Source: a bacterium
GTDB taxonomy: Bacteria > UBA8248 > JACPRG01 > G963555815
Direction of reading: 5' to 3'
NCBI GenBank assembly: GCA_965218795.1
Contig: OZ244653.1
Coordinates: forward strand, 4,384,001 to 4,448,000
DNA: 64,000 nt
Part shown: positions 1 to 64,000 of the stretch, one piece after another
How the letters are laid out: each line of letters starts with the position of its first letter
Position numbering within the stretch: the first letter of the stretch is position 1
Translations under genes and position numbers: made by a program
Notes under the pieces: generated by a model
Databases searched by the model: none
Told to the model about the DNA's origin: nothing
The model's input: only the letters and a program-made list of their open reading frames with translations

Positions 1-285
1 GACGTGGTTGATCGCTCAACGGCAAATTTTGGCGAAGCACGTTACCGCAGAGCGCGCAAAGTGGCGAAAGAACGTCCGTGCGCAGGCTTTGGAGGTGCAC
101 GACGCCATCTTGTGCGGGGACGGGGAGAAAATCGGGCGTCTTCGGAGCGAGTTCAGGGCGCTATTGAACCCGTTCGACTGTCAAGACCAGGCGATATTGA
201 AATGCATGACAGTGGATGGATCGCGTGAGGAGGTCACGGAGGAATTCGCCGGGCGAATCAGCCTTCTGCTCAAGCATGACTGGGA
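1..285 (+). pseudogene. 3' part of a hypothetical protein (LLKHDW motif), fused to an oppositely oriented MTase fragment
   Basis: ORF 8..493 reads as protein until LLKHDWD at ~285, then continues into the antisense strand of the MTase. Confidence 0.35.
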
Positions 286-621
286 TCCCTTGTCCCAAAC
301 ATGGCAACTCCGGTATTCCCATCCCAGCTCCAACAAAATCGGATGGACTGTGGCCCATCCGATCTCCGAATTCCAAAACCAGAGTGTGGTCTCAGGGGTG
401 GCTTTAGCAGCCCAGGCACTTATATGGGGTCTGTACCAGTCGACCAGACCCTTCACGGCCGGAAGGTCGCCGGGAAAACCGTTAAGACCATAGGGGCCGT
501 CCGATATGATACACATGGGAACGGGCCAGTCATCATACAGATGTTCGGCGTGCCCAAAGCAGAGCGCGACCTTTCCCCGGATGTATGACTCGTTGGCAGA
601 CCAATGCTGGACTTGTTTCAC
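283..621 (-). pseudogene. N-terminal fragment of an N4/N6 DNA methyltransferase
   Basis: IISDGPYG (motif IV-like), TLWFWNSEIGWATVHP, CHVWDKG; homology ends abruptly at GGGATCCC 282-289. Confidence 0.75.
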
Positions 622-647
622 GATAATTCCATCTTCAAAAGTGGGGC

Positions 648-675
648 TTGACGTTCATGGGCGGAATTATACAAT
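648..675 (+). promoter_or_regulatory. sigma70-like promoter
   Basis: TTGACG-16nt-TACAAT upstream of the GAGGAG RBS and ORF 744. Confidence 0.5.
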
Positions 676-743
676 GCATCCGTTCCCAATTCCCACCAAA
701 TGAAATCGACTGGGGCGAACTTCATTACTGAGGAGTAGAAACG

Positions 744-944
744 ATGACAGTTCCACACTGTGAGCGGCATGACAGCGTAAACCTGAATGAGAAAGAGCGA
801 CCTATCTTGAGTGGGATTCTGGAGAGATTACCTATCACACAGGCGGACCCTGCACGTCATAGATGCCCCTTTTGCGCCTACGAGCAGGGCCTGAGAGATG
901 CCAGGTTATCAGAAGAAGAAATCCTAGACAGAATGAACCGCTGA
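744..944 (+). CDS. small hypothetical protein with HxCxxC (CPFCAYE)
   Basis: good RBS and promoter; putative Zn-binding motif. Confidence 0.6.
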   Translation: MTVPHCERHDSVNLNEKERPILSGILERLPITQADPARHRCPFCAYEQGLRDARLSEEEILDRMNR

Positions 945-1204
945 ATCAAAAGGGGGAAAGAGAAGCGGTGTCGGCCATACGGTGGGAGGGAGACAAACGG
1001 TGAGGCTGGGTTGTTGTGGTATTATTTTTTTCATTTTGATTGTGATTTGGTTTATCTATATAATGGGTATTAACTGGTAAAAAAGAGGCGACTCCTTCCA
1101 GTCGATGGAGGATGCCAAGAGGCTGGCAGCTTCCTGCACATCCGCTCAAATTTTACACCTCCTATGGATGTGCGGCCTGTCCGAGGACTGAAAATCACCC
1201 CCCC

Positions 1205-2646
1205 TCACTCCAGCCCCGCGTCCCCCGAAAGATGAGCCGTGAACCCGTTCCGCTCCAGGCGCTTGACGAGCTCCCGGTCGTTCAGCTCGGGCAGGACCTC
1301 CCGCAGGGTCGACCTCAGCTCCTCGAAGCTCCGTGATTCCTCCGCGGCCTTGAGGATGGGCTCGACGATTGGCCCCATGAGCAGCTCCCACTCGCCCGCG
1401 GACCCGTCGCCCGCCCGGTCCAGGGCGTCCAGCAGGGCTTCTTGGTAACGGGCGGCCATCCGGGCGCTGTTGTCCCCGCCCCCGCCGTTTCCGCCGCGCC
1501 CCCCCTGTCCGGGAGGCCCCGCGTCCATGGGCTCGTGATCCGGGTGATCCGCTCCTCGCGCTCGGCCCGCTTGTCCAGGTCCTCGGGCGGCTCGGCGTCC
1601 CGCAGGATCACGGGCGTCTCGGCGCCGGGGAAGTTCCACTCGGTCAGCCACCTGGAGAGGGTCCGGTTCAGGGCCCCGTCCAGCATGCCCGCGTCCGCGG
1701 CCACCACCTCGTCCCGCACGTCCTTCTGTATCTCGGCCGTCCCCTTCCACGGCCCCTGGTCGGTGGTGGACGACTGCCCCAGGAGCGTGGTCGTGATCGC
1801 GTTGTCCAGGTAGGTCACGAACTCCTTGAAGTCTCCGCCCGACCGCTGGGCCTTCTCCAGCAGCTCGATCTGCTGGTTCTCGGGAATGGCCACGCCGCGC
1901 CCGGTGGCCATGCCGCTCAGGATCTCCACGAACCGCTGCCGCTCGATCTTGGTCGCGCCTGGCGGGTACTTGCCCAAAGGCGTGGGGGAGCCGAACTTCT
2001 CCAGGTACACGGCCCAGGCCTTCAGGCCGTTGCGCTTGAGCCACGTGGGCCAGTAGCACCACCGCGCCAGGCCGGGGCCGTGCGGGATGTCGCCGTGGTC
2101 GCTCGGCCGGGTGATCTCGATGAACTTGGCCGGCGGCACGGGCTCGCCGCGCGGCTTGCTGCGGGTCCTGAGCATGAGGTTCATGTCCACGTCCCAGCAG
2201 AACCGCTCGGGCGCGCGCACCTTGATCGCGTCGATGACCACCCGGCTTCCGTCCCGGGCCCAGAGGACCTCGGCCACGGCGTATCCGAACCAGACCGAGT
2301 GCAGGAGCTGCCGGCAGACCGGATCGAAGTCGATGGCCTCCAGCATCTCCTTCAGGCCCTCGGCCGCGGCCTCGTCCGCGCTGCTCTCGCCGCCCGGCTC
2401 CACGGTCCAGAGCCTGGAGGTCACGGCGTCCAGCCGCTGGTCCAGGGCGGCCTGGCACCGCTCGTCCCGCAGGATGTCCCGGTACTCCAGCAGGACCCGG
2501 GCGTCCTCGTCGTGATCGTAGGCGTAGCGCGCCCGCTTCTGGGGGTCGGCCGGCAGCTCGCCGATGAAGTCGGCCAGCAGCCCGCCGATGTTCGCGCCGG
2601 CGATCTCTCCGGCCGGAGGATTTTTCGGGATTCTTTCTTCAGGCAT
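1205..2646 (-). pseudogene. Mu-like phage portal protein (DUF935/gp29), frameshifted or internally deleted near 1500
   Basis: WFGYAVAEVLW, YLEKFGSPTPLGKY, LLGQSSTTD; the C-terminus (FEELRSTL...FTAHLSG) lies in the 1205 frame. Confidence 0.85.
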
Positions 2647-2886
2647 GACGATCCCTCACGAGAACTTCAGTCAAACTGCGGCCGTCGCCGCCCCTGTATC
2701 ACCCCACCCGGCGACCGGACGGTTGCCGAATGGTAGGCGCGGTGACGCGTGCGCTGCTTGGGAGCGACGCGTTCACGGTCGGCACCTCGTGTTGCTAGGG
2801 TGTTGACAATATTTTTGGATCGAGCCCTTACTTAATATAAACGTAGTTATTACTGTATATTACACTCCTGAATATTTCTTACTGAC

Positions 2887-3120
2887 ATGTTCGAGAAGCA
2901 CGCGACGAAGGGCCGTCTGGTCTATGTGGCGGGCAAGCTGCAGACCCGGCGCTGGAAGAAGGACGACGAGGACTCCGACCGGTTCTCGACCGAGATCCTG
3001 CTGGTTCCGGGCGGGCGGGTGCAGTTCCTCGACAAGCCGAACGGCAACGGCGCGCCGGTCGCGGAGGCGGAGACGGAGACGCCGTCCGCCGAAGCGCCCA
3101 TCGACGACATCCCGTTCTGA
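2887..3120 (+). pseudogene. ssb: single-stranded DNA-binding protein, C-terminal part (ICE/plasmid type)
   Basis: KGRLVYVAGKLQTRRW and DDIPF C-terminus; N-terminus missing. Confidence 0.85.
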
Positions 3121-3148
3121 GCGCGCATTTTGTTTCCTCTCTCCACCC

Positions 3149-3180
3149 GGGCCGGCGCTTCGCGCGTCGGCCCTTTTTCT
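3149..3180 (+). terminator. intrinsic terminator
   Basis: GGGCCGGCGC-TTCGC-GCGTCGGCCC followed by TTTTT. Confidence 0.6.
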
Positions 3181-3314
3181 TGCTGCCCGTTCCGAGTCCG
3201 TACCCGCTCGGGCCTCGCGTCGGCGCTACGCGCGACGCTTCGCCCTCCGGCGCTGGTCGGAGGCAAAGGCCGGCCGGTATCGGGCGTTCTCCGTCCATCC
3301 AGAGGAGACCCGTC

Positions 3315-4010
3315 ATGCCGCCCCCATCGTCCCGTTCCGCATCTCCCGCCGCCGACATCGCCGCCGCGCTCGGAGAGCGCGCCGAGGCCGTCTGCCGGCG
3401 TTATCTGCCGCAGGGCCGCAAGCAGGGCCGGTACTGGGTCGCCGGCGATCTCGAAGGCACTCGCGGCCGCTCGCTCTTCGTCCGCCTGCACGGTCCCGGC
3501 ACCCCCGGCAAGTGGACCGACGCCTCTGGCGGCGTTGCCGCGCCATCGGCGGCACCCATGCCGAGGCCTATCTCCGCGCCCGCGGACTCGCGCGCTGCCG
3601 GTTCCCGGCATTGCGCTTCCATCCCGAGCTTCGCTATCGCGAAGGCTCTTCCCTGCGCCGTTTTCCGGCGCTGGTCGCCGCCGTGACTGGCGACGACGGT
3701 GCTGTCGATCGTCACCGCGGCGCCCGGGGTCATTTCGGCCGCCGCGCTCTCGGCCGGAAGCCTCGGCGCCTTCGTGCCGCCTGCCGGGCTCAAACGGCTC
3801 GTCATCGCCCGCGACAACGATTCCGAGGGCGAACGGGCCGCCCAACGCCTCGCCCGGCGCTGCGCGCGGGCGGGCGTGTCCGCCCACGTCATCGTCTCCG
3901 AATACGGCGACTTCAACGACGATCTGGTCACTCTCGGCCCCCGGGCCCTGGCCCTTCGGCTCGCCGCCCTGTTCCCCGCGCCGCTGCGGGTCAGGGAGAG
4001 GGAGGGATGA
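3315..4010 (+). pseudogene. ICE-type primase/TOPRIM protein remnant (internally deleted)
   Basis: AEAVCRRYLPQG...PGKWTD; AEAYLRARGL...ALRFHP; AALSAGSL...IARDND, split over three frames. Confidence 0.7.
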
Positions 4011-4633
4011 ACGGGGGAGGGATGAACGGATCCAAAGGAGAAAGGGAGCATGGCGCACATCGTCAATCTCAGGCATGCGCCCGCCCTGCGGGCGGCGCTC
4101 GACCGAAAACCCGATCACGGCGGGACCGTGAAGCGGGAGAGGGGCGAATGCCGCGAGGAGGGAGAGAGAGGGCCCCGGGCATCGGCAACACGGAAGGAGA
4201 GCCGAAATGCAATCCGTTACCTTGAGGAGCATCGCCCGTACGAGTCGAGGGTCCACCACGATGGCAATCTCGCCTGCGAGGTTGCGGAGCGACTCACTGG
4301 GCGGACAATCCGCCTCGTCCCCATGGGCGATCTTCCCGCCTCTAATCAAATAGAGAAATGTGTGGTATTATGACATATGTACACCCAAATCCGAGTCGAC
4401 TCGTTCGAGTCCAGAATCAATCTCAATGAGGCGTTCTCGGGATTTTCCTCTCTTGGGTTTCGATTAACGGAGGATGGCCATTCAGTTTCCTTTATTTTTG
4501 TTTGCCCACATCCGTGCCTTTGCGGGAGGTCCGAGCTCACGGCCTGAAATCCAAGTCCTTAGCACTGCATGATACCGGGGGAAGTTTATGGAGCACCCTC
4601 CTCTCCTGCCCCGGGAATAGGGTTTATCAGTTG

Positions 4634-5638
4634 TTATTCAATCGGCTTTTTGCCCAGATAAGGAATCTTGAGCTTTCCGCTCTTGATTCTGCTCTCGACT
4701 GCCCGCACTTTTTGGGCGACTTCGGGGGTGACCTTCGCGTTGAACGGGGCCAATTGTGACCCGCCGCCGGCCAATCCGACAAGATAAGTTTTCTCGACTT
4801 TCCCCTTCTTCAGGTCCAGGACAATCCGCTTCATGATCCCATGCCACACGTACATCGTGCTCGTGATCACCGTATCAGGAGCCAGCGGGTTCCAATTCAT
4901 ATAGGTCCCGATCCCCAAAATTCCTTTCTCATCCGCACCCTTGATTCCTCCTTTTCCCATTGGACCAGCGCTCGTATAGATGACGTCCACCCCTTGCTCG
5001 GCCATTGCGATGGCCGCCTCTTTCGCCTTGGTCACATCGAACCACGAGCTCACGTAGACTTCCACAACGTTGATTTTGGGGACGACGGAGCGGGCACCCA
5101 TCTTGTAAGCGTTGTGTTCGGCGATCTGGTTCGGGACAGGGTATCCACCAATCACACCGATTTTCTTCCCTTTACTCATCAGCGCGGCCAGGACCCCGGC
5201 CAAGTACACCGACTCGTGGGACTGCGCGCCGTAATTTACCAGATTAGGATGCTTCCCTGTATCGAAGAAAAAAGGCACAGCGAAGACTGTGTTCGGGAAT
5301 TGCGGTGCCAGTTTTCGAGCCGGCTCGCCGAACTCGAAACTGTGCCCAAAGATCAGGTCAAAACCCCTGACCGCCCATCGCCGCATGACCCTCTCCATTT
5401 CGGCCACTTTGACTCGCTCCTGGTAGGCCACCTCATCGACTCCGGGGTCCTCCTTGAGCTTCATGACGGCCTCATATCCCCCCTGATACCAGCCAAAGTC
5501 CTTGATGGAACCGTTGACGGCGATGGCCACACGAAACTTCTTATCCGCCGCGATTGCGGAGGTACCCAGAAGGCCCACCATCAATGTGACAGCAAGTCCA
5601 TACACGAAACTGAGTGTTAGACGCCTCGCCCTGTTCAT
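4634..5638 (-). CDS. BMP-family (nucleoside) ABC transporter substrate-binding protein
   Basis: signal peptide, DFGWYQGGY, YLAGVLAALMS, SWFDVTKAKEAA. Confidence 0.9.
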   Translation of the reverse strand: MNRARRLTLSFVYGLAVTLMVGLLGTSAIAADKKFRVAIAVNGSIKDFGWYQGGYEAVMKLKEDPGVDEVAYQERVKVAEMERVMRRWAVRGFDLIFGHSFEFGEPARKLAPQFPNTVFAVPFFFDTGKHPNLVNYGAQSHESVYLAGVLAALMSKGKKIGVIGGYPVPNQIAEHNAYKMGARSVVPKINVVEVYVSSWFDVTKAKEAAIAMAEQGVDVIYTSAGPMGKGGIKGADEKGILGIGTYMNWNPLAPDTVITSTMYVWHGIMKRIVLDLKKGKVEKTYLVGLAGGGSQLAPFNAKVTPEVAQKVRAVESRIKSGKLKIPYLGKKPIE

Positions 5639-5730
5639 GGTTTCACCCCTCCAGCAAAAAGCCATTCGGGACAGCCCCTCGGTTGGGATCCGAGGCGGTG
5701 TTTCCCCAGCCGAACTTCATCGCCATCTCT

Positions 5731-6666
5731 TTACCTTGTTCCACGCACGTAAGGAATACAAAGCGCCGCCGGCAGCCTTGCACGGCGAGAGGTGCTCATT
5801 AAAGATAAAATAGGTAGTATGTATGGTAACATTTCCAGGGTCTGGAAGGCAATGGCCACCCCCGCCGCCTGTAACCGCAACTGCAGGGCGTCTGCTGCGC
5901 CGAAGATGAGGGCACCAACGAGCATCCGATAGGGATTCCAGCGGCCGAAAATGACGCAGGCAATAGCGATCCAGCCCCGCCCCACGGTCATCTCCTCGAC
6001 GAAGATGTTCATATGTCCCAATGTCAGGAACGCCCCTCCCAGGGACGCCATCGTTCCGCCAATGATCAAACACGTATAGCGCACGCCTTGAACGCTCAGT
6101 CCCACGTTGTCCACTGCCTCGGGGTTCTCTCCCGCGGCCCGGACCTTCAGTCCGAACCGGGTTCTAAGCAAGAGATAGCCTGCAACGGGCACCAGCAGGA
6201 GGGCGCCATAGATCATGAGATTGTGCTGGAAAAGGACCGGCCCCAACACAGGGATGGAACTTAAATAAGGGATGGGCAGGATTTCGAACCCTTTGACCTT
6301 TATCACCTCTGGAAGGTCGCCATAAATCAGGCGAAACAGGAAAGATGACAGGCTGATCAGGCCGATGTTCGCTGCAAGACCGGCCACAATCTGATCGAGT
6401 CGCATGGAGACAAAAAGAACCCCCAAAGCCAAACCCAAAAGGGCCCCCGTGGCAATGGCCACCCCCAGAGCGAACCACAGGCCGTTTGTCCTCTCCACTG
6501 CCCAGTACGCCATGAAAGCGCCCATCAGCATGAGCCCTTCCACGGCGAGGTTCAATACTCCGGAATTCTCTGCGAAGAGCTCCCCCAGCGCCGCGAAAAC
6601 CAGAGGGGTTGCCATCCGAATCGCAGCCGCCAAAAAAGCTAAAAGGAGAGCGGATTCAACCCACAC
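5731..6666 (-). CDS. nucleoside ABC transporter permease
   Basis: AALGELFAENSGVLNLAVEG, GRGWIAIA. Confidence 0.9.
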   Translation of the reverse strand: MWVESALLLAFLAAAIRMATPLVFAALGELFAENSGVLNLAVEGLMLMGAFMAYWAVERTNGLWFALGVAIATGALLGLALGVLFVSMRLDQIVAGLAANIGLISLSSFLFRLIYGDLPEVIKVKGFEILPIPYLSSIPVLGPVLFQHNLMIYGALLLVPVAGYLLLRTRFGLKVRAAGENPEAVDNVGLSVQGVRYTCLIIGGTMASLGGAFLTLGHMNIFVEEMTVGRGWIAIACVIFGRWNPYRMLVGALIFGAADALQLRLQAAGVAIAFQTLEMLPYILPILSLMSTSRRARLPAALCIPYVRGTR

Positions 6667-7711
6667 GGTGACCCCTCCGACCCAGATAGCTCCAGATGGC
6701 GCGCAGATTATCGCGGGCCAGAACAGAAAGGACCGCAAGCACCACTACGATGTCTGCCAGCGTAGCCGGAACCCGCGTGAGCTGCTCCACGTTGTCCACC
6801 CCCACCAGGAGCGCCGCCACAAAAATCGATGCCACCACCACACCCCCGGCCTGTAGTCGTCCCATCAGCGCGACCAAGATGGCAATATACCCATACCCAG
6901 GCGAAAGCGTCTCGATGAGACGATAGTGGACTCCTGCCACCTCGCCCATACCGGCCATCCCCGCCAATCCCCCGCTGAGGAACAGGGTGAACACCACATA
7001 TCGACTGATGGGAATGCCCCCAAGACGGGCCGCCTCCGGGTTGTCCCCAATGACCTGGATGCGGAAGCCCAAGACCGTCCGGGACATCACGAAATAAACG
7101 ACCGCTGCAAGGACAAAGGCCAACAGAATACCTGCATGAAGGCGACTTCCCGGAAGAATGACCGGAAGCCGTCCGACCTCGGCAATGTAGGCAGACTCGG
7201 GGAAAAACTGCTTCGAACCCTTCATCGGACCATGGACAAAGTAACTGACGGTCTTAATCGCCACGTAGTTCAACATGAGGGTAGAGATGATCTCATTGAC
7301 CCTGAACTTTTCTTTGATCACCCCGGCCAGGGCTGCCCATAGGCCTCCGCCAAGAAATCCTGCGAGGATCGCGGCCGCGATCAGAATGCCGCCGGGCAGG
7401 CCCTCCAGGGCCAAGGCCACAGCTGTTGCGGCAAGCCCCCCAACGTACATCTGTCCTTCCGCGCCGATGTTCCAGACACGGGCCTGAAAGGAAATCGCCA
7501 CTCCCAAGGCTGCCAGGAGGAGGGGTGCGGTTTGCAGGAAGGTCTCTCCGAGACTATTCACGCTGCCGAAAGCCCCTTGATAAAATGCGGTCCCTGCCTT
7601 GAGCGGCGAAGACCCGATACCCAGAATGAGGCAACTACCCAGAAGCAAAACAAGGACGATACCCCCAATGGAGGGCAAGATCGTCCAGAGAAGATTACGC
7701 AGGCGGCTCAT
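6656..7711 (-). CDS. nucleoside ABC transporter permease
   Basis: WNIGAEGQ, VNEIISTLMLNY, GYGYIAILVA. Confidence 0.9.
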   Translation of the reverse strand: MSRLRNLLWTILPSIGGIVLVLLLGSCLILGIGSSPLKAGTAFYQGAFGSVNSLGETFLQTAPLLLAALGVAISFQARVWNIGAEGQMYVGGLAATAVALALEGLPGGILIAAAILAGFLGGGLWAALAGVIKEKFRVNEIISTLMLNYVAIKTVSYFVHGPMKGSKQFFPESAYIAEVGRLPVILPGSRLHAGILLAFVLAAVVYFVMSRTVLGFRIQVIGDNPEAARLGGIPISRYVVFTLFLSGGLAGMAGMGEVAGVHYRLIETLSPGYGYIAILVALMGRLQAGGVVVASIFVAALLVGVDNVEQLTRVPATLADIVVVLAVLSVLARDNLRAIWSYLGRRGHRVG

Positions 7712-9267
7712 TTTCCGTCTGTTCCTTCAGACCGATCGGACACCAGAGCCATGGGGGAGCCTCCCATCAGGAGACCCACTTCTTCGGGCTCGGCTTCCGA
7801 TCCTTTGAGAATGCCCCGGATCTCCCCTTCAAACATCACGGCGATCCGATCACTCAGGCGCAGAATTTCCTCCAAATCACTCGAGATGAGGAGAATTGCC
7901 CGACCGCGTCCTTTTTCATCCAAGAGACGATGCTGGATAGCGTCCATGGCCGCCACATCCAAACCACGAGTGGGCTCTGCCGCGACAATGATCAGAGGGT
8001 CCAGGGAGAGCTCGCGGGACAGAAGCAGCCGCTGCTGATTCCCCCCCGATAGTAGTTTGACGGGTGCCCGCGGCCCCGGGCAACGGATATCGAAATCTTG
8101 AATCAAGCGTTCTGCATATGCGTCTATCGCGCGCGGGTTGAGAACAAAGGCACGGGAATAGGGAGGAGAAGCGTGGGTCTTCAGGATTAGGTTCTGGGCC
8201 AGACTCAGATTGGAGCAGAGGCCACTGCGAAACGCCTCTTCTGGGATATAAACAAGCCTTTGCTTGATCCGGTCGGCAATCGAGGCGTCTGTGACGTCCT
8301 GACCCGAAAGATAAATTCGGCCCTGGGCGACCTTCCTCGAACCCACGATCACCTCGGCCAGTTCCCTCTGACCATTTCCCGCCACCCCCGCCACACCCAC
8401 GATTTCTCCTGCGTGAACTGTGAGCGACACGTTGTTGAGGGCGGGGAGGCCCCTGTCTCCCAAGGCATGGGCACCTTCCAAGGTGAGCAGAGGCTGGCCC
8501 GGGTTGGAAGCCGACTTCTGGAAGGCGAAGGAGAACTCACGCCCCAGCATCATTCGCACTAACTCGTCCTTTAAAGTCTGTTTCGTCGAAACCGTGCCAA
8601 CCACCCGCCCTTCGCGAAGGACCGTGACCCTGTCGGATGACGCCATGACCTCTTCCAGCTTGTGAGTAATGAAGATGATCGTGAGCCCCCTGGCTGTCAT
8701 CGACCTCAACATCTCAAACAATTCGGCGCTTTCCTGAGGGGTAAGTACCGCGGTGGGCTCGTCTAGGATCAAGAGTTCCGCCCCTTGAGATAGCGCCTTG
8801 AGGATCTCCACCCTCTGTTGCTCACCCACAGAGAGTTGCCAGACGTACGCATGCGGATCCGTCCAGAGGCCGAACCGCTCAGCCAGCAGGCGGACTTCCT
8901 CTGCGACCATCTCTAGCCTTAGCCGCTTTCCACGACCCTTTCGATGGCCCAACGCGACGTTTTCCACGACTGTGAGGGTAGCTACGAGCAGGAAATGCTG
9001 ATGGACGAATCCGATCCCGTGGGTCAGGGCATCGCGCGGAGAACGAACGTCCACCACCCGACCTTTCAAATAGATGTGGCCCTCATCGGGTCGAAACAGA
9101 CCATATAGAACATTCATCAGGGTGGTCTTGCCGGCACCATTTTCCCCCAGTAATGCGTGGATCTCCCCACGCGCAACCTCAAAATCGATGCGATCATTGG
9201 CCACAACGCCGGGGAATCGCTTTGTAATCCCTTTTAAGCAAAGGAGAGGAGACTCACACGACGACAC
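7708..9267 (-). CDS. ABC transporter ATP-binding protein (two-domain)
   Basis: GENGAGKT, LSVGEQQ, LSGGNQQ. Confidence 0.95.
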   Translation of the reverse strand: MSSCESPLLCLKGITKRFPGVVANDRIDFEVARGEIHALLGENGAGKTTLMNVLYGLFRPDEGHIYLKGRVVDVRSPRDALTHGIGFVHQHFLLVATLTVVENVALGHRKGRGKRLRLEMVAEEVRLLAERFGLWTDPHAYVWQLSVGEQQRVEILKALSQGAELLILDEPTAVLTPQESAELFEMLRSMTARGLTIIFITHKLEEVMASSDRVTVLREGRVVGTVSTKQTLKDELVRMMLGREFSFAFQKSASNPGQPLLTLEGAHALGDRGLPALNNVSLTVHAGEIVGVAGVAGNGQRELAEVIVGSRKVAQGRIYLSGQDVTDASIADRIKQRLVYIPEEAFRSGLCSNLSLAQNLILKTHASPPYSRAFVLNPRAIDAYAERLIQDFDIRCPGPRAPVKLLSGGNQQRLLLSRELSLDPLIIVAAEPTRGLDVAAMDAIQHRLLDEKGRGRAILLISSDLEEILRLSDRIAVMFEGEIRGILKGSEAEPEEVGLLMGGSPMALVSDRSEGTDGK

Positions 9268-9702
9268 TTCACCCCCCTTTCCCCTTTGGCTGAGGAGTTG
9301 CTCGGCCCTCAGCCCATTACTCTTTTGGGCGATGGCCGTTTGGTGCATGGAACGAAACCGGGATCTCCTATAATCTCGACCCAAAATGAGTTCGTGCAGT
9401 CCAATTTACCGACGAAAACGATCTCACCCCCTTCTCACGACCGTGTCAACAATTTTCAATACCCCTGTACCAGGGCGTTGACGACCTGTGCTCTGCAAAA
9501 AATCTATCCACATGTCGTGCTGGAAGCTACGCCAAGCCATACGCGTGGTGGAGGCCCTACAGGCCCGGCTTTCAAACAACATTTGATCGGTTCGCAATTC
9601 GATTTCTATGAGGAAGAAAGCGGGCTGGACTCCCCCCCTTTGTGGCACGGGAACCCCCGGCCCGAACGCGGAATGGGATCCCGCTCCCCCGCCGGACGGC
9701 GG

Positions 9703-12009
9703 TTATCCCATCCTCCCGAGCGCCCGGAACACCTTTTCCGCGGTGAGAGGAATCTCCGCCACCTGGACCCCGAGGGCGTCACATACTGCGTTGGCGATTG
9801 CGGGGGCCGTCGGAACCAGTACGGCTTCCCCCACGCCCTTGGCGCCGAAGGGGCCAACGGGATCCCCTTTCTCAATGAAGTCGTACGCGATGGTGGGCAC
9901 ATCCAGGATGTTGGGAATCTTGTAATCCACCATCGTCCCGTTGGCCAGCACACCCTCCTCAAATACCATCTCCTCGACAACCGCATAGCCGAAGCCCTGC
10001 GCGACGCCCCCTTCGATCTGTCCCTCCAGACCCCCCCGGTTAATGGCCTGGCCGATATCGTGCGAGCAGACGAGGCGAAGAACCTCCACCTCGCCTGTCT
10101 CCTCGTCCACCTCCACTTCGGCGATGTGGGTCACAAAGCCGTGGGTCGGGAAGGCTTCGGGCGGCATGCCCCATTCCGTGAATCCCGATTGATGGGTCGG
10201 GTTCTCGGAGTTGTAGGCCCCCTTCCCGAGGATGGGGCCGTCCCGAAAGACGTTGGCCGCCTTGGTCACCTCCGCGTAAGAGAGGCCCCGTTCGGGTGCC
10301 GAGGCGAGAAAAACCCGCTCATCCTCAGTCCGCAAGTCGTCCGGAACCGCCTCCAGCATCTCCGCCGCTCGCTTCAGGAGTCCCTCACGGGCGTCTTCTG
10401 CGGCCATGCGTACGGAATTGCCCATGTTCAAGGTCGACCGGCTGGCGGCGGTGTAGGCCTCGACCGGGGTCCCGTCCGTATCGGCCGCGATCACCCGGAC
10501 CTTCTCGTACGGAAGCCCTAGGGTCTCGGCGGCGATCTGCGCGGCCACTGTGTACTCTCCCGCCCCGATCTCACAGATGCCGGTGAGAACCTGCGCTGTC
10601 CCGTCCGACATAAGCTTAATGACGGAAGAGGATCCCATCCCGCCGGTGGGTGCCGAACCACAGGCGATCCCGACACCCCGCCTGGTTCCAGTCCGGCCTC
10701 GGGTCTTCGAGGTCTCCTTCGCCTCCGCCCATCCGAACGCGGACGCCGACTGTTCCAGGGTTTCCCGAAGGAAGACGCCGGGATACGAACTGCCGTTCAC
10801 CATTGGGTCGCCCGGGCCCATGGCGTTCTTGCGCCGAAGCTCCAGCGGGTCCATGCGCAGCGTGCGGGCGACGGCGTCCATCTGGCACTCCACGGCGAAG
10901 GCGGCCTGGGGGTTTCCATATCCTCGGAAAGCCCCGCTCATGGATTGGTTGGTATACACGACGCGCGCATCGATCGACACGTTGGGGATCCGATAGGGCC
11001 CCCGGGACTGAAACGCGCAAAGCGCCGCCACAGAGGGGCCATGGTCAGCGTAGGCCCCCGTGTCCAAAAGGATCTTCAAGTCCCACGCCGTGAGCGTGCC
11101 ATCCCGTTTGACGCCCGTCCGGACGTTGGCCACGCTGGGATGACGGCGGTATGTGGTCGCCAGGTCCTCCTCACGGGTGAGGACAATCCTCACGGGTCGT
11201 CGCAGCTTGTACGCCATCAGGGCGGCGTATGGCTCAACGCGGGGTTTCTTGCCACCGAATCCTCCCCCAACGGTCGTCGAAATGACCCGGACGCGCGACA
11301 GCGGCAAATCGAGGAGGGCGGCGATGAGTTCCTGAGAGCCGAAGACCCATTGGGTCGTCAACCAAACCGTCAGCCGGCCGCCGGTGTCGACCTCCGCCAG
11401 CGCGGCGTGCGTCTCCAGGTACAAGGGATGGTGACCCTGGGTCTCAAAGCGATTCTCGATGATCTCGTTCGCCTCGGCAAACCCCGCCTCCAGTTCGCCG
11501 TATTCGTAGCCGAGCCGGCAGACCTGATTCCCATGACGCTCCTCGATCTGGAAGTTGATCTTGTGAGTGCTGAATTCCTCGTGCACGAGGGGAGCCTCGG
11601 CCTGAAGCGCCTCCTCCGGGTTGAAGACCGCCGGAAGCTCTTCGTATTCCACCTCGATCCGGTCCAGAGCCTCTTGGGCCGCGTCTTCACTGCTCGCGGC
11701 CACTGCGGCCACCTCGTCTCCGGCGTACCGCACCTTGTCGGCCGCAAAGAGCGTCTCGTCCTCCACCCAAAGACCGAACGGACGGTTGGGCGAGTTCCTG
11801 GCGGTGAAGACGCCCTTGACATCCGGAACGGCCTCGGCCTTCGAGGTGTCGATGTTGCGGATTCGAGCGTGGGGATACGGGCTGCGCAGAATCCGCCCGT
11901 GCAGGCAGTCGGGCGACCAGAGGTCAGCACCGTACTTCGACTCGCCTGTGGCTTTGGGTTGGCCATCGATGCGTGGAAGATTTTTTCCCAGGACGGCGAA
12001 TTCGGTCAT
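9703..12009 (-). CDS. xanthine dehydrogenase-family molybdopterin-binding subunit
   Basis: GGGFGGK, AFRGYGNPQ, GQIEGG, GAKGVGE. Confidence 0.95.
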   Translation of the reverse strand: MTEFAVLGKNLPRIDGQPKATGESKYGADLWSPDCLHGRILRSPYPHARIRNIDTSKAEAVPDVKGVFTARNSPNRPFGLWVEDETLFAADKVRYAGDEVAAVAASSEDAAQEALDRIEVEYEELPAVFNPEEALQAEAPLVHEEFSTHKINFQIEERHGNQVCRLGYEYGELEAGFAEANEIIENRFETQGHHPLYLETHAALAEVDTGGRLTVWLTTQWVFGSQELIAALLDLPLSRVRVISTTVGGGFGGKKPRVEPYAALMAYKLRRPVRIVLTREEDLATTYRRHPSVANVRTGVKRDGTLTAWDLKILLDTGAYADHGPSVAALCAFQSRGPYRIPNVSIDARVVYTNQSMSGAFRGYGNPQAAFAVECQMDAVARTLRMDPLELRRKNAMGPGDPMVNGSSYPGVFLRETLEQSASAFGWAEAKETSKTRGRTGTRRGVGIACGSAPTGGMGSSSVIKLMSDGTAQVLTGICEIGAGEYTVAAQIAAETLGLPYEKVRVIAADTDGTPVEAYTAASRSTLNMGNSVRMAAEDAREGLLKRAAEMLEAVPDDLRTEDERVFLASAPERGLSYAEVTKAANVFRDGPILGKGAYNSENPTHQSGFTEWGMPPEAFPTHGFVTHIAEVEVDEETGEVEVLRLVCSHDIGQAINRGGLEGQIEGGVAQGFGYAVVEEMVFEEGVLANGTMVDYKIPNILDVPTIAYDFIEKGDPVGPFGAKGVGEAVLVPTAPAIANAVCDALGVQVAEIPLTAEKVFRALGRMG

Positions 12010-12289
12010 TGTTTCCGCTCCAAAATGCACGGGAAGTCAGAGTCGCGCATGCGGGAAAGTCCCACTCGTTCTTGGTTTCGCGCTCGCGATCGACGATCAG
12101 TGGCTCCAATCGAACCAGTGAGGGAGCCCGACCCCAACCACTCAATCCGGCAAAGCTATCGAGATTGACCTGCCCCCACCAACGAGACCATCCACTACGT
12201 TAGACACGGGACCATTTGAAGTCCACTCCAGGGGACCGGCGCCCAAGGCTTGGGAGCTTGGGAAACTGGCCTCGGGTGCCGGCTCTCGG

Positions 12290-12555
12290 AAATCCAGAGG
12301 CTACGCTGGGAGCATGTGGACCTGGAGGCGGGCGAGCTACGGCTTCCCGACACCAAGACCGGCACCAAAGGTGGTGCATTTGGGAGATCCGGCGATCGCC
12401 GTGTTGCACGGCATTGACCGGCAGGATGGCAACCCCTGGGTAATCGCGGGATGCAAGCCGGGGAGCCATCTGACAGACCTGCAACATCCCTGGTGGCGCA
12501 TTCGGGCGCACGCCGATCGCGACGACGTGCGGATCCATCACCTGCGTCATTCTTG
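12290..12555 (+). pseudogene. tyrosine recombinase/phage integrase C-terminal fragment
   Basis: LPDTKTG; WWRIRAHADRDDVRIHHLRHS. Confidence 0.75.
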
Positions 12556-13049
12556 TGTGGTTCTATGGAGTTTCCACGCTCTCAAATATCGTTTATCTAT
12601 TTGTTTTCAATGTTGTTTCCGTGTTCACTGCAACCCGCCCGATAATGTCCTACCGGGGTGTGTAATCGTTTCGTAGCCGGATTTGCTCAATATCTAGGCG
12701 CGACATGTCCGCGCTTGTCGGTCATCGCTCCCCGGACACCTGATTTCAGCCCCCCAGCACTGCTGCGCGAGCGCATCTGCTCGACCATCTCGCGCCGGTA
12801 TTGAAGATGAGATCATGGAGCTTGCGCGGCTCATTCAGCACGCCTGGACGGATCACGAGTCCGCAAGGAATGCCAGCTAGGGCCTATTTGTGATAGGCAA
12901 GACAAGCCTTTGCCTGTCCGAACACGTCATCGATATCTAGAGGCTCGTCAGCGGGCCGCAGGGGATTCAACAGCGCCTTCGTTCTGATCCGAGCAAAGTG
13001 TTCTTCGTAGTCTTCGCGAATCTGCTCCATGCGCTCAGGCTGTCAAGCT

Positions 13050-13846
13050 CTACAAGCAACTCGCCCTAGCACCAGGTGAACGGCGAACCGTGTGCGAGGG
13101 CGCTCTTCCCATATGCTTTGGCTTCCTCGAACGCCTCGGGACGTTCCGCCCGTAGCAGCGCTGTCCCAACGCCTTGTTCAGCACCTCGATCAGCAACTCG
13201 GTACGAAGATGGTGGCCCATGGACCATACCCACGATCCGGCGACTGAACCCATCGAGTACGTTGACCAGAGCCACGAATGCCACCCAAGTTGGAACGTCG
13301 GTGATCGCGGCGACCCAGATTCGGTTCGGCGCATCGGCCTGGAACTGACCTTCGACCCGATCCGGCGCCTGCACGGCATGGACCCAAGGTACTCCAAGAA
13401 GCCTTGTGAAGGGCCCGCTAGGGGACACGCTCGGCACCCGGACCATCGTGGACACCGCATGCGCGGCTTGGTTCACCCTCACGGGCTCGAAAACCTCCGG
13501 GGCACCATCGCGGTCTCCCGAGCAAACCAGACCGCGGCTTTTGTTAGGATCTCGCGCTATTCGCGAAGCTGCCGAACCTCTCGACGCAGCCGTCGAAGCT
13601 CCTCAAGCGTCGGTACTCGTCAAAACGTCTTCACGACGACCTTCATCGCTATCGGCCAGCCGCACCCAGGTGCAATCGTCTGCGCACTGCATCCGAACCA
13701 ACCTGCCAGCACCCCCACCGAGCGGTCCGAGCGCACCCGCCCGACCTTCTGACGTCGGTACGCCGGCGCGGAAGGGGGATGGGTTTTTGCCATTGGGACA
13801 CTTCCTGCCCACAGTCTTGAGGTGTCCACAGAATCGGGGCACTCCA
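13050..13846 (-). mobile_element. degenerate IS3-family element
   Basis: left end TGGAGTGCCCCGATTCTGTGGACA at 13846..13823; orfB motifs APNRIWVAAIT, LDGFSRRIVG. Confidence 0.75.
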
Positions 13847-14034
13847 GCACGACGCGCACGGTCTCGTCGACGAACTCCCGGGGGGGTGTCTTCGGCCACG
13901 CGAATGAGCGGCGGGTCCGCCGCGAATCGCAGCAGGAGACCGTCGGGAAACAGGTGCTCGTCGAAACCCGCCTCGGCACCGGCGAGCACGTAGGAAAGCG
14001 CGTCCTCGTGCAGATAGGCGAAGGGTCCGTCCAT
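13847..14034 (-). pseudogene. hypothetical gene truncated by the IS3 end
   Basis: ORF 13603..14034 runs into the IS3 terminal repeat. Confidence 0.35.
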
Positions 14035-14073
14035 CCCCGCGACGATGCGTGGCCATGTTTCCCTCCCGATTGT

Positions 14074-14380
14074 TCAAGAGCTGCCTCCGTCGTCTTCCAG
14101 AATCTCGCGCAGGTAGGCGACATGATCTTGAAAGGCACGCCGTCCCGGTGCGGTGATGCCGACGCGGGTTCTCGGCTTTCTGCCCACGAAATCCTTGACA
14201 CTCTTCACGTAGCCCGCTCTCTCCAGGGTCGTCAGATGCGATCCCAAGTTGCCGTCGGTGGCACCGGTAATGGCCTTGAGCCGGACGAATTCCAGCATTT
14301 CCTGGCGCGGCAGAGCGTTCAGCGCAGACATAATGCTTGAGGCGCGTCGACTGGTGAACGATCTCGTCGGGCGCGCTCAC
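14074..14380 (-). pseudogene. winged-HTH transcriptional regulator (HTH_34/ArsR-like), frameshift near 14338
   Basis: IVHQSTRL / IMSALN...TDGNLGSHL...KPRT...GRRAF. Confidence 0.8.
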
Positions 14381-14943
14381 CACGCCCGCCTCATCCACAG
14401 ACCGCCGAGAATGAGGGCGCCGCCGCCGAGGAGCGGAACGATGAACGGCAGGTGAGCCGGCGCGAGGTGAAAGACCCCGATGGAGAGGGCGGCCAACACC
14501 GCCCCGACGACCGCATAGCGGAGACCGACCCAGCATCCGGCGACCATGTAGGCCGCCGCGACCAGCATGGTGATGAGCGTCTGAACCTCGACGCTGGTCA
14601 CCGGTGCGAAAACCATCAGCGTCATCGCGACGAACGCCAGGAGGACGGTGGCCGTCGCAACGCAGCGAAACATGCGGATACGTCCGCCGCCTTCGCCGTA
14701 GCGCCGCGCCTGTCTGGAGACCAGATAACCAGTGCCGACGAATCCGATGATGTCGACGATGAGCCATCCGATGCCGGCATCGTTGGGCGAAAACGCGCCG
14801 ATGACACCGGCGACGATCCACAACGCGCCCCACAGCAGCAGGTAGGGGCTGGCCAGCCCGTACTGAAACAACGTCCGGCTGTGGCGCCGCGCCGTATCGA
14901 TGTCGTGCAGCCGCGATGCGGCCTCATCCCTGGTCACGGTCAT
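14377..14943 (-). CDS. membrane protein coupled to the wHTH regulator
   Basis: multiple hydrophobic helices, LLLWGALW; GTGA overlap with the regulator. Confidence 0.75.
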   Translation of the reverse strand: MTVTRDEAASRLHDIDTARRHSRTLFQYGLASPYLLLWGALWIVAGVIGAFSPNDAGIGWLIVDIIGFVGTGYLVSRQARRYGEGGGRIRMFRCVATATVLLAFVAMTLMVFAPVTSVEVQTLITMLVAAAYMVAGCWVGLRYAVVGAVLAALSIGVFHLAPAHLPFIVPLLGGGALILGGLWMRRAW

Positions 14944-15465
14944 GGATGTCACCCCTCCTTCCCCCAATAAGAATCCTCTTGCCGCGATCCGGCCACGTTC
15001 CGGGTCACGGTCATGGCATCATGCTCCGCTCTTGCAGACATCTGACGTCGACCAGCTTACGAAGAATTTAACTCAGTAGCTCAGAGTACTCTGTAGTACT
15101 GCCTTGTTGGTTGCCCGGCACGGCGCTGCCATGCGCGGAGTTGTCGCATAACATATTGAAATAACCAGGCGAATCCGTTGGCGCTGTTTCCTTTCCAGTG
15201 CAGATCACGTCCTTTACCGACGTTGTTTTTCAGGAAGGGGTGGAGCATGATCGACGCGATGGGTAGCCGCGCCGCTTTCGAGCGGAGAAGTGGCGGCGAC
15301 GATGGGGGTCCAGCGCGACAGTCGCCGGGCATGGCGGCGCAAATGGAATTCGATGCCGGCCCGGAAACGGTTGGTAGCTGTCGTGAGCGATTTGAAATAG
15401 GGCTGAAGAAGCTGCACGGAAGTGACCGGCAGCCAGTGGCCGCAAGCGATGGGAGGAGATGCGAG

Positions 15466-15807
15466 ATGGCGACATCCGGAAACCGCAGGAACACGGCGCT
15501 CAAGGAGGCGATGACGAAGACCCAGCTCTTGAACGCGCTGTCCGAATCGACGGGGCTTCACAAAAAGGAGGTGGCCCTGGTGCTCGACGAACTCGGACTG
15601 GTCATTGAGCGTCATATCAAAAGACGCGCCGTGGGAACGTTCACGCTTCCCGGCCTTCTGAAAATCAAGGCGGTGCGCAAGCCGGCAAGAAAGGCGCGCA
15701 AGATGATCTCGCCCTTCACCGGCGAGGAAATCACGGTGACCGCGAAGCCGGCCTCACGGTCGGTCAAGGTTCAGCCGCTGAGCGGGCTCAAGCGCATGGT
15801 GGAATAG
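15466..15807 (+). CDS. HU-family DNA-binding protein
   Basis: MTKTQLLNALSE...FTLPGLLK...PFTGEEI..KPAS. Confidence 0.9.
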   Translation: MATSGNRRNTALKEAMTKTQLLNALSESTGLHKKEVALVLDELGLVIERHIKRRAVGTFTLPGLLKIKAVRKPARKARKMISPFTGEEITVTAKPASRSVKVQPLSGLKRMVE

Positions 15808-16294
15808 GCCGGACGCAGCGGGCAGCGGGACGGGGGCACTGTTGCGCTGTGCAGGTAGCATAGATATTCGACAAAACTGCGCCTGGACGAGCAGTGAACC
15901 GCCCAGGGTATCGGATCCTGTCAACAGCATATATCAGAATAGGGGTTCACTATCAGCCCCTTTTCTCGTCAATTTCCAGGCCATTTCACCCGGGATTTTC
16001 CGCCGCTTTTCGAGGGTTTTTGACCCGGAAACCCTTCGGATGGTCCAACCGATCTCGTGCGCCTTTTGCGGAGGGAAGAGCCTAGTTGACGGCGACACGC
16101 CCGAAGCAACCCGGTTGAACTCGGCGGAGCACAGCGCAGCCGGGTTCAACGACCCCTTGTCAGCATCGAGTTGCTGAGATAGCATGGGGTGCTGAACGGA
16201 GGGGCAGGTCAATCAACACCTACCAGTTTCTCCGGCTGAGCATGGAAAAACAGGGGAGAGACCCCGCCAAAGAGCTTTCGGTCTTCTTGGCGGT

Positions 16295-16669
16295 CGATTA
16301 TGGAATGGACACCTATCCAACGGGCTCACCGTCCGTGACGACATGATTCAAAGCAATCCCAACGTGGTCCGTCGCTGGGTGCGCGCTACCCTGGACGCCT
16401 TCCGAGACACGGTCAAGAATCCCCAGAGAACGCTGGACAACTTCACGACCAAAATGCCCGAGGTCACCAAGGACGCCGCCGCCGCGGAGTTGGACGCCAT
16501 GATCCGGTCTCTCCTCTCGCCCGAGGCGCGGACGACCGCCCTGGGCTGGATCAAAGAGGATAAGGTCAAAAACACTCAGGACATGACCTTCGAGACGGGC
16601 AAGGCGAAAGGGAACAAATGCCCTAGAAAGACCTGTACACGAACGAGTTCCTCGAAAAGCGGCCCGTGA
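16295..16669 (+). pseudogene. C-terminal fragment of an NMT1/THI5-type substrate-binding protein
   Basis: SNPNVVRRWVRAT, LGW, out-of-frame DLYTNEFL; resembles the ends of genes 23519 and 33915. Confidence 0.65.
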
Positions 16670-17146
16670 CCAAGGGGGAGATACCGGCCCGGTTCCAGCG
16701 GATGGGTCTTTTGTAGCCGCGAACATCAAGAGCAACGTGGAGCGGGGGGCTCGTGAACTCCACGCCGCTCGAATCCAGGGTGAGTTAGCGCCTCAAAGCT
16801 TGTCTTTGTGCACCGGTGAAGCCCTTTTGGGAACCTTCTTAGGAAAAACGCTGCGCTTCCGATTCTCATTCCTCAAGGGAGGGTCGCCGACCCTCATGTG
16901 GGACAGTCGAGCTCAAGACCCGTGTTGATTGGAGGGGCGTAGGGTAGAAGGTCAAATCGGGAGAGATTTCTCGGTTCCCTCCTCGCTTCCCTCAGTGGGG
17001 CCTCCAGAATGACTCGATCAGACCATTCGGTCGTCTCAGAGTCGTCTTTCAGTAAACGGTGGGTCAGGCACCGAGGCCCTTCCTTTTGCAAAATCCCGTG
17101 AATTTGCTTCTCTTCATTCCGACCATTCTGCCGAGGAGGTTCCCTG

Positions 17147-18547
17147 ATGCTGTTCAAGAATGCCACCGTCATCACGGTGGACGCCAAACGTCGCATTATT
17201 CTGAACGGTGCCGTTGCCGTCCGCGGAAGTCGAATCGAGTCTGTTGGTAAGTCGAAGGAGCTCAGTCGCAAGTTCTCGACCGACGAATCGATCGATCTTC
17301 GGGGGGGGCTGCTCCTGCCGGGATTGATCGATTCCCACGTTCATTTGGCGGAGGGTCTCCTTCGGGGATGCGCGGAGAACCTTTCCCTCGTCCCGTGGCG
17401 GGTTGAGCGCGTCTGGCCGCTACAGGGCTCCCTGGAAGGCGATGATGGAAAAATCTCGGCCGAGATTTGCATCCTCGAGATGCTCAAGTCCGGAACGACG
17501 ACCTTCATGGAAACGTTCCTGGCCGCTCGCTATGGCCTCGACGGGATCATGGAGGTCATCCGTGATTCCGGCATCCGTGCGTGCGTGGCCAAGCTGATCA
17601 TGGATGACCAGGACAAGGAAGAACTGATGTTCCGGGGTATGCGGGAGGATCTGGAGACGACCCTCCGACAGGCACGGGAGATGCACACCAAGTGGAACGG
17701 GGCGGAAGACGGGCGGATGACCGTCTGGCTGGGTCCTCAGGCAGTAGACACCTTGATCGGTGCTCCCGTGGAACGCTTTCAAACAGAGAGAGGTCTCCGT
17801 GCTGTCGTTTCCTTGGCGAACGAGCTCAAGACGGGGATCAACATTCATTTCTGCGAGATCAAAGAGCAGCGCGATTTCATCGAACAGCGTTATGGATGTA
17901 CTCCGACCGAGTTCATGGAGCGTGTGGGCATGCTGGGCCCCAATGTGCTGCTGGTACACACCGTCTGGTTTGATCAGCAAGACATCGAACGCGTAGCAGC
18001 GACCGGGACCCACATCGTTCACAATCCCTCCGCGAATACCAAGATGGGGTCGGGTATCGCCAAGATCCCGGAAATGATTCGTGCCGGGGTGAACGTGGTC
18101 CTGGGTTGTGACGGCGGTCCCAGTAACAACACCCTCGACATCATTCGTGAGATGCGAATGGGTTCCTACATTCACAAGGGTTCCCGTCGGGATGCTTCCA
18201 TCATGACGGCGGAAACGATGCTGGAAATGACAACCATCAACGGCGCGAAGATGCTCGGGGCGGAGGACGAGATCGGATCGATCGAACCAGGGAAGCGCGC
18301 CGACCTGACCGCGGTCGACCTGCGTCGTCCTCACCTGATGCCCGCGCCCGACCCGGTGAGTACGCTGGTCGCATCGGCCAATGGATCGGATGTCTCCCAT
18401 GTCATGGTGGATGGTAGACTTTTGGTCAAGAGAGGCAAGGTTCTCACCATGGATGAGAAGGGAATCCTCAAACGCGGCGCCCAGGCGACCCAACGTCTGT
18501 ACAAGAGAGCGGGCCTCCAGCTCCCCATTGCTTGGCCTGTCGAGTGA
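17147..18547 (+). CDS. metal-dependent amidohydrolase (MTA/SAH deaminase-like)
   Basis: PGLIDSHVH, IHFCE, HNPSAN, GCDG, GSIEPGKRAD. Confidence 0.92.
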   Translation: MLFKNATVITVDAKRRIILNGAVAVRGSRIESVGKSKELSRKFSTDESIDLRGGLLLPGLIDSHVHLAEGLLRGCAENLSLVPWRVERVWPLQGSLEGDDGKISAEICILEMLKSGTTTFMETFLAARYGLDGIMEVIRDSGIRACVAKLIMDDQDKEELMFRGMREDLETTLRQAREMHTKWNGAEDGRMTVWLGPQAVDTLIGAPVERFQTERGLRAVVSLANELKTGINIHFCEIKEQRDFIEQRYGCTPTEFMERVGMLGPNVLLVHTVWFDQQDIERVAATGTHIVHNPSANTKMGSGIAKIPEMIRAGVNVVLGCDGGPSNNTLDIIREMRMGSYIHKGSRRDASIMTAETMLEMTTINGAKMLGAEDEIGSIEPGKRADLTAVDLRRPHLMPAPDPVSTLVASANGSDVSHVMVDGRLLVKRGKVLTMDEKGILKRGAQATQRLYKRAGLQLPIAWPVE

Positions 18548-18589
18548 AGGGCCGAATCCCGACCCTCCCCTCGTCGCGAGCAGGCCGAG

Positions 18590-18650
18590 CATTCGACTGA
18601 GCGTTCTGGAGTTGACGCGCGAACTGGGCAACGTGGCCGACGCCTGCCCC
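18590..18650 (+). mobile_element. IS481-family transposase N-terminal scrap
   Basis: RLSVLELTRELGNVADAC. Confidence 0.5.
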
Positions 18651-18711
18651 TGCATGCATTCGGCAGGCCAGCGGGAATGACAAGACGGAGGGTCTGCATG
18701 GTCTCCTGTTC

Positions 18712-18739
18712 TGTCATTCCTGCGCAAGCAGGAATCCAG
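18712..18739 (+). repeat. REP-like palindrome TGTCATTCCTGCGCAAGCAGGAATCCAG
   Basis: related copies at 43818-43844 (inverted), 43944-43970 and 55975-56001. Confidence 0.8.
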
Positions 18740-18750
18740 AGCGTCCGTGC

Positions 18751-18865
18751 ATGACAAGGACCACACGGGTTCGTGGCGTCAGGGTTCCCCCCTGTCTGCC
18801 GGCCAGGCAGGCATCACGTGACGCAGCCGGCGCAATCGCAGGCAGGACACCCTTGGGGAGATGAG
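18751..18865 (+). pseudogene. RAYT/Y1 transposase 5' remnant carrying an inserted 21-bp palindrome
   Basis: V(V)ASGFP[insert]HHVTQ..NRRQDT; homologous to 56185-56265. Confidence 0.65.
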
Positions 18866-18904
18866 GGTTTTGTTGGAAGGCTTGAGGAGGCACGGGGCCG
18901 TATC

Positions 18905-19498
18905 CTGCGAAATCCCACGAGCTCGAACTCGTGACCGACCGGGCCAAGAACCTCACGGACCGGCGCGACGCCTTCGAGCAACTCAGAGATACCGCGGCCG
19001 AGGCCTACCGCGTCGAGACCGGCGATGTCTGGCGACCCCGGCGCAGATCCCACACCTCCCAGACCGGCAAGCTCACTTCGGTCATGATCGACGCCCGCGA
19101 CTTCCAGCGTGCCCGCAGGGACCGCGAGAACCAGGCCCTCCTGCCACAGGGAACGCTCGTCGCCGTTACCGATGGCAAGCAGGCCGGCGACGCCAACGCC
19201 ATCATCCGCACCCTCGAGAAGCTCAAGGCCAAGTACGACGATGTCGTCCTGGTCCACGGCGGCGGCCCCGGCGCCGAGAAGATCGCGGCCAAGTGGGCGG
19301 ACCGCAACGGCGTGCATTAGATCGTGTGCAAGCCCGACTGGGACGCGCCCGGCAGGGCAGCTCCCTTCCGGCGCAATGACGAGCTGCTCGATCTCCTCCC
19401 CAAGGGCGTCATTGCGTTCCCGGGTTCGGGCATCACGGACAATCTGGTCGACAAGGCGCGCAAGCTCGGGATCCCGGTCCAAGCGGGTCGCGGCATAA
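18905..19498 (+). pseudogene. DUF2493 (SLOG-like) ICE protein, N-truncated, internal TAG at 19318
   Basis: VLVHGGGPGAEKIAAKWA...*IVCKPDW...AAPFRRND...IAFPGSGIT. Confidence 0.8.
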
Positions 19499-20115
19499 GC
19501 CGCACGACCTCGCGGGTCGCGCCGTCACCCGGCGACGCGGCCCGTTCTTCTTGCGCGTTGCTCACGGCTGCACCGCCCGCCGCGCTTCCCACCGCACCGG
19601 TGCGGACCCCACTGCTCACACCGCCCCGCACAGCTCCATGCACCATGCTCCGCACGGCCGCCCGCTCAATCGCCGCGGCGGCTCCCCCGCGCGTTCAGCG
19701 CCCGCGGAGATTCTCCCTTCGTTCCTTTTACTGAATTCGGTCTGTCGGACGCCAGTCGGCGTTTCACTCTCACCCCTGACGCACCCGGGGTGCCCTCGCA
19801 AGCCCGCGCGCGCTTGTCAGGTAGTGTCTTGCGCAAACAACGTCAGGGTCCGTCCGGTTGTTGTTGGATCGAGCGCATGTCGCACCGATACACGTCCCCA
19901 ACTCATTGATATATAATGATATTTGCCTGGACCGATACACGGCCGCTACCAATCCGGGTGTGTGCGGGAATGCGCCGGGTCGATAGCGATACACGCCAGG
20001 ATTCCCCGTGTCCGCGGCAATGTCACGATGTTCCCGCCGGGCCATGATGCGCACCGGGGTCACACGTGATGTCCAGTATCGCTGCCAAGCTGCCGTTTTT
20101 TCACCGAAAGAGGTG

Positions 20116-20271
20116 ATGGAAATGCCCGCTGATCTTCCGCCGCAGTTCATCTACTGCCCGTATTGCGGGGAGCCGAAGTATCCAGGGATGGCTTGCCCGG
20201 GGTGTAAATCCCGAAAAAGTGTTTTTCCGCAACCTGCTAATGAAACGTCCTGTAGCGCCCCGAGGTCTTAA
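20116..20271 (+). CDS. possible small zinc-ribbon protein
   Basis: CPYC...CPGC; GAGGT RBS. Confidence 0.3.
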   Translation: MEMPADLPPQFIYCPYCGEPKYPGMACPGCKSRKSVFPQPANETSCSAPRS

Positions 20272-20370
20272 TGGAGGGTACGATAAATCTGCTCAAGCCG
20301 ATCCTCCCTACGCCGGCATTCTTTGATCTTGGACTTTTGACCTGGCAATCTCAGTAAGCCAACGGATTTC

Positions 20371-21612
20371 TTATCCGATTTTTAGCTCCCGCTCACACCG
20401 GTTAACGACCTCGGCGCCGTTTTCGGTCACGTACAACATGTCTTCCACAGAGGCCCCGCCCACCCCCTCGACAAACAGACCGGGCTCGATGTTGGCAAAG
20501 GTTCCCGCCTGATATGGGCGGTGTTCGCCGCCGTGCATGAAGGGAGGCTCCGAGTTGATAATCCCCGTTCCGTGGCCCAGCCAAACGTGGTTGATAAACT
20601 TTTCATAGCCGCTTTTTTGGGCTACCTTGACGGCCAGATTATACAATTCCTCACCCGTCACTCCTGGTCGCATGGCGTCCAACAACGCTTGATAAGTCTC
20701 CTCGACGACCCGAAAGAGGTCCTTCTGCTTACGGGAAGGCTTGCCGATGCTTACCGTCCGGCACATGTCAGCGTAATAGCCCATATAGCTGGAGGTCAGG
20801 TCGATAAAAAAGAGGTCCCCCTTCTCGAGCTTCCTGCCCGTATAATCAAAGGGCCTCACGTTGCTCATCACCCGGCTGGAGGAGGCGACGTACAGATGGG
20901 TTCGAGCGGTGCAGACGCCTACCTCCGCCCCCCGGGAAACCATGGCCCGCTGGGCCTTCAGGCCGACGTCGTACTCCGGCACACCCTCCCGGCAGGCCCG
21001 TAGGGCGGCGGTCATTCCTGCATCGGAATTCCGGGCGGTTTGCCGGATCATCTCCTTGTCATAATCGGTCTTCGCAGCGACGAAATCGAATAAGAGCCCG
21101 GTGATGTCCTTTATCCGGGTCGTGGAGAGGGCCTCTCCCAAAACCTTTCCGTAGAGGCTGGGGAGGTCTCCCTCGACGATACCCAGTGTTTCAGTGCGCC
21201 GAAAGAGGCTCCGGAAGAGCTTCGTCAGCTCTCTTTGCTGCCATTGAAACTCAACGTATGGGAAGGTCCGGATATCTTCGATCCAGCTCATCTCGCGCGC
21301 GGTATCAAGGAACCAGGGCCGGTCGATGAGAAGAACCGGAGGTTTAGACAGCCGAAGAACCAGAAGGGAGTACGCCACGGGGATCGGATGCACATAGTTG
21401 GCCAAGTATCGGACCCAGTTGGGCTTGTGGGGGGACCCATAAATCAGCAGCGCATCATATTCCCTATTCGCCATGAGTTTCTGGATGCGGTCAAGCCGTT
21501 CCCTCCAAACCTCCTCGGGGACCTTGGGGGTGAGACCCCGTGCCTTGCGGAGCTCGTCCTGATAACGGTCGCGGCGCACGCTTTTCGGCTCTTTCTGTCT
21601 ACGCATTCCCAT
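20371..21612 (-). CDS. M24-family (Xaa-Pro/creatinase-like) hydrolase
   Basis: GYYADMCRT, GHGTG, EPG, VEDM. Confidence 0.9.
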   Translation of the reverse strand: MGMRRQKEPKSVRRDRYQDELRKARGLTPKVPEEVWRERLDRIQKLMANREYDALLIYGSPHKPNWVRYLANYVHPIPVAYSLLVLRLSKPPVLLIDRPWFLDTAREMSWIEDIRTFPYVEFQWQQRELTKLFRSLFRRTETLGIVEGDLPSLYGKVLGEALSTTRIKDITGLLFDFVAAKTDYDKEMIRQTARNSDAGMTAALRACREGVPEYDVGLKAQRAMVSRGAEVGVCTARTHLYVASSSRVMSNVRPFDYTGRKLEKGDLFFIDLTSSYMGYYADMCRTVSIGKPSRKQKDLFRVVEETYQALLDAMRPGVTGEELYNLAVKVAQKSGYEKFINHVWLGHGTGIINSEPPFMHGGEHRPYQAGTFANIEPGLFVEGVGGASVEDMLYVTENGAEVVNRCERELKIG

Positions 21613-21762
21613 GTTGCTCTCCTTAGGATGCTTTGAGAATCAGTTTCGGCGGGAATTCATTGGCATGGATCTCCTTGAGAGATACCGGGCGCTCCAATTT
21701 CATTTACTGTGTGAGTTGACCTTTGCGAGGGAAGAGATCCTGGGCTACGCGCTCCCTGGATT

Positions 21763-23292
21763 TCAATGCAGGTTGTACTGATAGCGCGCTTTGCTCGGCA
21801 GGCCGAGGTCCCACTCTCCGTAAAGTGTTTTGATTTCCGCCTCTACCTCCCGGAACAATGGACGGAGGGCCGAAAGACGCGGGTAGTGCTTTCCCATGAA
21901 TTGGTCGATCTCTTTCGCGATGGCCTCCTCATCCAAGGTCAGGACTGTTCCATCCCGCATGACAGCCTTGCCATCCACAAACACGGTGCGGACATCTCTG
22001 CCCAAACCCCGCTGCATCAGCAGGCTCAAGGGATCTACATCGGGGGAGATGGATGGGTAGCGGAGACGTCTCATATCCAGCAGGATGAAATCGGCCTTCT
22101 TGTCCGGAGATATTGAACCCAAGGACTCCGCTTGGAGAAGGGCCTGCGCCCCTCCCAGAGTGGCCATCTTGATCCACTCTTCCGGCGGGATCCGAGGCGT
22201 CAGAGCACCTGGTAGGCGCTGCAACAAATCTCCTAGGCGAAGGTCCATGAGGAGGTCATTGTCATCATTGACGCCGCACCCGTCGGCTCCGAAGGCCAGA
22301 TTCACGCCGATTTCGCGCATGACGTGGATGGGGGCGATGCCGCTCGAAAGCCTCAGGTTATTGGCGGGGTTGTGGACAATCACGGTGCCCCGTTCCTTGA
22401 GAATCTCGATGTCCTCCCATGTGAGCCAGACCCCATGGGCGCACGAGACATCCTCTCCCCAAAATCCCATCTCATCCATCCAGGCAACCAGGGATCTCCC
22501 GCCTGTCTTTGGGTCCGCAGCCCGTTGATAGGCGGTCTCAAGCAGGTGAATTTGAATGCCGGTGCTTTGTCCCTGCGCGGCGTCCTTGATGCGGGACAGA
22601 AGTTCATCCGAACACCACCGTGGCCCGGTAGGCCCCATAAAAATCCTCACCCGCCCGTCGGGTTCATGGAGATCTTCGAAGAACGAATCCCAAACCTCAA
22701 AAAATCGGTCGATATCCGGAAGACGGCGGAACCCACTTGCGGCCTCTTGCACATCGGTGGGAAGCTGACTCAGAATCTCCTCATCGCCTCCGTAATAAAG
22801 GCGGTTTCTGTCACCGATCCCGACACAAAACCCGACCCGTATCCCGCTGTCTTTGTAAGCCTGAACGGCGGTGGGGATTCCCAGGCGTTCCTGCTTCGGG
22901 ATTCCGACGTGGTGGTCCACCGCCGCAGTGCACCCCATCCGGATGAGTTCGATGCAGGCCCAAGCGGTATTGAGATAGACCTCCCGTTCCGAGAAACCTG
23001 CCCGGTAAATCCCTTGGAGGAAGGGGAGCCAGCACTCGAGCATCTGATCGCTATTCCCCCCCCGGAACGTGCGGCCTGGGGCGTGGTGGTGGGCGCTGAT
23101 CAGGCCCGGCATCAGGAGGTCGTCCTCCAGGGACCCCACCTCCTCATCGAATGGCCCGTGTCGGGATAGCACCTCGTAAGGGCCGACCTCGGATATGGTG
23201 TCGCCCTCAATCACTATCGCGCCGCGAGGGATAACCCCAAAGGCGTCATCCACCGTGACTACAAAGGATGCTTTGGCGAGAAATTTCCCCAC
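21763..23292 (-). CDS. amidohydrolase family protein
   Basis: PGLISAHHH, IHLLET, HNPANNLRL, GADG. Confidence 0.9.
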   Translation of the reverse strand: MGKFLAKASFVVTVDDAFGVIPRGAIVIEGDTISEVGPYEVLSRHGPFDEEVGSLEDDLLMPGLISAHHHAPGRTFRGGNSDQMLECWLPFLQGIYRAGFSEREVYLNTAWACIELIRMGCTAAVDHHVGIPKQERLGIPTAVQAYKDSGIRVGFCVGIGDRNRLYYGGDEEILSQLPTDVQEAASGFRRLPDIDRFFEVWDSFFEDLHEPDGRVRIFMGPTGPRWCSDELLSRIKDAAQGQSTGIQIHLLETAYQRAADPKTGGRSLVAWMDEMGFWGEDVSCAHGVWLTWEDIEILKERGTVIVHNPANNLRLSSGIAPIHVMREIGVNLAFGADGCGVNDDNDLLMDLRLGDLLQRLPGALTPRIPPEEWIKMATLGGAQALLQAESLGSISPDKKADFILLDMRRLRYPSISPDVDPLSLLMQRGLGRDVRTVFVDGKAVMRDGTVLTLDEEAIAKEIDQFMGKHYPRLSALRPLFREVEAEIKTLYGEWDLGLPSKARYQYNLH

Positions 23293-23431
23293 GTCATCCC
23301 CTCCGTGTCTTCCTTACCCCGGCGGAAGGCAAAACCTTTCTCATTGACCTTAATTTACGCTTAATTAGGCATTTGTTGGGGGCGGGTACGGATCCCCGCC
23401 CCTACAGTTGGAGGGAAGAAAAGGGATCGCG

Positions 23432-23470
23432 AAAAAGGAGCCCCGGAGGGGATACTCTCTCCGGGGCTCC
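23432..23470 (-). terminator. intrinsic terminator
   Basis: GGAGCCCCGGAG...CTCCGGGGCTCC followed by TTTTT on the minus strand. Confidence 0.8.
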
Positions 23471-23518
23471 GTCTCGACCCTTGTCAGGCTAAAGATGGCG
23501 TCCTCTCCAACCGCTGGC

Positions 23519-24544
23519 TTACATTGCCTTGTCGCCCAGGGCGGCCTTAATGGCGGGCCACTGGGGGAGGAACCGGTTGGTGTACATGTCTCCCGTCGGA
23601 ACGCGTTTCTTCAGCTTCTGGAGCTTGGTGAGCAACTCGACGGTATTGTCCATTTTCTCGTGGTCCATGTATCCCAAGCCGTGCAGCCGGACTCCCTCGT
23701 CGAACATATACTCAGTATTGATGGCGAAGTGGTGGCGGATGATGGGCTTGCTCATCCCCGGGGCGTACTTGAGGAAGTTCTCGATGGCCTCGTCCGGGTG
23801 GAGGAGCGACCACCCAAAGGCCTCCATGACGGCCTTTACGGCATTGCGAACAAACTTGGGGTTGGACTCGATCGTGGCATCGCGGACGATGACGCCGTTG
23901 CTGTAAACTTTCACGCCCCAGTCTCCGTAGGAGAAATATCCGAGCTCCTTTCCAATCTTGGCGACCGCGATACGGAGTTGGGGTATCTCGGTGACATAGT
24001 AGAGGGCCACATCCTGCTTCCCGCTCAGGAAGGAGGGGAGGACCTGCCCATAACCGATGTTAATCCACTCGATGGTCTTATCGTCGAACCCGTTGGCGGC
24101 GGCAAAGGCCGGGAAAATGACGCGGACGGAGGTGGCTATCGGCGAGCCGATCGTAGCGCCTGCCAAGTCCTTGGGCGTCTTGTAGCCCTTATCTTTGAAG
24201 AAGACAGCGATCATGGGCGTCTTGGCGTGGATCATGGCCACTTCTTTGACCTTGACGTCGCTGTTGCCCCGCGCGTTGACCAGCGAACCGGCATCGGCGA
24301 ACCCGATAGGGGCAATCTTGCTGGCAACGTCCTTGATGGTTCTACCCGAACCGAAGCCCCGCTTGTACTCCACGTCCAGACCCACCTTCTTGTAGAAGCC
24401 CTTGTCCTGGGCTGCGAAGAAAGCCGCGTGTTTTCCATAGACGATCCAGTCCAGCAGGAAGGTGGTTTTTCCAGCGACGGCCTGCCCCGTCAGGCCCCCC
24501 GCCAAGAACAGAAATGCGGCGACGACGACCAAAAGCTTTTTCAT
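23519..24544 (-). CDS. NMT1/THI5-like ABC substrate-binding protein
   Basis: signal peptide, LDW..YGKHAAFF, GFGSG, YTNRFL. Confidence 0.9.
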   Translation of the reverse strand: MKKLLVVVAAFLFLAGGLTGQAVAGKTTFLLDWIVYGKHAAFFAAQDKGFYKKVGLDVEYKRGFGSGRTIKDVASKIAPIGFADAGSLVNARGNSDVKVKEVAMIHAKTPMIAVFFKDKGYKTPKDLAGATIGSPIATSVRVIFPAFAAANGFDDKTIEWINIGYGQVLPSFLSGKQDVALYYVTEIPQLRIAVAKIGKELGYFSYGDWGVKVYSNGVIVRDATIESNPKFVRNAVKAVMEAFGWSLLHPDEAIENFLKYAPGMSKPIIRHHFAINTEYMFDEGVRLHGLGYMDHEKMDNTVELLTKLQKLKKRVPTGDMYTNRFLPQWPAIKAALGDKAM

Positions 24545-25338
24545 GTTTGCACCCCTTTGCCGGTGAGACGGAAATCCAATCCCGGAAAACCCTCTGCCGA
24601 CCTCCCGTTGACACCTGGTTGAACGGAAGTTTCCCATTTCAAATTCAGACAGCCCTCTATTGACCACTCATTGCTGTCTAACCCGATTAGACCCCTCTTT
24701 GCCGGGGCCGTCAAGAGGCTGTCCCATTCTTAGTTGAAGGTTGAAAAAAAGAGGTGGCGGTTCACTCCTGCCGACTCGGTTAGAATTGCCCTGCCCCCTT
24801 TCAAGGGAGTCCAGTTTATAAAAGAGTATTCCTGGATTGTAGAAGGAGGCGAAGGCTGGCCAGGAAGCGGTTTACGGCCGAGCCGATCATCATCAAGCTG
24901 CGAGAGGCGGAGGTGTCCCAGTCCCAAGGGAAGACGGTAGGCCAGGAGTGTAAGCAGATCGGGGGTGACTGAGCAGACCTACGACCGGTGGCGGAAGGCG
25001 TACGGGGGTCTGAGGATGGCCCAGGCCAAGCGTCTGAAGTCCTTGGAGAAGGAGAATGGCCGGCTGAAGAAGCTGGTGGCGGGTCTGTCTGTGGACAATC
25101 AGATTCTGAAGGAAGTCTCCTCGGGAAACTTCCAGGCCCGGCGAAGAGGAGAGGAGCCGTGGTATGGGTACGAGAGCGGTTCGGACCTGAGCGAGTCTGT
25201 GAGCGTCGGGCCTGCCGCGTGCTGGGACAGGCTCGATCGACCCAACGAAGAGTCCGACAGATTTCCAAGGAAGAGGGACAATCTGGTGCTCCGGATGGTA
25301 GAACTGGCCAGTCAGTATGGCCGTGTATGGACGCCCCC

Positions 25339-25590
25339 GTGAATGCAAGCGTTTTCTTCGGACAGTTCGGAGCAATGTGGTCAGGTGCAGTCGTGTATCC
25401 GGCCTTCTGATGCGGCGGGTCACACGCCGCGGGCCCGTATGGAGATGCGCGGACCAGGTCCAAATCGGTACGGCGAGCTCGAGGGCTCTTGGCCATACCC
25501 TAGGTTTTCCCGATCCCGTCTCGTTGACCGTTGTCCCTTACCCGTCCTCCGACCTGCTCACATGTCCGACGTCATCCGCGCGCCTGTCGC
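25339..25590 (-). ncRNA. putative bridge/seek RNA in the IS1111 3' non-coding end
   Basis: contains segments matching the flanking target (CGGTACGGC 25466-25474; TGGCCATAC 25490-25498) and the circle junction (TCGTGTAT 25391-25398). Confidence 0.75.
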
Positions 25591-26615
25591 TCAGACGGCC
25601 GGCGCCGGCTCCCGATAGACCGCTTTCTTCGTCATCAACGCCCAGGCGGTCCGCGCCATTCGATTCGCCAGCGCCACCGCGACCAGCATCCGCGGCTTGC
25701 GCGCCAGCATCCGAGCCAGCCATGAGCCTGCCGGCGCACCGCGCCAGGCCGCCCAACGGACCACCGCCATCGCGCCCGTGATCAACAGCCGCCTGACATC
25801 GCGCTGGCCCATCTTCGATATCTTGCCCAGCCGCGGCTTGCCTCCGGTGGAGTTCTGCCGCGGGACAAGCCCGAGCCAGGCCGAGAAGTCACGGCCGCGC
25901 CGGAAGCTTTCCATCGGCGGCGCGAAGGCCTGGATCGCCATCGCACTGATCGACCCGATCCCCGGGATGGTCATCAGACGTCTCGCCTCTTCGTCCTGGC
26001 GCGCACCCGTGTGGAGTTGCCTGTCCAACTCCCGAATCTTCTCGTTCAGGCCGGCAATCTGATCAAGCAGAACACCGCCCAGCTCGCGGACCGCCTCGGG
26101 CAGCCCCGAGCCCGGCTCTGCAAGGGCCAACGCCAGCCGGCCCACATACGCCAGTCCCTACGGAGCGATGACCCCGAACTCCGCCAAGTGGCCCCGTAGC
26201 GCGTTGATGGTCTGCGTGCGCTGGCGCACCAGCAAATCGCGCGTGCGGAACAGCATCCCGTGGGCCTGCTGGCCCTCCGTCTTCACGGCCACAAAGCGCA
26301 TGGTCGGGCGAGAGGCCGCCTCGCAGATCGCCTCCGCCTCCGCGGCGTCGTTCTTGTGACGCTTGACGAAGGGTTTCACATAGACCGGCGGCATGACTTC
26401 ACCTCATGGCCAAGCTTGCCGATCTCACGACCCCAATAGTGCGCGCTCGCACATGCCTCCATCGCAACCAGACAGCGTGGGTGCGAGGCCAGAAAGTCCA
26501 GCACTTTCCCCCTGGTCAGCTTCTTGCGGAATGCAACCGATCCGTCCGTCCGCGCACCGTGCAGTTGAAAGCCTTGTTTCGCCAAATCGATGCCGATGAT
26601 GTTCACTTGTTCCAT
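25591..26615 (-). pseudogene. IS110 recombinase (DEDD + Tnp), frameshift and internal stop
   Basis: IGIDLAK, MEAC, KNDAAEAEAI, TIPGIG, GLVPRQNSTGGK. Confidence 0.9.
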
Positions 26616-27135
26616 GGACGCTTCCTCCTTCAGGGGTTGAACACGACACCACCTTGCCACAACGTGATGCCGTCGGGAGGGGGCGTCCACCCCATCGGTA
26701 CGGCTACCGGAGGATCACGGCGATTCTTCGCCTTAGAGGGGTGGAAGGTGAACCCCATAGGGAGTGGAAAGGCTTTGGAGACAGGAAGGGCTGAAGGTCC
26801 CGTCCAGACAGCCGAAACGAAGGAGACTGTGGCTCCATGACGGGTCCTGCGTGCGCCTGAGACCGACTCATCGGAACCATGTCTGGAGCTATGCCTTCAT
26901 GCATGAGCGTACCCAAAAGGGGAGGGCTTTCCGGCTGCTGACCATTTGGATGCGTACAGCCGGGAATGTTGTTCCATTGATGCCCCAAGGCAGATGAATC
27001 ACCAGGATGTGCTGGAAAGGACCCGACGAAATCTCCAGGTTGATGGAGAATCTAGGTAAGACTAGCCGGGCGTGTTAACGAAAAAGCGAATGAACGCTTT
27101 CGTCGCTTCTCTTCTTCGAATACCATCGTCGGGCT

Positions 27136-27893
27136 TCAACCTTTTCCGTCATTGCCCAGGACGTCACAAGACGCCAATAACTGTTTTGCAATAGCTTCCG
27201 CCGGCACTCGGACCCATTCCTGGTGTACAAACGTGAATGCGAGCATATGTACGAGAGTGAACAAGCAGCCGGCCCATGTGGGCTTATCGATAGCCTGGAG
27301 CATGATGTAGCGTCGCCCTTCCATGAGACGGCTATGGCAGCCACTATGGCTGCAATGACCAAACCGTCGACAAGAAGTGCAAGCGGTTTGAGCGCCCATA
27401 TATTTCGCCGAAAGCCGTAGTTGACGTTCTCCTCGAAGATGAGCCGGAACCTCTCGCGATCCGTCACTTGAGCTAGCAGCCAAGCCGTGGCACTCTCGTA
27501 TCCTTCGTCGGCCTTTGTTGGAGACCTCTTTTCGTCTTGCGGCGTCGCCAGCTTCAGTTGGGGAACGTTGCGCTCCAAAAATGCCCGATACCGATCCTTT
27601 GCCGCCGTCGGGATGCGCGCATCACGATGCCGTAGCATCACTACGGACGGCTTCCCGCCCCACGCTTGAAACAGGTTCGGTTCAAGTGCTTTCCCTCGAT
27701 CCCGCCCAAACTGCGTCAACCACGTTGCGCCACCGCAATAAACCACCAATCCGATGACGGCCGCCCACGTTGACTGAAATTCTGGAACAAGAAGCGCGAA
27801 GACAACCAAGATGGGCAGCAGGGTCAGAAGCGCTGGCTGAAGCCGGGCCTTCCGATTGTAGGGGTCGCTGATGAGTGTTTCGATGTTGAGCAT
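27136..27893 (-). pseudogene. multi-pass membrane protein of the defence operon, frameshift near 27310
   Basis: N-terminal TM pair, WGGKPS, FEENVNYGFRRN, further TM segments; true C-terminus QLLASCDVL is in the 27136 frame. Confidence 0.7.
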
Positions 27894-30194
27894 TTAGGCG
27901 CTCCCAACAGCAGCGTCTGTTGCATCAGCAAGAAGCGCATGAATAGCGGCCGGCGTTTGGATCAACAGAATTGCCGGCGTCAGGCGTGCTACCGATACTG
28001 CGGTTGCCGTCGAGCGATCCATCGGGGATGGGTCACTGGGAGAAAGATGACTGTGCCAAGTGCCAAGGCAATAGAGCGACCAACCGCTTGACTCCGAATA
28101 GGCTTTTAGACGTTGGCGAAGCCCTTTCGTCCCGAGGACAAACTCACTCGCGGAGCGGGTACTATCCTCAGGCGCTTCCAGTACATCAACCACATGGAAG
28201 GTGTGGGACACTTCTGACAATCGTCCAACGAGCACGCCGCCGGTCTCGACCTGGGGCCGGTTCGCAGTTTCCTCCTGGATTTTTGCCAGTGCACGCGAGT
28301 GAATGCGAACGCGCCAGGCTTCTCCATTGATTGTGCCAACTTCGGTCACCGGAGGGACTTTGTGTGCGCGCCACTTGAGACCAATCTCGCGTTCGGACAG
28401 CTGACCTAAAAGGACTTCACCGCTGTCCCCAGGGAGGCCGTCGCGTTGCTTTCCCAACAGGTATTCGGACATGCCGGCCGCGAAAAGCGAAAGCCGTCCA
28501 TCGGACATGGTCATCGTCAGGGAGCCGCAGCCTTGGCCGAGAGCCTGCCGGGATGCCGTGTCATCGGCTCCAAATATGAGTGACGCCATAGTCGCGTCCT
28601 CCCGAATGAGGGCGTAGCACTCTGCCATGAGGTCGCCGGTGTTAGGGTTGCGCTCAGGTCCCTCGACAGTGACCATCCCGACGGCGCCGCCAGCGAATAG
28701 GGATGTTTCGATCACGCGGGCAGGCAGCCGGTTATTTGAGGCAAGCGCTTCTCGGACAACAAGCGATGCGGTTATGTTTACAACTGCCCACGACCGCTTC
28801 GACCAGGGACGGCTGACCTTGCATTTAGACTCCAAGATTCTCACGGCGTTCGCAAGGATCGGCGTTGCTTCCTGTTCAAGTCCATGTAATGCCCCGCACA
28901 GCGACCGGGCTTTGGCATCCATCCAGAGGAGCTGCATATCCCCCGTCGTGGGGATGAGCGCATGCCGCGCCGCGTTGTGCGGCGTCATCGACGACTGGTC
29001 GATGACAACCTCGGGGCCGTTCCCGGCGCGCGCGAGATGGAGCGCCAACTTGGATCCCAGACTATCGGCACCAATCAGTGTCCACCGTGGCCGTTCGGAA
29101 GTTGCCGCGTGGCCTGCCATCTGGGCGAGGAGGGCGCGGGTTATCGCATTGCGATGTGCGGCCGGTCGCACTGGTGTCGCGCCATCATCAGAAGACAAGT
29201 CGGGCGAGTAAATGTCCATGACATACGGGCACAACTCGATGGGACTCTGGCTGCCGATAACCTTGTAAGGTCGACGCGCCAAAAGCACCACGGCGAGCGG
29301 GAATGGCCCCATCTTGGAAACTCTGGATAGGCATCGCTTGAGCCACTTGAGCCCGTTATCGAGTTCAGCGGCACAGCCATAGAGCTTAGCGCGATCTCGA
29401 AGCTCATCGACATTGGTTACGGCTTCGGGAAGGTATGTATCGCAGACAATCAACTTGCCAGACGGCTGTTTTCCAGGCCACACGACCATTGCCAGCGACC
29501 GGCCGTGTCGTAGTTGGGCGTCCTTGCCAACCGCCGCTTCTCTGAAGATACTCGGTACGGTTTTGCGGTTGATTTGAGGGATTACGGTTTTAATCTGGCC
29601 GTGAATGGCGCCCAATGCGCCGTTAGTGACAAGTCGCAAGTAATCGAGTTCAAAGAAACTGTATCCGCCGTCACGGTTCACCAATCCGCGCAGCCCTTCG
29701 GCGTCGGCGATGAGGTCATCTTCGAAGCTATCACGCCGAACAGGTTCCCAACCTTGTTTCGGGTCGATGAGTGTGCCCATGGCTGCACGTTCAAGCCAAA
29801 CTGCGGTCTGATTTAGGATGCCGGCTAACCCTTCCAGCTGGAGCAGTTCGGCCAGGTTGCCATCGTAGAGGCAGGGCACGGGCCGCCCATCCGTCAACCA
29901 CGGCTGCATGTGTGGCAGATTCCGGTTGAAGTCAGGGCGCAGCGATACTTCGGGTGGGTCAAGCGGGAATCCACTCGGAAAGTCGAAGCGCACGACCTCC
30001 TGAAGCCTGACACCCGATGGACTCGAGCCCTGCCGCTTCCAGCGGCTTGGTAGGTGCACGTCGAACGTCACGTCCACCGCGGTTGTCCCAGTCACTTTGT
30101 CAAAGGATGGAATCCCGACCAGAGATACGGCAGGATGGTCGGACACCAGAGCCAGCGCTCGCAAGATCGTTTTACTGGGCCGGACGTCCGCCAT
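27894..30194 (-). CDS. E2-E1(ThiF)-JAB fusion protein (Cap2/Cap3-like)
   Basis: E2 PH...VPCLY; E1 LIGADSLGS, HNAARH, GQGCGS; JAB ETGG...WHSH...PSPMD. Confidence 0.9.
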   Translation of the reverse strand: MADVRPSKTILRALALVSDHPAVSLVGIPSFDKVTGTTAVDVTFDVHLPSRWKRQGSSPSGVRLQEVVRFDFPSGFPLDPPEVSLRPDFNRNLPHMQPWLTDGRPVPCLYDGNLAELLQLEGLAGILNQTAVWLERAAMGTLIDPKQGWEPVRRDSFEDDLIADAEGLRGLVNRDGGYSFFELDYLRLVTNGALGAIHGQIKTVIPQINRKTVPSIFREAAVGKDAQLRHGRSLAMVVWPGKQPSGKLIVCDTYLPEAVTNVDELRDRAKLYGCAAELDNGLKWLKRCLSRVSKMGPFPLAVVLLARRPYKVIGSQSPIELCPYVMDIYSPDLSSDDGATPVRPAAHRNAITRALLAQMAGHAATSERPRWTLIGADSLGSKLALHLARAGNGPEVVIDQSSMTPHNAARHALIPTTGDMQLLWMDAKARSLCGALHGLEQEATPILANAVRILESKCKVSRPWSKRSWAVVNITASLVVREALASNNRLPARVIETSLFAGGAVGMVTVEGPERNPNTGDLMAECYALIREDATMASLIFGADDTASRQALGQGCGSLTMTMSDGRLSLFAAGMSEYLLGKQRDGLPGDSGEVLLGQLSEREIGLKWRAHKVPPVTEVGTINGEAWRVRIHSRALAKIQEETANRPQVETGGVLVGRLSEVSHTFHVVDVLEAPEDSTRSASEFVLGTKGLRQRLKAYSESSGWSLYCLGTWHSHLSPSDPSPMDRSTATAVSVARLTPAILLIQTPAAIHALLADATDAAVGSA

Positions 30195-30202
30195 TGATCT
30201 TC

Positions 30203-31366
30203 TTAGCCGTGAGGTAGAGGCTGGCGACCGATCACACCGGGCCCCACCCCAGCAGCCGCCGTCATCAGCTTCGTTTTCAGTCGCGGGCCGTTGTCTCCCA
30301 TTTCGAACTCCATAACGTCAGGAGACTTCTCGGACGGATACTCGCCGACGCACTTGTAAGGTGCCGCTCACGCCGTTCGCAATCTCTACATACTCGCGCT
30401 TCGCGCGGATGCAGGGGGGATCGTTATTATCGTCCCTGATCGGATTGCTGCTGGCGACAAGGGTCGCGCCCTCGCGAGCTTGAGAAAGAGCGTTACGCGC
30501 ATCCTCACAAATCTCAGCATCTTCGCCCTTGTCGCTCCAGCTATCGTAGGACAGGCTGCGCCACGAACAGTGATGTGGCGTCTGCAAAATATCGAATGAC
30601 AGCCAGTCGGCCCGTCGGTGGTGGCGCCGCCAGAGCTTCTCTCAAATCGCGACTTCCGCATCCCCGCCGGTCAAGAACCGGCAGCTGTCCACCGTCTGAT
30701 CGCTGGCCAACGTAAACTGAAGGATCGTGCTGGACTGATTCTTGGAGAGCGTGTCTTCCTCGTCGTCGTCGCCTTTGGGGAGCGGTCCCAGCAGCCGTGC
30801 CGTCATCGACTGGTCGTCCCGGCCGTTGACGCGCGAGAAGGTCTCGTCCACGCGAATGAGTATGGCACCCAGGTCATCGGTTTTGCCGTTCTCGTCTTCT
30901 CCGAGGATGAGGATACGGTCACCATCGCCAACCACTCCCCCGGTATCGCGAAACTTCTGAACCCGGCGACGGGCCTCGGTGTTGAATGCCTTTGCATCAT
31001 CGCAGAGAACGTGGTTGCGCGACGCACGCCGAAACACCATTGGCGAGGACCACACCTCGCGAACGAAGATTTTGTTTGCCTTCTCGGACCATTCGTCAGG
31101 CGGCCCGAGGTGAAAATGATTCCGAAGCCCGGTGCAGTGGTCCTTGTCGGGATGGCTGAGGAGCAGAACGCGTCCACATAGAGTCGCCCCTCGGAGTCGC
31201 GCTCGAGCCGTTCTCGGAGAGCGGTGGCCACATCGGGCGCGTCTTCGTCGGAATCGTCAGCGGAACTCCGAATATTGAGATCGATCAGGATGTTGCGGCC
31301 GTTTTCGGTCTTGACGAGCGTCATGTCGCCGTTGCCAACCGGGAAAAATGACAGAGTGCCAGTCAT
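30203..31366 (-). pseudogene. metallo-beta-lactamase-fold hydrolase (ComEC-like) with two frameshifts and one nonsense codon
   Basis: FFPVGNGD, SHPDKDH, TGGD, PHHCS; reconstructed C-terminus ...AAAGVGPGVIGRQPLPHG*. Confidence 0.85.
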
Positions 31367-31449
31367 AGTATGGAATCTCCAAGATTCAAGTTGATTTCAT
31401 CTACCTCGTCTCTATTTATGTTCGATATTCACACTGTAAAGGCAATAAT

Positions 31450-31478
31450 TTGACATATAATGTGTGATCGGTCATAGT
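31450..31478 (+). promoter_or_regulatory. sigma70-like promoter in the divergent intergenic region
   Basis: TTGACA-17nt-CATAGT. Confidence 0.45.
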
Positions 31479-31537
31479 CAGATGTATTTAGGCACGGGGG
31501 AAAAGGCCCTCTGTCAGAGATCAAGGAGATATCAGTC

Positions 31538-32776
31538 ATGGACCCGACCAAGCTTGGACGTCGACTACGATTAGCCCGCGAAGCCCGGGGGCTCAGCCAG
31601 CAGGCGGCGGCCAATGCAATCAGTGCGCCACGGACTGCAATCACTCAGATGGAGGCAGGAAACCGTTCCGTCTCGACGCTGGAGCTGACGCAGCTCGTCG
31701 AACTCTATCGCCGCCCCGTGACTTACTTTCTTGAAGAGGCCGTTCATGCGGAGGAAGAGGACGTTCTTGTTGCTTTGCATCGGGTGGCCCCTGGCCTGGA
31801 ACGGGACCCAGGTGTCCGCGAACAAGTGGACCGATGCCTCAGTCTATGTCGCGAAGGCGTAACTCTGGCAACCGTCTTGGGTCTGAGCCCTCGATCCGGA
31901 CCCCCGGCGTATGAGATGCGCATTCCTCGCACGGCGGGTGAGGCAATCACCCAAGGAGAGCAGGTGGCCCATGATGAAAGACACCGCCTCAGCATTGGAG
32001 TTTCACCTATTCCTGACGTGTCAGAGCTGCTCAGTGCGCAAGGGATTTGGGCATCCGGTATCGAACTACCCAATCAAATGTCGGGTCTGTTCATGCGCCA
32101 CCCTTCGATTGCACTGGCGGTCGTTGTAAACGCGTCCCATCCGCGTGGTCGGAAGCGTTTTTCCTATGCTCATGAGTATGCGCACGCCCTGTTGGACAGA
32201 GAGCACAACATAACGATTTCCAGCATTGACAATTCGGCGGAACTTATGGAGAAGCGGGCAAACGCATTTGCCGCGGCCTTTCTTATGCCGAGAGACGGTG
32301 TGTATGAGTTTCTGAGAAGCTTGGACAAGGGGCTTCCAAGCCGTCAGGAGCAAACAATCTTTGATGTCGCGAGTGGCGGGCAGATCGAAGCCGAATCTCG
32401 TACGGCGCCCCGTTCTCAGCGAATCACCTACAAAGATGTAGCACTCCTTGCACACCATTTCGGCGTAAGCTATCAGGCTGCGCTGTATAGGCTAAAGAGT
32501 CTTGGGCACATTTCCCATCCAGAGTCTCACGATCTCCTGGAACAGGACGACTTCGGACGCCAGTATCTGGATATGCTGAGGATGTCCGACGATGTTGAAG
32601 TGCAAGAACAGCGGGAATACTGGGATCGTGAACTGCGCAGCGAAATCGCTCATCTTGCTATCGAAGCTTACCGGCGTGAGGAAATTTCCCGTGGACGCCT
32701 ACTGGAACTGAGTAAGAGCCTCGGCATTCCGGGAGAAACCCTCCTTGAACTGGCAGAAGTGGCCCGCGGGGAATGA
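31538..32776 (+). CDS. XRE-HTH fused to ImmA/IrrE (M78) Zn peptidase
   Basis: RLRLAREARGLSQ HTH; RFSYAHEYAH; EKRANAFAAAFLMP. Confidence 0.92.
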   Translation: MDPTKLGRRLRLAREARGLSQQAAANAISAPRTAITQMEAGNRSVSTLELTQLVELYRRPVTYFLEEAVHAEEEDVLVALHRVAPGLERDPGVREQVDRCLSLCREGVTLATVLGLSPRSGPPAYEMRIPRTAGEAITQGEQVAHDERHRLSIGVSPIPDVSELLSAQGIWASGIELPNQMSGLFMRHPSIALAVVVNASHPRGRKRFSYAHEYAHALLDREHNITISSIDNSAELMEKRANAFAAAFLMPRDGVYEFLRSLDKGLPSRQEQTIFDVASGGQIEAESRTAPRSQRITYKDVALLAHHFGVSYQAALYRLKSLGHISHPESHDLLEQDDFGRQYLDMLRMSDDVEVQEQREYWDRELRSEIAHLAIEAYRREEISRGRLLELSKSLGIPGETLLELAEVARGE

Positions 32777-32785
32777 GCCGACGGC

Positions 32786-33307
32786 ATGGTCCATGCGAAC
32801 CCATCAATCATAGTTACGGATACTTCCGTTCTTGTGAACTTTCTTCGGATTGATCGAATGGACCTGATTGCCGGCCACTCCCATGACTTTATTGCCACGG
32901 ATCACGTTGCCGATGAGATTACGGATCACTATCTCCAGATCAACGAGCGCGCTTTGCGGCCGCGCTGGTATGCCGGCACACTCCAACAGGTCAGTATCAC
33001 AGACCCAACGGAAATGGCATTATTGGGGAGTCTTGCCGCTTTGGGCCGACTGGGTGTGGGTGAGTGTTCCGCAATTGCCTTGGCCGCACATCAGGGACAT
33101 GTCTTGGCCATAGATGACCGAGTTGCTTCAAACCAAGCCCGCCGCGTCAGCCGGAATATCCAAATTCTTACAACCCAGGACCTCATGGTTTCGATGATCC
33201 GCCAAAACTTGTTGGATGTCCCGCAAGCAGATGCGATCAAGGACGAATGGACCAATCACCATCGGTTCCGTCTTACAGTCCAAAGCTTTGCGTATCTGGT
33301 TCCGTGA
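32786..33307 (+). CDS. PIN-domain protein
   Basis: VTDTSVLVNF, LGVGECSAIALA, LAIDD. Confidence 0.85.
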   Translation: MVHANPSIIVTDTSVLVNFLRIDRMDLIAGHSHDFIATDHVADEITDHYLQINERALRPRWYAGTLQQVSITDPTEMALLGSLAALGRLGVGECSAIALAAHQGHVLAIDDRVASNQARRVSRNIQILTTQDLMVSMIRQNLLDVPQADAIKDEWTNHHRFRLTVQSFAYLVP

Positions 33308-33309
33308 AG

Positions 33310-33603
33310 ACAACGGCAGACAGCCTTCGCATCGGCCATTTCCTTCTCCAGCTCCTTCAGCCGTTTCGCCTGATCCAGCTTCAGTCCGCCATACTCCTTC
33401 CGCCAGCGGTAATCAGTCTGGGTGTGGATGCCGGCTTCCTTGCAGGCTTGGGGAGCCGTCTTCCCGTTTGCGATCTGCACTTCGATCTGCCGCAGCAAGG
33501 TCACAATCTGCTCTGCTTTGTACTTTCGGATCGGCATGTCCAGCTTCCTCCTTCGTGAGATCCTCTCTCACTTCCGCTGGTTCAAAAAACGCCGGGCAGG
33601 TCA
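33310..33603 (-). mobile_element. IS3-family left end and orfA fragment
   Basis: TGACCTGCCCGGCG end; YRWRKEYGGLKLDQAKRLKELEKE. Confidence 0.8.
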
Positions 33604-33914
33604 CCTGCTTAGCCTTCCATGCTCCTCCCGTGGCCGCATCACCACCCCTGGCAATGAGTTGATCATTACCAAGATGATGCCGACCGCTTGAGACCGCCTC
33701 GAGGAAGTCGCAATCAGAATTGGTATACGCATTGACCGACGAGGACAAGGGAGATCCAAGAAACAGCATGCACCACATGAAAAATAAATCTGTCCCCTTT
33801 TCTGTTTCCATCCGTGGTAAAATAGGATGCTTTGACGTTTCATGAGGGCAGCAGGATGGCAAAAAATGGTCATCTGGGAAATCCCAGTGAAATGGTTTCT
33901 TGGAGGGGAGAACG

Positions 33915-34901
33915 ATGAAATGTTTGGCAATTGCAACGGTCTGGGCCCTCGTCCTGGGATGGACGGCGACGCAGATCTCGGCGGCGGATAAGGTGCTCTT
34001 CGTTCTGGACTGGGTCCAATATGGTTCTCACGTCGGCTATTACAACGCCCTGGAGGGGGGATTCTTCAAGAAGGCCGGGATGGACGTCACGATCCAGCGG
34101 GGCTACGGCTCGGGGGATACGATTAAGCGGATAGGGTCGAGGAAGGGCGACTTTGGATTTGCTGATGCCGGGACCCTGGTGGTCGCCCGCAGCAGGGGCA
34201 CGAAGGTCAAGAGCATTGGCGTCCTGTACAACCTGGCCCCTCACACGGCCTTCGCCCTGAAGAGTTCGGGGATCAGAACCGTAAAGGACCTCTCTGGAAG
34301 GCGTTATGGCGATGATGCGGGTGGGTCCACCTTCATCCTCTTTCCCGCGTTGGCGGCGCTCCATGGCGTGAAAGATACGAAGTTCACGAACCTCGCTCCC
34401 GCCGCCAAGGATCCCGCCCTGCTCGCCAAAAAGGTGGATTTCACCTGTACGTATTTGGACCGCCTCCCCAGCTTGCAGGCCGCAGCGGCGACGATAAACG
34501 ACGAGATCGTCGCGCTACAGTGGGCCGCCAACGGGCTGGATTTCCATGGAAACGGCATCATCGTCCACGACGACACTATCCGGGACAAACCGGATCTGGT
34601 GGGCCGCTTCGTTAACGCGGTGTTCAAGGGAGTGGCCGAGGCCATCAGGAACCGCGATCTGGCCGTCCAGAGGTTCGTGAAAAACTTCCCGGTCGCGGAT
34701 CCCAGCATGATTAACAAGCAGTGGGGGGTCCTCATTTCCCTGGCCTATAGCGACGAGACAAAGAAGATCGGTCTGGGCGGGCTGAGCGAGAAGAAGATGA
34801 ACGGGACCATCGATCTGATCACCAAGTACATGAAACTGCCGTCCAGGGCGCGTGTGACCGACATTTACGCGCCTCAATTCTTGAAGAAGATCCTTCCCTG
34901 A
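33915..34901 (+). CDS. NMT1/THI5-like ABC substrate-binding protein
   Basis: signal peptide, LDW, GYGSG, FGFAD. Confidence 0.9.
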   Translation: MKCLAIATVWALVLGWTATQISAADKVLFVLDWVQYGSHVGYYNALEGGFFKKAGMDVTIQRGYGSGDTIKRIGSRKGDFGFADAGTLVVARSRGTKVKSIGVLYNLAPHTAFALKSSGIRTVKDLSGRRYGDDAGGSTFILFPALAALHGVKDTKFTNLAPAAKDPALLAKKVDFTCTYLDRLPSLQAAAATINDEIVALQWAANGLDFHGNGIIVHDDTIRDKPDLVGRFVNAVFKGVAEAIRNRDLAVQRFVKNFPVADPSMINKQWGVLISLAYSDETKKIGLGGLSEKKMNGTIDLITKYMKLPSRARVTDIYAPQFLKKILP

Positions 34902-35009
34902 GGGGGGCGCGGAGGGGATCCAAAGGGGGCGTTCCGGGGACCGAAGTCGAGCGGATCGAGGTTCAGCTCGCGGGCGATGGAAGACCTGCTCTTTTGAACT
35001 GGAATTCCC

Positions 35010-35197
35010 GGCTTTGTTGCAACGCGAATTGCAGTGACGCGCTCATACACTTGCCAGTTGCGGACCCGATAAGATTTTTTTGTATACTTGTACTGGCTGC
35101 GTTTTGATAGTGGTGTAGCATGGTACTTTCGTCTCCGCCTAACGGGGGCTGCGATCATATACATCGCAATCCTCCAACCCGAGCATGCACCAAAGCC
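35010..35197 (-). mobile_element. internally deleted IS5/IS903-group element (MITE-like)
   Basis: termini GGCTTTGTTGCA and TGCACCAAAGCC; encodes KSYRVRNWQVYE. Confidence 0.7.
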
Positions 35198-35203
35198 CTA
35201 GAC

Positions 35204-35265
35204 TGGATTTGACCCGTTTTGATGGACACCTTCAGACTGTGCAGAGGAGGTGTTCCCATGGCTCA
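35204..35265 (+). mobile_element. IS3-family left-end scrap
   Basis: TGGATTTGACCCGTTTTGATGGACACC followed by an RBS and ATG. Confidence 0.45.
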
Positions 35266-35940
35266 GATGTTGATTCAGCTCACGATGAGGTGCCTACGGC
35301 TGCGCCAGAATACAGTGACGACGGGCGGAAGGTGAGAGGACGAACGGGAAGAAACGGAGCATCCAGGCCGGAGAGGCTCTGGTTACGATATCCGCGTCTT
35401 GGATATGGATTGCCGGTGAGCGCCCCGGTCAGAAGATCATCGCCACTATGGTCAACTGCGCCGAGGGCGCGAATCCGTCACCGTCATGGGCCTGGACCGG
35501 TGGTTCCTGAATGAACATTGCAGGGTACGGAAGTGTAACCGTAAGCGAGTTGTTGCGGCTCGGACTTTGGAAGAGGGCTACACAACGGTCCGCCAGGGAC
35601 TCGCCGAGATGCGCAGGAGTTTTAATGAATCCGCTTTCGTTTTGATTACGAGCTACGCAATGTAAGTTCCGAGCACGAGCAAGAATAATCTCTATAATTC
35701 AATAAAATCAATATGATATTGGGGTTCCACAGTCGATGTAAACAGAGCGATACACCTACCCGAACGGATGATATCTTGTAAAGGGAAAGGGGGGCCCCGG
35801 ATGCCTGCCCTCGAATGTCTTAGTCGAGGGACAGAGAGGGAGGATATCCATGACAACGGCAGACGGGCATGACCTTGGATTTCAAAGGGCCGCCGGCGGC
35901 TGGTCCTTGAATCATTCACCGAAGACCGGGGGCGAGCGAA

Positions 35941-36582
35941 ATGGCTGAAGGAACCCACGAAGAGGCGCAAGCCATATATGAAAAAGCCGGTATCACCGGC
36001 AAGGTTGGTTTCGGACGAAAGGCAGCCGTCGTGGTTGTCGATTTAAGCTTCGGTTTCACCGACCCGGAGTGCACCCTCGGGACGGATCTGACCCAGGTGG
36101 TCATGCAGAACCGGCGCCTTCTGGAAGCCGCGCGGGAGAAAGACCTCCCTATCTTTTTTACGACAGTGGCCTACCGGGGGGACATGAGCGATGCAGGCGT
36201 GTGGGCCGAAAAGTTTCCATCATTGGATACGCTGAAAGAGGGCAATCGGGACGTGGAGCTGGATGACCGGCTGGGCCGTTTGCCCTCTGAAACCCTGATC
36301 GTCAAGAAATATCCTTCGGCCTTTTTCGGCACGCCCCTCGCGAGCGAGTTGATCACACGGGGGGTGGATACCCTGATCGTCACCGGAGCGACAACGAGCG
36401 GGTGCGTCCGGGCCACGGCGGTGGATTCGCTCCAGTACGGATTTCGGACGATCCTGCCGGAAGAATGCATCGGAGACAGGGCCGAAGCCCCGCACCGTTC
36501 GAATCTGTTTGACATGGGGACGAAGTACGCCGATGTGATGTCCGCGGATGAAGTGATCGAGACAATCCAGGCGTTGTACTAG
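35941..36582 (+). CDS. isochorismatase-family amidohydrolase (N-carbamoylsarcosine/maleamate amidase-like)
   Basis: VVVD, KKYPSAFFGT, GATTSGCVRAT. Confidence 0.9.
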   Translation: MAEGTHEEAQAIYEKAGITGKVGFGRKAAVVVVDLSFGFTDPECTLGTDLTQVVMQNRRLLEAAREKDLPIFFTTVAYRGDMSDAGVWAEKFPSLDTLKEGNRDVELDDRLGRLPSETLIVKKYPSAFFGTPLASELITRGVDTLIVTGATTSGCVRATAVDSLQYGFRTILPEECIGDRAEAPHRSNLFDMGTKYADVMSADEVIETIQALY

Positions 36583-37745
36583 ATCTTCCTCCGAAACGCG
36601 CCTGCGTAGCCCGTCATTTCCACGTAGCCTTTCCCTTGGACCGGGCGCCCCTCTGCCTCGCCCCGGACCCTGACCGCTCCCTCCCAGTAGTTGACCTTCG
36701 TGCTCTTCCCGGTGGTGAGCTCCTGGGCTGAGAAGACGGGTTCCACCCGGAATGTCGCACGCCGGGATGGAATGTGGATCTTCCAGCGGATGGGATAGAT
36801 CCCCTTGGAATTCGGGCTTTTCCATTTCTTGAGCACCTCAATCCGGAAATCCTCCCGTTTCAAATGGCGGGTTGTTCCATCCGTATCGATCCACGACCCG
36901 CTCGAAAAGCGGTCAGCCGTGCCGTCCTGTTTCCGCATGATGTAAAGCATCACCTCCCGGCCGCCATCGAGTTGAATGCTGAACCAGTCCCATCCGACTT
37001 GGTCTTTCCCCAATTGGCTCGAGCCGAACTCGTGGTCCATCCAGGCGGTTCCCTGAACCCGATGGTTCCTGGCGGCGGGCCCATGCCCGACCCTGAGCGT
37101 TCCCGAGACCTCCATTCGGGTCAGGGAAATGTAATGCGACGCCTGGGGCCGGGCGCGGCCTTTGCGGCTTGTCCCGTCCGTGCCGTGGATGACCGGGGGC
37201 TTTAACGGACGCGCGATCAGATCGATTCCGTAGCGCAGACCCGGGGCCTGAAGACGGTGGGGGGCGTCCGTTCCGCGCTCCACGGCTTCGGACCGCCAGT
37301 CTTTGATCCAAACCCGGTACCGCTCCGAATTCGCCCCTGCTTCACCCAGGGCCCCCCGGCTCACCCGCTCCTCGAAATCGAACTTGCGCCGTTCAAAGTC
37401 AGAGATTGCGAAGTGCGCGAAGTAGATGTCTCGCACCGCCCAACGGGATGTAGATCGCTCGTCCCCGCCCGGTTGGGGAGGGCGGAGGGCGCTCCTGAAA
37501 AATGTCCACTGGAAGCCGAAGCTCTCGCCCGACTCGGACCGCAGATGGCCGGTGTAGTACCACCACTCGGTCTTGTAGCCGGGGTGCGAGGCGTGATCCC
37601 GCGGGAACCGGTAGGCATATCCGGGTCGGGCGATGAGAAACCCATCCGGAGTTTTCTCAAGGCTTTGGCCGGGGGATTCGGTTCCGGCGCAGAGCCAAAC
37701 GGAGGCAGCGGTCCACAGAATCAGAAATTGGATGGGTCTACTCAA
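36579..37745 (-). CDS. lipocalin-like/AttH (CrtC-like) exported protein
   Basis: FPRDH..HP..TEWWY, WMDHE, GWDW, YWEG, GYVEMTGY. Confidence 0.88.
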   Translation of the reverse strand: MSRPIQFLILWTAASVWLCAGTESPGQSLEKTPDGFLIARPGYAYRFPRDHASHPGYKTEWWYYTGHLRSESGESFGFQWTFFRSALRPPQPGGDERSTSRWAVRDIYFAHFAISDFERRKFDFEERVSRGALGEAGANSERYRVWIKDWRSEAVERGTDAPHRLQAPGLRYGIDLIARPLKPPVIHGTDGTSRKGRARPQASHYISLTRMEVSGTLRVGHGPAARNHRVQGTAWMDHEFGSSQLGKDQVGWDWFSIQLDGGREVMLYIMRKQDGTADRFSSGSWIDTDGTTRHLKREDFRIEVLKKWKSPNSKGIYPIRWKIHIPSRRATFRVEPVFSAQELTTGKSTKVNYWEGAVRVRGEAEGRPVQGKGYVEMTGYAGAFRRKI

Positions 37746-40389
37746 ACCGGAGGGCCTCCTGGATATCGATCTTCGCCGCGATTCGCGCCGGCCAGAGGGC
37801 GGCCAGGACCGCAGCGGAGAACGTCAGCAGGAAATAGCCCCCCAGCCAGGCCGGAGGCCAGTGGGGGTGGATTGTCCAGCCGAAGGATTGCTTGTTGATG
37901 ACGAAAATCAGAATCCATGCCAGGATCCCGCCGCCGGCGAGACCTTGGAGATTGGCCAAAGCGGCCATGGCTGCGGCTTCGCCCATCACCCATCGCGAGA
38001 TCTGACGCCGGTCAAAGCCAATCGCGCGGAGCAGGCCGATCTCGCGCGTTCGCTCGAAGACATTCGCCAGCAGGGCTTTCAAGAACCCCAGTACAGCGAC
38101 TACCATTGCGATGGCCTCGAGCGCGTAAGTGATGGCAAACGTTTGATCGAAGATGTTGAGGATGTGGCGGCGGAGGCGGCGGTTTTCGAAAACGGTCACG
38201 CCGTCCCGATATCCAATCGAACCGGCAAGGGTCTCCTGAACGAGGCCGGGACTTTCGCCCGGATTGATGTAGACCGCCAGCGTGCTGATGCGATCGTCGT
38301 TCCACATCCGGCGATAGAGCGACCGATCCATGATGACCAGCCCGCCATCGGTCGAGTAATCGTAGAAAATGCCGGCGATCCGGAAGATGCGGGGCCCCTG
38401 GGCCGTACGGAGGGTGATGGGATCGCCGGTCCCCAGGCCAAAGCGGGTGGAGAAGACCTCGGAAACAAGGACCTCTTTTTTGTCAATGGCGCGGTCCAAA
38501 ATGGACCGCCGGTCGCCCGAGAGGAATCTCAGACCCCCATGGTCGCGCACGACCCGCAGGTTTCCGGCGCCCAGGCGGACGCGCGAATCCTGATATGCGA
38601 TCCGGCGGGAGCGGAAGGCGCCGACAGCCAGGACTCCGGCGGTTCGGCCGGCCATCCGGTCGATTCCTTCCGGGAGCACGGCGTTCAGGTTCCCGACGAA
38701 ACGGACAGCGGGGCTGACGTACAGATCCGCCCGAAGGCGCTGACCAATCCAGGATTCCATCGTGGATCGGAAGCTGGCCACCATGAGGGACACGCTGACC
38801 ACCATGGCCATGGCAATGGCCAGGGAGGCGATAGCGACGCTGTTCTTTCCAGAAGACCGCTTCAGATCCACGAGCATGGCCGATGCGCTCCGGCTTCGCC
38901 TTGAGAACCTCCGGTAGATCGATGAAAAGATCCGGACGCTCAACGGAGTCAGAAGCGCAAACCCGAGGACGAACGCCAGGGCGGCGAGATATCCAAACAG
39001 CGGAATTCCGGAAACCGGCTCCATCCGCGTCATCACGCCGCCAAACCCCAACAGGACAAGGCCGGGAAGCGTGGTGTATCGCGCGGGCATGTGCCGGTCG
39101 GCGATCAGGTCTTTCCGCTGGAGGGACTCCCGCACGCTCATCTTCACAGCCGTTGCGGCCGGCAGGAAGGAGGAGAGCAGGGCGCATCCGGTCCCCGCCC
39201 CGACAGCGATCAGGATCTCCACGGGTGTCAGCCGGAGTTGCGCCCCACCGACCGGGACGTAGAGATTCCCGACGGTTTCGCCGACCGCATCCAAGGCCCC
39301 GCGGCCCATCAGCGTTCCCAGCAGGATCCCCAGGCCCGAGCCGAGGACTCCCAACATCGCCCCCTCCGTCAGCACGAGACCAAAAATGCCTCGGGGCGCC
39401 GCGCCCAGGGATCGGAGGACTCCCCAGGCGTGCCGCCGTCGAATCACGTTCATGCTCATGGTGTTGTAAATGATAAAGATTCCGACGAGCAACGCGATGT
39501 AGCTCAGGATCGTCAGGTTCAGCTGAAACGCCGACATCAGCTGCTCCGACTGGCGGCTGCGACGCTGCGGACGGTCCACCGTGAGGTCTCCGGGAAGAAC
39601 GGCCCGGATCCTTTCGGCCAAGGTGTCGAGCGACTGGCCTTCCTCGGGCAGAATATCGATGCGGTCCAATTCTCCGATTCGCCCGAAGGTTTCCTGCGCG
39701 GCGGCGATGTCCATCAAGGCCACCTGCCCGTCAAGGGCCGAAGCCGGGGAGGCGCTTCCGCCGCCCGCGGAGCGAAGAAGACCCTCGACGGTCAATGTCC
39801 GCCGGCGCCCGGGGCCGAGCACGACCAACGGATCTCCACGCTTCAAGCCGTGCCGCCGGGCGAATCGGTCGGTCACGAATATGGCTGTTGGCGAAAGGAG
39901 CCGCTGCAGGACTTTCTCTATCGAGGGGGATGGGTCTGCCGGGTCTGCAGAGAACATGTAATCGCGGAACGTCTGTTCAGAGAGGATATCGATTCCCAGA
40001 ACCAGCAGCGGCGCGCCGGGTGGAGCGCCGGGGCCCGGTCCGTCTTGTCCCTTCCCGGCCGTCTTCCGGGTCTCGGTCCCTGTCGGAAAGGCGGCGGCCA
40101 TGACCTGGAGAATCGGGCTGGCCAGGCGGACGCCCTGGACCTCTCGAACCTTGGGGAAGAACCCTTCGTCCAATGGCTCCCCGAACGCCGTCACCTGCAA
40201 TGCGGCGCGTCCGGCCACCGCATCGAAGGAAGCCCGAAAGCCGGCGATCGCGCCCTGGTTGGCCAGGCGAATGGCCAGGAAAGCGCCCACACCGATTGCA
40301 ACCCCGGCCACCGTCAGGACGGTCCTCGCGGGGTATTGACGGAAAGAGCGAAGGCTCATTCGCCTGATGAGAAATCCGCCGGAACTCAA
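37738..40389 (-). CDS. FtsX-like ABC permease (AttFG-like)
   Basis: duplicated MacB/FtsX architecture, INKQSFGW. Confidence 0.9.
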   Translation of the reverse strand: MSSGGFLIRRMSLRSFRQYPARTVLTVAGVAIGVGAFLAIRLANQGAIAGFRASFDAVAGRAALQVTAFGEPLDEGFFPKVREVQGVRLASPILQVMAAAFPTGTETRKTAGKGQDGPGPGAPPGAPLLVLGIDILSEQTFRDYMFSADPADPSPSIEKVLQRLLSPTAIFVTDRFARRHGLKRGDPLVVLGPGRRRTLTVEGLLRSAGGGSASPASALDGQVALMDIAAAQETFGRIGELDRIDILPEEGQSLDTLAERIRAVLPGDLTVDRPQRRSRQSEQLMSAFQLNLTILSYIALLVGIFIIYNTMSMNVIRRRHAWGVLRSLGAAPRGIFGLVLTEGAMLGVLGSGLGILLGTLMGRGALDAVGETVGNLYVPVGGAQLRLTPVEILIAVGAGTGCALLSSFLPAATAVKMSVRESLQRKDLIADRHMPARYTTLPGLVLLGFGGVMTRMEPVSGIPLFGYLAALAFVLGFALLTPLSVRIFSSIYRRFSRRSRSASAMLVDLKRSSGKNSVAIASLAIAMAMVVSVSLMVASFRSTMESWIGQRLRADLYVSPAVRFVGNLNAVLPEGIDRMAGRTAGVLAVGAFRSRRIAYQDSRVRLGAGNLRVVRDHGGLRFLSGDRRSILDRAIDKKEVLVSEVFSTRFGLGTGDPITLRTAQGPRIFRIAGIFYDYSTDGGLVIMDRSLYRRMWNDDRISTLAVYINPGESPGLVQETLAGSIGYRDGVTVFENRRLRRHILNIFDQTFAITYALEAIAMVVAVLGFLKALLANVFERTREIGLLRAIGFDRRQISRWVMGEAAAMAALANLQGLAGGGILAWILIFVINKQSFGWTIHPHWPPAWLGGYFLLTFSAAVLAALWPARIAAKIDIQEALRFE

Positions 40390-41156
40390 GAAAGCGCCTT
40401 TCCCGCGCCCGGCTTTTCATTCACGGCGAGGGGGGATTCATCCTCCACCACCGTTCCATCGCGGAGGTGTATGGTCCGGTCAGCCTGGGCGGCGACTTCC
40501 GCGCTGTGAGTCGCCAGCAGGACCGTCAGGGCGCTGTCTTTCGTGAGGGATCGGATGTAGGTCATCAGCTCGTCGCCCGTTTGGGTATCCAGGTTGCCGG
40601 TGGGCTCGTCCGCCAGCAGCAGTTTGGGTTCGTGGACGACGGCTCGCGCCAGGGCGACCCTCTGCAACTCCCCGCCCGAAAGCTCTGATGGCAGATGATC
40701 CGCCCGGTGGGTCATTTTGGCGCGCTCCAGCATCTGGCGGGCCTTTCGCGCGGCCTCAGCCGATGGATCACCCTTCAGGATGAGCGGAAGGATCACATTT
40801 TCATGGGCGGTGAGGGTGGGGAGAAGATGAAAGAATTGATAGATGACGCCGAGGTCCTCTCGACGGGTGCGGATCAGCGCGGTCTCGGTCGCGGAGGAGA
40901 TGCAGGCGTCCCCAATATGGATCTCGCCGCTCGTCGGCCGATCGATCCCCGCCACCAGGTTCAGAAGCGTGCTCTTTCCGCAGCCGCTGGGCCCCATCAG
41001 TGCGGCGAATTCACCTTGGGTGACTGAAACCGTGATATTCCGGAGGACCTGAATGCTGAGGGGAGAATCCTCCCGGCTCCCTGCATGGCGCGGAATCCCG
41101 TAGTCCTTTGAGACCCGGTCCAGACGGAGCCATTCTGTCGAATTCCTTCTGTTCAC
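40386..41156 (-). CDS. ABC ATP-binding protein (LolD/AttE-like)
   Basis: GPSGCGKS, LSGGE, ADEPTGNLD. Confidence 0.92.
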   Translation of the reverse strand: MNRRNSTEWLRLDRVSKDYGIPRHAGSREDSPLSIQVLRNITVSVTQGEFAALMGPSGCGKSTLLNLVAGIDRPTSGEIHIGDACISSATETALIRTRREDLGVIYQFFHLLPTLTAHENVILPLILKGDPSAEAARKARQMLERAKMTHRADHLPSELSGGELQRVALARAVVHEPKLLLADEPTGNLDTQTGDELMTYIRSLTKDSALTVLLATHSAEVAAQADRTIHLRDGTVVEDESPLAVNEKPGAGKALS

Positions 41157-41285
41157 CGGTCTCTCCGGCAGAGGCCCAAGCCCGGGTCCGCATCGGGATC
41201 TACGGAAGAAGATGCCTGTTGAGGGTATTTGGGGGAAAGATGCGGGGTCGGCAAGCCCCGATGCCGATCCAGATTCACCAAGGGA

Positions 41286-42317
41286 TCAGGGTTCATTGAT
41301 TCGATCGATGAGCCGGCGTAATCGTCCGTATTGGACCCGCTCGAAGTAGAGCGCCACGCGATCCAAGTGGGCGATGTGCGGCTCATTGCTTTCATCGGAA
41401 AGCGGTCCGGTTTCTTCAATCCGGCCCTTTTGCAGAATATCGGCGAATTCCTGATTGATTTCCTCCAGCCTGCCTTCGGGCAGCGGCTGGCTGAGGCGTA
41501 GAATGAGGCGGTCGCGGACAAATCGAAGCGAGTGATAGCGATGGTAGAATCTCCGGATTTCCTCCATCGCCGCCTCCGCTTGATTCGTGACCTTGAAGAG
41601 GCACAAATCCTCTCGGCTGACTTTGCCCGTCTCGATCAGGTGCTTGTGAAAATAATCTTCCCAGTCTTTCCAGTAACCGCCCTGGGGCGAGTCGATGAAA
41701 ACGATGGGAAGCGGATCGCTCTTGCCCGTCTGAACCAGCGTCAGAATTTCAAATCCTTCATCCTGCGTGCCGACCCCTCCGGGAAAGAGAGCCACCGCAT
41801 CCGCTTCTTTCACGAACAGGAGCTTCCGGGTAAAGAAATATCGCAGGTGGATGAGCTTCGGGTCCCCGTGAACGAACCGGTTGGCGCTCTGCTCAAACGG
41901 CAGAAGAATGTTCACCCCGAAACTCATCTCTTTTCCCGCACCCTCGTTGGCCGCCTCCATGATACCGGGACCGGCCCCCGTGATGACCATGAATCCCTCT
42001 TCCGTCATCCGGCGGGCAAATTCCCGGGCTTGCAGATACTCGGGCGAATCGACCGGAGTTCTCGCCGACCCGAATATGCTGACTTTTCGGATCATTCGGT
42101 AAGGGGCGAAGACCTTGAAGGCGTAGCGGAGTTCCTTGAGGGAAGCATTCAGGATCTTGAGATCGCCGCGGCTGGACCCGTCGCGCGCCATCTTCAGGGC
42201 GGTGCGAATGATTTCCTCGATGAGGTCGGCGTTGGCCGTGTTGCCGGATGACTGGATGAGCCGGTCGATGAGATCGTCGCCCGATTCGGCATGAAGCGTG
42301 TCGGGTGGGGTGTCCAT
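41286..42317 (-). CDS. LOG-family protein (TIGR00730-like, long form)
   Basis: FGSART, TGAGPGIMEA, FFTRK, PGGVGT. Confidence 0.9.
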   Translation of the reverse strand: MDTPPDTLHAESGDDLIDRLIQSSGNTANADLIEEIIRTALKMARDGSSRGDLKILNASLKELRYAFKVFAPYRMIRKVSIFGSARTPVDSPEYLQAREFARRMTEEGFMVITGAGPGIMEAANEGAGKEMSFGVNILLPFEQSANRFVHGDPKLIHLRYFFTRKLLFVKEADAVALFPGGVGTQDEGFEILTLVQTGKSDPLPIVFIDSPQGGYWKDWEDYFHKHLIETGKVSREDLCLFKVTNQAEAAMEEIRRFYHRYHSLRFVRDRLILRLSQPLPEGRLEEINQEFADILQKGRIEETGPLSDESNEPHIAHLDRVALYFERVQYGRLRRLIDRINEP

Positions 42318-42359
42318 AATGGGGGGATTTTTTCTTCAAGCAGGCGCAGACAGGCCGCC

Positions 42360-42896
42360 TCAGGGGTTGGCCGAGGGAGGGGCGGCGCTGGAAGAATGAC
42401 CGTCGGAGACGCCATCCGGGGGCTGAATCTCGGCCGGTTCCACCGACACGATCTCGAACTCTTTCAGCCCGCCCGGCAGATTGATTTTCACCTCATCTCC
42501 CTCTTCCCTTCCGATGAGACCCTTCGCCAGCGGAGATTTGTAGGAGATGATCCCGCCCGAGGGGTCGGACTCGTCCTCCCCCAGGATGGTCCACTTGACC
42601 TCTTGTTCTTCCAGATTGTCGTACACCGTGACAGCCGTTCCAATCGAAACCCGGCTGGCGTCAATCTCCAGATCGTCAATGATCTGGGTCTGGTTGAGCT
42701 TTTCCCGAAGCTTCTGGGCTTCCAGCGTGAGGAGCTGCTGCTTCTCCCGCGCGGCATCGAGCTCGGCATTTTCCGAGAAATCCCCAAAACTGGCCGCCCT
42801 TTTAATCTCATCGGCCATGTCGATCCGAACCTGCTTTTCAATTTGCTCCAGCCGCTCGCGAAGCCGCAGCCAGTTTCTTCGGGTTACGTAAAACAT
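42360..42896 (-). CDS. greA: transcription elongation factor GreA
   Basis: GDFSENAE, ISYKSPLAKGLIG. Confidence 0.88.
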   Translation of the reverse strand: MFYVTRRNWLRLRERLEQIEKQVRIDMADEIKRAASFGDFSENAELDAAREKQQLLTLEAQKLREKLNQTQIIDDLEIDASRVSIGTAVTVYDNLEEQEVKWTILGEDESDPSGGIISYKSPLAKGLIGREEGDEVKINLPGGLKEFEIVSVEPAEIQPPDGVSDGHSSSAAPPSANP

Positions 42897-43079
42897 CCAG
42901 GCGGTCCCTCATCGAAGCGACCAGAATGACCGAAACGACGGACAATAAGTATCCGGATTCATTTCAATATCAAAGACCTATATAGGCGATCAATGCCCCC
43001 CTGACCAACGCATTTCATGGATCCAACATCCCTTCCGGATTCGATGGAGGATCAGGATGCAGGCAGCATGCCCGCGATA

Positions 43080-43397
43080 TCAATTGGATAGCGAATGGAT
43101 GCGCTCCTGAATCTGGTTCGCGACGTGAAGATCTCCCTGTCCCTTCGCCACATCGAAGCCCTGCGTGTAGATATCCTTCGCTTCGCCGGATTCTTCCGTC
43201 GCTTCCAAACACTGCCCCAAGAGGTGATAGCATACCGAATAGTCCGGCTTGACCCGAAGCGCTTCTCGAAGGTGAGGGATGGCTTCGGCCTGACGATCTG
43301 CATCCACAAGCAGTTGGGCCAAGCCGTACAGGACCATGGGGTCCTCGGGGTCCATCGCCAGGACCTCTTCAAATTGCTGAATCCGTTCCTCACTCAT
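43080..43397 (-). CDS. TPR protein
   Basis: DPEDPMVLYGLA, PDYS.CY..LG. Confidence 0.85.
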   Translation of the reverse strand: MSEERIQQFEEVLAMDPEDPMVLYGLAQLLVDADRQAEAIPHLREALRVKPDYSVCYHLLGQCLEATEESGEAKDIYTQGFDVAKGQGDLHVANQIQERIHSLSN

Positions 43398-43817
43398 GGT
43401 CCATCCACAGGCCCTCCTTGTTCCGTCAGAGCTTGAGATTTTCGAGTGTAGCGGGTTTCACGTCAAGCTCGGAATGCGGTCTCTGTGTGATGGGCAGGCG
43501 TTCTTGCAAGATCAAGTGCTCCGGACGGATGGGAGTCCGGGTCGCCGTTCGTACGCGACGGGCCGGATTTGGCTGTCTCGCCGGGGAGGGCTTGCTGCGG
43601 CAAAGGCGCGCGAGCCGTTTATCGATCCCGGCATCGGAGCGGGGAATCGGTCCTTGAGGATTCCCTCGAATGAGAAAGCAAAGGGAACGATACGCTTGAC
43701 GAGCCGGGGGTATTATTCTCACGGAGATTCCCGTGGACCCGTACCTCGCCTCGAGATCGTCAGGCGCCGCGTCAGTCCATTTCTCCCTCGAAATGGATTC
43801 CCGCTCAGGTCGGGGAG

Positions 43818-43970
43818 TGGATTCCTGCTTGCGCAGGAATGACAACCAGAACCATGCCGGTCCCCCAGCGAGCCCGCCCCCCGATAGGAGCACTCGTGGG
43901 CAGGCCCCGCGGCAATGACAGGCTGTTGTGTGCGGGCCTCGTCTGTCATTCCTGCGCAAGCAGGAACCCA
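43818..43970. repeat. inverted pair of REP-like palindromes (REPIN-like)
   Basis: TGGATTCCTGCTTGCGCAGGAATGACA ... TGTCATTCCTGCGCAAGCAGGAACCCA. Confidence 0.8.
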
Positions 43971-44162
43971 GAAAAAAAGGTCTAGCTCGTCAAGCGTATC
44001 ATCCCCAAAGCAAGCATTGCCGCCGGCTTCGACCGGATTGGATCCGACGTATCCTCCGTGAAAAAGTCCAACTGTACGCTGAGATTGAGTGTCATGTCTT
44101 GAAAGCCCGCTCTGAATCCGAGCCGGCGGAACCCGCTCCAGCGATCATTGCGTCCAGCCCCA

Positions 44163-44888
44163 TCATTCGTATTCCGGTCTGGCGACGAGACTGATGCGGT
44201 AGGGGAAGAACCGGAACAGCTCCCAACGGGCGAAGCCCGCCTCCTGAACGATTTCCTCCAATTCTTCGGCCCGAAACCCTCTTTGAACCGACAGGGGAGC
44301 ATCGTAACGGGTCATGGGGTTTCGCGTGGCCAGCCTCGTGAGAAAGTAAATCGCCGCGTAGGAAAGTCTCGCGCGGCGCAAATCATTGATGATCACGGCC
44401 TTTCGGGCGCAAGCCCGAAATCCGCGAAGAAGCGCGACGACTGTCGTCCGGTTGAAATGATGAAGGAAGAGGGAGGCAATCACGTAATCCACCCCTCCCG
44501 GCCCGGCTGGAAGCCGAAGGGCGTCGGCTTGGGCAAACCCCAGATTGGCCGGCCGCTCTCCCGCATCCTGTGCAATCCGGAGCGCCTCGGCCCGGATATC
44601 GACGGCCCAGATGCGGATTGGACGACGGGAATCCCGGGCCCAGACGGCCAGCGTCCGGGGAAGATCGCCCGCGCCGGTCCCGACATCGATGAGGGTGACG
44701 GGCGAATTCGGATCGGGGAAATCGGCTTCCGCCACGGCGGTGAACGCGCGCATCAGCGCCGCGGCGCCGCCGAGGAACCGGTTGATCCGAACGATGTCCT
44801 GCAGGTTCCCTGCGAGATGCTCCAGCGGGAGGGTGTCCGCATCCAACAGTTCCGGGGCTTCGCTTCTGGGAAAGGCATGGAAGGTCAT
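44163..44888 (-). CDS. class I SAM-dependent methyltransferase
   Basis: IDVGTGAGD, SLFLHHF, INDLRR. Confidence 0.9.
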   Translation of the reverse strand: MTFHAFPRSEAPELLDADTLPLEHLAGNLQDIVRINRFLGGAAALMRAFTAVAEADFPDPNSPVTLIDVGTGAGDLPRTLAVWARDSRRPIRIWAVDIRAEALRIAQDAGERPANLGFAQADALRLPAGPGGVDYVIASLFLHHFNRTTVVALLRGFRACARKAVIINDLRRARLSYAAIYFLTRLATRNPMTRYDAPLSVQRGFRAEELEEIVQEAGFARWELFRFFPYRISLVARPEYE

Positions 44889-45433
44889 GGGTCTGCGGTT
44901 CTCCGGAATCGAAGGGTTGAGCCTATTGAGGGAGAACCGGGCGGCGCGGGGATGATTTCCCGGGATTTTTCAGATGGAAGGTCCCGGATTTCCATGAAAT
45001 TCACTACCATCCATGGGCCGTTGGATGATCGATGTCGCTTTCCAACGGTAATCAGCGTTTGCAGACCCATGCGGATCGCAGAATTGAATATCGTGAGCCT
45101 GAATCGGTACACTTTGTCACCGTTCACCCGATCCCGAACCTCCAGCACATCTGCTTCCACCTTTCGATTTCTTCCGACCCCCGGCGAAGTCTGTTCAACG
45201 GACCGGCCTTCCCCCCGGTCTTTCCGCAATTTCATTTGTCGGTCGATCTTTTCTCGGGCCAGACCGACGGCGGTCCGCCGTGCGGCTACAAGGTCCGCCC
45301 GAATGTAATAGGCCTCGATGAATGTCCGTACCGCCTTTTCAGCTTCAGGGGTAGAGTCACTGCACCCGAAAAAGAGCCAAACCGATAGCCCTGCGGTCAT
45401 GATCCGGGCAAAATCAGGGAGTGGTCGAAACAT
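44885..45433 (-). CDS. putative lipoprotein
   Basis: LFFGC lipobox-like motif; lies within the operon. Confidence 0.6.
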   Translation of the reverse strand: MFRPLPDFARIMTAGLSVWLFFGCSDSTPEAEKAVRTFIEAYYIRADLVAARRTAVGLAREKIDRQMKLRKDRGEGRSVEQTSPGVGRNRKVEADVLEVRDRVNGDKVYRFRLTIFNSAIRMGLQTLITVGKRHRSSNGPWMVVNFMEIRDLPSEKSREIIPAPPGSPSIGSTLRFRRTADP

Positions 45434-46433
45434 GCTCCTGATCCTTGTCATCGAGGACTCGCCGCAACGTGGCCGCGTCGATGTTTCCGCCCGAAAGAAC
45501 GAGAACGACCCGCCGGCCGGCCAAATCCCGTTTCATCTTGGAGGCGGCCGCCAGGGGCGCGGCGCCCGCGCCCTCGGCGAGATTATGGGATTCTCGAAGC
45601 AATAACCGGATGGCGCCACGGATCTCATCCTCTGAAACGAGAACCATATCTTCGACGAGCGTCCTGAGAATTTCGAGCGTTACCTCTGCCGGGGCGCGCG
45701 TTGCCAGACCGTCCGCAATCGTATGGGCGGTTTCCGTCGTCACGGTTCGACCGTCCTTCCAGGATCGATAGACCGACGGAGCCTTTTCGGCCTGGACGCC
45801 GATGACGCGGGTATTCGGGCTCAGGCGGTCTCCGACGATTGCAGTGCCGGAGGCTCCGCTTCCCAGCCCAATCGAAACGAAGACGGCATCCACGTCGTCC
45901 ACGTCTTCAAAGATTTCGATGGCATATGTCCCTACGCCCCGAATCAGGTCCGCTGTGTTTCCGGCGTGGATGAGCGTGAGATTCCGTTTTTCCGTCAGCT
46001 CCGCCGCTTTATGCGTCGCCTCATCATAATCCTGACCGTGAATCACCAACTCGGCCCCGAGGTTTTTCATCCCCGCGTTCTTTTCCGGATTATTGCCTTC
46101 GGGAATACAGATGACGGAGGGCGCTCCGAAAAGCCGAGCGGCGTACGCGATCGAAAGACCGTGATTTCCCCGTGTGGCGCAGATCACTCCCCGGCGTCGC
46201 GCCTCCTCTGGCAGACGATGAAGATGATAGATTCCGCCCCGGACTTTAAATGCGCCGACGGGAAGATGATTCTCGTGCTTGATATAGACCTCGAAGCCCA
46301 GAATCTTCGAGAGGCCGGGGCAGAAGTAGGTCGGCGTTCGGGGAAGGTACCGGTACACCACGTCCCGGGCCTCCGCGATTTCCTCGAACGTGACAGGCAG
46401 GGATGAAATGAGAACAGCCTCCTTGGTTTCCAA
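45414..46433 (-). CDS. threonine/serine dehydratase (PLP)
   Basis: KHEN..VGAFKVRG, TRGNHG, SGGN. Confidence 0.92.
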   Translation of the reverse strand: METKEAVLISSLPVTFEEIAEARDVVYRYLPRTPTYFCPGLSKILGFEVYIKHENHLPVGAFKVRGGIYHLHRLPEEARRRGVICATRGNHGLSIAYAARLFGAPSVICIPEGNNPEKNAGMKNLGAELVIHGQDYDEATHKAAELTEKRNLTLIHAGNTADLIRGVGTYAIEIFEDVDDVDAVFVSIGLGSGASGTAIVGDRLSPNTRVIGVQAEKAPSVYRSWKDGRTVTTETAHTIADGLATRAPAEVTLEILRTLVEDMVLVSEDEIRGAIRLLLRESHNLAEGAGAAPLAAASKMKRDLAGRRVVLVLSGGNIDAATLRRVLDDKDQEHVSTTP

Positions 46434-46675
46434 TCATTCGGATTTCCGGATCTGACCGACCCATTGGGATTCGAGTCATTATCTGTTCGAATTTCGAAAA
46501 GGTTCAAGGGGCTTGCGGCAAATCCTTCAGTCCGATTGAATTCGAGGAATCCCGAAGAAGCCTTGTTGCAGCATCGTAGAATCGCTACAATTCACTTCTG
46601 TTTTCCATAACCGCGTTTGAAATCGAAACCTTGGTTCGAATGGCTCCTGCAAGCGCCGTTCGGCGGAGAACCCGT

Positions 46676-47188
46676 GTGAGCAATGGAGAGACGCACCGTC
46701 CGAGTGAGCTGCTCGTCACTTTGAAGGAGCAGGGATTCCGGGTCGCCGTATCCGTTCCGGACAGTTGGTTGGGACAACTCCTCGTGGAAATCGAAAACGA
46801 TCCGGACATGACGCTCATTCGGGCCACCCATGAAGAAGAGGCCCTCGCCATTGCCTGCGGCTCGAGACTGGGTGGAGTCCGGACGGTCATGCTGATCCAG
46901 AACGTCGGCCTGACGACGATGGGGGCGGGAATGGTTTCCCTGGCCCAGCGCTGTCAGTTCCCGTTATTGATCCTGGCATCCTTCCGGGGCTCTCCGGATG
47001 ATCCGGTCTACTATCACATTCCCAAGGGACGGGTGACCGAACCCGTACTTCAGGCGATGGGGCTCCGGTACGCCCGGGTGAATGGCGCCGAGCCGATCGG
47101 GCCGCAGGTGGAAAAGGCTGCGGCCAATGCGGAGGAATCGTCGCAGCCGTTCGTTTTACTCACCTCTCAGAAGGACACCCGCTGGTGA
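46676..47188 (+). CDS. sulfopyruvate/phosphonopyruvate decarboxylase alpha-like subunit
   Basis: SVPDSWL, THEEEALAIACG, IQNVG. Confidence 0.8.
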   Translation: MSNGETHRPSELLVTLKEQGFRVAVSVPDSWLGQLLVEIENDPDMTLIRATHEEEALAIACGSRLGGVRTVMLIQNVGLTTMGAGMVSLAQRCQFPLLILASFRGSPDDPVYYHIPKGRVTEPVLQAMGLRYARVNGAEPIGPQVEKAAANAEESSQPFVLLTSQKDTRW

Positions 47189-47814
47189 ACCCGACGCTTC
47201 CCACGCGCGAGGATTATTACGGCGCCTTGGCGGATTGCCTTCCGGACGACGCTCTGGTCGTCACCTCGCTGGGGAATGCGTCCTATCTCTGGGCCTGTGT
47301 CCGCGACCGCCCGGAGAATTTTTATGTCGAGGACGCGATGGGGCTGGCGCTGCCTCTCGCATTGGGGCTGGCCGTTGCCCAGCCAGGGCGAAAGGTGGTG
47401 GGCGTGGAGGGCGACGGCGGACTCGTGATGCACCTGGGGGCTCTCGTGACGCTTGGGGCCGTCCAGCCCGAAAACCTCACGGTCCTGCTCATGCAGAACC
47501 GTGTTCATGCGGCGTCGGGCGGACAACCGGTGACCAACCCGAAATTGGACCTGGCCGATCTTGCGCGGTCGGCGGGACTGACCCGGACCGAAAACGTTGG
47601 CACGGCGGAGGAGTTCCGGAAGGCGTTCGAGTCGGCGTTTTCAGGCGACGGCTCATCGCTGTTGGCGCTCCAGGTGGAACCGGACGTCCCCGTGGTGGAA
47701 CCCCCTTTCCCCTTGAACCCGGTCGTCATCAAGCAGCGATTCATGGAGGCGATTGGGGCGCCCCGTTATGTTCCTTTGACGTTTGGGAAAGGCCGGTTGG
47801 TGGAGCCTGAATAG
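47185..47814 (+). CDS. TPP-binding decarboxylase beta-like subunit (ComE-like)
   Basis: MGLALPLALG, EGDGGLVM...N, SGGQP. Confidence 0.8.
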   Translation: MNPTLPTREDYYGALADCLPDDALVVTSLGNASYLWACVRDRPENFYVEDAMGLALPLALGLAVAQPGRKVVGVEGDGGLVMHLGALVTLGAVQPENLTVLLMQNRVHAASGGQPVTNPKLDLADLARSAGLTRTENVGTAEEFRKAFESAFSGDGSSLLALQVEPDVPVVEPPFPLNPVVIKQRFMEAIGAPRYVPLTFGKGRLVEPE

Positions 47815-47864
47815 GCATCGGTTGATGGATCAGCGTCCCGAGGACGCCTTGACGAGACGGTCGC

Positions 47865-48605
47865 TCAGGCGACCAAAGGCTTGAAATCTTCGCCGGTCAT
47901 GGGTTCGTGTTTATTCCAGAGGCCGCGCATCTCGATCAGAACGCGCTGCTTCGACGGCGCGGGCTGGGGATTCAGCCGCACGACACGCGCCGAATATTCG
48001 GGGGATTCGGTCATGGCCGCCACCAGATCCGCCACGAGATAGCGCGGCGTCCAGCCGATCATGTGGTAGTCCGTGGTCTGGATCTGCACCGCCAGCCGGG
48101 TCGCCGGATTGGTCAGTTCCAGCGTGACGTACAGTTCTTCTTCCGGCTCCAGGCGGTCGATTCGCCCTTGAGCGGATTCATTCACGTGCCGCCAGCCGTG
48201 CAGAAAGAAGCGGCAGGCGAAGCGCCCGTCAACGTCCTTCACCAGCTTCGGGAACACCTCGTAAGCGTCCGTCACGCGCGTGCCGCCGCTGACCGACAGG
48301 ATCTCGAAGGGGTCGGCGTTCTCCAGGAGACCAAGGTTGCGCAGATGGTCTGGACGGTCCGGCCTCGACCGGTTCATCACCCGGTTCTGGAACAGGGGAA
48401 ACAGATCCGGGGACCTGTAATCCTCCAATAGCTGGGGGAAATCCCACAACAGCGGAAACCCCGCCTCCTCTTCTGCACGTTTCGTGCCGCGGATGTAGCG
48501 GAAGCGATAGAGCGATGGTTCGATGTCCAGCCGACCCACCGGAAACCACTGGCGACTCTCCTCTCTTTCATCCTGCCACGCCAGGAACAGGGTTCCCGTG
48601 CTCAT
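47865..48605 (-). CDS. HIRAN-domain protein with a HipA-N-like N-terminus
   Basis: LFLAWQD, WFPVGRL, LFPLFQNR, NPAT..AV..IGWTPRYL. Confidence 0.8.
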   Translation of the reverse strand: MSTGTLFLAWQDEREESRQWFPVGRLDIEPSLYRFRYIRGTKRAEEEAGFPLLWDFPQLLEDYRSPDLFPLFQNRVMNRSRPDRPDHLRNLGLLENADPFEILSVSGGTRVTDAYEVFPKLVKDVDGRFACRFFLHGWRHVNESAQGRIDRLEPEEELYVTLELTNPATRLAVQIQTTDYHMIGWTPRYLVADLVAAMTESPEYSARVVRLNPQPAPSKQRVLIEMRGLWNKHEPMTGEDFKPLVA

Positions 48606-49514
48606 CGGATAATCTCCTGTAATTGTTCAAAATTATAGCGCATCAATGCAACCGAGAACTCCCGAGCTGAGGGTGTCATCCAATCATCGGGCACGCGGTT
48701 CACAAGATCGCTTATGGAATTTTCGTCCAGTTTTTCGATCTTCGTCAACGCCGGATGGAAAAAGTCAGGATAGGTGCAAGCCGCCCTTCGCACCAGTTCC
48801 AGCGGGCCGGGGCCGTGCCGTTCGTCCTTTGACCAGTAAATCGCACCGTGTCCTTTTTCTGCATAGTTCCCTACGCGATTCTCTGCCAGTAATCTATCAC
48901 GGCGTTCATCCAGGAGTTCCCGTCCCAACGAGGATGGCGTGATCGAACGACGGCGCCACAAGACCCTCCCAGCGACTACCAACACGTCTCCGGAGCAGGC
49001 CCCAATTCTCGTGGTGGCGATCCGTATTGCCGATCAATGCATCCAGAACGGTGTACTCAACGATGGCGAGCTTCGCTCGTCTTGCAGCTTCAGGCTCCAT
49101 AAAAACATGATCCATTGCTTGCCAGATATTTGTCAGAGTATGACTCGACTGATGAAACTTTCTTTTGGGATTGTAACCGTAAACGGTCCCTGCCAACACT
49201 TGGTTACCGTGTTGAAGTTCCCGGCCTCCTCGGGCGAACGATTCGGTCACGGACCCTCGTTCACCCTGGAACGTTGCCAGTTCTACCTTTGCATGTCTAA
49301 TCCTGAGCGCAGATGCCACTTCCTTAGCAATCTTCTCCGCCCAGTGCTGTCCCGTGTTTGCCTGGGGATACTTGAAAAGCCAGTCCGTCTCGTGCTCCGG
49401 CCCGCGGCGATACCAGAACTTCTTCTTGCTGCCCATGTCCTCCGGCTCAAGCACCCATTCCGGCTGAACTTCAAGGATTGGGTATGGGTCAGACACGGCG
49501 ATAACTTCGCACAA
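48602..49514 (-). pseudogene. HipA-like kinase, +1 frameshift near 48935
   Basis: MGSKKKFW, LFK, WAEK, DALIGNTDRHHENWG, APSFDHA/SSLGRE. Confidence 0.85.
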
Positions 49515-49627
49515 TCAACTTCATACGGTTACGGCTCCCCGTTCATGAAGGACCGCCCGAAATCCTCGGCCGCGGTCTGTCGAACGAGGGTGTCTTCGGT
49601 GTAAGGGTTCAAGGTCATCCGCGCCAC

Positions 49628-50008
49628 TCAGGCCGTCATCGTGCGGACGCCATAGCGCGGGATGCGGTCATCTCTGGTGACGAGGACAAGGCCCTCGACC
49701 TGGGCTTGCGCGACCAGCATCCGATCGAATGGATCCCGGTGGTGCATCGGGAGAACGCCGGCCTGCTCCGCGTGAAAGAAGGTCAGCGGCAGATGAGTGA
49801 AGCCCTTTTCTTCGACCATGGCTGTCAGATTGTCCGGGGCGGTCATGCGCCCCCTCGCCCGCTTGACCGCGATCTCCCATCCGGTAATGGCGCTCACGAA
49901 GATATCGTTGCGCGGGTCGGCGATCGCGGATCGAGCGCCTTCGGCCAGTTCCGAAACATCGGACAGCCACCATACGAAAGCGTGGGTGTCCAGCAGCAGA
50001 CGGGGCAT
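49628..50008 (-). CDS. vapC: VapC PIN toxin
   Basis: LLDTH, HRDPFDRML. Confidence 0.92.
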   Translation of the reverse strand: MPRLLLDTHAFVWWLSDVSELAEGARSAIADPRNDIFVSAITGWEIAVKRARGRMTAPDNLTAMVEEKGFTHLPLTFFHAEQAGVLPMHHRDPFDRMLVAQAQVEGLVLVTRDDRIPRYGVRTMTA

Positions 50009-50262
50009 TATCCATCTTCTTCCGGGAAAATCTTCGATGCCTCGATCGCCTCGATGATCTCCTCATCGTCCTCGTCGAAATCCGGCGACATCCAGATTCG
50101 TCCTTCCAGCCCGCCCGGCTTTCGCTCTTCCATGCGCCCGCGATACGGCTCCAGCCGCAGATACGGCTCGCCGGCCCTGGCGATCACGATCTCCTCGCCC
50201 TCCCAGGCCAGCTTTCCCAGCTTCGAAAGCTGCGACTTCGCTTCGTGCATGTTCACTTTCAT
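50008..50262 (-). CDS. Phd/YefM-type antitoxin
   Basis: VNMHEAKSQLSKL, GEEIVIARAG. Confidence 0.9.
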   Translation of the reverse strand: MKVNMHEAKSQLSKLGKLAWEGEEIVIARAGEPYLRLEPYRGRMEERKPGGLEGRIWMSPDFDEDDEEIIEAIEASKIFPEEDG

Positions 50263-50717
50263 TGGATTCTTCCTGATAGCTAAGTTGGACTAAGTCTAGA
50301 AAAGTATCCGAGCGCTGTCAAGGCGAGGGCACGAAAACCCGCGTTCGGCTTGCACCCGCTGCAGGCAACGATTTTTCCGAGGGTTTTTTGCCCGGAAGAA
50401 TGAGAGGTTTCAAGGCGGATAATCGGGGTTGAAACGGGCCGGAAATCGCCGCGAAGGGGTCGGACCTTCCCCGCGTTTCGGCGGTCAGGCGCTTGTGCTG
50501 GTTGCCGCTCCCGTGGCAAACGTACGCGACGCCGGAACCGCCCCCCCCCCCCCGACTCCTTGAGGAGTTCGAGGACAATCGCCTGATCGACGATGCCCTC
50601 CACGGCGAATGAGACGGGATGGCCCGCGCGATTCCCCATGAGCGCTTCAGGAACCGAAGTCGAACAGGTCGGCTTGTTCGGGGGCGGCCTTCGGTAAGAG
50701 GGTGTCTTCGGTGCAAC

Positions 50718-51089
50718 TCATTCCTGGGCCTGATAGGCCAGGTTCATCTTGTCCGCCACCGCTTTCAGCCGTTTGTCTCGCGTCCATAGCCGCGCCGGCG
50801 GCGTCAAAGCCGTTGCCGCCAGCAGATGAGCGTCGATATAACCGATGCCGAGTCCCATCAATCGGTGATGCTCGATAAAATACAGCACTTCGGATTCATC
50901 CGCCTTGGGAAGAGCGGACAAGTCCTTCAACCTTGCCAGGACTTCATCGCGGTCGGCCAGATTTCCGCAGGCCATCTCTCCGATCACGAAAGGATGGATA
51001 AGCGCCTGGTTGTTGTCGAGCAGGTGCGCCAATGCACTATCCCCGCTACGCAGATGCTCGATCCACACCGAGGTATCAATCAGAATCAT
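50718..51089 (-). CDS. vapC: VapC PIN toxin
   Basis: ILIDTSVWI, GYIDAHLLA, LWTRDKRL. Confidence 0.92.
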   Translation of the reverse strand: MILIDTSVWIEHLRSGDSALAHLLDNNQALIHPFVIGEMACGNLADRDEVLARLKDLSALPKADESEVLYFIEHHRLMGLGIGYIDAHLLAATALTPPARLWTRDKRLKAVADKMNLAYQAQE

Positions 51090-51279
51090 CGGCGGAACGG
51101 CGTCGCGGAATGGACTGGAGGTCGGGTTGACTGCCGCCCAGCCTGGCGAGTCGTCGCGCGCTTTCCCGCTCTACCAGCGCCTTCAGCGCTTCCCGAATCA
51201 GCGCCGGTTTCGTCTTGATGCTGGTGACTTCCTGGGCCCGCGCCAGCAATTCATCGTCTATGTTCAGGGTTGTTCTCAT
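51076..51279 (-). CDS. vapB: VapB (RHH) antitoxin
   Basis: MRTTLNIDDELL...ESARRLARLGGS. Confidence 0.9.
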   Translation of the reverse strand: MRTTLNIDDELLARAQEVTSIKTKPALIREALKALVERESARRLARLGGSQPDLQSIPRRRSADDSD

Positions 51280-51353
51280 CTCTGATGCTCCATGTCTGAT
51301 TGACAGGACGAGAAAATCATTCGGCGCGAATTTTACATCAATTGATGCTGAAA

Positions 51354-51960
51354 TCAATGCCTTATTTCACGAACCGCATCCAACAAGCCATAAAGTAAGG
51401 GTGACTGTTTTACGAACGCCGCCGGGTGAGAAAAGGAGACAACATACTTACGGGCATTTCTCTTATACCAGCAGACACCTCCTGTTGTTTTTTGCCACAT
51501 CTTCTGATGACCTACCACCTCCCGAAACAACCCCTCCACGTCACTGCCTCCGCAGATCGTTATGTCCGGATCGTAGAGGTCGTATTGCCTTCGGATATAG
51601 TCTTTATCTTCCCCGGCTACAGTCGCCAGAGCTGCTGAATCAGGCGTGGGGCCGCCCGGTGATTTTCTCAGATTCATTGCAACAATGCTCTTGAGTATTT
51701 CCTTTCTGAAATCTTCTGTTATTTTTTCATAGAAAGACCATTCGCGTATTGGGGGCAAGTTCCGCATTCCGTGAACCCACCTCGTCAGGTTATTCCAGGT
51801 CGCCGGGCGAGCACCCTCCAACAAGATTTTTCTTAAATCCCAACCGCCGCCACCCGGATCATTCACTTCTTTTAAGATAAAGACAATTTTCAGGCTTGAT
51901 GTCTGATAGCCGTGTTCCGACACCACGCCATCACGAACAAAGCCCGTCCGACGCCTCGTA
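51354..51960 (-). pseudogene. uracil-DNA-glycosylase-like fold protein, 5' end uncertain
   Basis: FVRDGVV, FILKEVND, MNLRK, PDITICGG, SHPA; low GC. Confidence 0.55.
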
Positions 51961-52033
51961 CCTGTAGCGTTCCAGGTCCTCCGGCGCGAGCTGTTGCACT
52001 ATGCGCCGCTTGCCCTCTCCCGTTCCCCGCCGG

Positions 52034-53362
52034 TTATTTCATCAGACTGGGCAACCAGAGCACGATTGCGGGAAAGATGATCATGATGGCCATGACCACC
52101 AGGTTCAACCCAACGAACGGGATGGCCGCCCGGTAGATGTCTCCCATGGAAGTGTCCGGGGAGGCAATGCCCTTCATGACGAACAGCGACAGCCCGAACG
52201 GCGGAGAGATGGTGGCCAGCTCCAGATTGAGAAGCATGATGGCGCCGAACCATACCGGGTCCCAACCCAGGCTGCTGACAATCGGCATATAGATGGGGAT
52301 GGTCACCAGCACGATCGAAGTCTGCTCGATGAACATACCCAGAAACAGCAGGACGATTTGCATCAGGATGAGAATGACGATGGGGTGAACGGGCAGGCCG
52401 ACGGCGAGATTGGTGATTCCGGAGGTGACTCCGGTGAAAGCCAGAACCTGACTGAACGCGGCCGAGCCGGTGAGGATGATCAACACCATGACCGAAATGG
52501 AGGCCGTCGTGCCCACCGCCTTCTTGATGACCTCCCAGGTCAGCTTCCCGTAAGCCATCGCCAGCAGAAAGCAGAGCAGAGCGCCGACCGCGGCCGCCTC
52601 CGTGGGGGTGGCGATCCCGAAGAAGATGGTCCCGATGACAATGAAGATGACGGATACCAGCGGCACGACGTACCGGAATGTGTTCCCGATGCGGCGCCCG
52701 ATGGGCGTGGGCGAAACATCGTAGGCCGGCGCCAGGGAGGGCTTGAGGGTGCATCGGACGACGATGTAAAGGGCGTACACGCCTGCCAGGAGAAACCCGG
52801 GGAGGATAATGCCCACCAGGAGCTTGCCCACGGAAATTTTGCCCAGGCTCGCCAGGATGACCCCCAGGGCCGTGGGCGGGATCATGATCGCGAGGCTGCC
52901 GCTGGCCAGGATGGGACCCAGCGACATGGACTTGCTGTAGCCGCGCCTCTGCATGTCCGGAACGAGGGTGGAGCCCAGCATGGCGACGCTGCCCATGGCC
53001 ACGCCTGTCAGGGTGGCAAAGAGGGCTCCGGCGCCCACGGCGAGCAAAGCCAGCCGGCCGGCGATGCGCCCCAGCCATTCGTCCAAGACGTCAATCATCT
53101 TGTAAGCGACGCCCGAATGGAACATCACCGCTCCCATGAGGATGAACATGGGGACGGGCACCAGGACAAAGGTCGAAACGGAGCTGTCGATGCTGAGGAT
53201 GAGCTGATTCAGCCCGATTCCTCCGCCCCAAAACACATAGACTCCGACGATGTTGACCAGCGTGAAAGCGAAGGCGACAGGCAGTCCGATCAGGAGCAGG
53301 ATCATGAGCCCGCCGAAGAAGAACAACAAGTAGAACCACCACTCCACCGCCACTGCCCTCAT
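52034..53362 (-). CDS. dctM: TRAP transporter large permease
   Basis: IMIPP, GWDPVWFG, ISPPFG. Confidence 0.93.
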   Translation of the reverse strand: MRAVAVEWWFYLLFFFGGLMILLLIGLPVAFAFTLVNIVGVYVFWGGGIGLNQLILSIDSSVSTFVLVPVPMFILMGAVMFHSGVAYKMIDVLDEWLGRIAGRLALLAVGAGALFATLTGVAMGSVAMLGSTLVPDMQRRGYSKSMSLGPILASGSLAIMIPPTALGVILASLGKISVGKLLVGIILPGFLLAGVYALYIVVRCTLKPSLAPAYDVSPTPIGRRIGNTFRYVVPLVSVIFIVIGTIFFGIATPTEAAAVGALLCFLLAMAYGKLTWEVIKKAVGTTASISVMVLIILTGSAAFSQVLAFTGVTSGITNLAVGLPVHPIVILILMQIVLLFLGMFIEQTSIVLVTIPIYMPIVSSLGWDPVWFGAIMLLNLELATISPPFGLSLFVMKGIASPDTSMGDIYRAAIPFVGLNLVVMAIMIIFPAIVLWLPSLMK

Positions 53363-53877
53363 TCGATCGCGTTGACTTTTTCAGCCTCCCCGCCGCGGAG
53401 ATGGGCATGCGCCCGCCTGATGAACTGGAGACAGAGAAAGAACCCCCCCAGCGGTATGACGCCCACATTGATCACCCTTGGAATCTCGATTTCAGCCGGA
53501 ATCAGTATCCCCCGCTGCCAGGACGTGACGGACTCCATCGTTCCCCAGACGGTCAGAATCAGGCAGAGGACGGCGCCGATGACGGAATTGATGATATTCA
53601 GCCAACGCCGGGCCTTCGGATTGAGCCGAGTCACCAGGAGATCGATGGTTACGTGCTCTTCTCGTCGGAGCACCCATGCGGCGCCGAGAAAGGCAATGTA
53701 GAGGAGAAGGGTTCCGCTGATTTGGTCAACGCCCATCAGCCCTTCACGAAGGACGTATCGGAAGATGACCTTGACCGAAGTCAACAGCATGACGACGACC
53801 AGAAGGCCGCCCGCCAATGCGCCTCCGATGTTCAAGAAAGCATCAAAAATACGGGTGGCTTTGCTGCCCGCTGCCAT
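53359..53877 (-). CDS. dctQ: TRAP transporter small permease
   Basis: four TM segments, EHVTIDLL. Confidence 0.9.
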   Translation of the reverse strand: MAAGSKATRIFDAFLNIGGALAGGLLVVVMLLTSVKVIFRYVLREGLMGVDQISGTLLLYIAFLGAAWVLRREEHVTIDLLVTRLNPKARRWLNIINSVIGAVLCLILTVWGTMESVTSWQRGILIPAEIEIPRVINVGVIPLGGFFLCLQFIRRAHAHLRGGEAEKVNAIE

Positions 53878-54067
53878 GAAGGGGTTTCCTTGTCACCGGA
53901 GGTGTGCAGACGCTCCCCGCCAGCCGAACTCATCCACAGGCGATCAGCGCGCTCTCGGGCCGTGAAGAAGCTTACCCCCCCTTCGGTCTCGGCGGGGCGA
54001 ACGAAACCGTTCATGGGTGAGTGTTGAGCCGGCAGGATGGCCCCGGGAGGGTTGAGGCTGACGCAGG

Positions 54068-54111
54068 GAGAAGGATTCGGACCATAGCGATCCAGGACCG
54101 AATCCTTCTCC
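54068..54111. repeat. long intergenic hairpin
   Basis: GGAGAAGGATTCGG...CCGAATCCTTCTCC stem between dctP and dctQ. Confidence 0.7.
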
Positions 54112-54196
54112 TGGAAACTCCGGCCCGGCCGGTCTCGGTCCAGGCAGGCGGACCGGCGTCTTGTTGGAGCCGGATCTCTACCTCAGCCCGGAGAAC

Positions 54197-55207
54197 CTAG
54201 TCAAAATTCATGAGCTTTCTGGCTTTGGCGTAATCGCCCGCGCTCATGACCTTCTTGAAATTCGCCCACAGGGCTTCATTGGAAGTCTTTTCCCAACGGG
54301 CGGCTTCGGCCTTCGAGAACTTGATGACCTTCATGCCGGCCTTTTTCATGATGGCCAGCTGGTTGGCCTGGTGAGCGGAAATCCACCCCCGGGCCCAGGT
54401 CTGAATCTCGCGGACGGAATCCAGGATGATCTGTTGCAAGTCCTTGGGAAGACCGTTCCACTTCGCCAGATTCATTCCGATGCCGATGCCGTCGCGGTAC
54501 AACGGGTGGGCGATGACATACTTGGATAACTTATGCCACCCGAAGTTGGTGAATCCGTCATAGTACGGCCAGGTGAATCCTTCCACCGTTCCTCGATCCA
54601 GGGCCAGACCGACTTCCGACGGTGGCAGGGTGACCGGCTCGGCTCCTACCGCTTTGACGAAGAAGCGGGTCAGCGGCGGCACCCGGATCTTCATCCCCTT
54701 GAGGTCGGCTATGCTCGACACCTTCTTCTGGGTGTACATGAAATGGTTGCCGGTGCCGAGATCGCCGGAGAAGTTCCCGAGATAGCGGACACCCTTTTTT
54801 TCGAACATTTTCACCATGAAATTGAACAACTCGCTGCCGGGCCCGTTGTCGGGAACGCCAAACGGCGACAACTCCGTCATATAGCCGGGTTTGACAACCC
54901 CTGCCCAGTAGTTCAGCGCGCCATACCAGACATCAAACACGCCCCTCACCAACGCCTCGGGCTGATCGAAGGTCGGTACGACCTCTCTGGAGCCTTTGAA
55001 GGTGATGACCAGCTTTCCCTTGGCGCGCCGGTTGACCTCTTCCATGAAGCGGATGCCGACATCCGCCGCTGCGGAGACGCGCGGCGGCCAGGATCCGACC
55101 AGGGTGAGCTTGATGGGCGCGGCCGAGACCGTCTTGGCCAGGGCGGAAGTCAAGACAATGGCCAGACAGGCCGCAAAGGCAATGCTCAACAGTCCGTGTC
55201 TCTTCAT
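54197..55207 (-). CDS. dctP: TRAP substrate-binding protein
   Basis: signal peptide, DLKGMKIR, ALDRGTVEG. Confidence 0.92.
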   Translation of the reverse strand: MKRHGLLSIAFAACLAIVLTSALAKTVSAAPIKLTLVGSWPPRVSAAADVGIRFMEEVNRRAKGKLVITFKGSREVVPTFDQPEALVRGVFDVWYGALNYWAGVVKPGYMTELSPFGVPDNGPGSELFNFMVKMFEKKGVRYLGNFSGDLGTGNHFMYTQKKVSSIADLKGMKIRVPPLTRFFVKAVGAEPVTLPPSEVGLALDRGTVEGFTWPYYDGFTNFGWHKLSKYVIAHPLYRDGIGIGMNLAKWNGLPKDLQQIILDSVREIQTWARGWISAHQANQLAIMKKAGMKVIKFSKAEAARWEKTSNEALWANFKKVMSAGDYAKARKLMNFD

Positions 55208-55352
55208 CGGATCTCCTCCATGGTCGATCTTTCTCCCCTTTCGGTCGCCACGCTCGCTGACGTGCTGCATCACCAGGGGCCGGGTGCAAGGCGGAATTGC
55301 CGGAATCCAGAGCTTGGACGCATATGACGATGATATTGTAACTGTTTGGATG

Positions 55353-55381
55353 ATTACACAATTTCAAAGGGCGCCTGTCAA
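55353..55381 (-). promoter_or_regulatory. sigma70 promoter of the TRAP operon
   Basis: TTGACA-17nt-TGTAAT on the minus strand. Confidence 0.65.
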
Positions 55382-55654
55382 CAGCTAATCAGACCTGTGT
55401 GTCCGGGATCGGAAATAGCTGAAATGGCGAAAATAGTGGGATTTACCGGGTTCTGGTGGGTTCTAATGGGACAGGATACGGGGAATCAAGGGGTTGGGGC
55501 CTATCGGGCGCCTGCCCGGCGCGCAATGAAATCATTGCGGATTTTTTGGGAAGATTCGGGAAGAACGGCCCAGGAAACGCTTTTCCCCGGGCGGTTCAGG
55601 GGTCTTTTTCGGAAGCCCCAGCGTCTCGCCCGGCGGCCTCATGGTAGCCATGAT

Positions 55655-56265
55655 TCTCCCTCCTCCCTCTGGAGGGAGAGGGTTTTTTCGGGGGGCGTCT
55701 GTCTCATCACCGACACGCCCACTGGCATGCACCATGTTGGCTCGGCCCATGACCGTTCAGGGGTCTTTTTCCGGGGGGATATTCCACTTGTCATTCCCGT
55801 GGAAGCCTGCCCCTGGTCCTTAAATCCCTCCCCCTTGAGGGGGGAGTCGGCAAGACAAGGGCGCAGTCCGCGGATTTTGCCGGTGGGGGGGGAGAGACGG
55901 CGGCCCGGATTGCCGACAGCATCGCCGCCGCCCGCCGGACGGACTCACGCGGTACCCGGCCGTACCCCCATTTGGTCATTCCCGCGGAAGCGGGAATCCA
56001 GTTCTTTGCCCTTGTCCGGTTTGGACATCGCCCCCCTCCTGCATATATGCTCCGCGCTTTTTTCGTCCTGGTTCCCATCTTTGCAGGATACGGCCCCATG
56101 CCTGTTCAAGCCTTTTAATCTCCCTCACCCCAACCCTCTCCCAGGGGGAGAGGGGAACGCCTGTCCTCTCATGACGGCGTATCCTCAAAATGTGTCCTGC
56201 CTGAGAGATGCGTCCCTGCGTCACGTGATGGGGGAACCCTGGCGTCACGACCCGCTCGATCCTTG
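55655..56265. repeat. cluster of palindromic repeats plus a RAYT 5' remnant
   Basis: CCCTCACCCCAACCCTCTCCCAGGGGGAGAGGG-type copies, GTCATTCCCGCGGAAGCGGGAATCCAG, and minus-strand VVTPGFPHHVTQ. Confidence 0.65.
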
Positions 56266-56642
56266 CCCTGCACGGCCCTGCACGGACGCTCTGGATTTCT
56301 GCTGCAGCCTGTCCCCGAGGGCTTCTATCGGGGGCGGGAATGACCGAGAGCCCGCCCCTGCATGGTTTCGGCAGGGGGCACCGTAATCCGAATGCCCCGA
56401 GCGGTTTTGGTGAAGTGACGGCTTCTCCCTGTATTACCCGTTCCGTTTATGCGACAATTTGAAGGCGAGGGTGCTGAGTGTGGGGAGGCGCAAGGGGATT
56501 CGTGTTGTTTGGGGTGCGTGAGAAATAGGTGCCCGAAGGAGTCGGTAGGCGCTAATGCCGTCGGCCGGGGAGGTCAACTGCTGCAAGGAAATCGTTCTCT
56601 AAACAGCACGGTTCGGGGCAGATATGGCCTTGGAGAAATTAA

Positions 56643-57840
56643 ATGAGCGCTAACGACAGGAACATGACCATGCGGACGAATCGCAACGCGGATTTCATTC
56701 CTGTCACCAATGTCTCTGATACTGTCACACGTCTGGAGGCGGTGCGTGAAGCGATCCGCGCGGAATACCGTAAGAAGCATTCCGATCCCTGGATCGTCGC
56801 CTATTCCGGAGGCAAGGATTCTACCCTGCTTTTGCACTTGGCTTGGGAAACCATGCTGTCGCTTCCGCCGGGGAAGCGCCGGCGAGAGATTCATATCGTA
56901 TCGAACGACACCCTTGTTGAATCCCCCCTCGTTATTCGCCATTTGAAGAAAAGCCTTTCGATTATCGGGGAGGCCGGGCGCAAAGCCGGCTTGCCCATAA
57001 CAACTCAGGATAACGAAGCCGTGCATTGACCAGACTTTTTGGGTCAATCTAATTGGCCGGGGATATATTCCGCCGACTCGCAACTTCCGTTGGTGCACCG
57101 ACCGGATGAAGATTCTCCCCACGGATCGCTTGTTGGAAAAAATCGTTCTCGCCCACAGACGCGCCGTTTTATTGGTCGGGACGCGCAAAAGCGAGTCCCA
57201 AAACCGCCGCCGCAACATGAAAAGGCATGGCGTGAAGGCTCACAAAATGAACCCGCACGGAAGCATCAAGGGGTGCCGTATGTTCGCACCGCTTGCCGAT
57301 TTACAGGACGAGGACGTGTGGATGATTTTGATGCAGCTTAAGCCGCCTTGGGGAGGCTCGCACCGCGACCTGGTTACGCTCTACCGTAACGCGGGCGGCG
57401 GCGAGTGCCCGTTGGTGCTGAGCAAAGAGGACGCGCCCTCGTGCGGCACCACCTCACCGCGCTTCGGTTGCTGGACCTGCACCGTTGTCAAGAAAGACAA
57501 GTCCCTGCGCGGCCTGATTGATTCCGGGCATGAAGACGAGGAAAAGCTGGAGGTGCTCGCGGAATTCCGCGAGTGGCTCATAGAGTTGCGCGAAAACGAC
57601 GACAACCGTCTGCCGGTGCGTCGTGACGGAAAAGCCAAGCTCAAGACGAACGGGACTCGCGTCATGGGTCCGTTTCGCCTGGATGTGCGGCAACGCATTT
57701 TGAGCCGTCTGAAAGAATTGGAAGGGCAGGTCGGGGAGCGGCTTATTTCAGCTTCGGAAATCGAGGTCATCGAGGACGTCTGGAGGGTCGATAAAATTCG
57801 TGAGGATGGGCGGCTCGCCCTGATAGAAGCGTGCGCCTGA
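56643..57840 (+). pseudogene. dndC: DndC (PAPS-reductase-family DNA phosphorothioation protein), +1 frameshift near 57010
   Basis: YSGGKDST, SNDTLVESP, FWVNLIGRGY.PP...FRWCT.RMKI, GECP, RFGCWTCTVV. Confidence 0.88.
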
Positions 57841-57879
57841 AAGCCTTCAATGGCACCGAAACCGTAATCGAGACTAGCT

Positions 57880-59034
57880 GTGCCGAACCCAGATGATTAT
57901 CTTCCCCGTGAACACGGACTCGGCGATAAAGCTATCGACGCTTTGTCATGCGTGTTTGAAAACACGGCGGGTTCCTATAAATTTCTCTGGACATTCGCCA
58001 TTTTGAAAGAAATTGATACCTCCGAGGAACACGTTATCCCCATTGAAAAATTGTCGAATTCCATGCTTTGCGAGTCGGTGGTTCCCATCAATCGATTCAA
58101 ATTAAATTTCGGTTTCCACGATCGAATGGAATCACACATCAAGAAGCTGGCGAAAATCGCTTCCGTCAAAAAAGATTTGGTGCAGGGGAAATTTGATCCG
58201 CAAGCAGTCAATCAAAAATTGTTGGACCGGATATATGCGAAAATGACGGCAAACGTCCCGCATCGCTGGCTTCGCCCATTTTTCACAGAACGAAAAATTC
58301 ATAACCCAACGCGCGCGGAAAAAGTGGTTCGTGAAGCATTGATACGATTCGTCGAAGAATCTTTTGATACCCAAAACCCGCCACCATATAAATTGACAGA
58401 GAAAACTATTATTCTGCATCCGCTTTGGCGCGATTATTTTAAGCGCAACATGAAAATCGTCTGGTGTTGGGCTTTATGGCACTGGACAAACTATCTACAA
58501 GCACGCAACTCAAATATTCCTGCGGTTGCCAACAAGATCGGTTCTCCCGAATCTCGCGGACAATGGAAAGGGGAGCAGGAGTTTTGGCGAGGAATCATGG
58601 AGAAAACGCCGGGTGGCATTCATTGCGTTTACAGCGGTGATCCACTTCACCCATGGGACTTCCATCTCGATCATTATGTGCCTTGGAGTTTTATCGGGCA
58701 CAATCGCTCTTGGAATGTCATTCCGGCAACCGAGGAAGCAAATGCGCAAAAACGCGACAGCCTTCCCCACGAAAAATACTTTCAGCCTTTTGTCGAGTTT
58801 CAACATACGGCGCTAACGATATGGAATCGACATTTTCAGCGTCGTTTTAGAGAGATCACAGAGGCTTACCGTGTTGACTTGCAACTCACATCGGAACAAT
58901 TGACTGACCCAAACAAACTAAAGGAAGCGCTTATACGCACGATAGCTCCACTAATGGAAACCGCGAAAAACAATGCGTTTGAAAGCGATTGGCTCTATGA
59001 TCGAACCTCAAAAATCTCCCTCCTGACGCCATGA
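57880..59034 (+). CDS. HNH endonuclease with an N-terminal accessory domain
   Basis: SYKFLW N-domain; CVYSG...LDHYVPWS...WNVIP...N..K; AT-rich. Confidence 0.85.
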   Translation: MPNPDDYLPREHGLGDKAIDALSCVFENTAGSYKFLWTFAILKEIDTSEEHVIPIEKLSNSMLCESVVPINRFKLNFGFHDRMESHIKKLAKIASVKKDLVQGKFDPQAVNQKLLDRIYAKMTANVPHRWLRPFFTERKIHNPTRAEKVVREALIRFVEESFDTQNPPPYKLTEKTIILHPLWRDYFKRNMKIVWCWALWHWTNYLQARNSNIPAVANKIGSPESRGQWKGEQEFWRGIMEKTPGGIHCVYSGDPLHPWDFHLDHYVPWSFIGHNRSWNVIPATEEANAQKRDSLPHEKYFQPFVEFQHTALTIWNRHFQRRFREITEAYRVDLQLTSEQLTDPNKLKEALIRTIAPLMETAKNNAFESDWLYDRTSKISLLTP

Positions 59035-60314
59035 GAACTCTGTCCCTCTATCCGGCAATGCGCGCTCGTATGGGTGGAGAAAATCACTTTATTCTCAAAA
59101 TGAAGTCGTGGGATTTAGTCGGTCTATGCCGTTTGCCGCGAAAAATCAAGGAGTGGGACGAAAACTTGTCCGTTGAAGAACGCTACCAGCGAGACATCAA
59201 TTACAACCGCGTCAAAAAACAAATCGCACCGTATTTGGCCAACGATGATTCGCGTTTTTTCGGTGCGATTATTGTCGCGGCGATGAACTTTGGAGAAGAA
59301 GTTTCATTTGAGCCGTTGTCCGACGTGACGACGAAAGGCTTGCCTGGCTTGTATCGCGCGGCGGCTTCCGGCATGGGCTTTTTAACTTTCAGCGGTGGCG
59401 AAGTACTCGTCCCGTTAGACGGGCAACATCGACTGAAAGCGATTGAGTTCGCTGTTACCGGACGAGACGAAATAGGGCGTGACATTCCCAACATAATCAA
59501 CCCCTGCATGGAACTCGCGCAAGAGGATGTCACCGTTGTTCTGGTAGCCTACGAGCCGCAAAAGGCGCGCAAGATTTTCACGCGCGTTAATCGGTACGCC
59601 AAACCGACCACGGCCGGGCAAAACATCGTTACAGACGACGACGATATCGCCGCCGTGCTGTCACGCGAAATCACCAACAACCTGATCGGCGGGAGGCTCG
59701 CCAAATACACCAGCAACACCTTGCGCCCGAGGGATCCCGAATTCACTACCCTTGCTATCATCTACAACTGCAACAGGGAGATTATTACAAAAACTTTTCC
59801 TACCGGAAGTTTGGACACGACATCATTGCCCGAAGCGGCCAATATGAAACTGTACCGCGACAAGGTTCTAGAAGTATGGGAAGTCTTGTTGGAAGGAATT
59901 GATGTATTCGCGGACGCCCCCATCGACCCCGATGAAACGGGCGACGAGCAGCGTTGCGAAATACGCAGGACAAATCTGCTAGGCAAGCCTGTTGCGCAGG
60001 AATGCTTGGTTAAAGCCTTTATCCGCCTGACGGGTGCTCCCACCAACATGAGTCACGAGGAAGCGTGCAAAAGACTGAACGCCTTGCCTTGGGGCATTAC
60101 TGAAGAAAACGTTCAGATGTGGCAAGGTGTTCTTTGGGCGGGAGGGGTGGACGGCAAAATCATCACCAAGAATCGTACATTGGCGACCGACATTATCGCT
60201 TATCTTGTCGGCGAAGGAATCACGAGCGAACAGAAAGCCGAATTGCTGGAAGACTACCGTAAGCAGTTCCCCGAAGCCGAACGCGAAGGAAAAGAGTTGC
60301 CTGAATTAAGCTAA
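59031..60314 (+). CDS. dndB: DndB-like DGQHR-domain protein
   Basis: YQRDIN, RFFGAIIV, PLDGQHR, IFTRVNRYAK. Confidence 0.85.
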   Translation: MRTLSLYPAMRARMGGENHFILKMKSWDLVGLCRLPRKIKEWDENLSVEERYQRDINYNRVKKQIAPYLANDDSRFFGAIIVAAMNFGEEVSFEPLSDVTTKGLPGLYRAAASGMGFLTFSGGEVLVPLDGQHRLKAIEFAVTGRDEIGRDIPNIINPCMELAQEDVTVVLVAYEPQKARKIFTRVNRYAKPTTAGQNIVTDDDDIAAVLSREITNNLIGGRLAKYTSNTLRPRDPEFTTLAIIYNCNREIITKTFPTGSLDTTSLPEAANMKLYRDKVLEVWEVLLEGIDVFADAPIDPDETGDEQRCEIRRTNLLGKPVAQECLVKAFIRLTGAPTNMSHEEACKRLNALPWGITEENVQMWQGVLWAGGVDGKIITKNRTLATDIIAYLVGEGITSEQKAELLEDYRKQFPEAEREGKELPELS

Positions 60315-60678
60315 GTGCAATTCCGGCAGTCTGTGGGACTTTATTCTGCGAAGCACGGGTGGCCGCTCGATGGGATGTACAGGGACGGTAATCACCTGAC
60401 AGTGCCGCCCCGATTACCGCTCATGCCGCAGCCCGGTTGCGCCGCTCGCCCGTCATCGGAACCCCCCCTATTAGCCCTCCGGATGCTTCGAGGAGCCCGC
60501 TTGGCCCCACGACGGGGCTTTGCGTCAATCCGCTTTGTCCGTCGGGCTCTGCCTTCTGCTATAATGGGTCTTTGCTTTGGGCTGTTTCCCGGCGGTTGTG
60601 AGAGCCAACCGTCTCGTGCTGAACCGGGTGGAGAATCAATTTCCGCGCCGGAGCCATCGGGAAGGAGAAGGCGGAGCG

Positions 60679-62397
60679 ATGAAAGCGGAGACCATCCCCG
60701 TCGAGACGACGGCTGACGCCTATCTGGAAATCCTCGCGCGGCGGGGGGTGAAATATTTCTTCGCCAACGCTGGAACCGATTTCGCCCCCATCCTCGAGAG
60801 CTTCGCCAAGCGGCAGACCGAGGGACGGGAATGGCCGAAGCCGATCCTTTGCCCTCATGAAAACACGGCCGTTGGAATGGCCTACGGATACTACATGACG
60901 ACCGGGGAGCCGCAGGTGGTCATGGTTCACGTCAACGTGGGCACGGCCAACGCCTCCGGGCAGATTATCAACGCATCGCGGTCCCGCATCCCCATTCTCT
61001 TCAGCGCGGGCCGCACCCCGATTACGGAAGAGGGCGTGCGGGGCGGACGGAACGTGCACATCCACTGGGCCCAGGAGTCGTTCGATCAGGCGGGCATGAT
61101 CCGGGAATACGTGAAATGGGATTACGAGCTGCGGAACTCCTCGCAACTCGAGACCGTGGTCGACCGAGCGCTGGGCCTGGCCATGGCCGATCCGTCCGGC
61201 CCGGTTTATCTGACGCTGCCGCGAGAGCTTCTTGCGGAGCCGCAGGCCACGCTGTCCCTGAAGCGAGGCGAAGCTCGATTCGGCCGGACATCCTGCCAGC
61301 CCAATCGGGATCAGGTCGAGCAGGCCGCCGAGCTGTTGGCGGGTTCCGAGCGGCCGCTGATCATCACGAGCGATTCCGGTGAGGATCCGTCCGCCGTCCC
61401 GCTTCTCGTCGACCTGGCCGAGACGGGCGCGATCCCGGTCCTCGAAGCCCGGGGCCACTATATGAACTTCCCCACCGATCACGAGCTTCACCTGGGGTTC
61501 GAGCCGGATGGGCTCCTGCAGGAGGCGGACGTGATTCTGGTCCTGGAATCCGACGTGCCGTGGATGCCCAACTTCTGCAAGCCCTCCGATTCGGCGCGCG
61601 TGATCCAAATGGGCCGGGACCCTTACTATTCGGACACTGCAATCCGGGGCTACCCGATGGACGTGATCCTGGCGGGTGATCCGGCGGCGGGTCTGAGGAA
61701 CCTCACAAAATCCCTGGCGGAAAAACTCAATGGGAAGGGCATCGCGATCGAAGAACGAAGAGAGCGTTGTCGCCGGATTCACGAAGAGCAGCGGGCGGAG
61801 TGGGCGAAGACCGCGGAGAGGGTGAGCCGTGAAAAGCCTATCGACGAGCGGTGGGTCTCGGCGTGCGTCAATGAGGTGGTGGATGAGGACACGATCATCG
61901 TCAACGAGTATGACCTTGTTCCCGAATTCGTGGATTTCACCCGGCCGGGGTCGTTCTTCACCGTGTCCAATGCCGGGGCCCTGGGCTGGGCGCTGGGCGC
62001 GAGCCTCGGGGCGAAGCTGGCGCAACCCGAGAAGACGGTCATCGCGACCGTCGGCGACGGAAGCTACATCTTCAACGTTCCGACGGCCGCGCATTTTGTT
62101 GCGAGGGCGGCGGACCTTCCCATTCTGACGATCGTATTCAACAACCATCGCTGGAATGCGGTGAAGCAGGCGGCGACGGGGCTTTACCCCGACGGCTGGG
62201 CGACGGGCAGAGAGGCCGTCCCCCTCAGTGAGCTTCGGCCTTCGCCCGATTTCGAGAAGATGTTGGAAGCGCATGGCGGATACGGCGAGCGGGTAGAGGA
62301 ACCCGCCGAGGTTCTCCCCGCGATTCAGCGCGCACTCCGCGTCATTCGGGAGGAGGGCCGCCAAGCCCTGCTGAACGTCATTTGCGCCCCGCCTTGA
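60679..62397 (+). CDS. thiamine pyrophosphate-requiring enzyme
   Basis: FANAGTDF, PHE, GDGS...NN. Confidence 0.92.
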   Translation: MKAETIPVETTADAYLEILARRGVKYFFANAGTDFAPILESFAKRQTEGREWPKPILCPHENTAVGMAYGYYMTTGEPQVVMVHVNVGTANASGQIINASRSRIPILFSAGRTPITEEGVRGGRNVHIHWAQESFDQAGMIREYVKWDYELRNSSQLETVVDRALGLAMADPSGPVYLTLPRELLAEPQATLSLKRGEARFGRTSCQPNRDQVEQAAELLAGSERPLIITSDSGEDPSAVPLLVDLAETGAIPVLEARGHYMNFPTDHELHLGFEPDGLLQEADVILVLESDVPWMPNFCKPSDSARVIQMGRDPYYSDTAIRGYPMDVILAGDPAAGLRNLTKSLAEKLNGKGIAIEERRERCRRIHEEQRAEWAKTAERVSREKPIDERWVSACVNEVVDEDTIIVNEYDLVPEFVDFTRPGSFFTVSNAGALGWALGASLGAKLAQPEKTVIATVGDGSYIFNVPTAAHFVARAADLPILTIVFNNHRWNAVKQAATGLYPDGWATGREAVPLSELRPSPDFEKMLEAHGGYGERVEEPAEVLPAIQRALRVIREEGRQALLNVICAPP

Positions 62398-62612
62398 GTC
62401 CCGACAGGCTGCGGAAAAGCGATGGTCGAGGCCCGTGACGCAGCCCCCTGTGTAATTTCGGGTTTTGCGCTTATTCCAATCTCGGCGGGCACAAAGGCCC
62501 GCCACGATTGGGAAACAAAAGTTTTCGAGGGGGGGCAGGGGGGACAGTCTTCAAAATGCCCCCCCTGAGTTCTCATTCCGGCCAAAACGTCGGGCCAACA
62601 GGAGGAGTGTAA

Positions 62613-62819
62613 GTGGTTCAAGGAACGGTGAAGTGGTTCAATGACTCCAAGGGCTATGGTTTCATCTCGCAGGAGGATGGGGACGACATCTTCGTTCACT
62701 ACTCGGCAATTCAGACCGACGGTTTCAAGTCGCTCATGGAGGGCGACGAGGTAACCTTCGACATTACCGAAGGCCCGAAAGGTTTTCATGCCTCGAATGT
62801 GAAGAAGGTTTCCGGCTGA
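62613..62819 (+). CDS. cspA: cold-shock protein
   Basis: [21 protein letters not shown]. Confidence 0.95.
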
Positions 62820-62845
62820 AAATCAATCCGATTCAACAAAGCGAG

Positions 62846-62875
62846 GCGGCGGCCCTGCACGGCCGCCGCTTTTTC
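62846..62875 (+). terminator. intrinsic terminator
   Basis: GCGGCGGCC-CTGCAC-GGCCGCCGC followed by TTTTT. Confidence 0.8.
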
Positions 62876-62931
62876 TTCATGAAGGCGACGAAGCTCCATT
62901 TCCCGGTGTCGCCGCCCTGCCCGGTGCCGGA

Positions 62932-64000
62932 CTAGGGGATATAAGCCCACATATCGAGAACCAGTGTCGCACCCTGAACGGGCAGCGGCACGCCTGAATC
63001 CTCAATCGTCGTGCTTGCGGGCGGTTCATCATCGAATTTGGACTCCCAGACCTCCCAAGAGAGGATGAACTCGTCGTAATCGGAATGGAAGCACTGGCGC
63101 CTCACGATGTTGTCATAGCCCTGGCCGCCCGCGGCCCTGACGATGGCCTCGGCATTTCCCATGATGTAGTCCGTTTGCTTGCGAACGCCCTTCTCGTACC
63201 AGGGGTAATAGGGGTTGACCTGAACATGCTTGGGCACATGACCCCTGTTGTCAGAGGCGATGCCTGTCGAGAGGAAGAGCAGATTCCCCGCCTTGACGGC
63301 ATGGGGTTCATGGAGGGGCCATTTGGGGACCTCCTTCGCCCGGATCGTTCGGGGTTTGATGCCGCCGTCGCGGCTCACCGCGACCAAATTGACCTCGATG
63401 AGACAACCCTCCCCGGCTAGGCCCTCAGTGGGCGTGACTGTCCGAGCAGGCGGATTCTTCGGGAAATACTCCTTCCAGACGTCGTCCATCTTCCAGATCT
63501 GCTTCATACCTTCGGGTGTGAGGTACACTTGAGCCTTCACGCTCAGATCCAGGGAGGAGCCGGCATCCTCCAAGACCCGGCTCAGACGGTCGAGGATGCA
63601 GCGCGTCTGATTTTCCATGTCGTTTCCCTGCCACAGCGCCTGGTTTCTCTGGGCGTCCGGGGCCACGGCGTTGAGCCAGTCCGTCGCGGATTGACCGGAG
63701 CAGAAGACATAAGGCCCCGCTTTGACGGCGTGCGGGCTGCCGTCGGGAAGCTTCGGCAAACCCGGCGAGTCGACGGTCTCCTTTTGCCACTTGGACTCCT
63801 TCGTCAGGGCGAGGAAATCAACCTCTACGATGCACGGCTTGCACAGCAGGTGGCTGCAACCAACAATTGTGGACGCCGGTCGTCCGTAAGACTCCGGAAT
63901 CAGCTCATTGCGGGTGCGGATGTATTCGGAGATCTCATTCCGCTCTCCATCCGGGGTGTCCTCAAGCACCATGAACTGGTCAACGCGGACGGTACGCTGG
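62932..64000 (-). CDS. multi-domain Rid/YjgF-family protein (5' end outside the window)
   Basis: repeated Rid domains: RPAST, PPART...IEV, PPAST. Confidence 0.85.
   Translation of the reverse strand, partial: QRTVRVDQFMVLEDTPDGERNEISEYIRTRNELIPESYGRPASTIVGCSHLLCKPCIVEVDFLALTKESKWQKETVDSPGLPKLPDGSPHAVKAGPYVFCSGQSATDWLNAVAPDAQRNQALWQGNDMENQTRCILDRLSRVLEDAGSSLDLSVKAQVYLTPEGMKQIWKMDDVWKEYFPKNPPARTVTPTEGLAGEGCLIEVNLVAVSRDGGIKPRTIRAKEVPKWPLHEPHAVKAGNLLFLSTGIASDNRGHVPKHVQVNPYYPWYEKGVRKQTDYIMGNAEAIVRAAGGQGYDNIVRRQCFHSDYDEFILSWEVWESKFDDEPPASTTIEDSGVPLPVQGATLVLDMWAYIP

Follow-up and report, generated by a model that had tools for sequence, protein, structure and literature searches.

Insertion sequences of the IS110 and IS1111 groups were described in 2024 as carrying bridge RNAs and seekRNAs, which have been predicted for 93% of the catalogued IS1111 elements; the IS621 bridge RNA of the IS110 group is reportedly also treated by Hiraizumi et al. 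2024. The described systems closest to the locus analyzed here are ISEc11, ISPa11 and ISKpn4. In the available text of Siddiquee et al. 2024 (PMC11187229), these elements share with ours a DEDD recombinase of ~340 amino acids with the motif GL-P----(S/T)G (GLVPRQNSTG here), subterminal inverted repeats, a long non-coding end downstream of the gene, and target matches on opposite strands that overlap at the insertion point, the top-strand match lying 5'. Their long seekRNA is of similar length (145-170 nt, compared with ~150 nt between the two sides of the closing stem in this element). In contrast, our element belongs to a different subfamily, found mostly in uncultured bacteria, its target and its CG core differ from theirs, and the copy here is broken and known from sequence alone.

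The IS621 bridge RNA, as presented in the available text of Durrant et al. 2024 (PMC11208160), follows the same four-guide logic, in which the left target guide (LTG) and left donor guide (LDG) equal the top strand including the core, the right target guide (RTG) and right donor guide (RDG) are complementary, and the core dinucleotide is common to target and donor. The element described here differs from IS621 in carrying its RNA in the right end rather than the left, in a reversed guide order, in donor guides that would be placed at a three-way junction instead of in a plain internal loop, in a 10-bp subterminal repeat and in a core of CG rather than CT. A three-way junction containing the donor nucleotides is described for many IS1111 orthologues in the same source (PMC11208160), whose figure legend also gives ISCARN28, ISAzs32 and ISPa11 as examples from the IS1111 group, their predicted bridge RNAs having loops for target and donor.

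Within the window, the whole 64,000-nucleotide stretch of DNA that was analyzed, the 267-nt non-coding end of the element (Table 1) is very probably the gene of a minus-strand bridge RNA (long seekRNA) of ~150 nt, belonging to a decayed element of the IS1111 group. The initial annotation had read this end as a bridge or seek RNA with four guides; the RNA and three of the guides stand, supported by covariation in 26 guide sets, but its second donor guide and an argument built on a CG-to-TG change do not.

Membership of the IS110 family was indicated by three minus-strand ORF pieces matching the family's recombinase (Pfam), with PF01548 on the middle piece (E 3e-9), PF02371 on the C-terminal piece (E 6.5e-23) and NCBIfam NF033542, 'IS110 family RNA-guided transposase', also on the C-terminal piece (147.7 bits, cutoff 140). 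Three features characteristic of the IS1111 group were found: subterminal inverted repeats of 10 bp (7-17 bp in the group) with short extensions of 7 nt on the left and 5 nt on the right; a longer non-coding side downstream of the gene, 267 nt (25324-25590) versus 80 nt upstream (26616-26695); and the GL-P----S(T)G motif, as GLVPRQNSTG, in a protein whose intact relatives have 334-342 aa (330-350 aa in the group). An intact reading frame with the full D-E-D-D tetrad was absent from this copy in the alignment with intact relatives, from which L027 was left out because its longest ORF is in the wrong frame. Compared with these relatives, the gene carries a frameshift following GHEVK at about 26395, an in-frame TAG in place of Q (26158-26160), and a change of the fourth catalytic D to E near 26338-26340 (KNDAAEAEAI versus KNDAADAEAI); two disabling lesions were counted in all. 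Judged by its sequence, this copy is a member of the IS110 family by descent and not a working one, and because its recombinase gene is broken the element is now probably immobile.

The element interrupts an IS3-family transposase gene, recognized by an HTH_Tnp_1 match in the upstream piece, and the same genome contains seven uninterrupted paralogues of the host IS3-family element (L085-L091; 87-90% identity to a 484-base query). Aligned with each of the seven, the two flanks overlap by 2 bp, CG being the last two bases of the left flank and the first two of the right flank, which establishes the element boundaries and the CG core and bears out the empty site with a CG core that the initial annotation had reconstructed. 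The empty paralogous sites read GTACGGC-CG-ATACGG(C/G), one base different from the occupied site on each side. Their match to the guides is 8/9 for LTG and 7/9 for RTG, excluding the RTG's own core mismatch, compared with 9/9 and 8/9 at the occupied site, and all seven near-cognate sites, each two bases away from the occupied one, are empty. The genome holds one full copy of the element and two small remnants. One remnant (L002, 1495-1675) is a 180-bp left-end piece, 89.6% identical, that adjoins CG-GTACGCC (6/7 left-flank positions); the other (L003, 1501-1556) is a 56-bp recombinase fragment within another copy of the IS3-family element.

Table 1. Features of the element, its predicted RNA and its insertion site (positions in the window)
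Feature	Position	Strand	Description and basis
IS1111-group insertion sequence, IS110 family	25324..26695	-	1,372 bp; left end at 26695, right end at 25324; flank overlap and conserved ends in 66 related loci
Left end	26679..26695	-	start of element: 7-nt extension ATGGGGT (26689-26695), then 10-bp subterminal inverted repeat GGACGCCCCC (26679-26688)
Right end	25324..25338	-	end of element: subterminal inverted repeat GGGGGCGTCC (25329-25338), then 5-nt extension ATACA (25324-25328)
Core dinucleotide CG, left-end-side copy	26696..26697	.	sequence; empty paralogous sites
Core dinucleotide CG, right-end-side copy	25322..25323	.	sequence; empty paralogous sites
Target flank GTATGGC in host IS3-family gene	25315..25321	+	right target in element orientation
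Target flank GTACGGC in host IS3-family gene	26698..26704	+	left target in element orientation
DEDD recombinase pseudogene	25591..26615	-	PF01548, PF02371, NF033542; alignment with intact relatives of 334-342 aa
Predicted bridge RNA / long seekRNA core	25379..25529	-	closed by P1 (GGUCA 25525-25529 with UGACC 25379-25383); RNAalifold, pair counts, covariance model R1
Predicted target-binding arm	25451..25516	-	stem P3 (25509-25516 with 25451-25458) around RTG, hairpin P4 and LTG
Right target guide (RTG) GUAUGGCCA	25490..25498	-	complement of core + right flank, 8/9
Hairpin P4 (GAGC/GCUC) between target guides	25475..25488	-	both sides changed at one pair in 7 sequences
Left target guide (LTG) GCCGUACCG	25466..25474	-	same as left flank + core, 9/9
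Candidate right donor guide UCUCCAU (site b)	25439..25445	-	overlaps 3' strand of stem P2
Predicted arm P5 around hairpin P6	25399..25437	-	P5, GGCC 25432-25435 with GGCC 25401-25404; P6, 25412-25430
Second donor guide of the initial annotation, CCGCAUCA on RNA	25408..25415	-	unsupported
Left donor guide (LDG) AUACACGA	25391..25398	-	right end's last 5 nt + core + left end's first base

Relatives were collected by using the C-terminal 184 aa of the recombinase to search a single genome of each species, which gave 80 loci at 71-91% identity. The same end anchors were present in 65 of these, which together with the window made 66 loci with 31 distinct non-coding ends; about 14 loci, without end anchors or too short, were left out. 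A covariance model of the RNA, R1, scored 168 bits at the window and detected the RNA in 19 of 151 searched genomes, this one included, mostly in a single sister-family genus (16 of its 23 genomes). The closest plasmid-borne relatives in cultured Alphaproteobacteria showed 59-66% identity over the C-terminal 184 aa, and R1 matches lay downstream of genes annotated as 'IS110 family transposase' on plasmids of Methylosinus sp. C49 (L109; 103 bits) and of Rhizobium (100.6 bits); the Gemmobacter plasmid locus L108 gave no R1 match. A wider element set had 32 distinct rows, in which the ends were taken by eye in L105, L109, L110, L121 and L123 alone.

Three weaker R1 places in the same genome represent a second IS1111-type family, comprising the identical elements L105 and L106 and a third element, L107, with a homologous RNA scoring 46 and 34 bits to R1, a GA core, the RTG CAUGUCG-UC and the LDG AUAUA-GA. 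The recombinase gene of L105 is broken up into two frames that overlap (ORFs 149-898 and 882-1421), and L107 seemingly has no right end.

The RNAalifold consensus of the 31 sequences consists of a closing stem P1 (GGUCA/UGACC), P2 (GAGA/UCUC), an 8-bp P3, the hairpin P4, P5 (GGCC/GGCC) and the hairpin P6. Cells at the proposed pairs were paired in 98.4% of cases, compared with 24-46% in controls slid by 1-3 columns, the structure tested having been derived from the same alignment. Five pairs showed compensatory changes, and the covariation score was reached by none of 500 shuffles. The GAGC/GCTC mini-hairpin of the initial annotation is P4, where the changes on both sides in seven sequences gave, for example, GGGC/GCCC and GUGC/GCAC. 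In P3, two pairs showed compensatory change; P5 had GC-to-AU covariation in two sequences; and both P6 and P3 were compensated in the second family (GCAGG/CCUGC). Stems P1 and P6 showed little covariation because they hardly vary within the family. Many changes in P3 were A-U to G-U, and the window's own P3 contains two G-U pairs; these pairs and changes fit a minus-strand RNA alone.

The span from P1 to P1 is 151 nt, within the 145-170 nt given for long seekRNAs in the available text of PMC11187229 and a table in PMC13604230. When a single sequence was folded, the minus strand of the window gave a z-score of -1.77, with 10 of 200 shuffles as good and hence no clear advantage over shuffled sequence, and the plus strand +0.84; the minimum-energy fold of the single sequence, which pairs the guides with each other, was discarded. 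A scan of positions 24000-28000 with Rfam 15 at E up to 1 found no bridge RNA family, its sole match being a plant-virus xrRNA (E 0.24) outside the element.

All four strings that the initial annotation had taken for guides are present where it placed them, and to gauge chance the 267-nt non-coding end was shuffled 5,000 times with its dinucleotides preserved. The LTG's 9/9 match was equalled in 10 shuffles, the 8/9 match of the RTG in 200 and the 8/8 circle-junction word of the LDG in 28, while a joint test of LTG, RTG and LDG, in which the LDG was scored with a different 8-letter word (7/8 observed), was reached by none. The one RTG mismatch lies opposite the first core base, CA being found where CG is expected.

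In the relatives, the guides were defined following the available text of PMC11208160, the LTG as the top strand of left flank plus core and the RTG as the complement of core plus right flank. In the alignment of the 31 distinct non-coding ends, the scaffold is strongly conserved (mean column identity 78%), and its hypervariable blocks coincide exactly with the proposed guides. Among 26 distinct guide sets, cognate matches between guides and flanks averaged 7.4/9 for LTG and 6.7/9 for RTG, compared with ~4.0/9 for non-cognate combinations, and the observed total was reached by none of 20,000 permutations, a test that is conservative because close relatives share targets. For the RTG, 0-2 extra bases were allowed, in cognate and non-cognate combinations alike, because some relatives have one or two additional bases before the hairpin and a single register fails. 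The core covaries as well, elements flanked by TG having UG in the LTG and CA in the RTG. This covariation across homologues supports both target guides of the initial annotation, at 25466-25474 and 25490-25498. On the minus-strand RNA the RTG, which complements the top strand, lies 5' of the LTG, which complements the bottom strand; this agrees with the order given for IS1111 seekRNAs in the available text of PMC11187229.

Each single guide match is short, and the matches could in principle be chance or captured leftovers of flanking DNA with no RNA behind them. We regard this as extremely improbable in view of the joint shuffle test, the family-wide covariation, and a conserved structure with compensatory changes and strand-specific G-U pairs. 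From these comparisons and those of the donor side given below, we infer that LTG, RTG and LDG are real guides.

The LDG block reads GG-AUACA-CG-A, and its seven letters for the core and the five terminal bases of the right end were exact in 62 of the 66 loci, as the initial annotation would have it for the circle-junction guide at 25391-25398. The rule covers six LDG variants, CG and TG cores and at least eight combinations in these loci, and holds further for ATGTA-CG in L121 and L123, for ATACA-TG in the Methylosinus plasmid element, for a Rhizobium plasmid element and for ATATA-GA in the second family of this genome. The four exceptions (L005, L006, L011 and L025) differ solely in the core copy on the right-end side, which is CA. 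These four loci have CG at the left end and CA at the right end, and CA is what their RTG expects; the unlike core copies may be a trace of recombination between unlike cores.

The behavior of the LDG bears on whether the RNA reads the donor at all. A seekRNA concerned only with the target, with the protein recognizing the ends through the subterminal inverted repeats and the LDG identity having some other cause, would accord with the available text of PMC11187229, in which a short seekRNA of 70-100 nt with target matches only was enough for ISEc11 movement and the role of the long form was left open; the long subterminal repeats of IS1111 elements could also be read by protein. This explanation appears very unlikely, since the LDG tracks the right-end extension together with the core in at least eight combinations in the 66 loci and in more in the further elements, the right-end extension lies outside the inverted repeat, and pairing within the RNA cannot account for the identity because the two copies have the same sense. 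An RNA that also reads the donor through the LDG is the reading that we retain.

The position of the right donor guide is less clear, and covariation cannot place it because positions 1-4 of the left end are invariant in all 66 loci. The initial annotation put this guide at 25408-25415, where TGATGCGG gives a 6/8 match, in the internal loop between P6 and P5. A match this good was reached by 4,311 of 5,000 shuffles, which is chance level, and CCGC, four of the eight letters, falls within the invariant stem P6 (GCGGC/GCCGC). The remaining word, CAUCA within CCGCAUCA, is present in all TG-core relatives, where it is the exact complement of TG-ATG, and its location on the 5' side of the LDG is the one that the reversed order of IS1111 guides would predict; a short and imperfect match is also conceivable because the IS621 RDG pairs discontiguously, as stated in the available text of PMC11208160. 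Against it, the words of CG-core relatives vary at this place (CAUCA, CAUAG, CAUUG, CACCA, CAGCG and others) without any change in their left end or core, and the second family has CACAAAC or GCAAAC there, with no CAU, and shows a 7/7 complement of its left end elsewhere, at the site discussed next. The accompanying argument, that this second guide shows the same CG-to-TG change, fell away because CAUCA is equally common in CG-core and TG-core relatives. On balance, CAUCA is unlikely to be the second donor guide.

A better candidate is UCUCCAU (site b), which can pair with positions 1-6 of the left end with one G-U pair and which lies opposite the LDG across the P5/P6 arm, as the RTG lies opposite the LTG across hairpin P4. 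In the second family the homologous AUUCCAU is the exact 7/7 complement of the left end ATGGAAT, and in the Methylosinus element CUCCAU complements ATGGAG. Across the loci, site b pairs with 5-7 positions of a left end that barely varies, with a C-A mismatch at left-end position 6 in 5 of 66 loci, and four letters of UCUCCAU also form stem P2. Weighing these points, we consider the assignment of site b as the right donor guide to be about evenly balanced.

We propose that the RNA would fold into a three-way junction that itself contains the donor nucleotides. The target arm would form an internal loop presenting the RTG, a small hairpin and the LTG; the LDG would lie in the junction strand after the second stem-loop arm, with UCUCCAU across that arm. 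By analogy with IS621 and ISEc11, a complex of recombinase and RNA would pair the target guides with opposite strands of GCCGTAC-CG-GCCATAC and the donor guides with the junction of the circle (right end-CG-left end), and strand exchange would take place at the common CG. In this genome, the target that the element used is the IS3-family transposase gene.

A scan of positions 25200-26800 found no promoter-like (consensus) or terminator-like site. Seven rows of public runs were available, one of them an RNA library with 0.04 of the sampled words, and contigs of four of the seven (X1, X2, X4 and X7) were compared. The RNA library yielded one 181-nt contig of depth 2.8 covering 25283-25436 with five differing letters and crossing the right-end junction; we do not take it as evidence of expression because such contigs have neither strand nor ends and DNA may be present in such libraries. 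The circle junction occurred in no contig of the four runs compared; contigs that pass from 25323 to 26699 with a single A in between, and so lack the element, agree with the empty paralogous sites rather than with this locus. According to the available text of PMC11187229, transcription in ISEc11 is presumed to begin at a promoter created in the circular form, and for this reason an inactive linear copy may be silent. All 31 aligned ends carry GCTTGCAT, almost without variation, at a distance of 19 nt from the right end (window ~25348-25353, TTGCAT, minus strand). As is reported for ISEc11, joining of the ends in the circle might complete a promoter, of which this word would supply the -35 half.

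Taken as a whole, the 267-nt end is an ordinary but well-preserved guide-RNA gene of a dead IS1111-group element and nothing new in principle. What it offers is a clean set of natural data on an IS1111 subfamily, with 26 guide sets and three cores (CG, TG and GA), together with an explicit three-way-junction model in which the right donor guide has two candidate positions open to testing. The tracking of the right end by the LDG bears in addition on the role of the long seekRNA, left open for IS1111 in the available text of PMC11187229.

Four relatives (L009, L017, L008 and L013) are inserted inside the bridge-RNA genes of siblings (also L118:2794-2952 and L116:2798-2953, alignment A3). The site occupied by L009 and L017, GGGCAAA-CG-GTCAA, belongs to the P1 stem region of an L051-type end, and that occupied by L008 and L013, AGGC-CG-GAUACACG, to the boundary of P5 and LDG in an L015-type end; in each case the guides match the sites in the sibling scaffold and the flanks overlap by the 2-bp core. 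The L009-type junction was also found in a metagenome contig. It is possible, though we would put it forward only tentatively, that this IS1111 subfamily, whose guides in the window are directed at a conserved part of the IS3-family gene, has been redirected in nature towards other mobile elements, the bridge-RNA genes of siblings among them. If this were so, and selected rather than incidental, it could represent RNA-guided insertional inactivation of rivals or the use of rivals as safe landing pads. A literature search gave no account of IS1111 elements that target genes of the IS3 family or that sit within the ends of siblings, although one may still exist in print.

A different arrangement of ends was seen in L110, on the Ti plasmid of Rhizobium sp. 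L51/94, where the right terminus CGTCCACACA occurs three times in tandem, ~40-70 nt after the RNA match, and the RTG has a 9/9 match to the flank beyond the third of these termini.

Follow-up and report, generated by a model that had tools for sequence, protein, structure and literature searches.

The 6A-MBL anti-phage system was reportedly named and tested by van den Berg et al. in 2024. It corresponds to operon type 6a, for which the operon survey of Iyer, Burroughs and Aravind (2006, PMC1779556) gives 'usually two genes'. Type II CBASS resembles it in having a homologous E2-E1 ligase and JAB peptidase, in a variable effector slot that often holds membrane proteins and in the inferred logic of conjugating the C-terminus of a partner enzyme. 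The genes found beside such operons have also been described. According to a legend in Lau et al. (2022, bioRxiv 10.1101/2022.04.27.489752), a '6a' operon comes with CapP-like, CapH-like, hypothetical, metallohydrolase, E2-E1-JAB and second hypothetical genes, and a DISARM operon has a vapC-like gene beside a CapH-CapP fusion. Three-component toxin-antitoxin (TA) modules of the HTH-COG2856-PIN kind were predicted by Makarova (2009, PMC2701414) and Matelska (2017, PMC5499597).

The window, i.e. the whole stretch of 64,000 nucleotides that we analysed, contains a locus of this type with the following features:

25591..26145, minus strand: fragment of an IS110-family transposase (Pfam Transposase_20, 6.5e-23), at one flank of the island
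27136..27893, minus strand: frameshifted gene of a four-helix transmembrane (4-TM) protein, the 'family A' partner (placed by tblastn with the homologue from locus L003 and by alignment)
27894..30194, minus strand: E2-E1-JAB fusion, cap2_3 of 6A-MBL, 766 aa, frame open (NF058523 and Pfam)
30203..31366, minus strand: pseudogene of the 6A-MBL enzyme with its ComEC-like MBL fold, split into three frame segments and interrupted by one in-frame TGA (NF058524)
31367..31537, no strand: divergent intergenic region of 171 bp, presumed to hold a shared promoter and operator
31538..32776, plus strand: fused Xre-HTH and M78 (ImmA/IrrE, CapH-CapP-like) regulator with a UPF0175-like C-terminus (Pfam, PADLOC)
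32786..33307, plus strand: full-length PIN-like nuclease (DUF3368/COG2405 family), presumed toxin partner (from the PF11848 annotation of relatives)
33256..33537, minus strand: OrfA-like fragment of an IS3-family transposase (Pfam HTH_Tnp_1, 4.5e-11), overlapping the end of the PIN gene, at the other flank of the island

We consider it highly probable that a known 6A-MBL system is present here as a copy that lost its function recently, in an island flanked by insertion sequences and accompanied by a portable divergent control cassette. A preliminary description had presented a five-gene defence locus. All five reading frames are where it placed them; an intact five-gene unit they are not, as the MBL and TM frames are broken, and the copy therefore cannot work as a five-gene system. 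The locus is largely ordinary, namely a broken copy of a named system with its usual membrane partner and a portable repressor/protease/toxin switch. The new lead is that the C-terminal domain of the regulator is predicted to bind the active site of the PIN nuclease.

The identification of the MBL and E2-E1-JAB genes as the 6A-MBL core, proposed in the preliminary description, was borne out. The fusion scores 578 bits against the NCBIfam model NF058523 ('6A-MBL_cap2_3', cut-off 320), with Pfam matches to Prok-E2_A (8e-23), Prok-JAB (3e-6) and, weakly, ThiF. The MBL pseudogene directly upstream of it scores 326.7 bits against NF058524 (cut-off 220) with one TGA inside the match, and the intact homologue from L003 reaches 455 bits on the same model. 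Both curated models are thus passed, and the gene pair, its order, the order of the E2, E1 and JAB domains and the catalytic residues agree with 6A-MBL; in contrast to the described system, the window copy is a pseudogenised remnant and its TM gene falls outside the two NCBIfam models. The motifs of the fusion quoted earlier do exist and do not vary across 20 aligned homologous sequences: the E2 cysteine C108 (VPC), the E1 crossover-loop cysteine C556 (GQGCGS) and, for the JAB metal site, E650-T-G-G, H714/H716 (WHSH) and S723/D726. The absence of a CD-NTase was also correctly noted. None was found in the operon or nearby, the only SMODS match in the genome being at 1.595 Mb, about 2.8 Mb from the window (4.384-4.448 Mb). 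This sets the locus apart from Type II CBASS, as does the fusion of Cap2 and Cap3. Since the enzyme that would be conjugated has a hydrolase fold, no nucleotide signal is evident, unlike in Type II CBASS.

The MBL gene has no second copy in the genome. Its sequence profile gave only E 0.076 to the ComEC domain when compared with the PDB, and a fold search was needed to see the likeness to ComEC. In that search the model of an intact MBL homologue matched the C-terminal MBL domain of ComEC best (PDB 9ic4; E 7.7e-12, TM-score 0.70 on the target), with esterases and RNA nucleases ranking next, and the H-x-D-x-D-H motif (SHPDKDH) is common to both proteins. In ComEC the MBL domain is fused to a membrane channel, whereas the 6A-MBL enzyme is free-standing and carries a putative conjugatable tail. 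The pseudogene ends in the conserved ...QPLPHG; 'HG' is the very end of 18 of the 21 homologues compared and is followed by one to four further residues in the other three. In the predicted model of an intact homologue, the last 21 residues are disordered.

The TM gene, whose ATG (27893) directly abuts the stop of the fusion, had been proposed as an additional component, and our survey confirms it as a genuine partner. A TM gene lies 3' of the fusion in 21 of 22 informative loci, counted as those with a whole fusion and room downstream and with TM calls made by a simple hydropathy rule. The same holds for all four MBL-bearing loci of an independent gammaproteobacterial sample and for three of the four plasmid loci inspected. 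The exceptions are L001, which is without a TM gene, and L048 and L049, whose fusions have neither an MBL gene nor a TM gene. The curated two-gene definitions of 6A-MBL thus omit a nearly constant membrane gene. Five TM families with no detectable mutual similarity fill the slot. Between families A, B, C and D neither BLAST nor hhalign found kinship (probability <3%), a null result with which distant kinship is compatible, since the family alignments are shallow (2-12 sequences). The stretch FEENVNYGFRRN falls within the most conserved block of family A. No Pfam, NCBIfam or PADLOC match names the window protein, the family comprises 508 clusters, none with a name, and the Atlas likewise returned unnamed clusters only. 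Its AlphaFold model (pLDDT 87.8) found no solved structural relative by Foldseek, where ExbB came best at E 0.18; a VIA wide search returned generic helical bundles (best Z 6.5), which show neither a new fold nor a function.

Judged from the sequences, swapping among dissimilar TM families is the mark of an effector slot. It is possible, if doubtful, that the membrane protein is instead the anchor, or the conjugation target, for a ComEC-like nuclease whose site of action is the cell envelope. The ComEC MBL domain as best match of the MBL model speaks for such a role, as does a viral contig (L136) on which an MBL-fold gene is followed directly by a family-A TM gene without any E2-E1-JAB; however, with five dissimilar families in one slot, an exchangeable output module is the better fit, and a dedicated docking partner the poorer one.

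Divergently from this operon lie the regulator and PIN genes. The regulator matches Peptidase_M78 (6.5e-19) and HTH_31 (3.8e-10) in Pfam, and its HEXXH motif (H212, E213, H216) is invariant among homologues. Its UPF0175 match is weak in the window (E 0.05) and reaches 5e-6 in the homologues from L010 and L020. The PIN gene follows 9 nt behind on the same strand. Direct Pfam scans of it gave no match, and the family call (DUF3368/PF11848) is the precomputed annotation of its relatives: there are 219, and those listed are 147-190 aa long (mostly 170-178), nearly all with more than 90% cover and annotated PF11848. The acidic residues D12, E44, E93 and D111 are invariant. In PADLOC, the regulator was matched by the RmrA models (4e-25, residues 6-256) and also by capP and capH, and the PIN protein by the candidate PDC-S70 (3e-11) and by no RmrT model, RmrA and RmrT being the antitoxin and toxin of RosmerTA.

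The layout is of the CapH/CapP type: the 171-bp spacer separates the regulator from the defence operon, which is read from the other strand and lies downstream of it. Sigma-70-like sites occur on the plus strand of the spacer (31422-31478), and a search for an operator palindrome there found nothing convincing, only two weak, distant inverted repeats. Like the CapH/CapP regulators of Lau et al., the window regulator combines an Xre HTH with an M78 peptidase; what distinguishes it is that it is a single fused protein whose C-terminal domain resembles UPF0175 and whose partner is a DUF3368 PIN. The predicted HTH-COG2856 and PIN TA modules are matched by the fused HTH-peptidase gene, by the COG2405/DUF3368 PIN gene within 9 nt on the same strand and by the retained acidic residues. 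In contrast to those modules, the cassette also fronts defence operons, and in contrast to UPF0175-COG2405 pairs, the UPF0175-like portion forms the regulator's own tail instead of a separate antitoxin.

A larger architecture than the two-gene core, with the divergent pair as one of its components, had been claimed at the outset. The TM gene does co-occur with the core, and 12 of the 28 other loci of this 6A-MBL clade have a divergent HTH-M78 and PIN pair upstream, in one case with a remnant of the regulator. A PIN-like gene lies behind all 11 whole fused regulators of these loci and behind the one remnant, and it is found behind 37 of 69 metagenome relatives of the regulator with room downstream. 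What did not hold is that the pair is specific to 6A-MBL, and the architecture was not wholly new either: the '6a' list in the legend of Lau et al. and the predictions of HTH-COG2856-PIN modules from 2009 and 2017 show that both regulators of the CapH/CapP kind next to '6a' operons and modules of HTH-peptidase and PIN had been published before. A whole 6A-MBL system is next door in only one of 79 loci of cassette relatives, and other relatives neighbour CBASS, Bub-like, DUF2188 and SNF2 operons. The HTH-M78 and PIN pair is therefore a portable regulator/toxin cassette.

That the pair is a self-standing three-component TA or Rosmer-like module, which co-occurs with 6A-MBL in islands without regulating it, seems unlikely to us. 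The RmrA and PDC-S70 matches, the TA predictions of 2009 and 2017, the single adjoining 6A-MBL among 79 loci and the predicted contact between PIN and regulator all agree with it. On the other hand, beside 6A-MBL the pair is always divergent, roughly 70-250 bp separating the starts of the regulator and MBL genes in the 11 loci with a whole regulator and 171 bp in the window, and three different subfamilies of the pair occupy the same position beside closely related cores. In addition, relatives face the leading gene of CBASS, Bub-like and SNF2 operons head-to-head, which is the behaviour reported for CapH/CapP. A self-standing module and a regulatory role are, moreover, compatible with each other.

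For the portable cassette, complex prediction suggests a physical link between its two proteins. The PIN protein with residues 335-412 of the regulator scored 0.70, and the best control 0.01; among solved complexes 116 of 157 attain this mark, as do two of 215 mismatched pairs, counts that are only rough, as the alignments were user-supplied. Between runs, at least 95% of the contacts are the same, the partner pLDDT is 84, and the contacts involve PIN residues 13-14, 44, 87-93 and 110-114, beside the invariant acidic residues. The C-terminal domain of the regulator is thus predicted to bind PIN. If the regulator holds PIN by its active site, induction of the operon would be tied to release of the toxin.

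By analogy with Cap2 and Cap3 of Type II CBASS, a mechanism may be proposed for the intact relatives, whose three operon genes encode a ComEC-like MBL enzyme whose flexible tail ends in His-Gly, the cap2_3 fusion and a small 4-TM protein drawn from interchangeable families. The E1 domain would adenylate the C-terminal glycine of the MBL protein, and the tail would be handed on via C556 of E1 and then C108 of E2, so that the MBL enzyme becomes conjugated to a target and is primed. The JAB domain would trim or reverse the linkage, and the membrane protein would act as an output or anchoring module. We infer conjugation of the MBL tail from the analogy with Cap2 and from a one-line statement in a preprint; the Ledvina preprint does not deal with MBL operons, and a literature search for a Cap2/MBL mechanism brought up nothing further. 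The divergent cassette would contribute a CapH/CapP-type fusion of repressor and Zn-peptidase, whose C-terminal domain may also keep the DUF3368 PIN nuclease in check. On a DNA-damage signal, the peptidase would cut the repressor and turn the operon on, and the same cleavage might free PIN.

Only tentatively can these elements be joined into one picture, in which the regulator is both PIN antitoxin and operon repressor, a two-armed alarm module, and the MBL and 4-TM genes are the ancestral core. The conserved C-terminal 'EISRG' helix of the regulator would plug the PIN active site, and a single damage-triggered proteolysis would derepress whichever operon is fronted (6A-MBL, CBASS, Bub-like or SNF2) and release the RNase. 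The MBL and 4-TM genes would have formed a two-gene core, as they appear without the ligase on the one viral contig, and the E2-E1-JAB ligase would have joined them as a regulator, comparable to the step from Type I to Type II CBASS.

In the window itself, the operon has decayed. The MBL gene carries two extra nucleotides near 31167-31170, a change of TGG to TGA at 30642-30644 and one extra nucleotide near 30357. In the TM gene, residues 1 to about 195 are in one frame (ORF 27075-27893) and the conserved C-terminus continues in another to about 27142, with a deletion of one nucleotide and the frame change near 27302; accordingly, tblastn with the intact L003 homologue gave two HSPs in different frames, and the alignment diverges past residue ~194. 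Between 27000 and 31600, contigs of the public runs X2 and X3 (depth ~17) differ from the window at no position, all lesions included; these runs may be the window's own sample, so that they rule out an assembler slip and are not independent biology. Run X6, from another study, contains a variant about 99% identical and free of the MBL and TM lesions. Relative to the window, its contig has T>C at 30642 (TGA to TGG), two nucleotides fewer at 31169 and one fewer at 30357, and it shows an extra C behind 27302, as does the contig of run X1, which covers a small share of the stretch and was used only for this base. With 25 substitutions in total, of which 22 were listed, the X6 contig is thinly covered (depth 3.2) and has a private deletion of 1 nt at 30285, so that an intact allele probably exists. 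Read-through by another genetic code was rejected, as the lesions are mainly indels and the neighbouring genes read normally under table 11.

That the locus is functional, its frameshifts and stop being sequencing or assembly errors or read through, is very improbable: the genome is a single 5.17-Mb contig, likely a long-read assembly, in which indels are common, but the lesions recur in X2 and X3, no indel lies within a long homopolymer, one lesion is a substitution to TGA, long neighbouring genes of 509, 466 and 883 aa are uninterrupted, and the near-identical variant lacks the lesions.

The MBL gene, with three lesions, and the TM gene, with one frameshift, are dead in the genome studied. 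The fusion, whose frame is open, probably has a dead E1 ATP site through G377D. This substitution in the GxGxxG motif is unique among the 20 aligned sequences, the window having GADSLG and all 19 others G(A/C)GS(L/V)G, and its column is the only one in which the window fusion departs from all 19. An intact E1 nucleotide-binding motif is therefore absent, with a presumable effect on activity. The regulator and PIN genes look intact from their sequences. For this genome the locus is of little consequence, since the system is dead, and the comparison bears on the intact relatives. Remnants are common, which suggests that 6A-MBL is costly or soon lost.

As claimed in the preliminary description, the locus consists of five genes, a minus-strand trio and a divergent plus-strand pair, and ORFs were found in this layout:

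23519-24667, minus strand: NMT1/THI5-like substrate-binding-protein gene, bracketing the island on one side
27075-27893, minus strand: gene for a membrane protein with four transmembrane helices (TM gene), 272 aa as read from the ORF
27894-30194, minus strand: E2-E1-JAB fusion, 766 aa, its stop touching the start of the 272-aa ORF, as had been described
Upstream of the fusion, minus strand: metallo-beta-lactamase-fold (MBL) protein, spelled jointly by several short ORFs
Between the minus-strand and plus-strand genes: spacer of 171 bp
31538-32776, plus strand: Xre HTH + M78 regulator, 412 aa
32786-33307, plus strand: PIN-like protein, 173 aa
33900-34901, plus strand: NMT1/THI5-like substrate-binding-protein gene, bracketing the island on the other side

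The island of ~9 kb (~24.7-33.9 kb) bounded by the two NMT1-like genes has an IS110-type transposase fragment on one flank, and an IS3 OrfA-like fragment overlaps the end of the PIN gene. The source genome is a single contig of 5.17 Mb, and the long neighbouring genes (509, 466 and 883 aa) are unbroken. No CD-NTase was found near the locus, in agreement with the first reading, and the sole SMODS match in the genome lies ~2.8 Mb away.

The core of the locus is the known 6A-MBL system, an anti-phage system named and tested by van den Berg et al. (2024). The fusion contains Prok-E2_A, weak ThiF and Prok-JAB domains (Pfam), and its match to the curated equivalog '6A-MBL cap2_3' (NF058523; 578 bits, cut-off 320) bears out the earlier assignment of MBL plus fusion to this core. 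Alignment to 19 homologues shows no variation at C108 (the cysteine of E2), at C556 (the cysteine in the E1 crossover loop) or at the JAB positions E650, H714, H716, S723 and D726; therefore, the catalytic-type motifs first quoted from the fusion are indeed the catalytic ones. The frame is open. Among the columns that do not vary in the 19 homologues, the fusion departs at a single one, by G377D, which alters the second glycine of the nucleotide-binding motif GxGxxG in E1. Since departures number 0 to 9 in the homologues of the same alignment, one is an unremarkable count, and G377D is suspect, as judged from sequence, through its position and not through number. With the fusion as query, a whole copy was found in one of 40 relatives (67% identity across residues 10-758), and in one further relative the match is confined to the JAB part (E 2.7e-9). 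Two of 51 genomes of the phylum, including the source genome, exceed the curated cut-off, and two more (G014 and G004) carry only fragments of 6A-MBL.

The MBL protein was modelled from the intact homologue of L003, a comparison locus (pLDDT 81, pTM 0.86, last 21 residues disordered). The model is closest in fold to the ComEC MBL domain (9ic4, E 7.7e-12), with phosphocholine esterase, tRNase-Z-like and CPSF73/RNase J nucleases at lower ranks. The C-terminus is His-Gly in 18 of 21 homologues, and the other three have 1-4 residues beyond it. A Corbett-lab preprint states for 'Type II CBASS/Pycsar/MBL' that the ligase joins a partner enzyme via the partner's C-terminus; by analogy, the His-Gly tail would agree with C-terminal conjugation of MBL by the ligase.

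The proposal that the membrane gene is an additional component was well founded. One genome per species was surveyed, giving 28 loci with fusion relatives (L004 and L050, on one contig, were counted once). After five fusion stumps and L022, which ends right after the fusion, were set aside, 21 of the 22 informative loci have a gene with hydrophobic helices starting no more than ~150 nt downstream of the fusion on the same strand, the sole exception being L001, where no TM gene follows the fusion.

Families of the TM gene downstream of the fusion
Family A (that of the window): 12 loci, about 250 aa
Family B: 3 loci, 174-201 aa
Family C: 3 loci, 211-217 aa
Family D: 2 loci, 219-230 aa
Family E: 1 locus, 150 aa

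No similarity between the families was detected by BLAST or by profile comparison of what are shallow alignments. In an independent sample of 400 gammaproteobacterial genomes searched with the curated fusion model, seven were above the cut-off, with six new loci. Four of these have an MBL gene, and all four carry a family-C four-helix gene in the cluster (downstream in two, upstream in one, divergent in one). The remaining two (L048 and L049) have a fusion above the cut-off, no MBL or TM gene detectable within several kb, and an adjoining TetR-like gene. Among the four plasmids inspected of 35 records, family A follows the fusion in two, family C and then a second MBL-fold gene in one, and a second MBL-like gene with no TM gene in one. 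A second, different MBL-fold gene was often seen beside the TM gene or replacing it downstream of the fusion (L045:6152-7078, L052:7668-8585, L054:7511-8590 and L053:6790-7860).

The membrane gene is thus a true, nearly constant partner of 6A-MBL that lies outside the curated models. None of the 508 clusters of family A in a large protein collection has a Pfam domain or a name, and no solved relative of its confident model (pLDDT 87.8) was found; the predicted layout is two N-terminal and two C-terminal membrane helices flanking a helical cytoplasmic domain. On three viral contigs a family A gene follows other enzymes, in two of them an E1-JAB protein. On the third (L136:3872-5702), the family-A TM gene comes immediately after an MBL-fold gene and is accompanied by a HEPN gene; no ligase of any kind, E2-E1-JAB included, is present, and the arrangement is possibly a ligase-free form of 6A-MBL.

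Iyer et al. (2006; PMC1779556) describe type 6a operons as 'usually with two genes'. A figure legend of Lau et al. (2022; bioRxiv 10.1101/2022.04.27.489752) lists a 6a system with CapP-like, CapH-like, hypothetical, metallohydrolase, E2-E1-JAB and second hypothetical proteins; that system, too, has CapH-/CapP-like genes beside the metallohydrolase and fusion, and the membrane gene has already been depicted in a publication, labelled 'hypothetical protein'. The extra genes were therefore in part already published, as the preliminary description had allowed, but the TM gene is absent from the curated models. The claim of an architecture larger than two genes stands for the TM partner but not for the divergent pair, which is not peculiar to 6A-MBL.

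The 412-aa protein of this pair combines an Xre HTH and an M78 (ImmA/IrrE) peptidase in one chain, and the HEXXH of the peptidase is invariant. Direct Pfam scans of the 173-aa PIN-like protein gave no match; for its 219 relatives in a large collection, the precomputed annotation is PF11848 (DUF3368). Lengths of the relatives listed range from 147 to 190 aa, with most at 170-178, and almost all of them cover >90% of the 173-aa protein, which is therefore whole. Eleven of the 28 fusion loci have a whole fused regulator transcribed divergently to the MBL gene, and a twelfth keeps a regulator remnant; a PIN-like gene follows all 12, with a transposase gene inserted between the two in L006 and a partial PIN in L001. 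CapP-kind M78 genes occur in five loci, in two of them next to a separate HTH gene, and WYL repressors occur in three. The pairs form three subfamilies in which both partners change together (identity between subfamilies 25-32% for regulators, 14-25% for PINs). In L014, a second HTH-M78 regulator gene (3890-5011) lies right beyond the first one's PIN.

Seen from the 6A-MBL side, the pair often accompanies the system; seen from the regulator side, it does not. Among 79 metagenome loci with regulator relatives, only one (L113) has a whole adjoining 6A-MBL, with a trace at a contig edge in L100; a PIN is present in 37 of the 69 with room downstream. The operon fronted by the closest relative (L055, 84% identity) is Type III CBASS-like and has SMODS, HORMA and AAA genes. 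In a scan of 57 divergent ORFs from 24 loci, eight loci gave CBASS-type domains, five ubiquitin-like (Bub-type or ThiF) domains, two SNF2 helicases, one DUF2188, one an HATPase and two other domains; in five loci no domain was found. Modules of HTH, COG2856 peptidase and PIN, the same three components as here, have been predicted (Makarova 2009, PMC2701414; Matelska 2017, PMC5499597), and a legend of Lau et al. (2022) shows a DISARM operon with a vapC-like gene adjoining a CapH-CapP fusion. The pair is therefore a portable control cassette, of a kind already published; its earlier description as a 6A-MBL component agrees with the 12 of 28 loci but not with the one of 79.

A helical domain at the C-terminus is common to all regulators of this kind, and its match to UPF0175 has an E-value of 5e-6 for both L010 and L020 and of 0.05 for the regulator of the window; Matelska (2017) places COG2405/DUF3368 among the module PINs and UPF0175 solely with COG2405. 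Complex prediction of regulator residues 335-412 with the PIN scored 0.70 (best control 0.01), a mark that 116 of 157 solved complexes attained, as did 2 of 215 mismatched pairs; these counts apply only approximately because our own alignments were supplied. At least 95% of contacts are shared between the three runs (partner pLDDT 84). Residues 381-390 are predicted to contact PIN residues 13-14, 44, 87-93 and 110-114, adjoining the invariant acidic D12, E44, E93 and D111, and the model supports binding of the PIN by this domain.

The genes, motifs and order first reported hold, but the locus is a remnant in which the MBL and TM reading frames are broken. The intact L003 MBL protein aligns to the window in three pieces: residues 1-65 in one frame, 66-338 in a second, with a stop at a position that is Trp in all homologues, and 337-387 back in the first, ending in QPLPHG. 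The MBL lesions are:

near 31167-31170: two bases extra
30642-30644: TGG to TGA
near 30357: one base extra

In the TM gene, the frame changes after about residue 195, and the conserved C-terminus continues in the other frame to ~27142. No lesion of the MBL gene lies in a long homopolymer, and this MBL copy is the only one in the genome. Such broken 6A-MBL loci are frequent: five of the 28 keep a fusion stump only (L011, L019, L024, L027 and L028), the fusion has a stop in L009 and a frame change in L017, and the MBL gene is split in L047.

Contigs from two public runs of one study (X2 and X3) show no differences over 27000-31600 at depth ~17. Since these may be the window's own sample, the agreement rules out an assembler slip but not a strain peculiarity. 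In the same runs, window 27000-27789 (the 3' part of the TM gene and beyond) is a separate contig at depth ~50, against ~17, and other sequence joins at 27789; this stretch seems to have more than one sequence context there. A run of a different study (X6) gave a ~99% identical variant, with 25 substitutions and four indels on a 3312-nt contig (depth 3.2, with its own 1-nt deletion at 30285). Its base at 30642 is C, giving TGG again; the two extra bases at 31169 and the single one at 30357 are missing from it, and, like run X1, it has one base more at 27302; thus, each lesion has an unbroken counterpart in nature. The list of substitutions covers all but three of the 25 and does not decide the G377D site. 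Over 28039-31345, the listed differences number 18 in the ~1.16 kb MBL pseudogene and four in the ~2.1 kb fusion gene, a density ~8x higher in the former, which may reflect relaxed selection or recombination.
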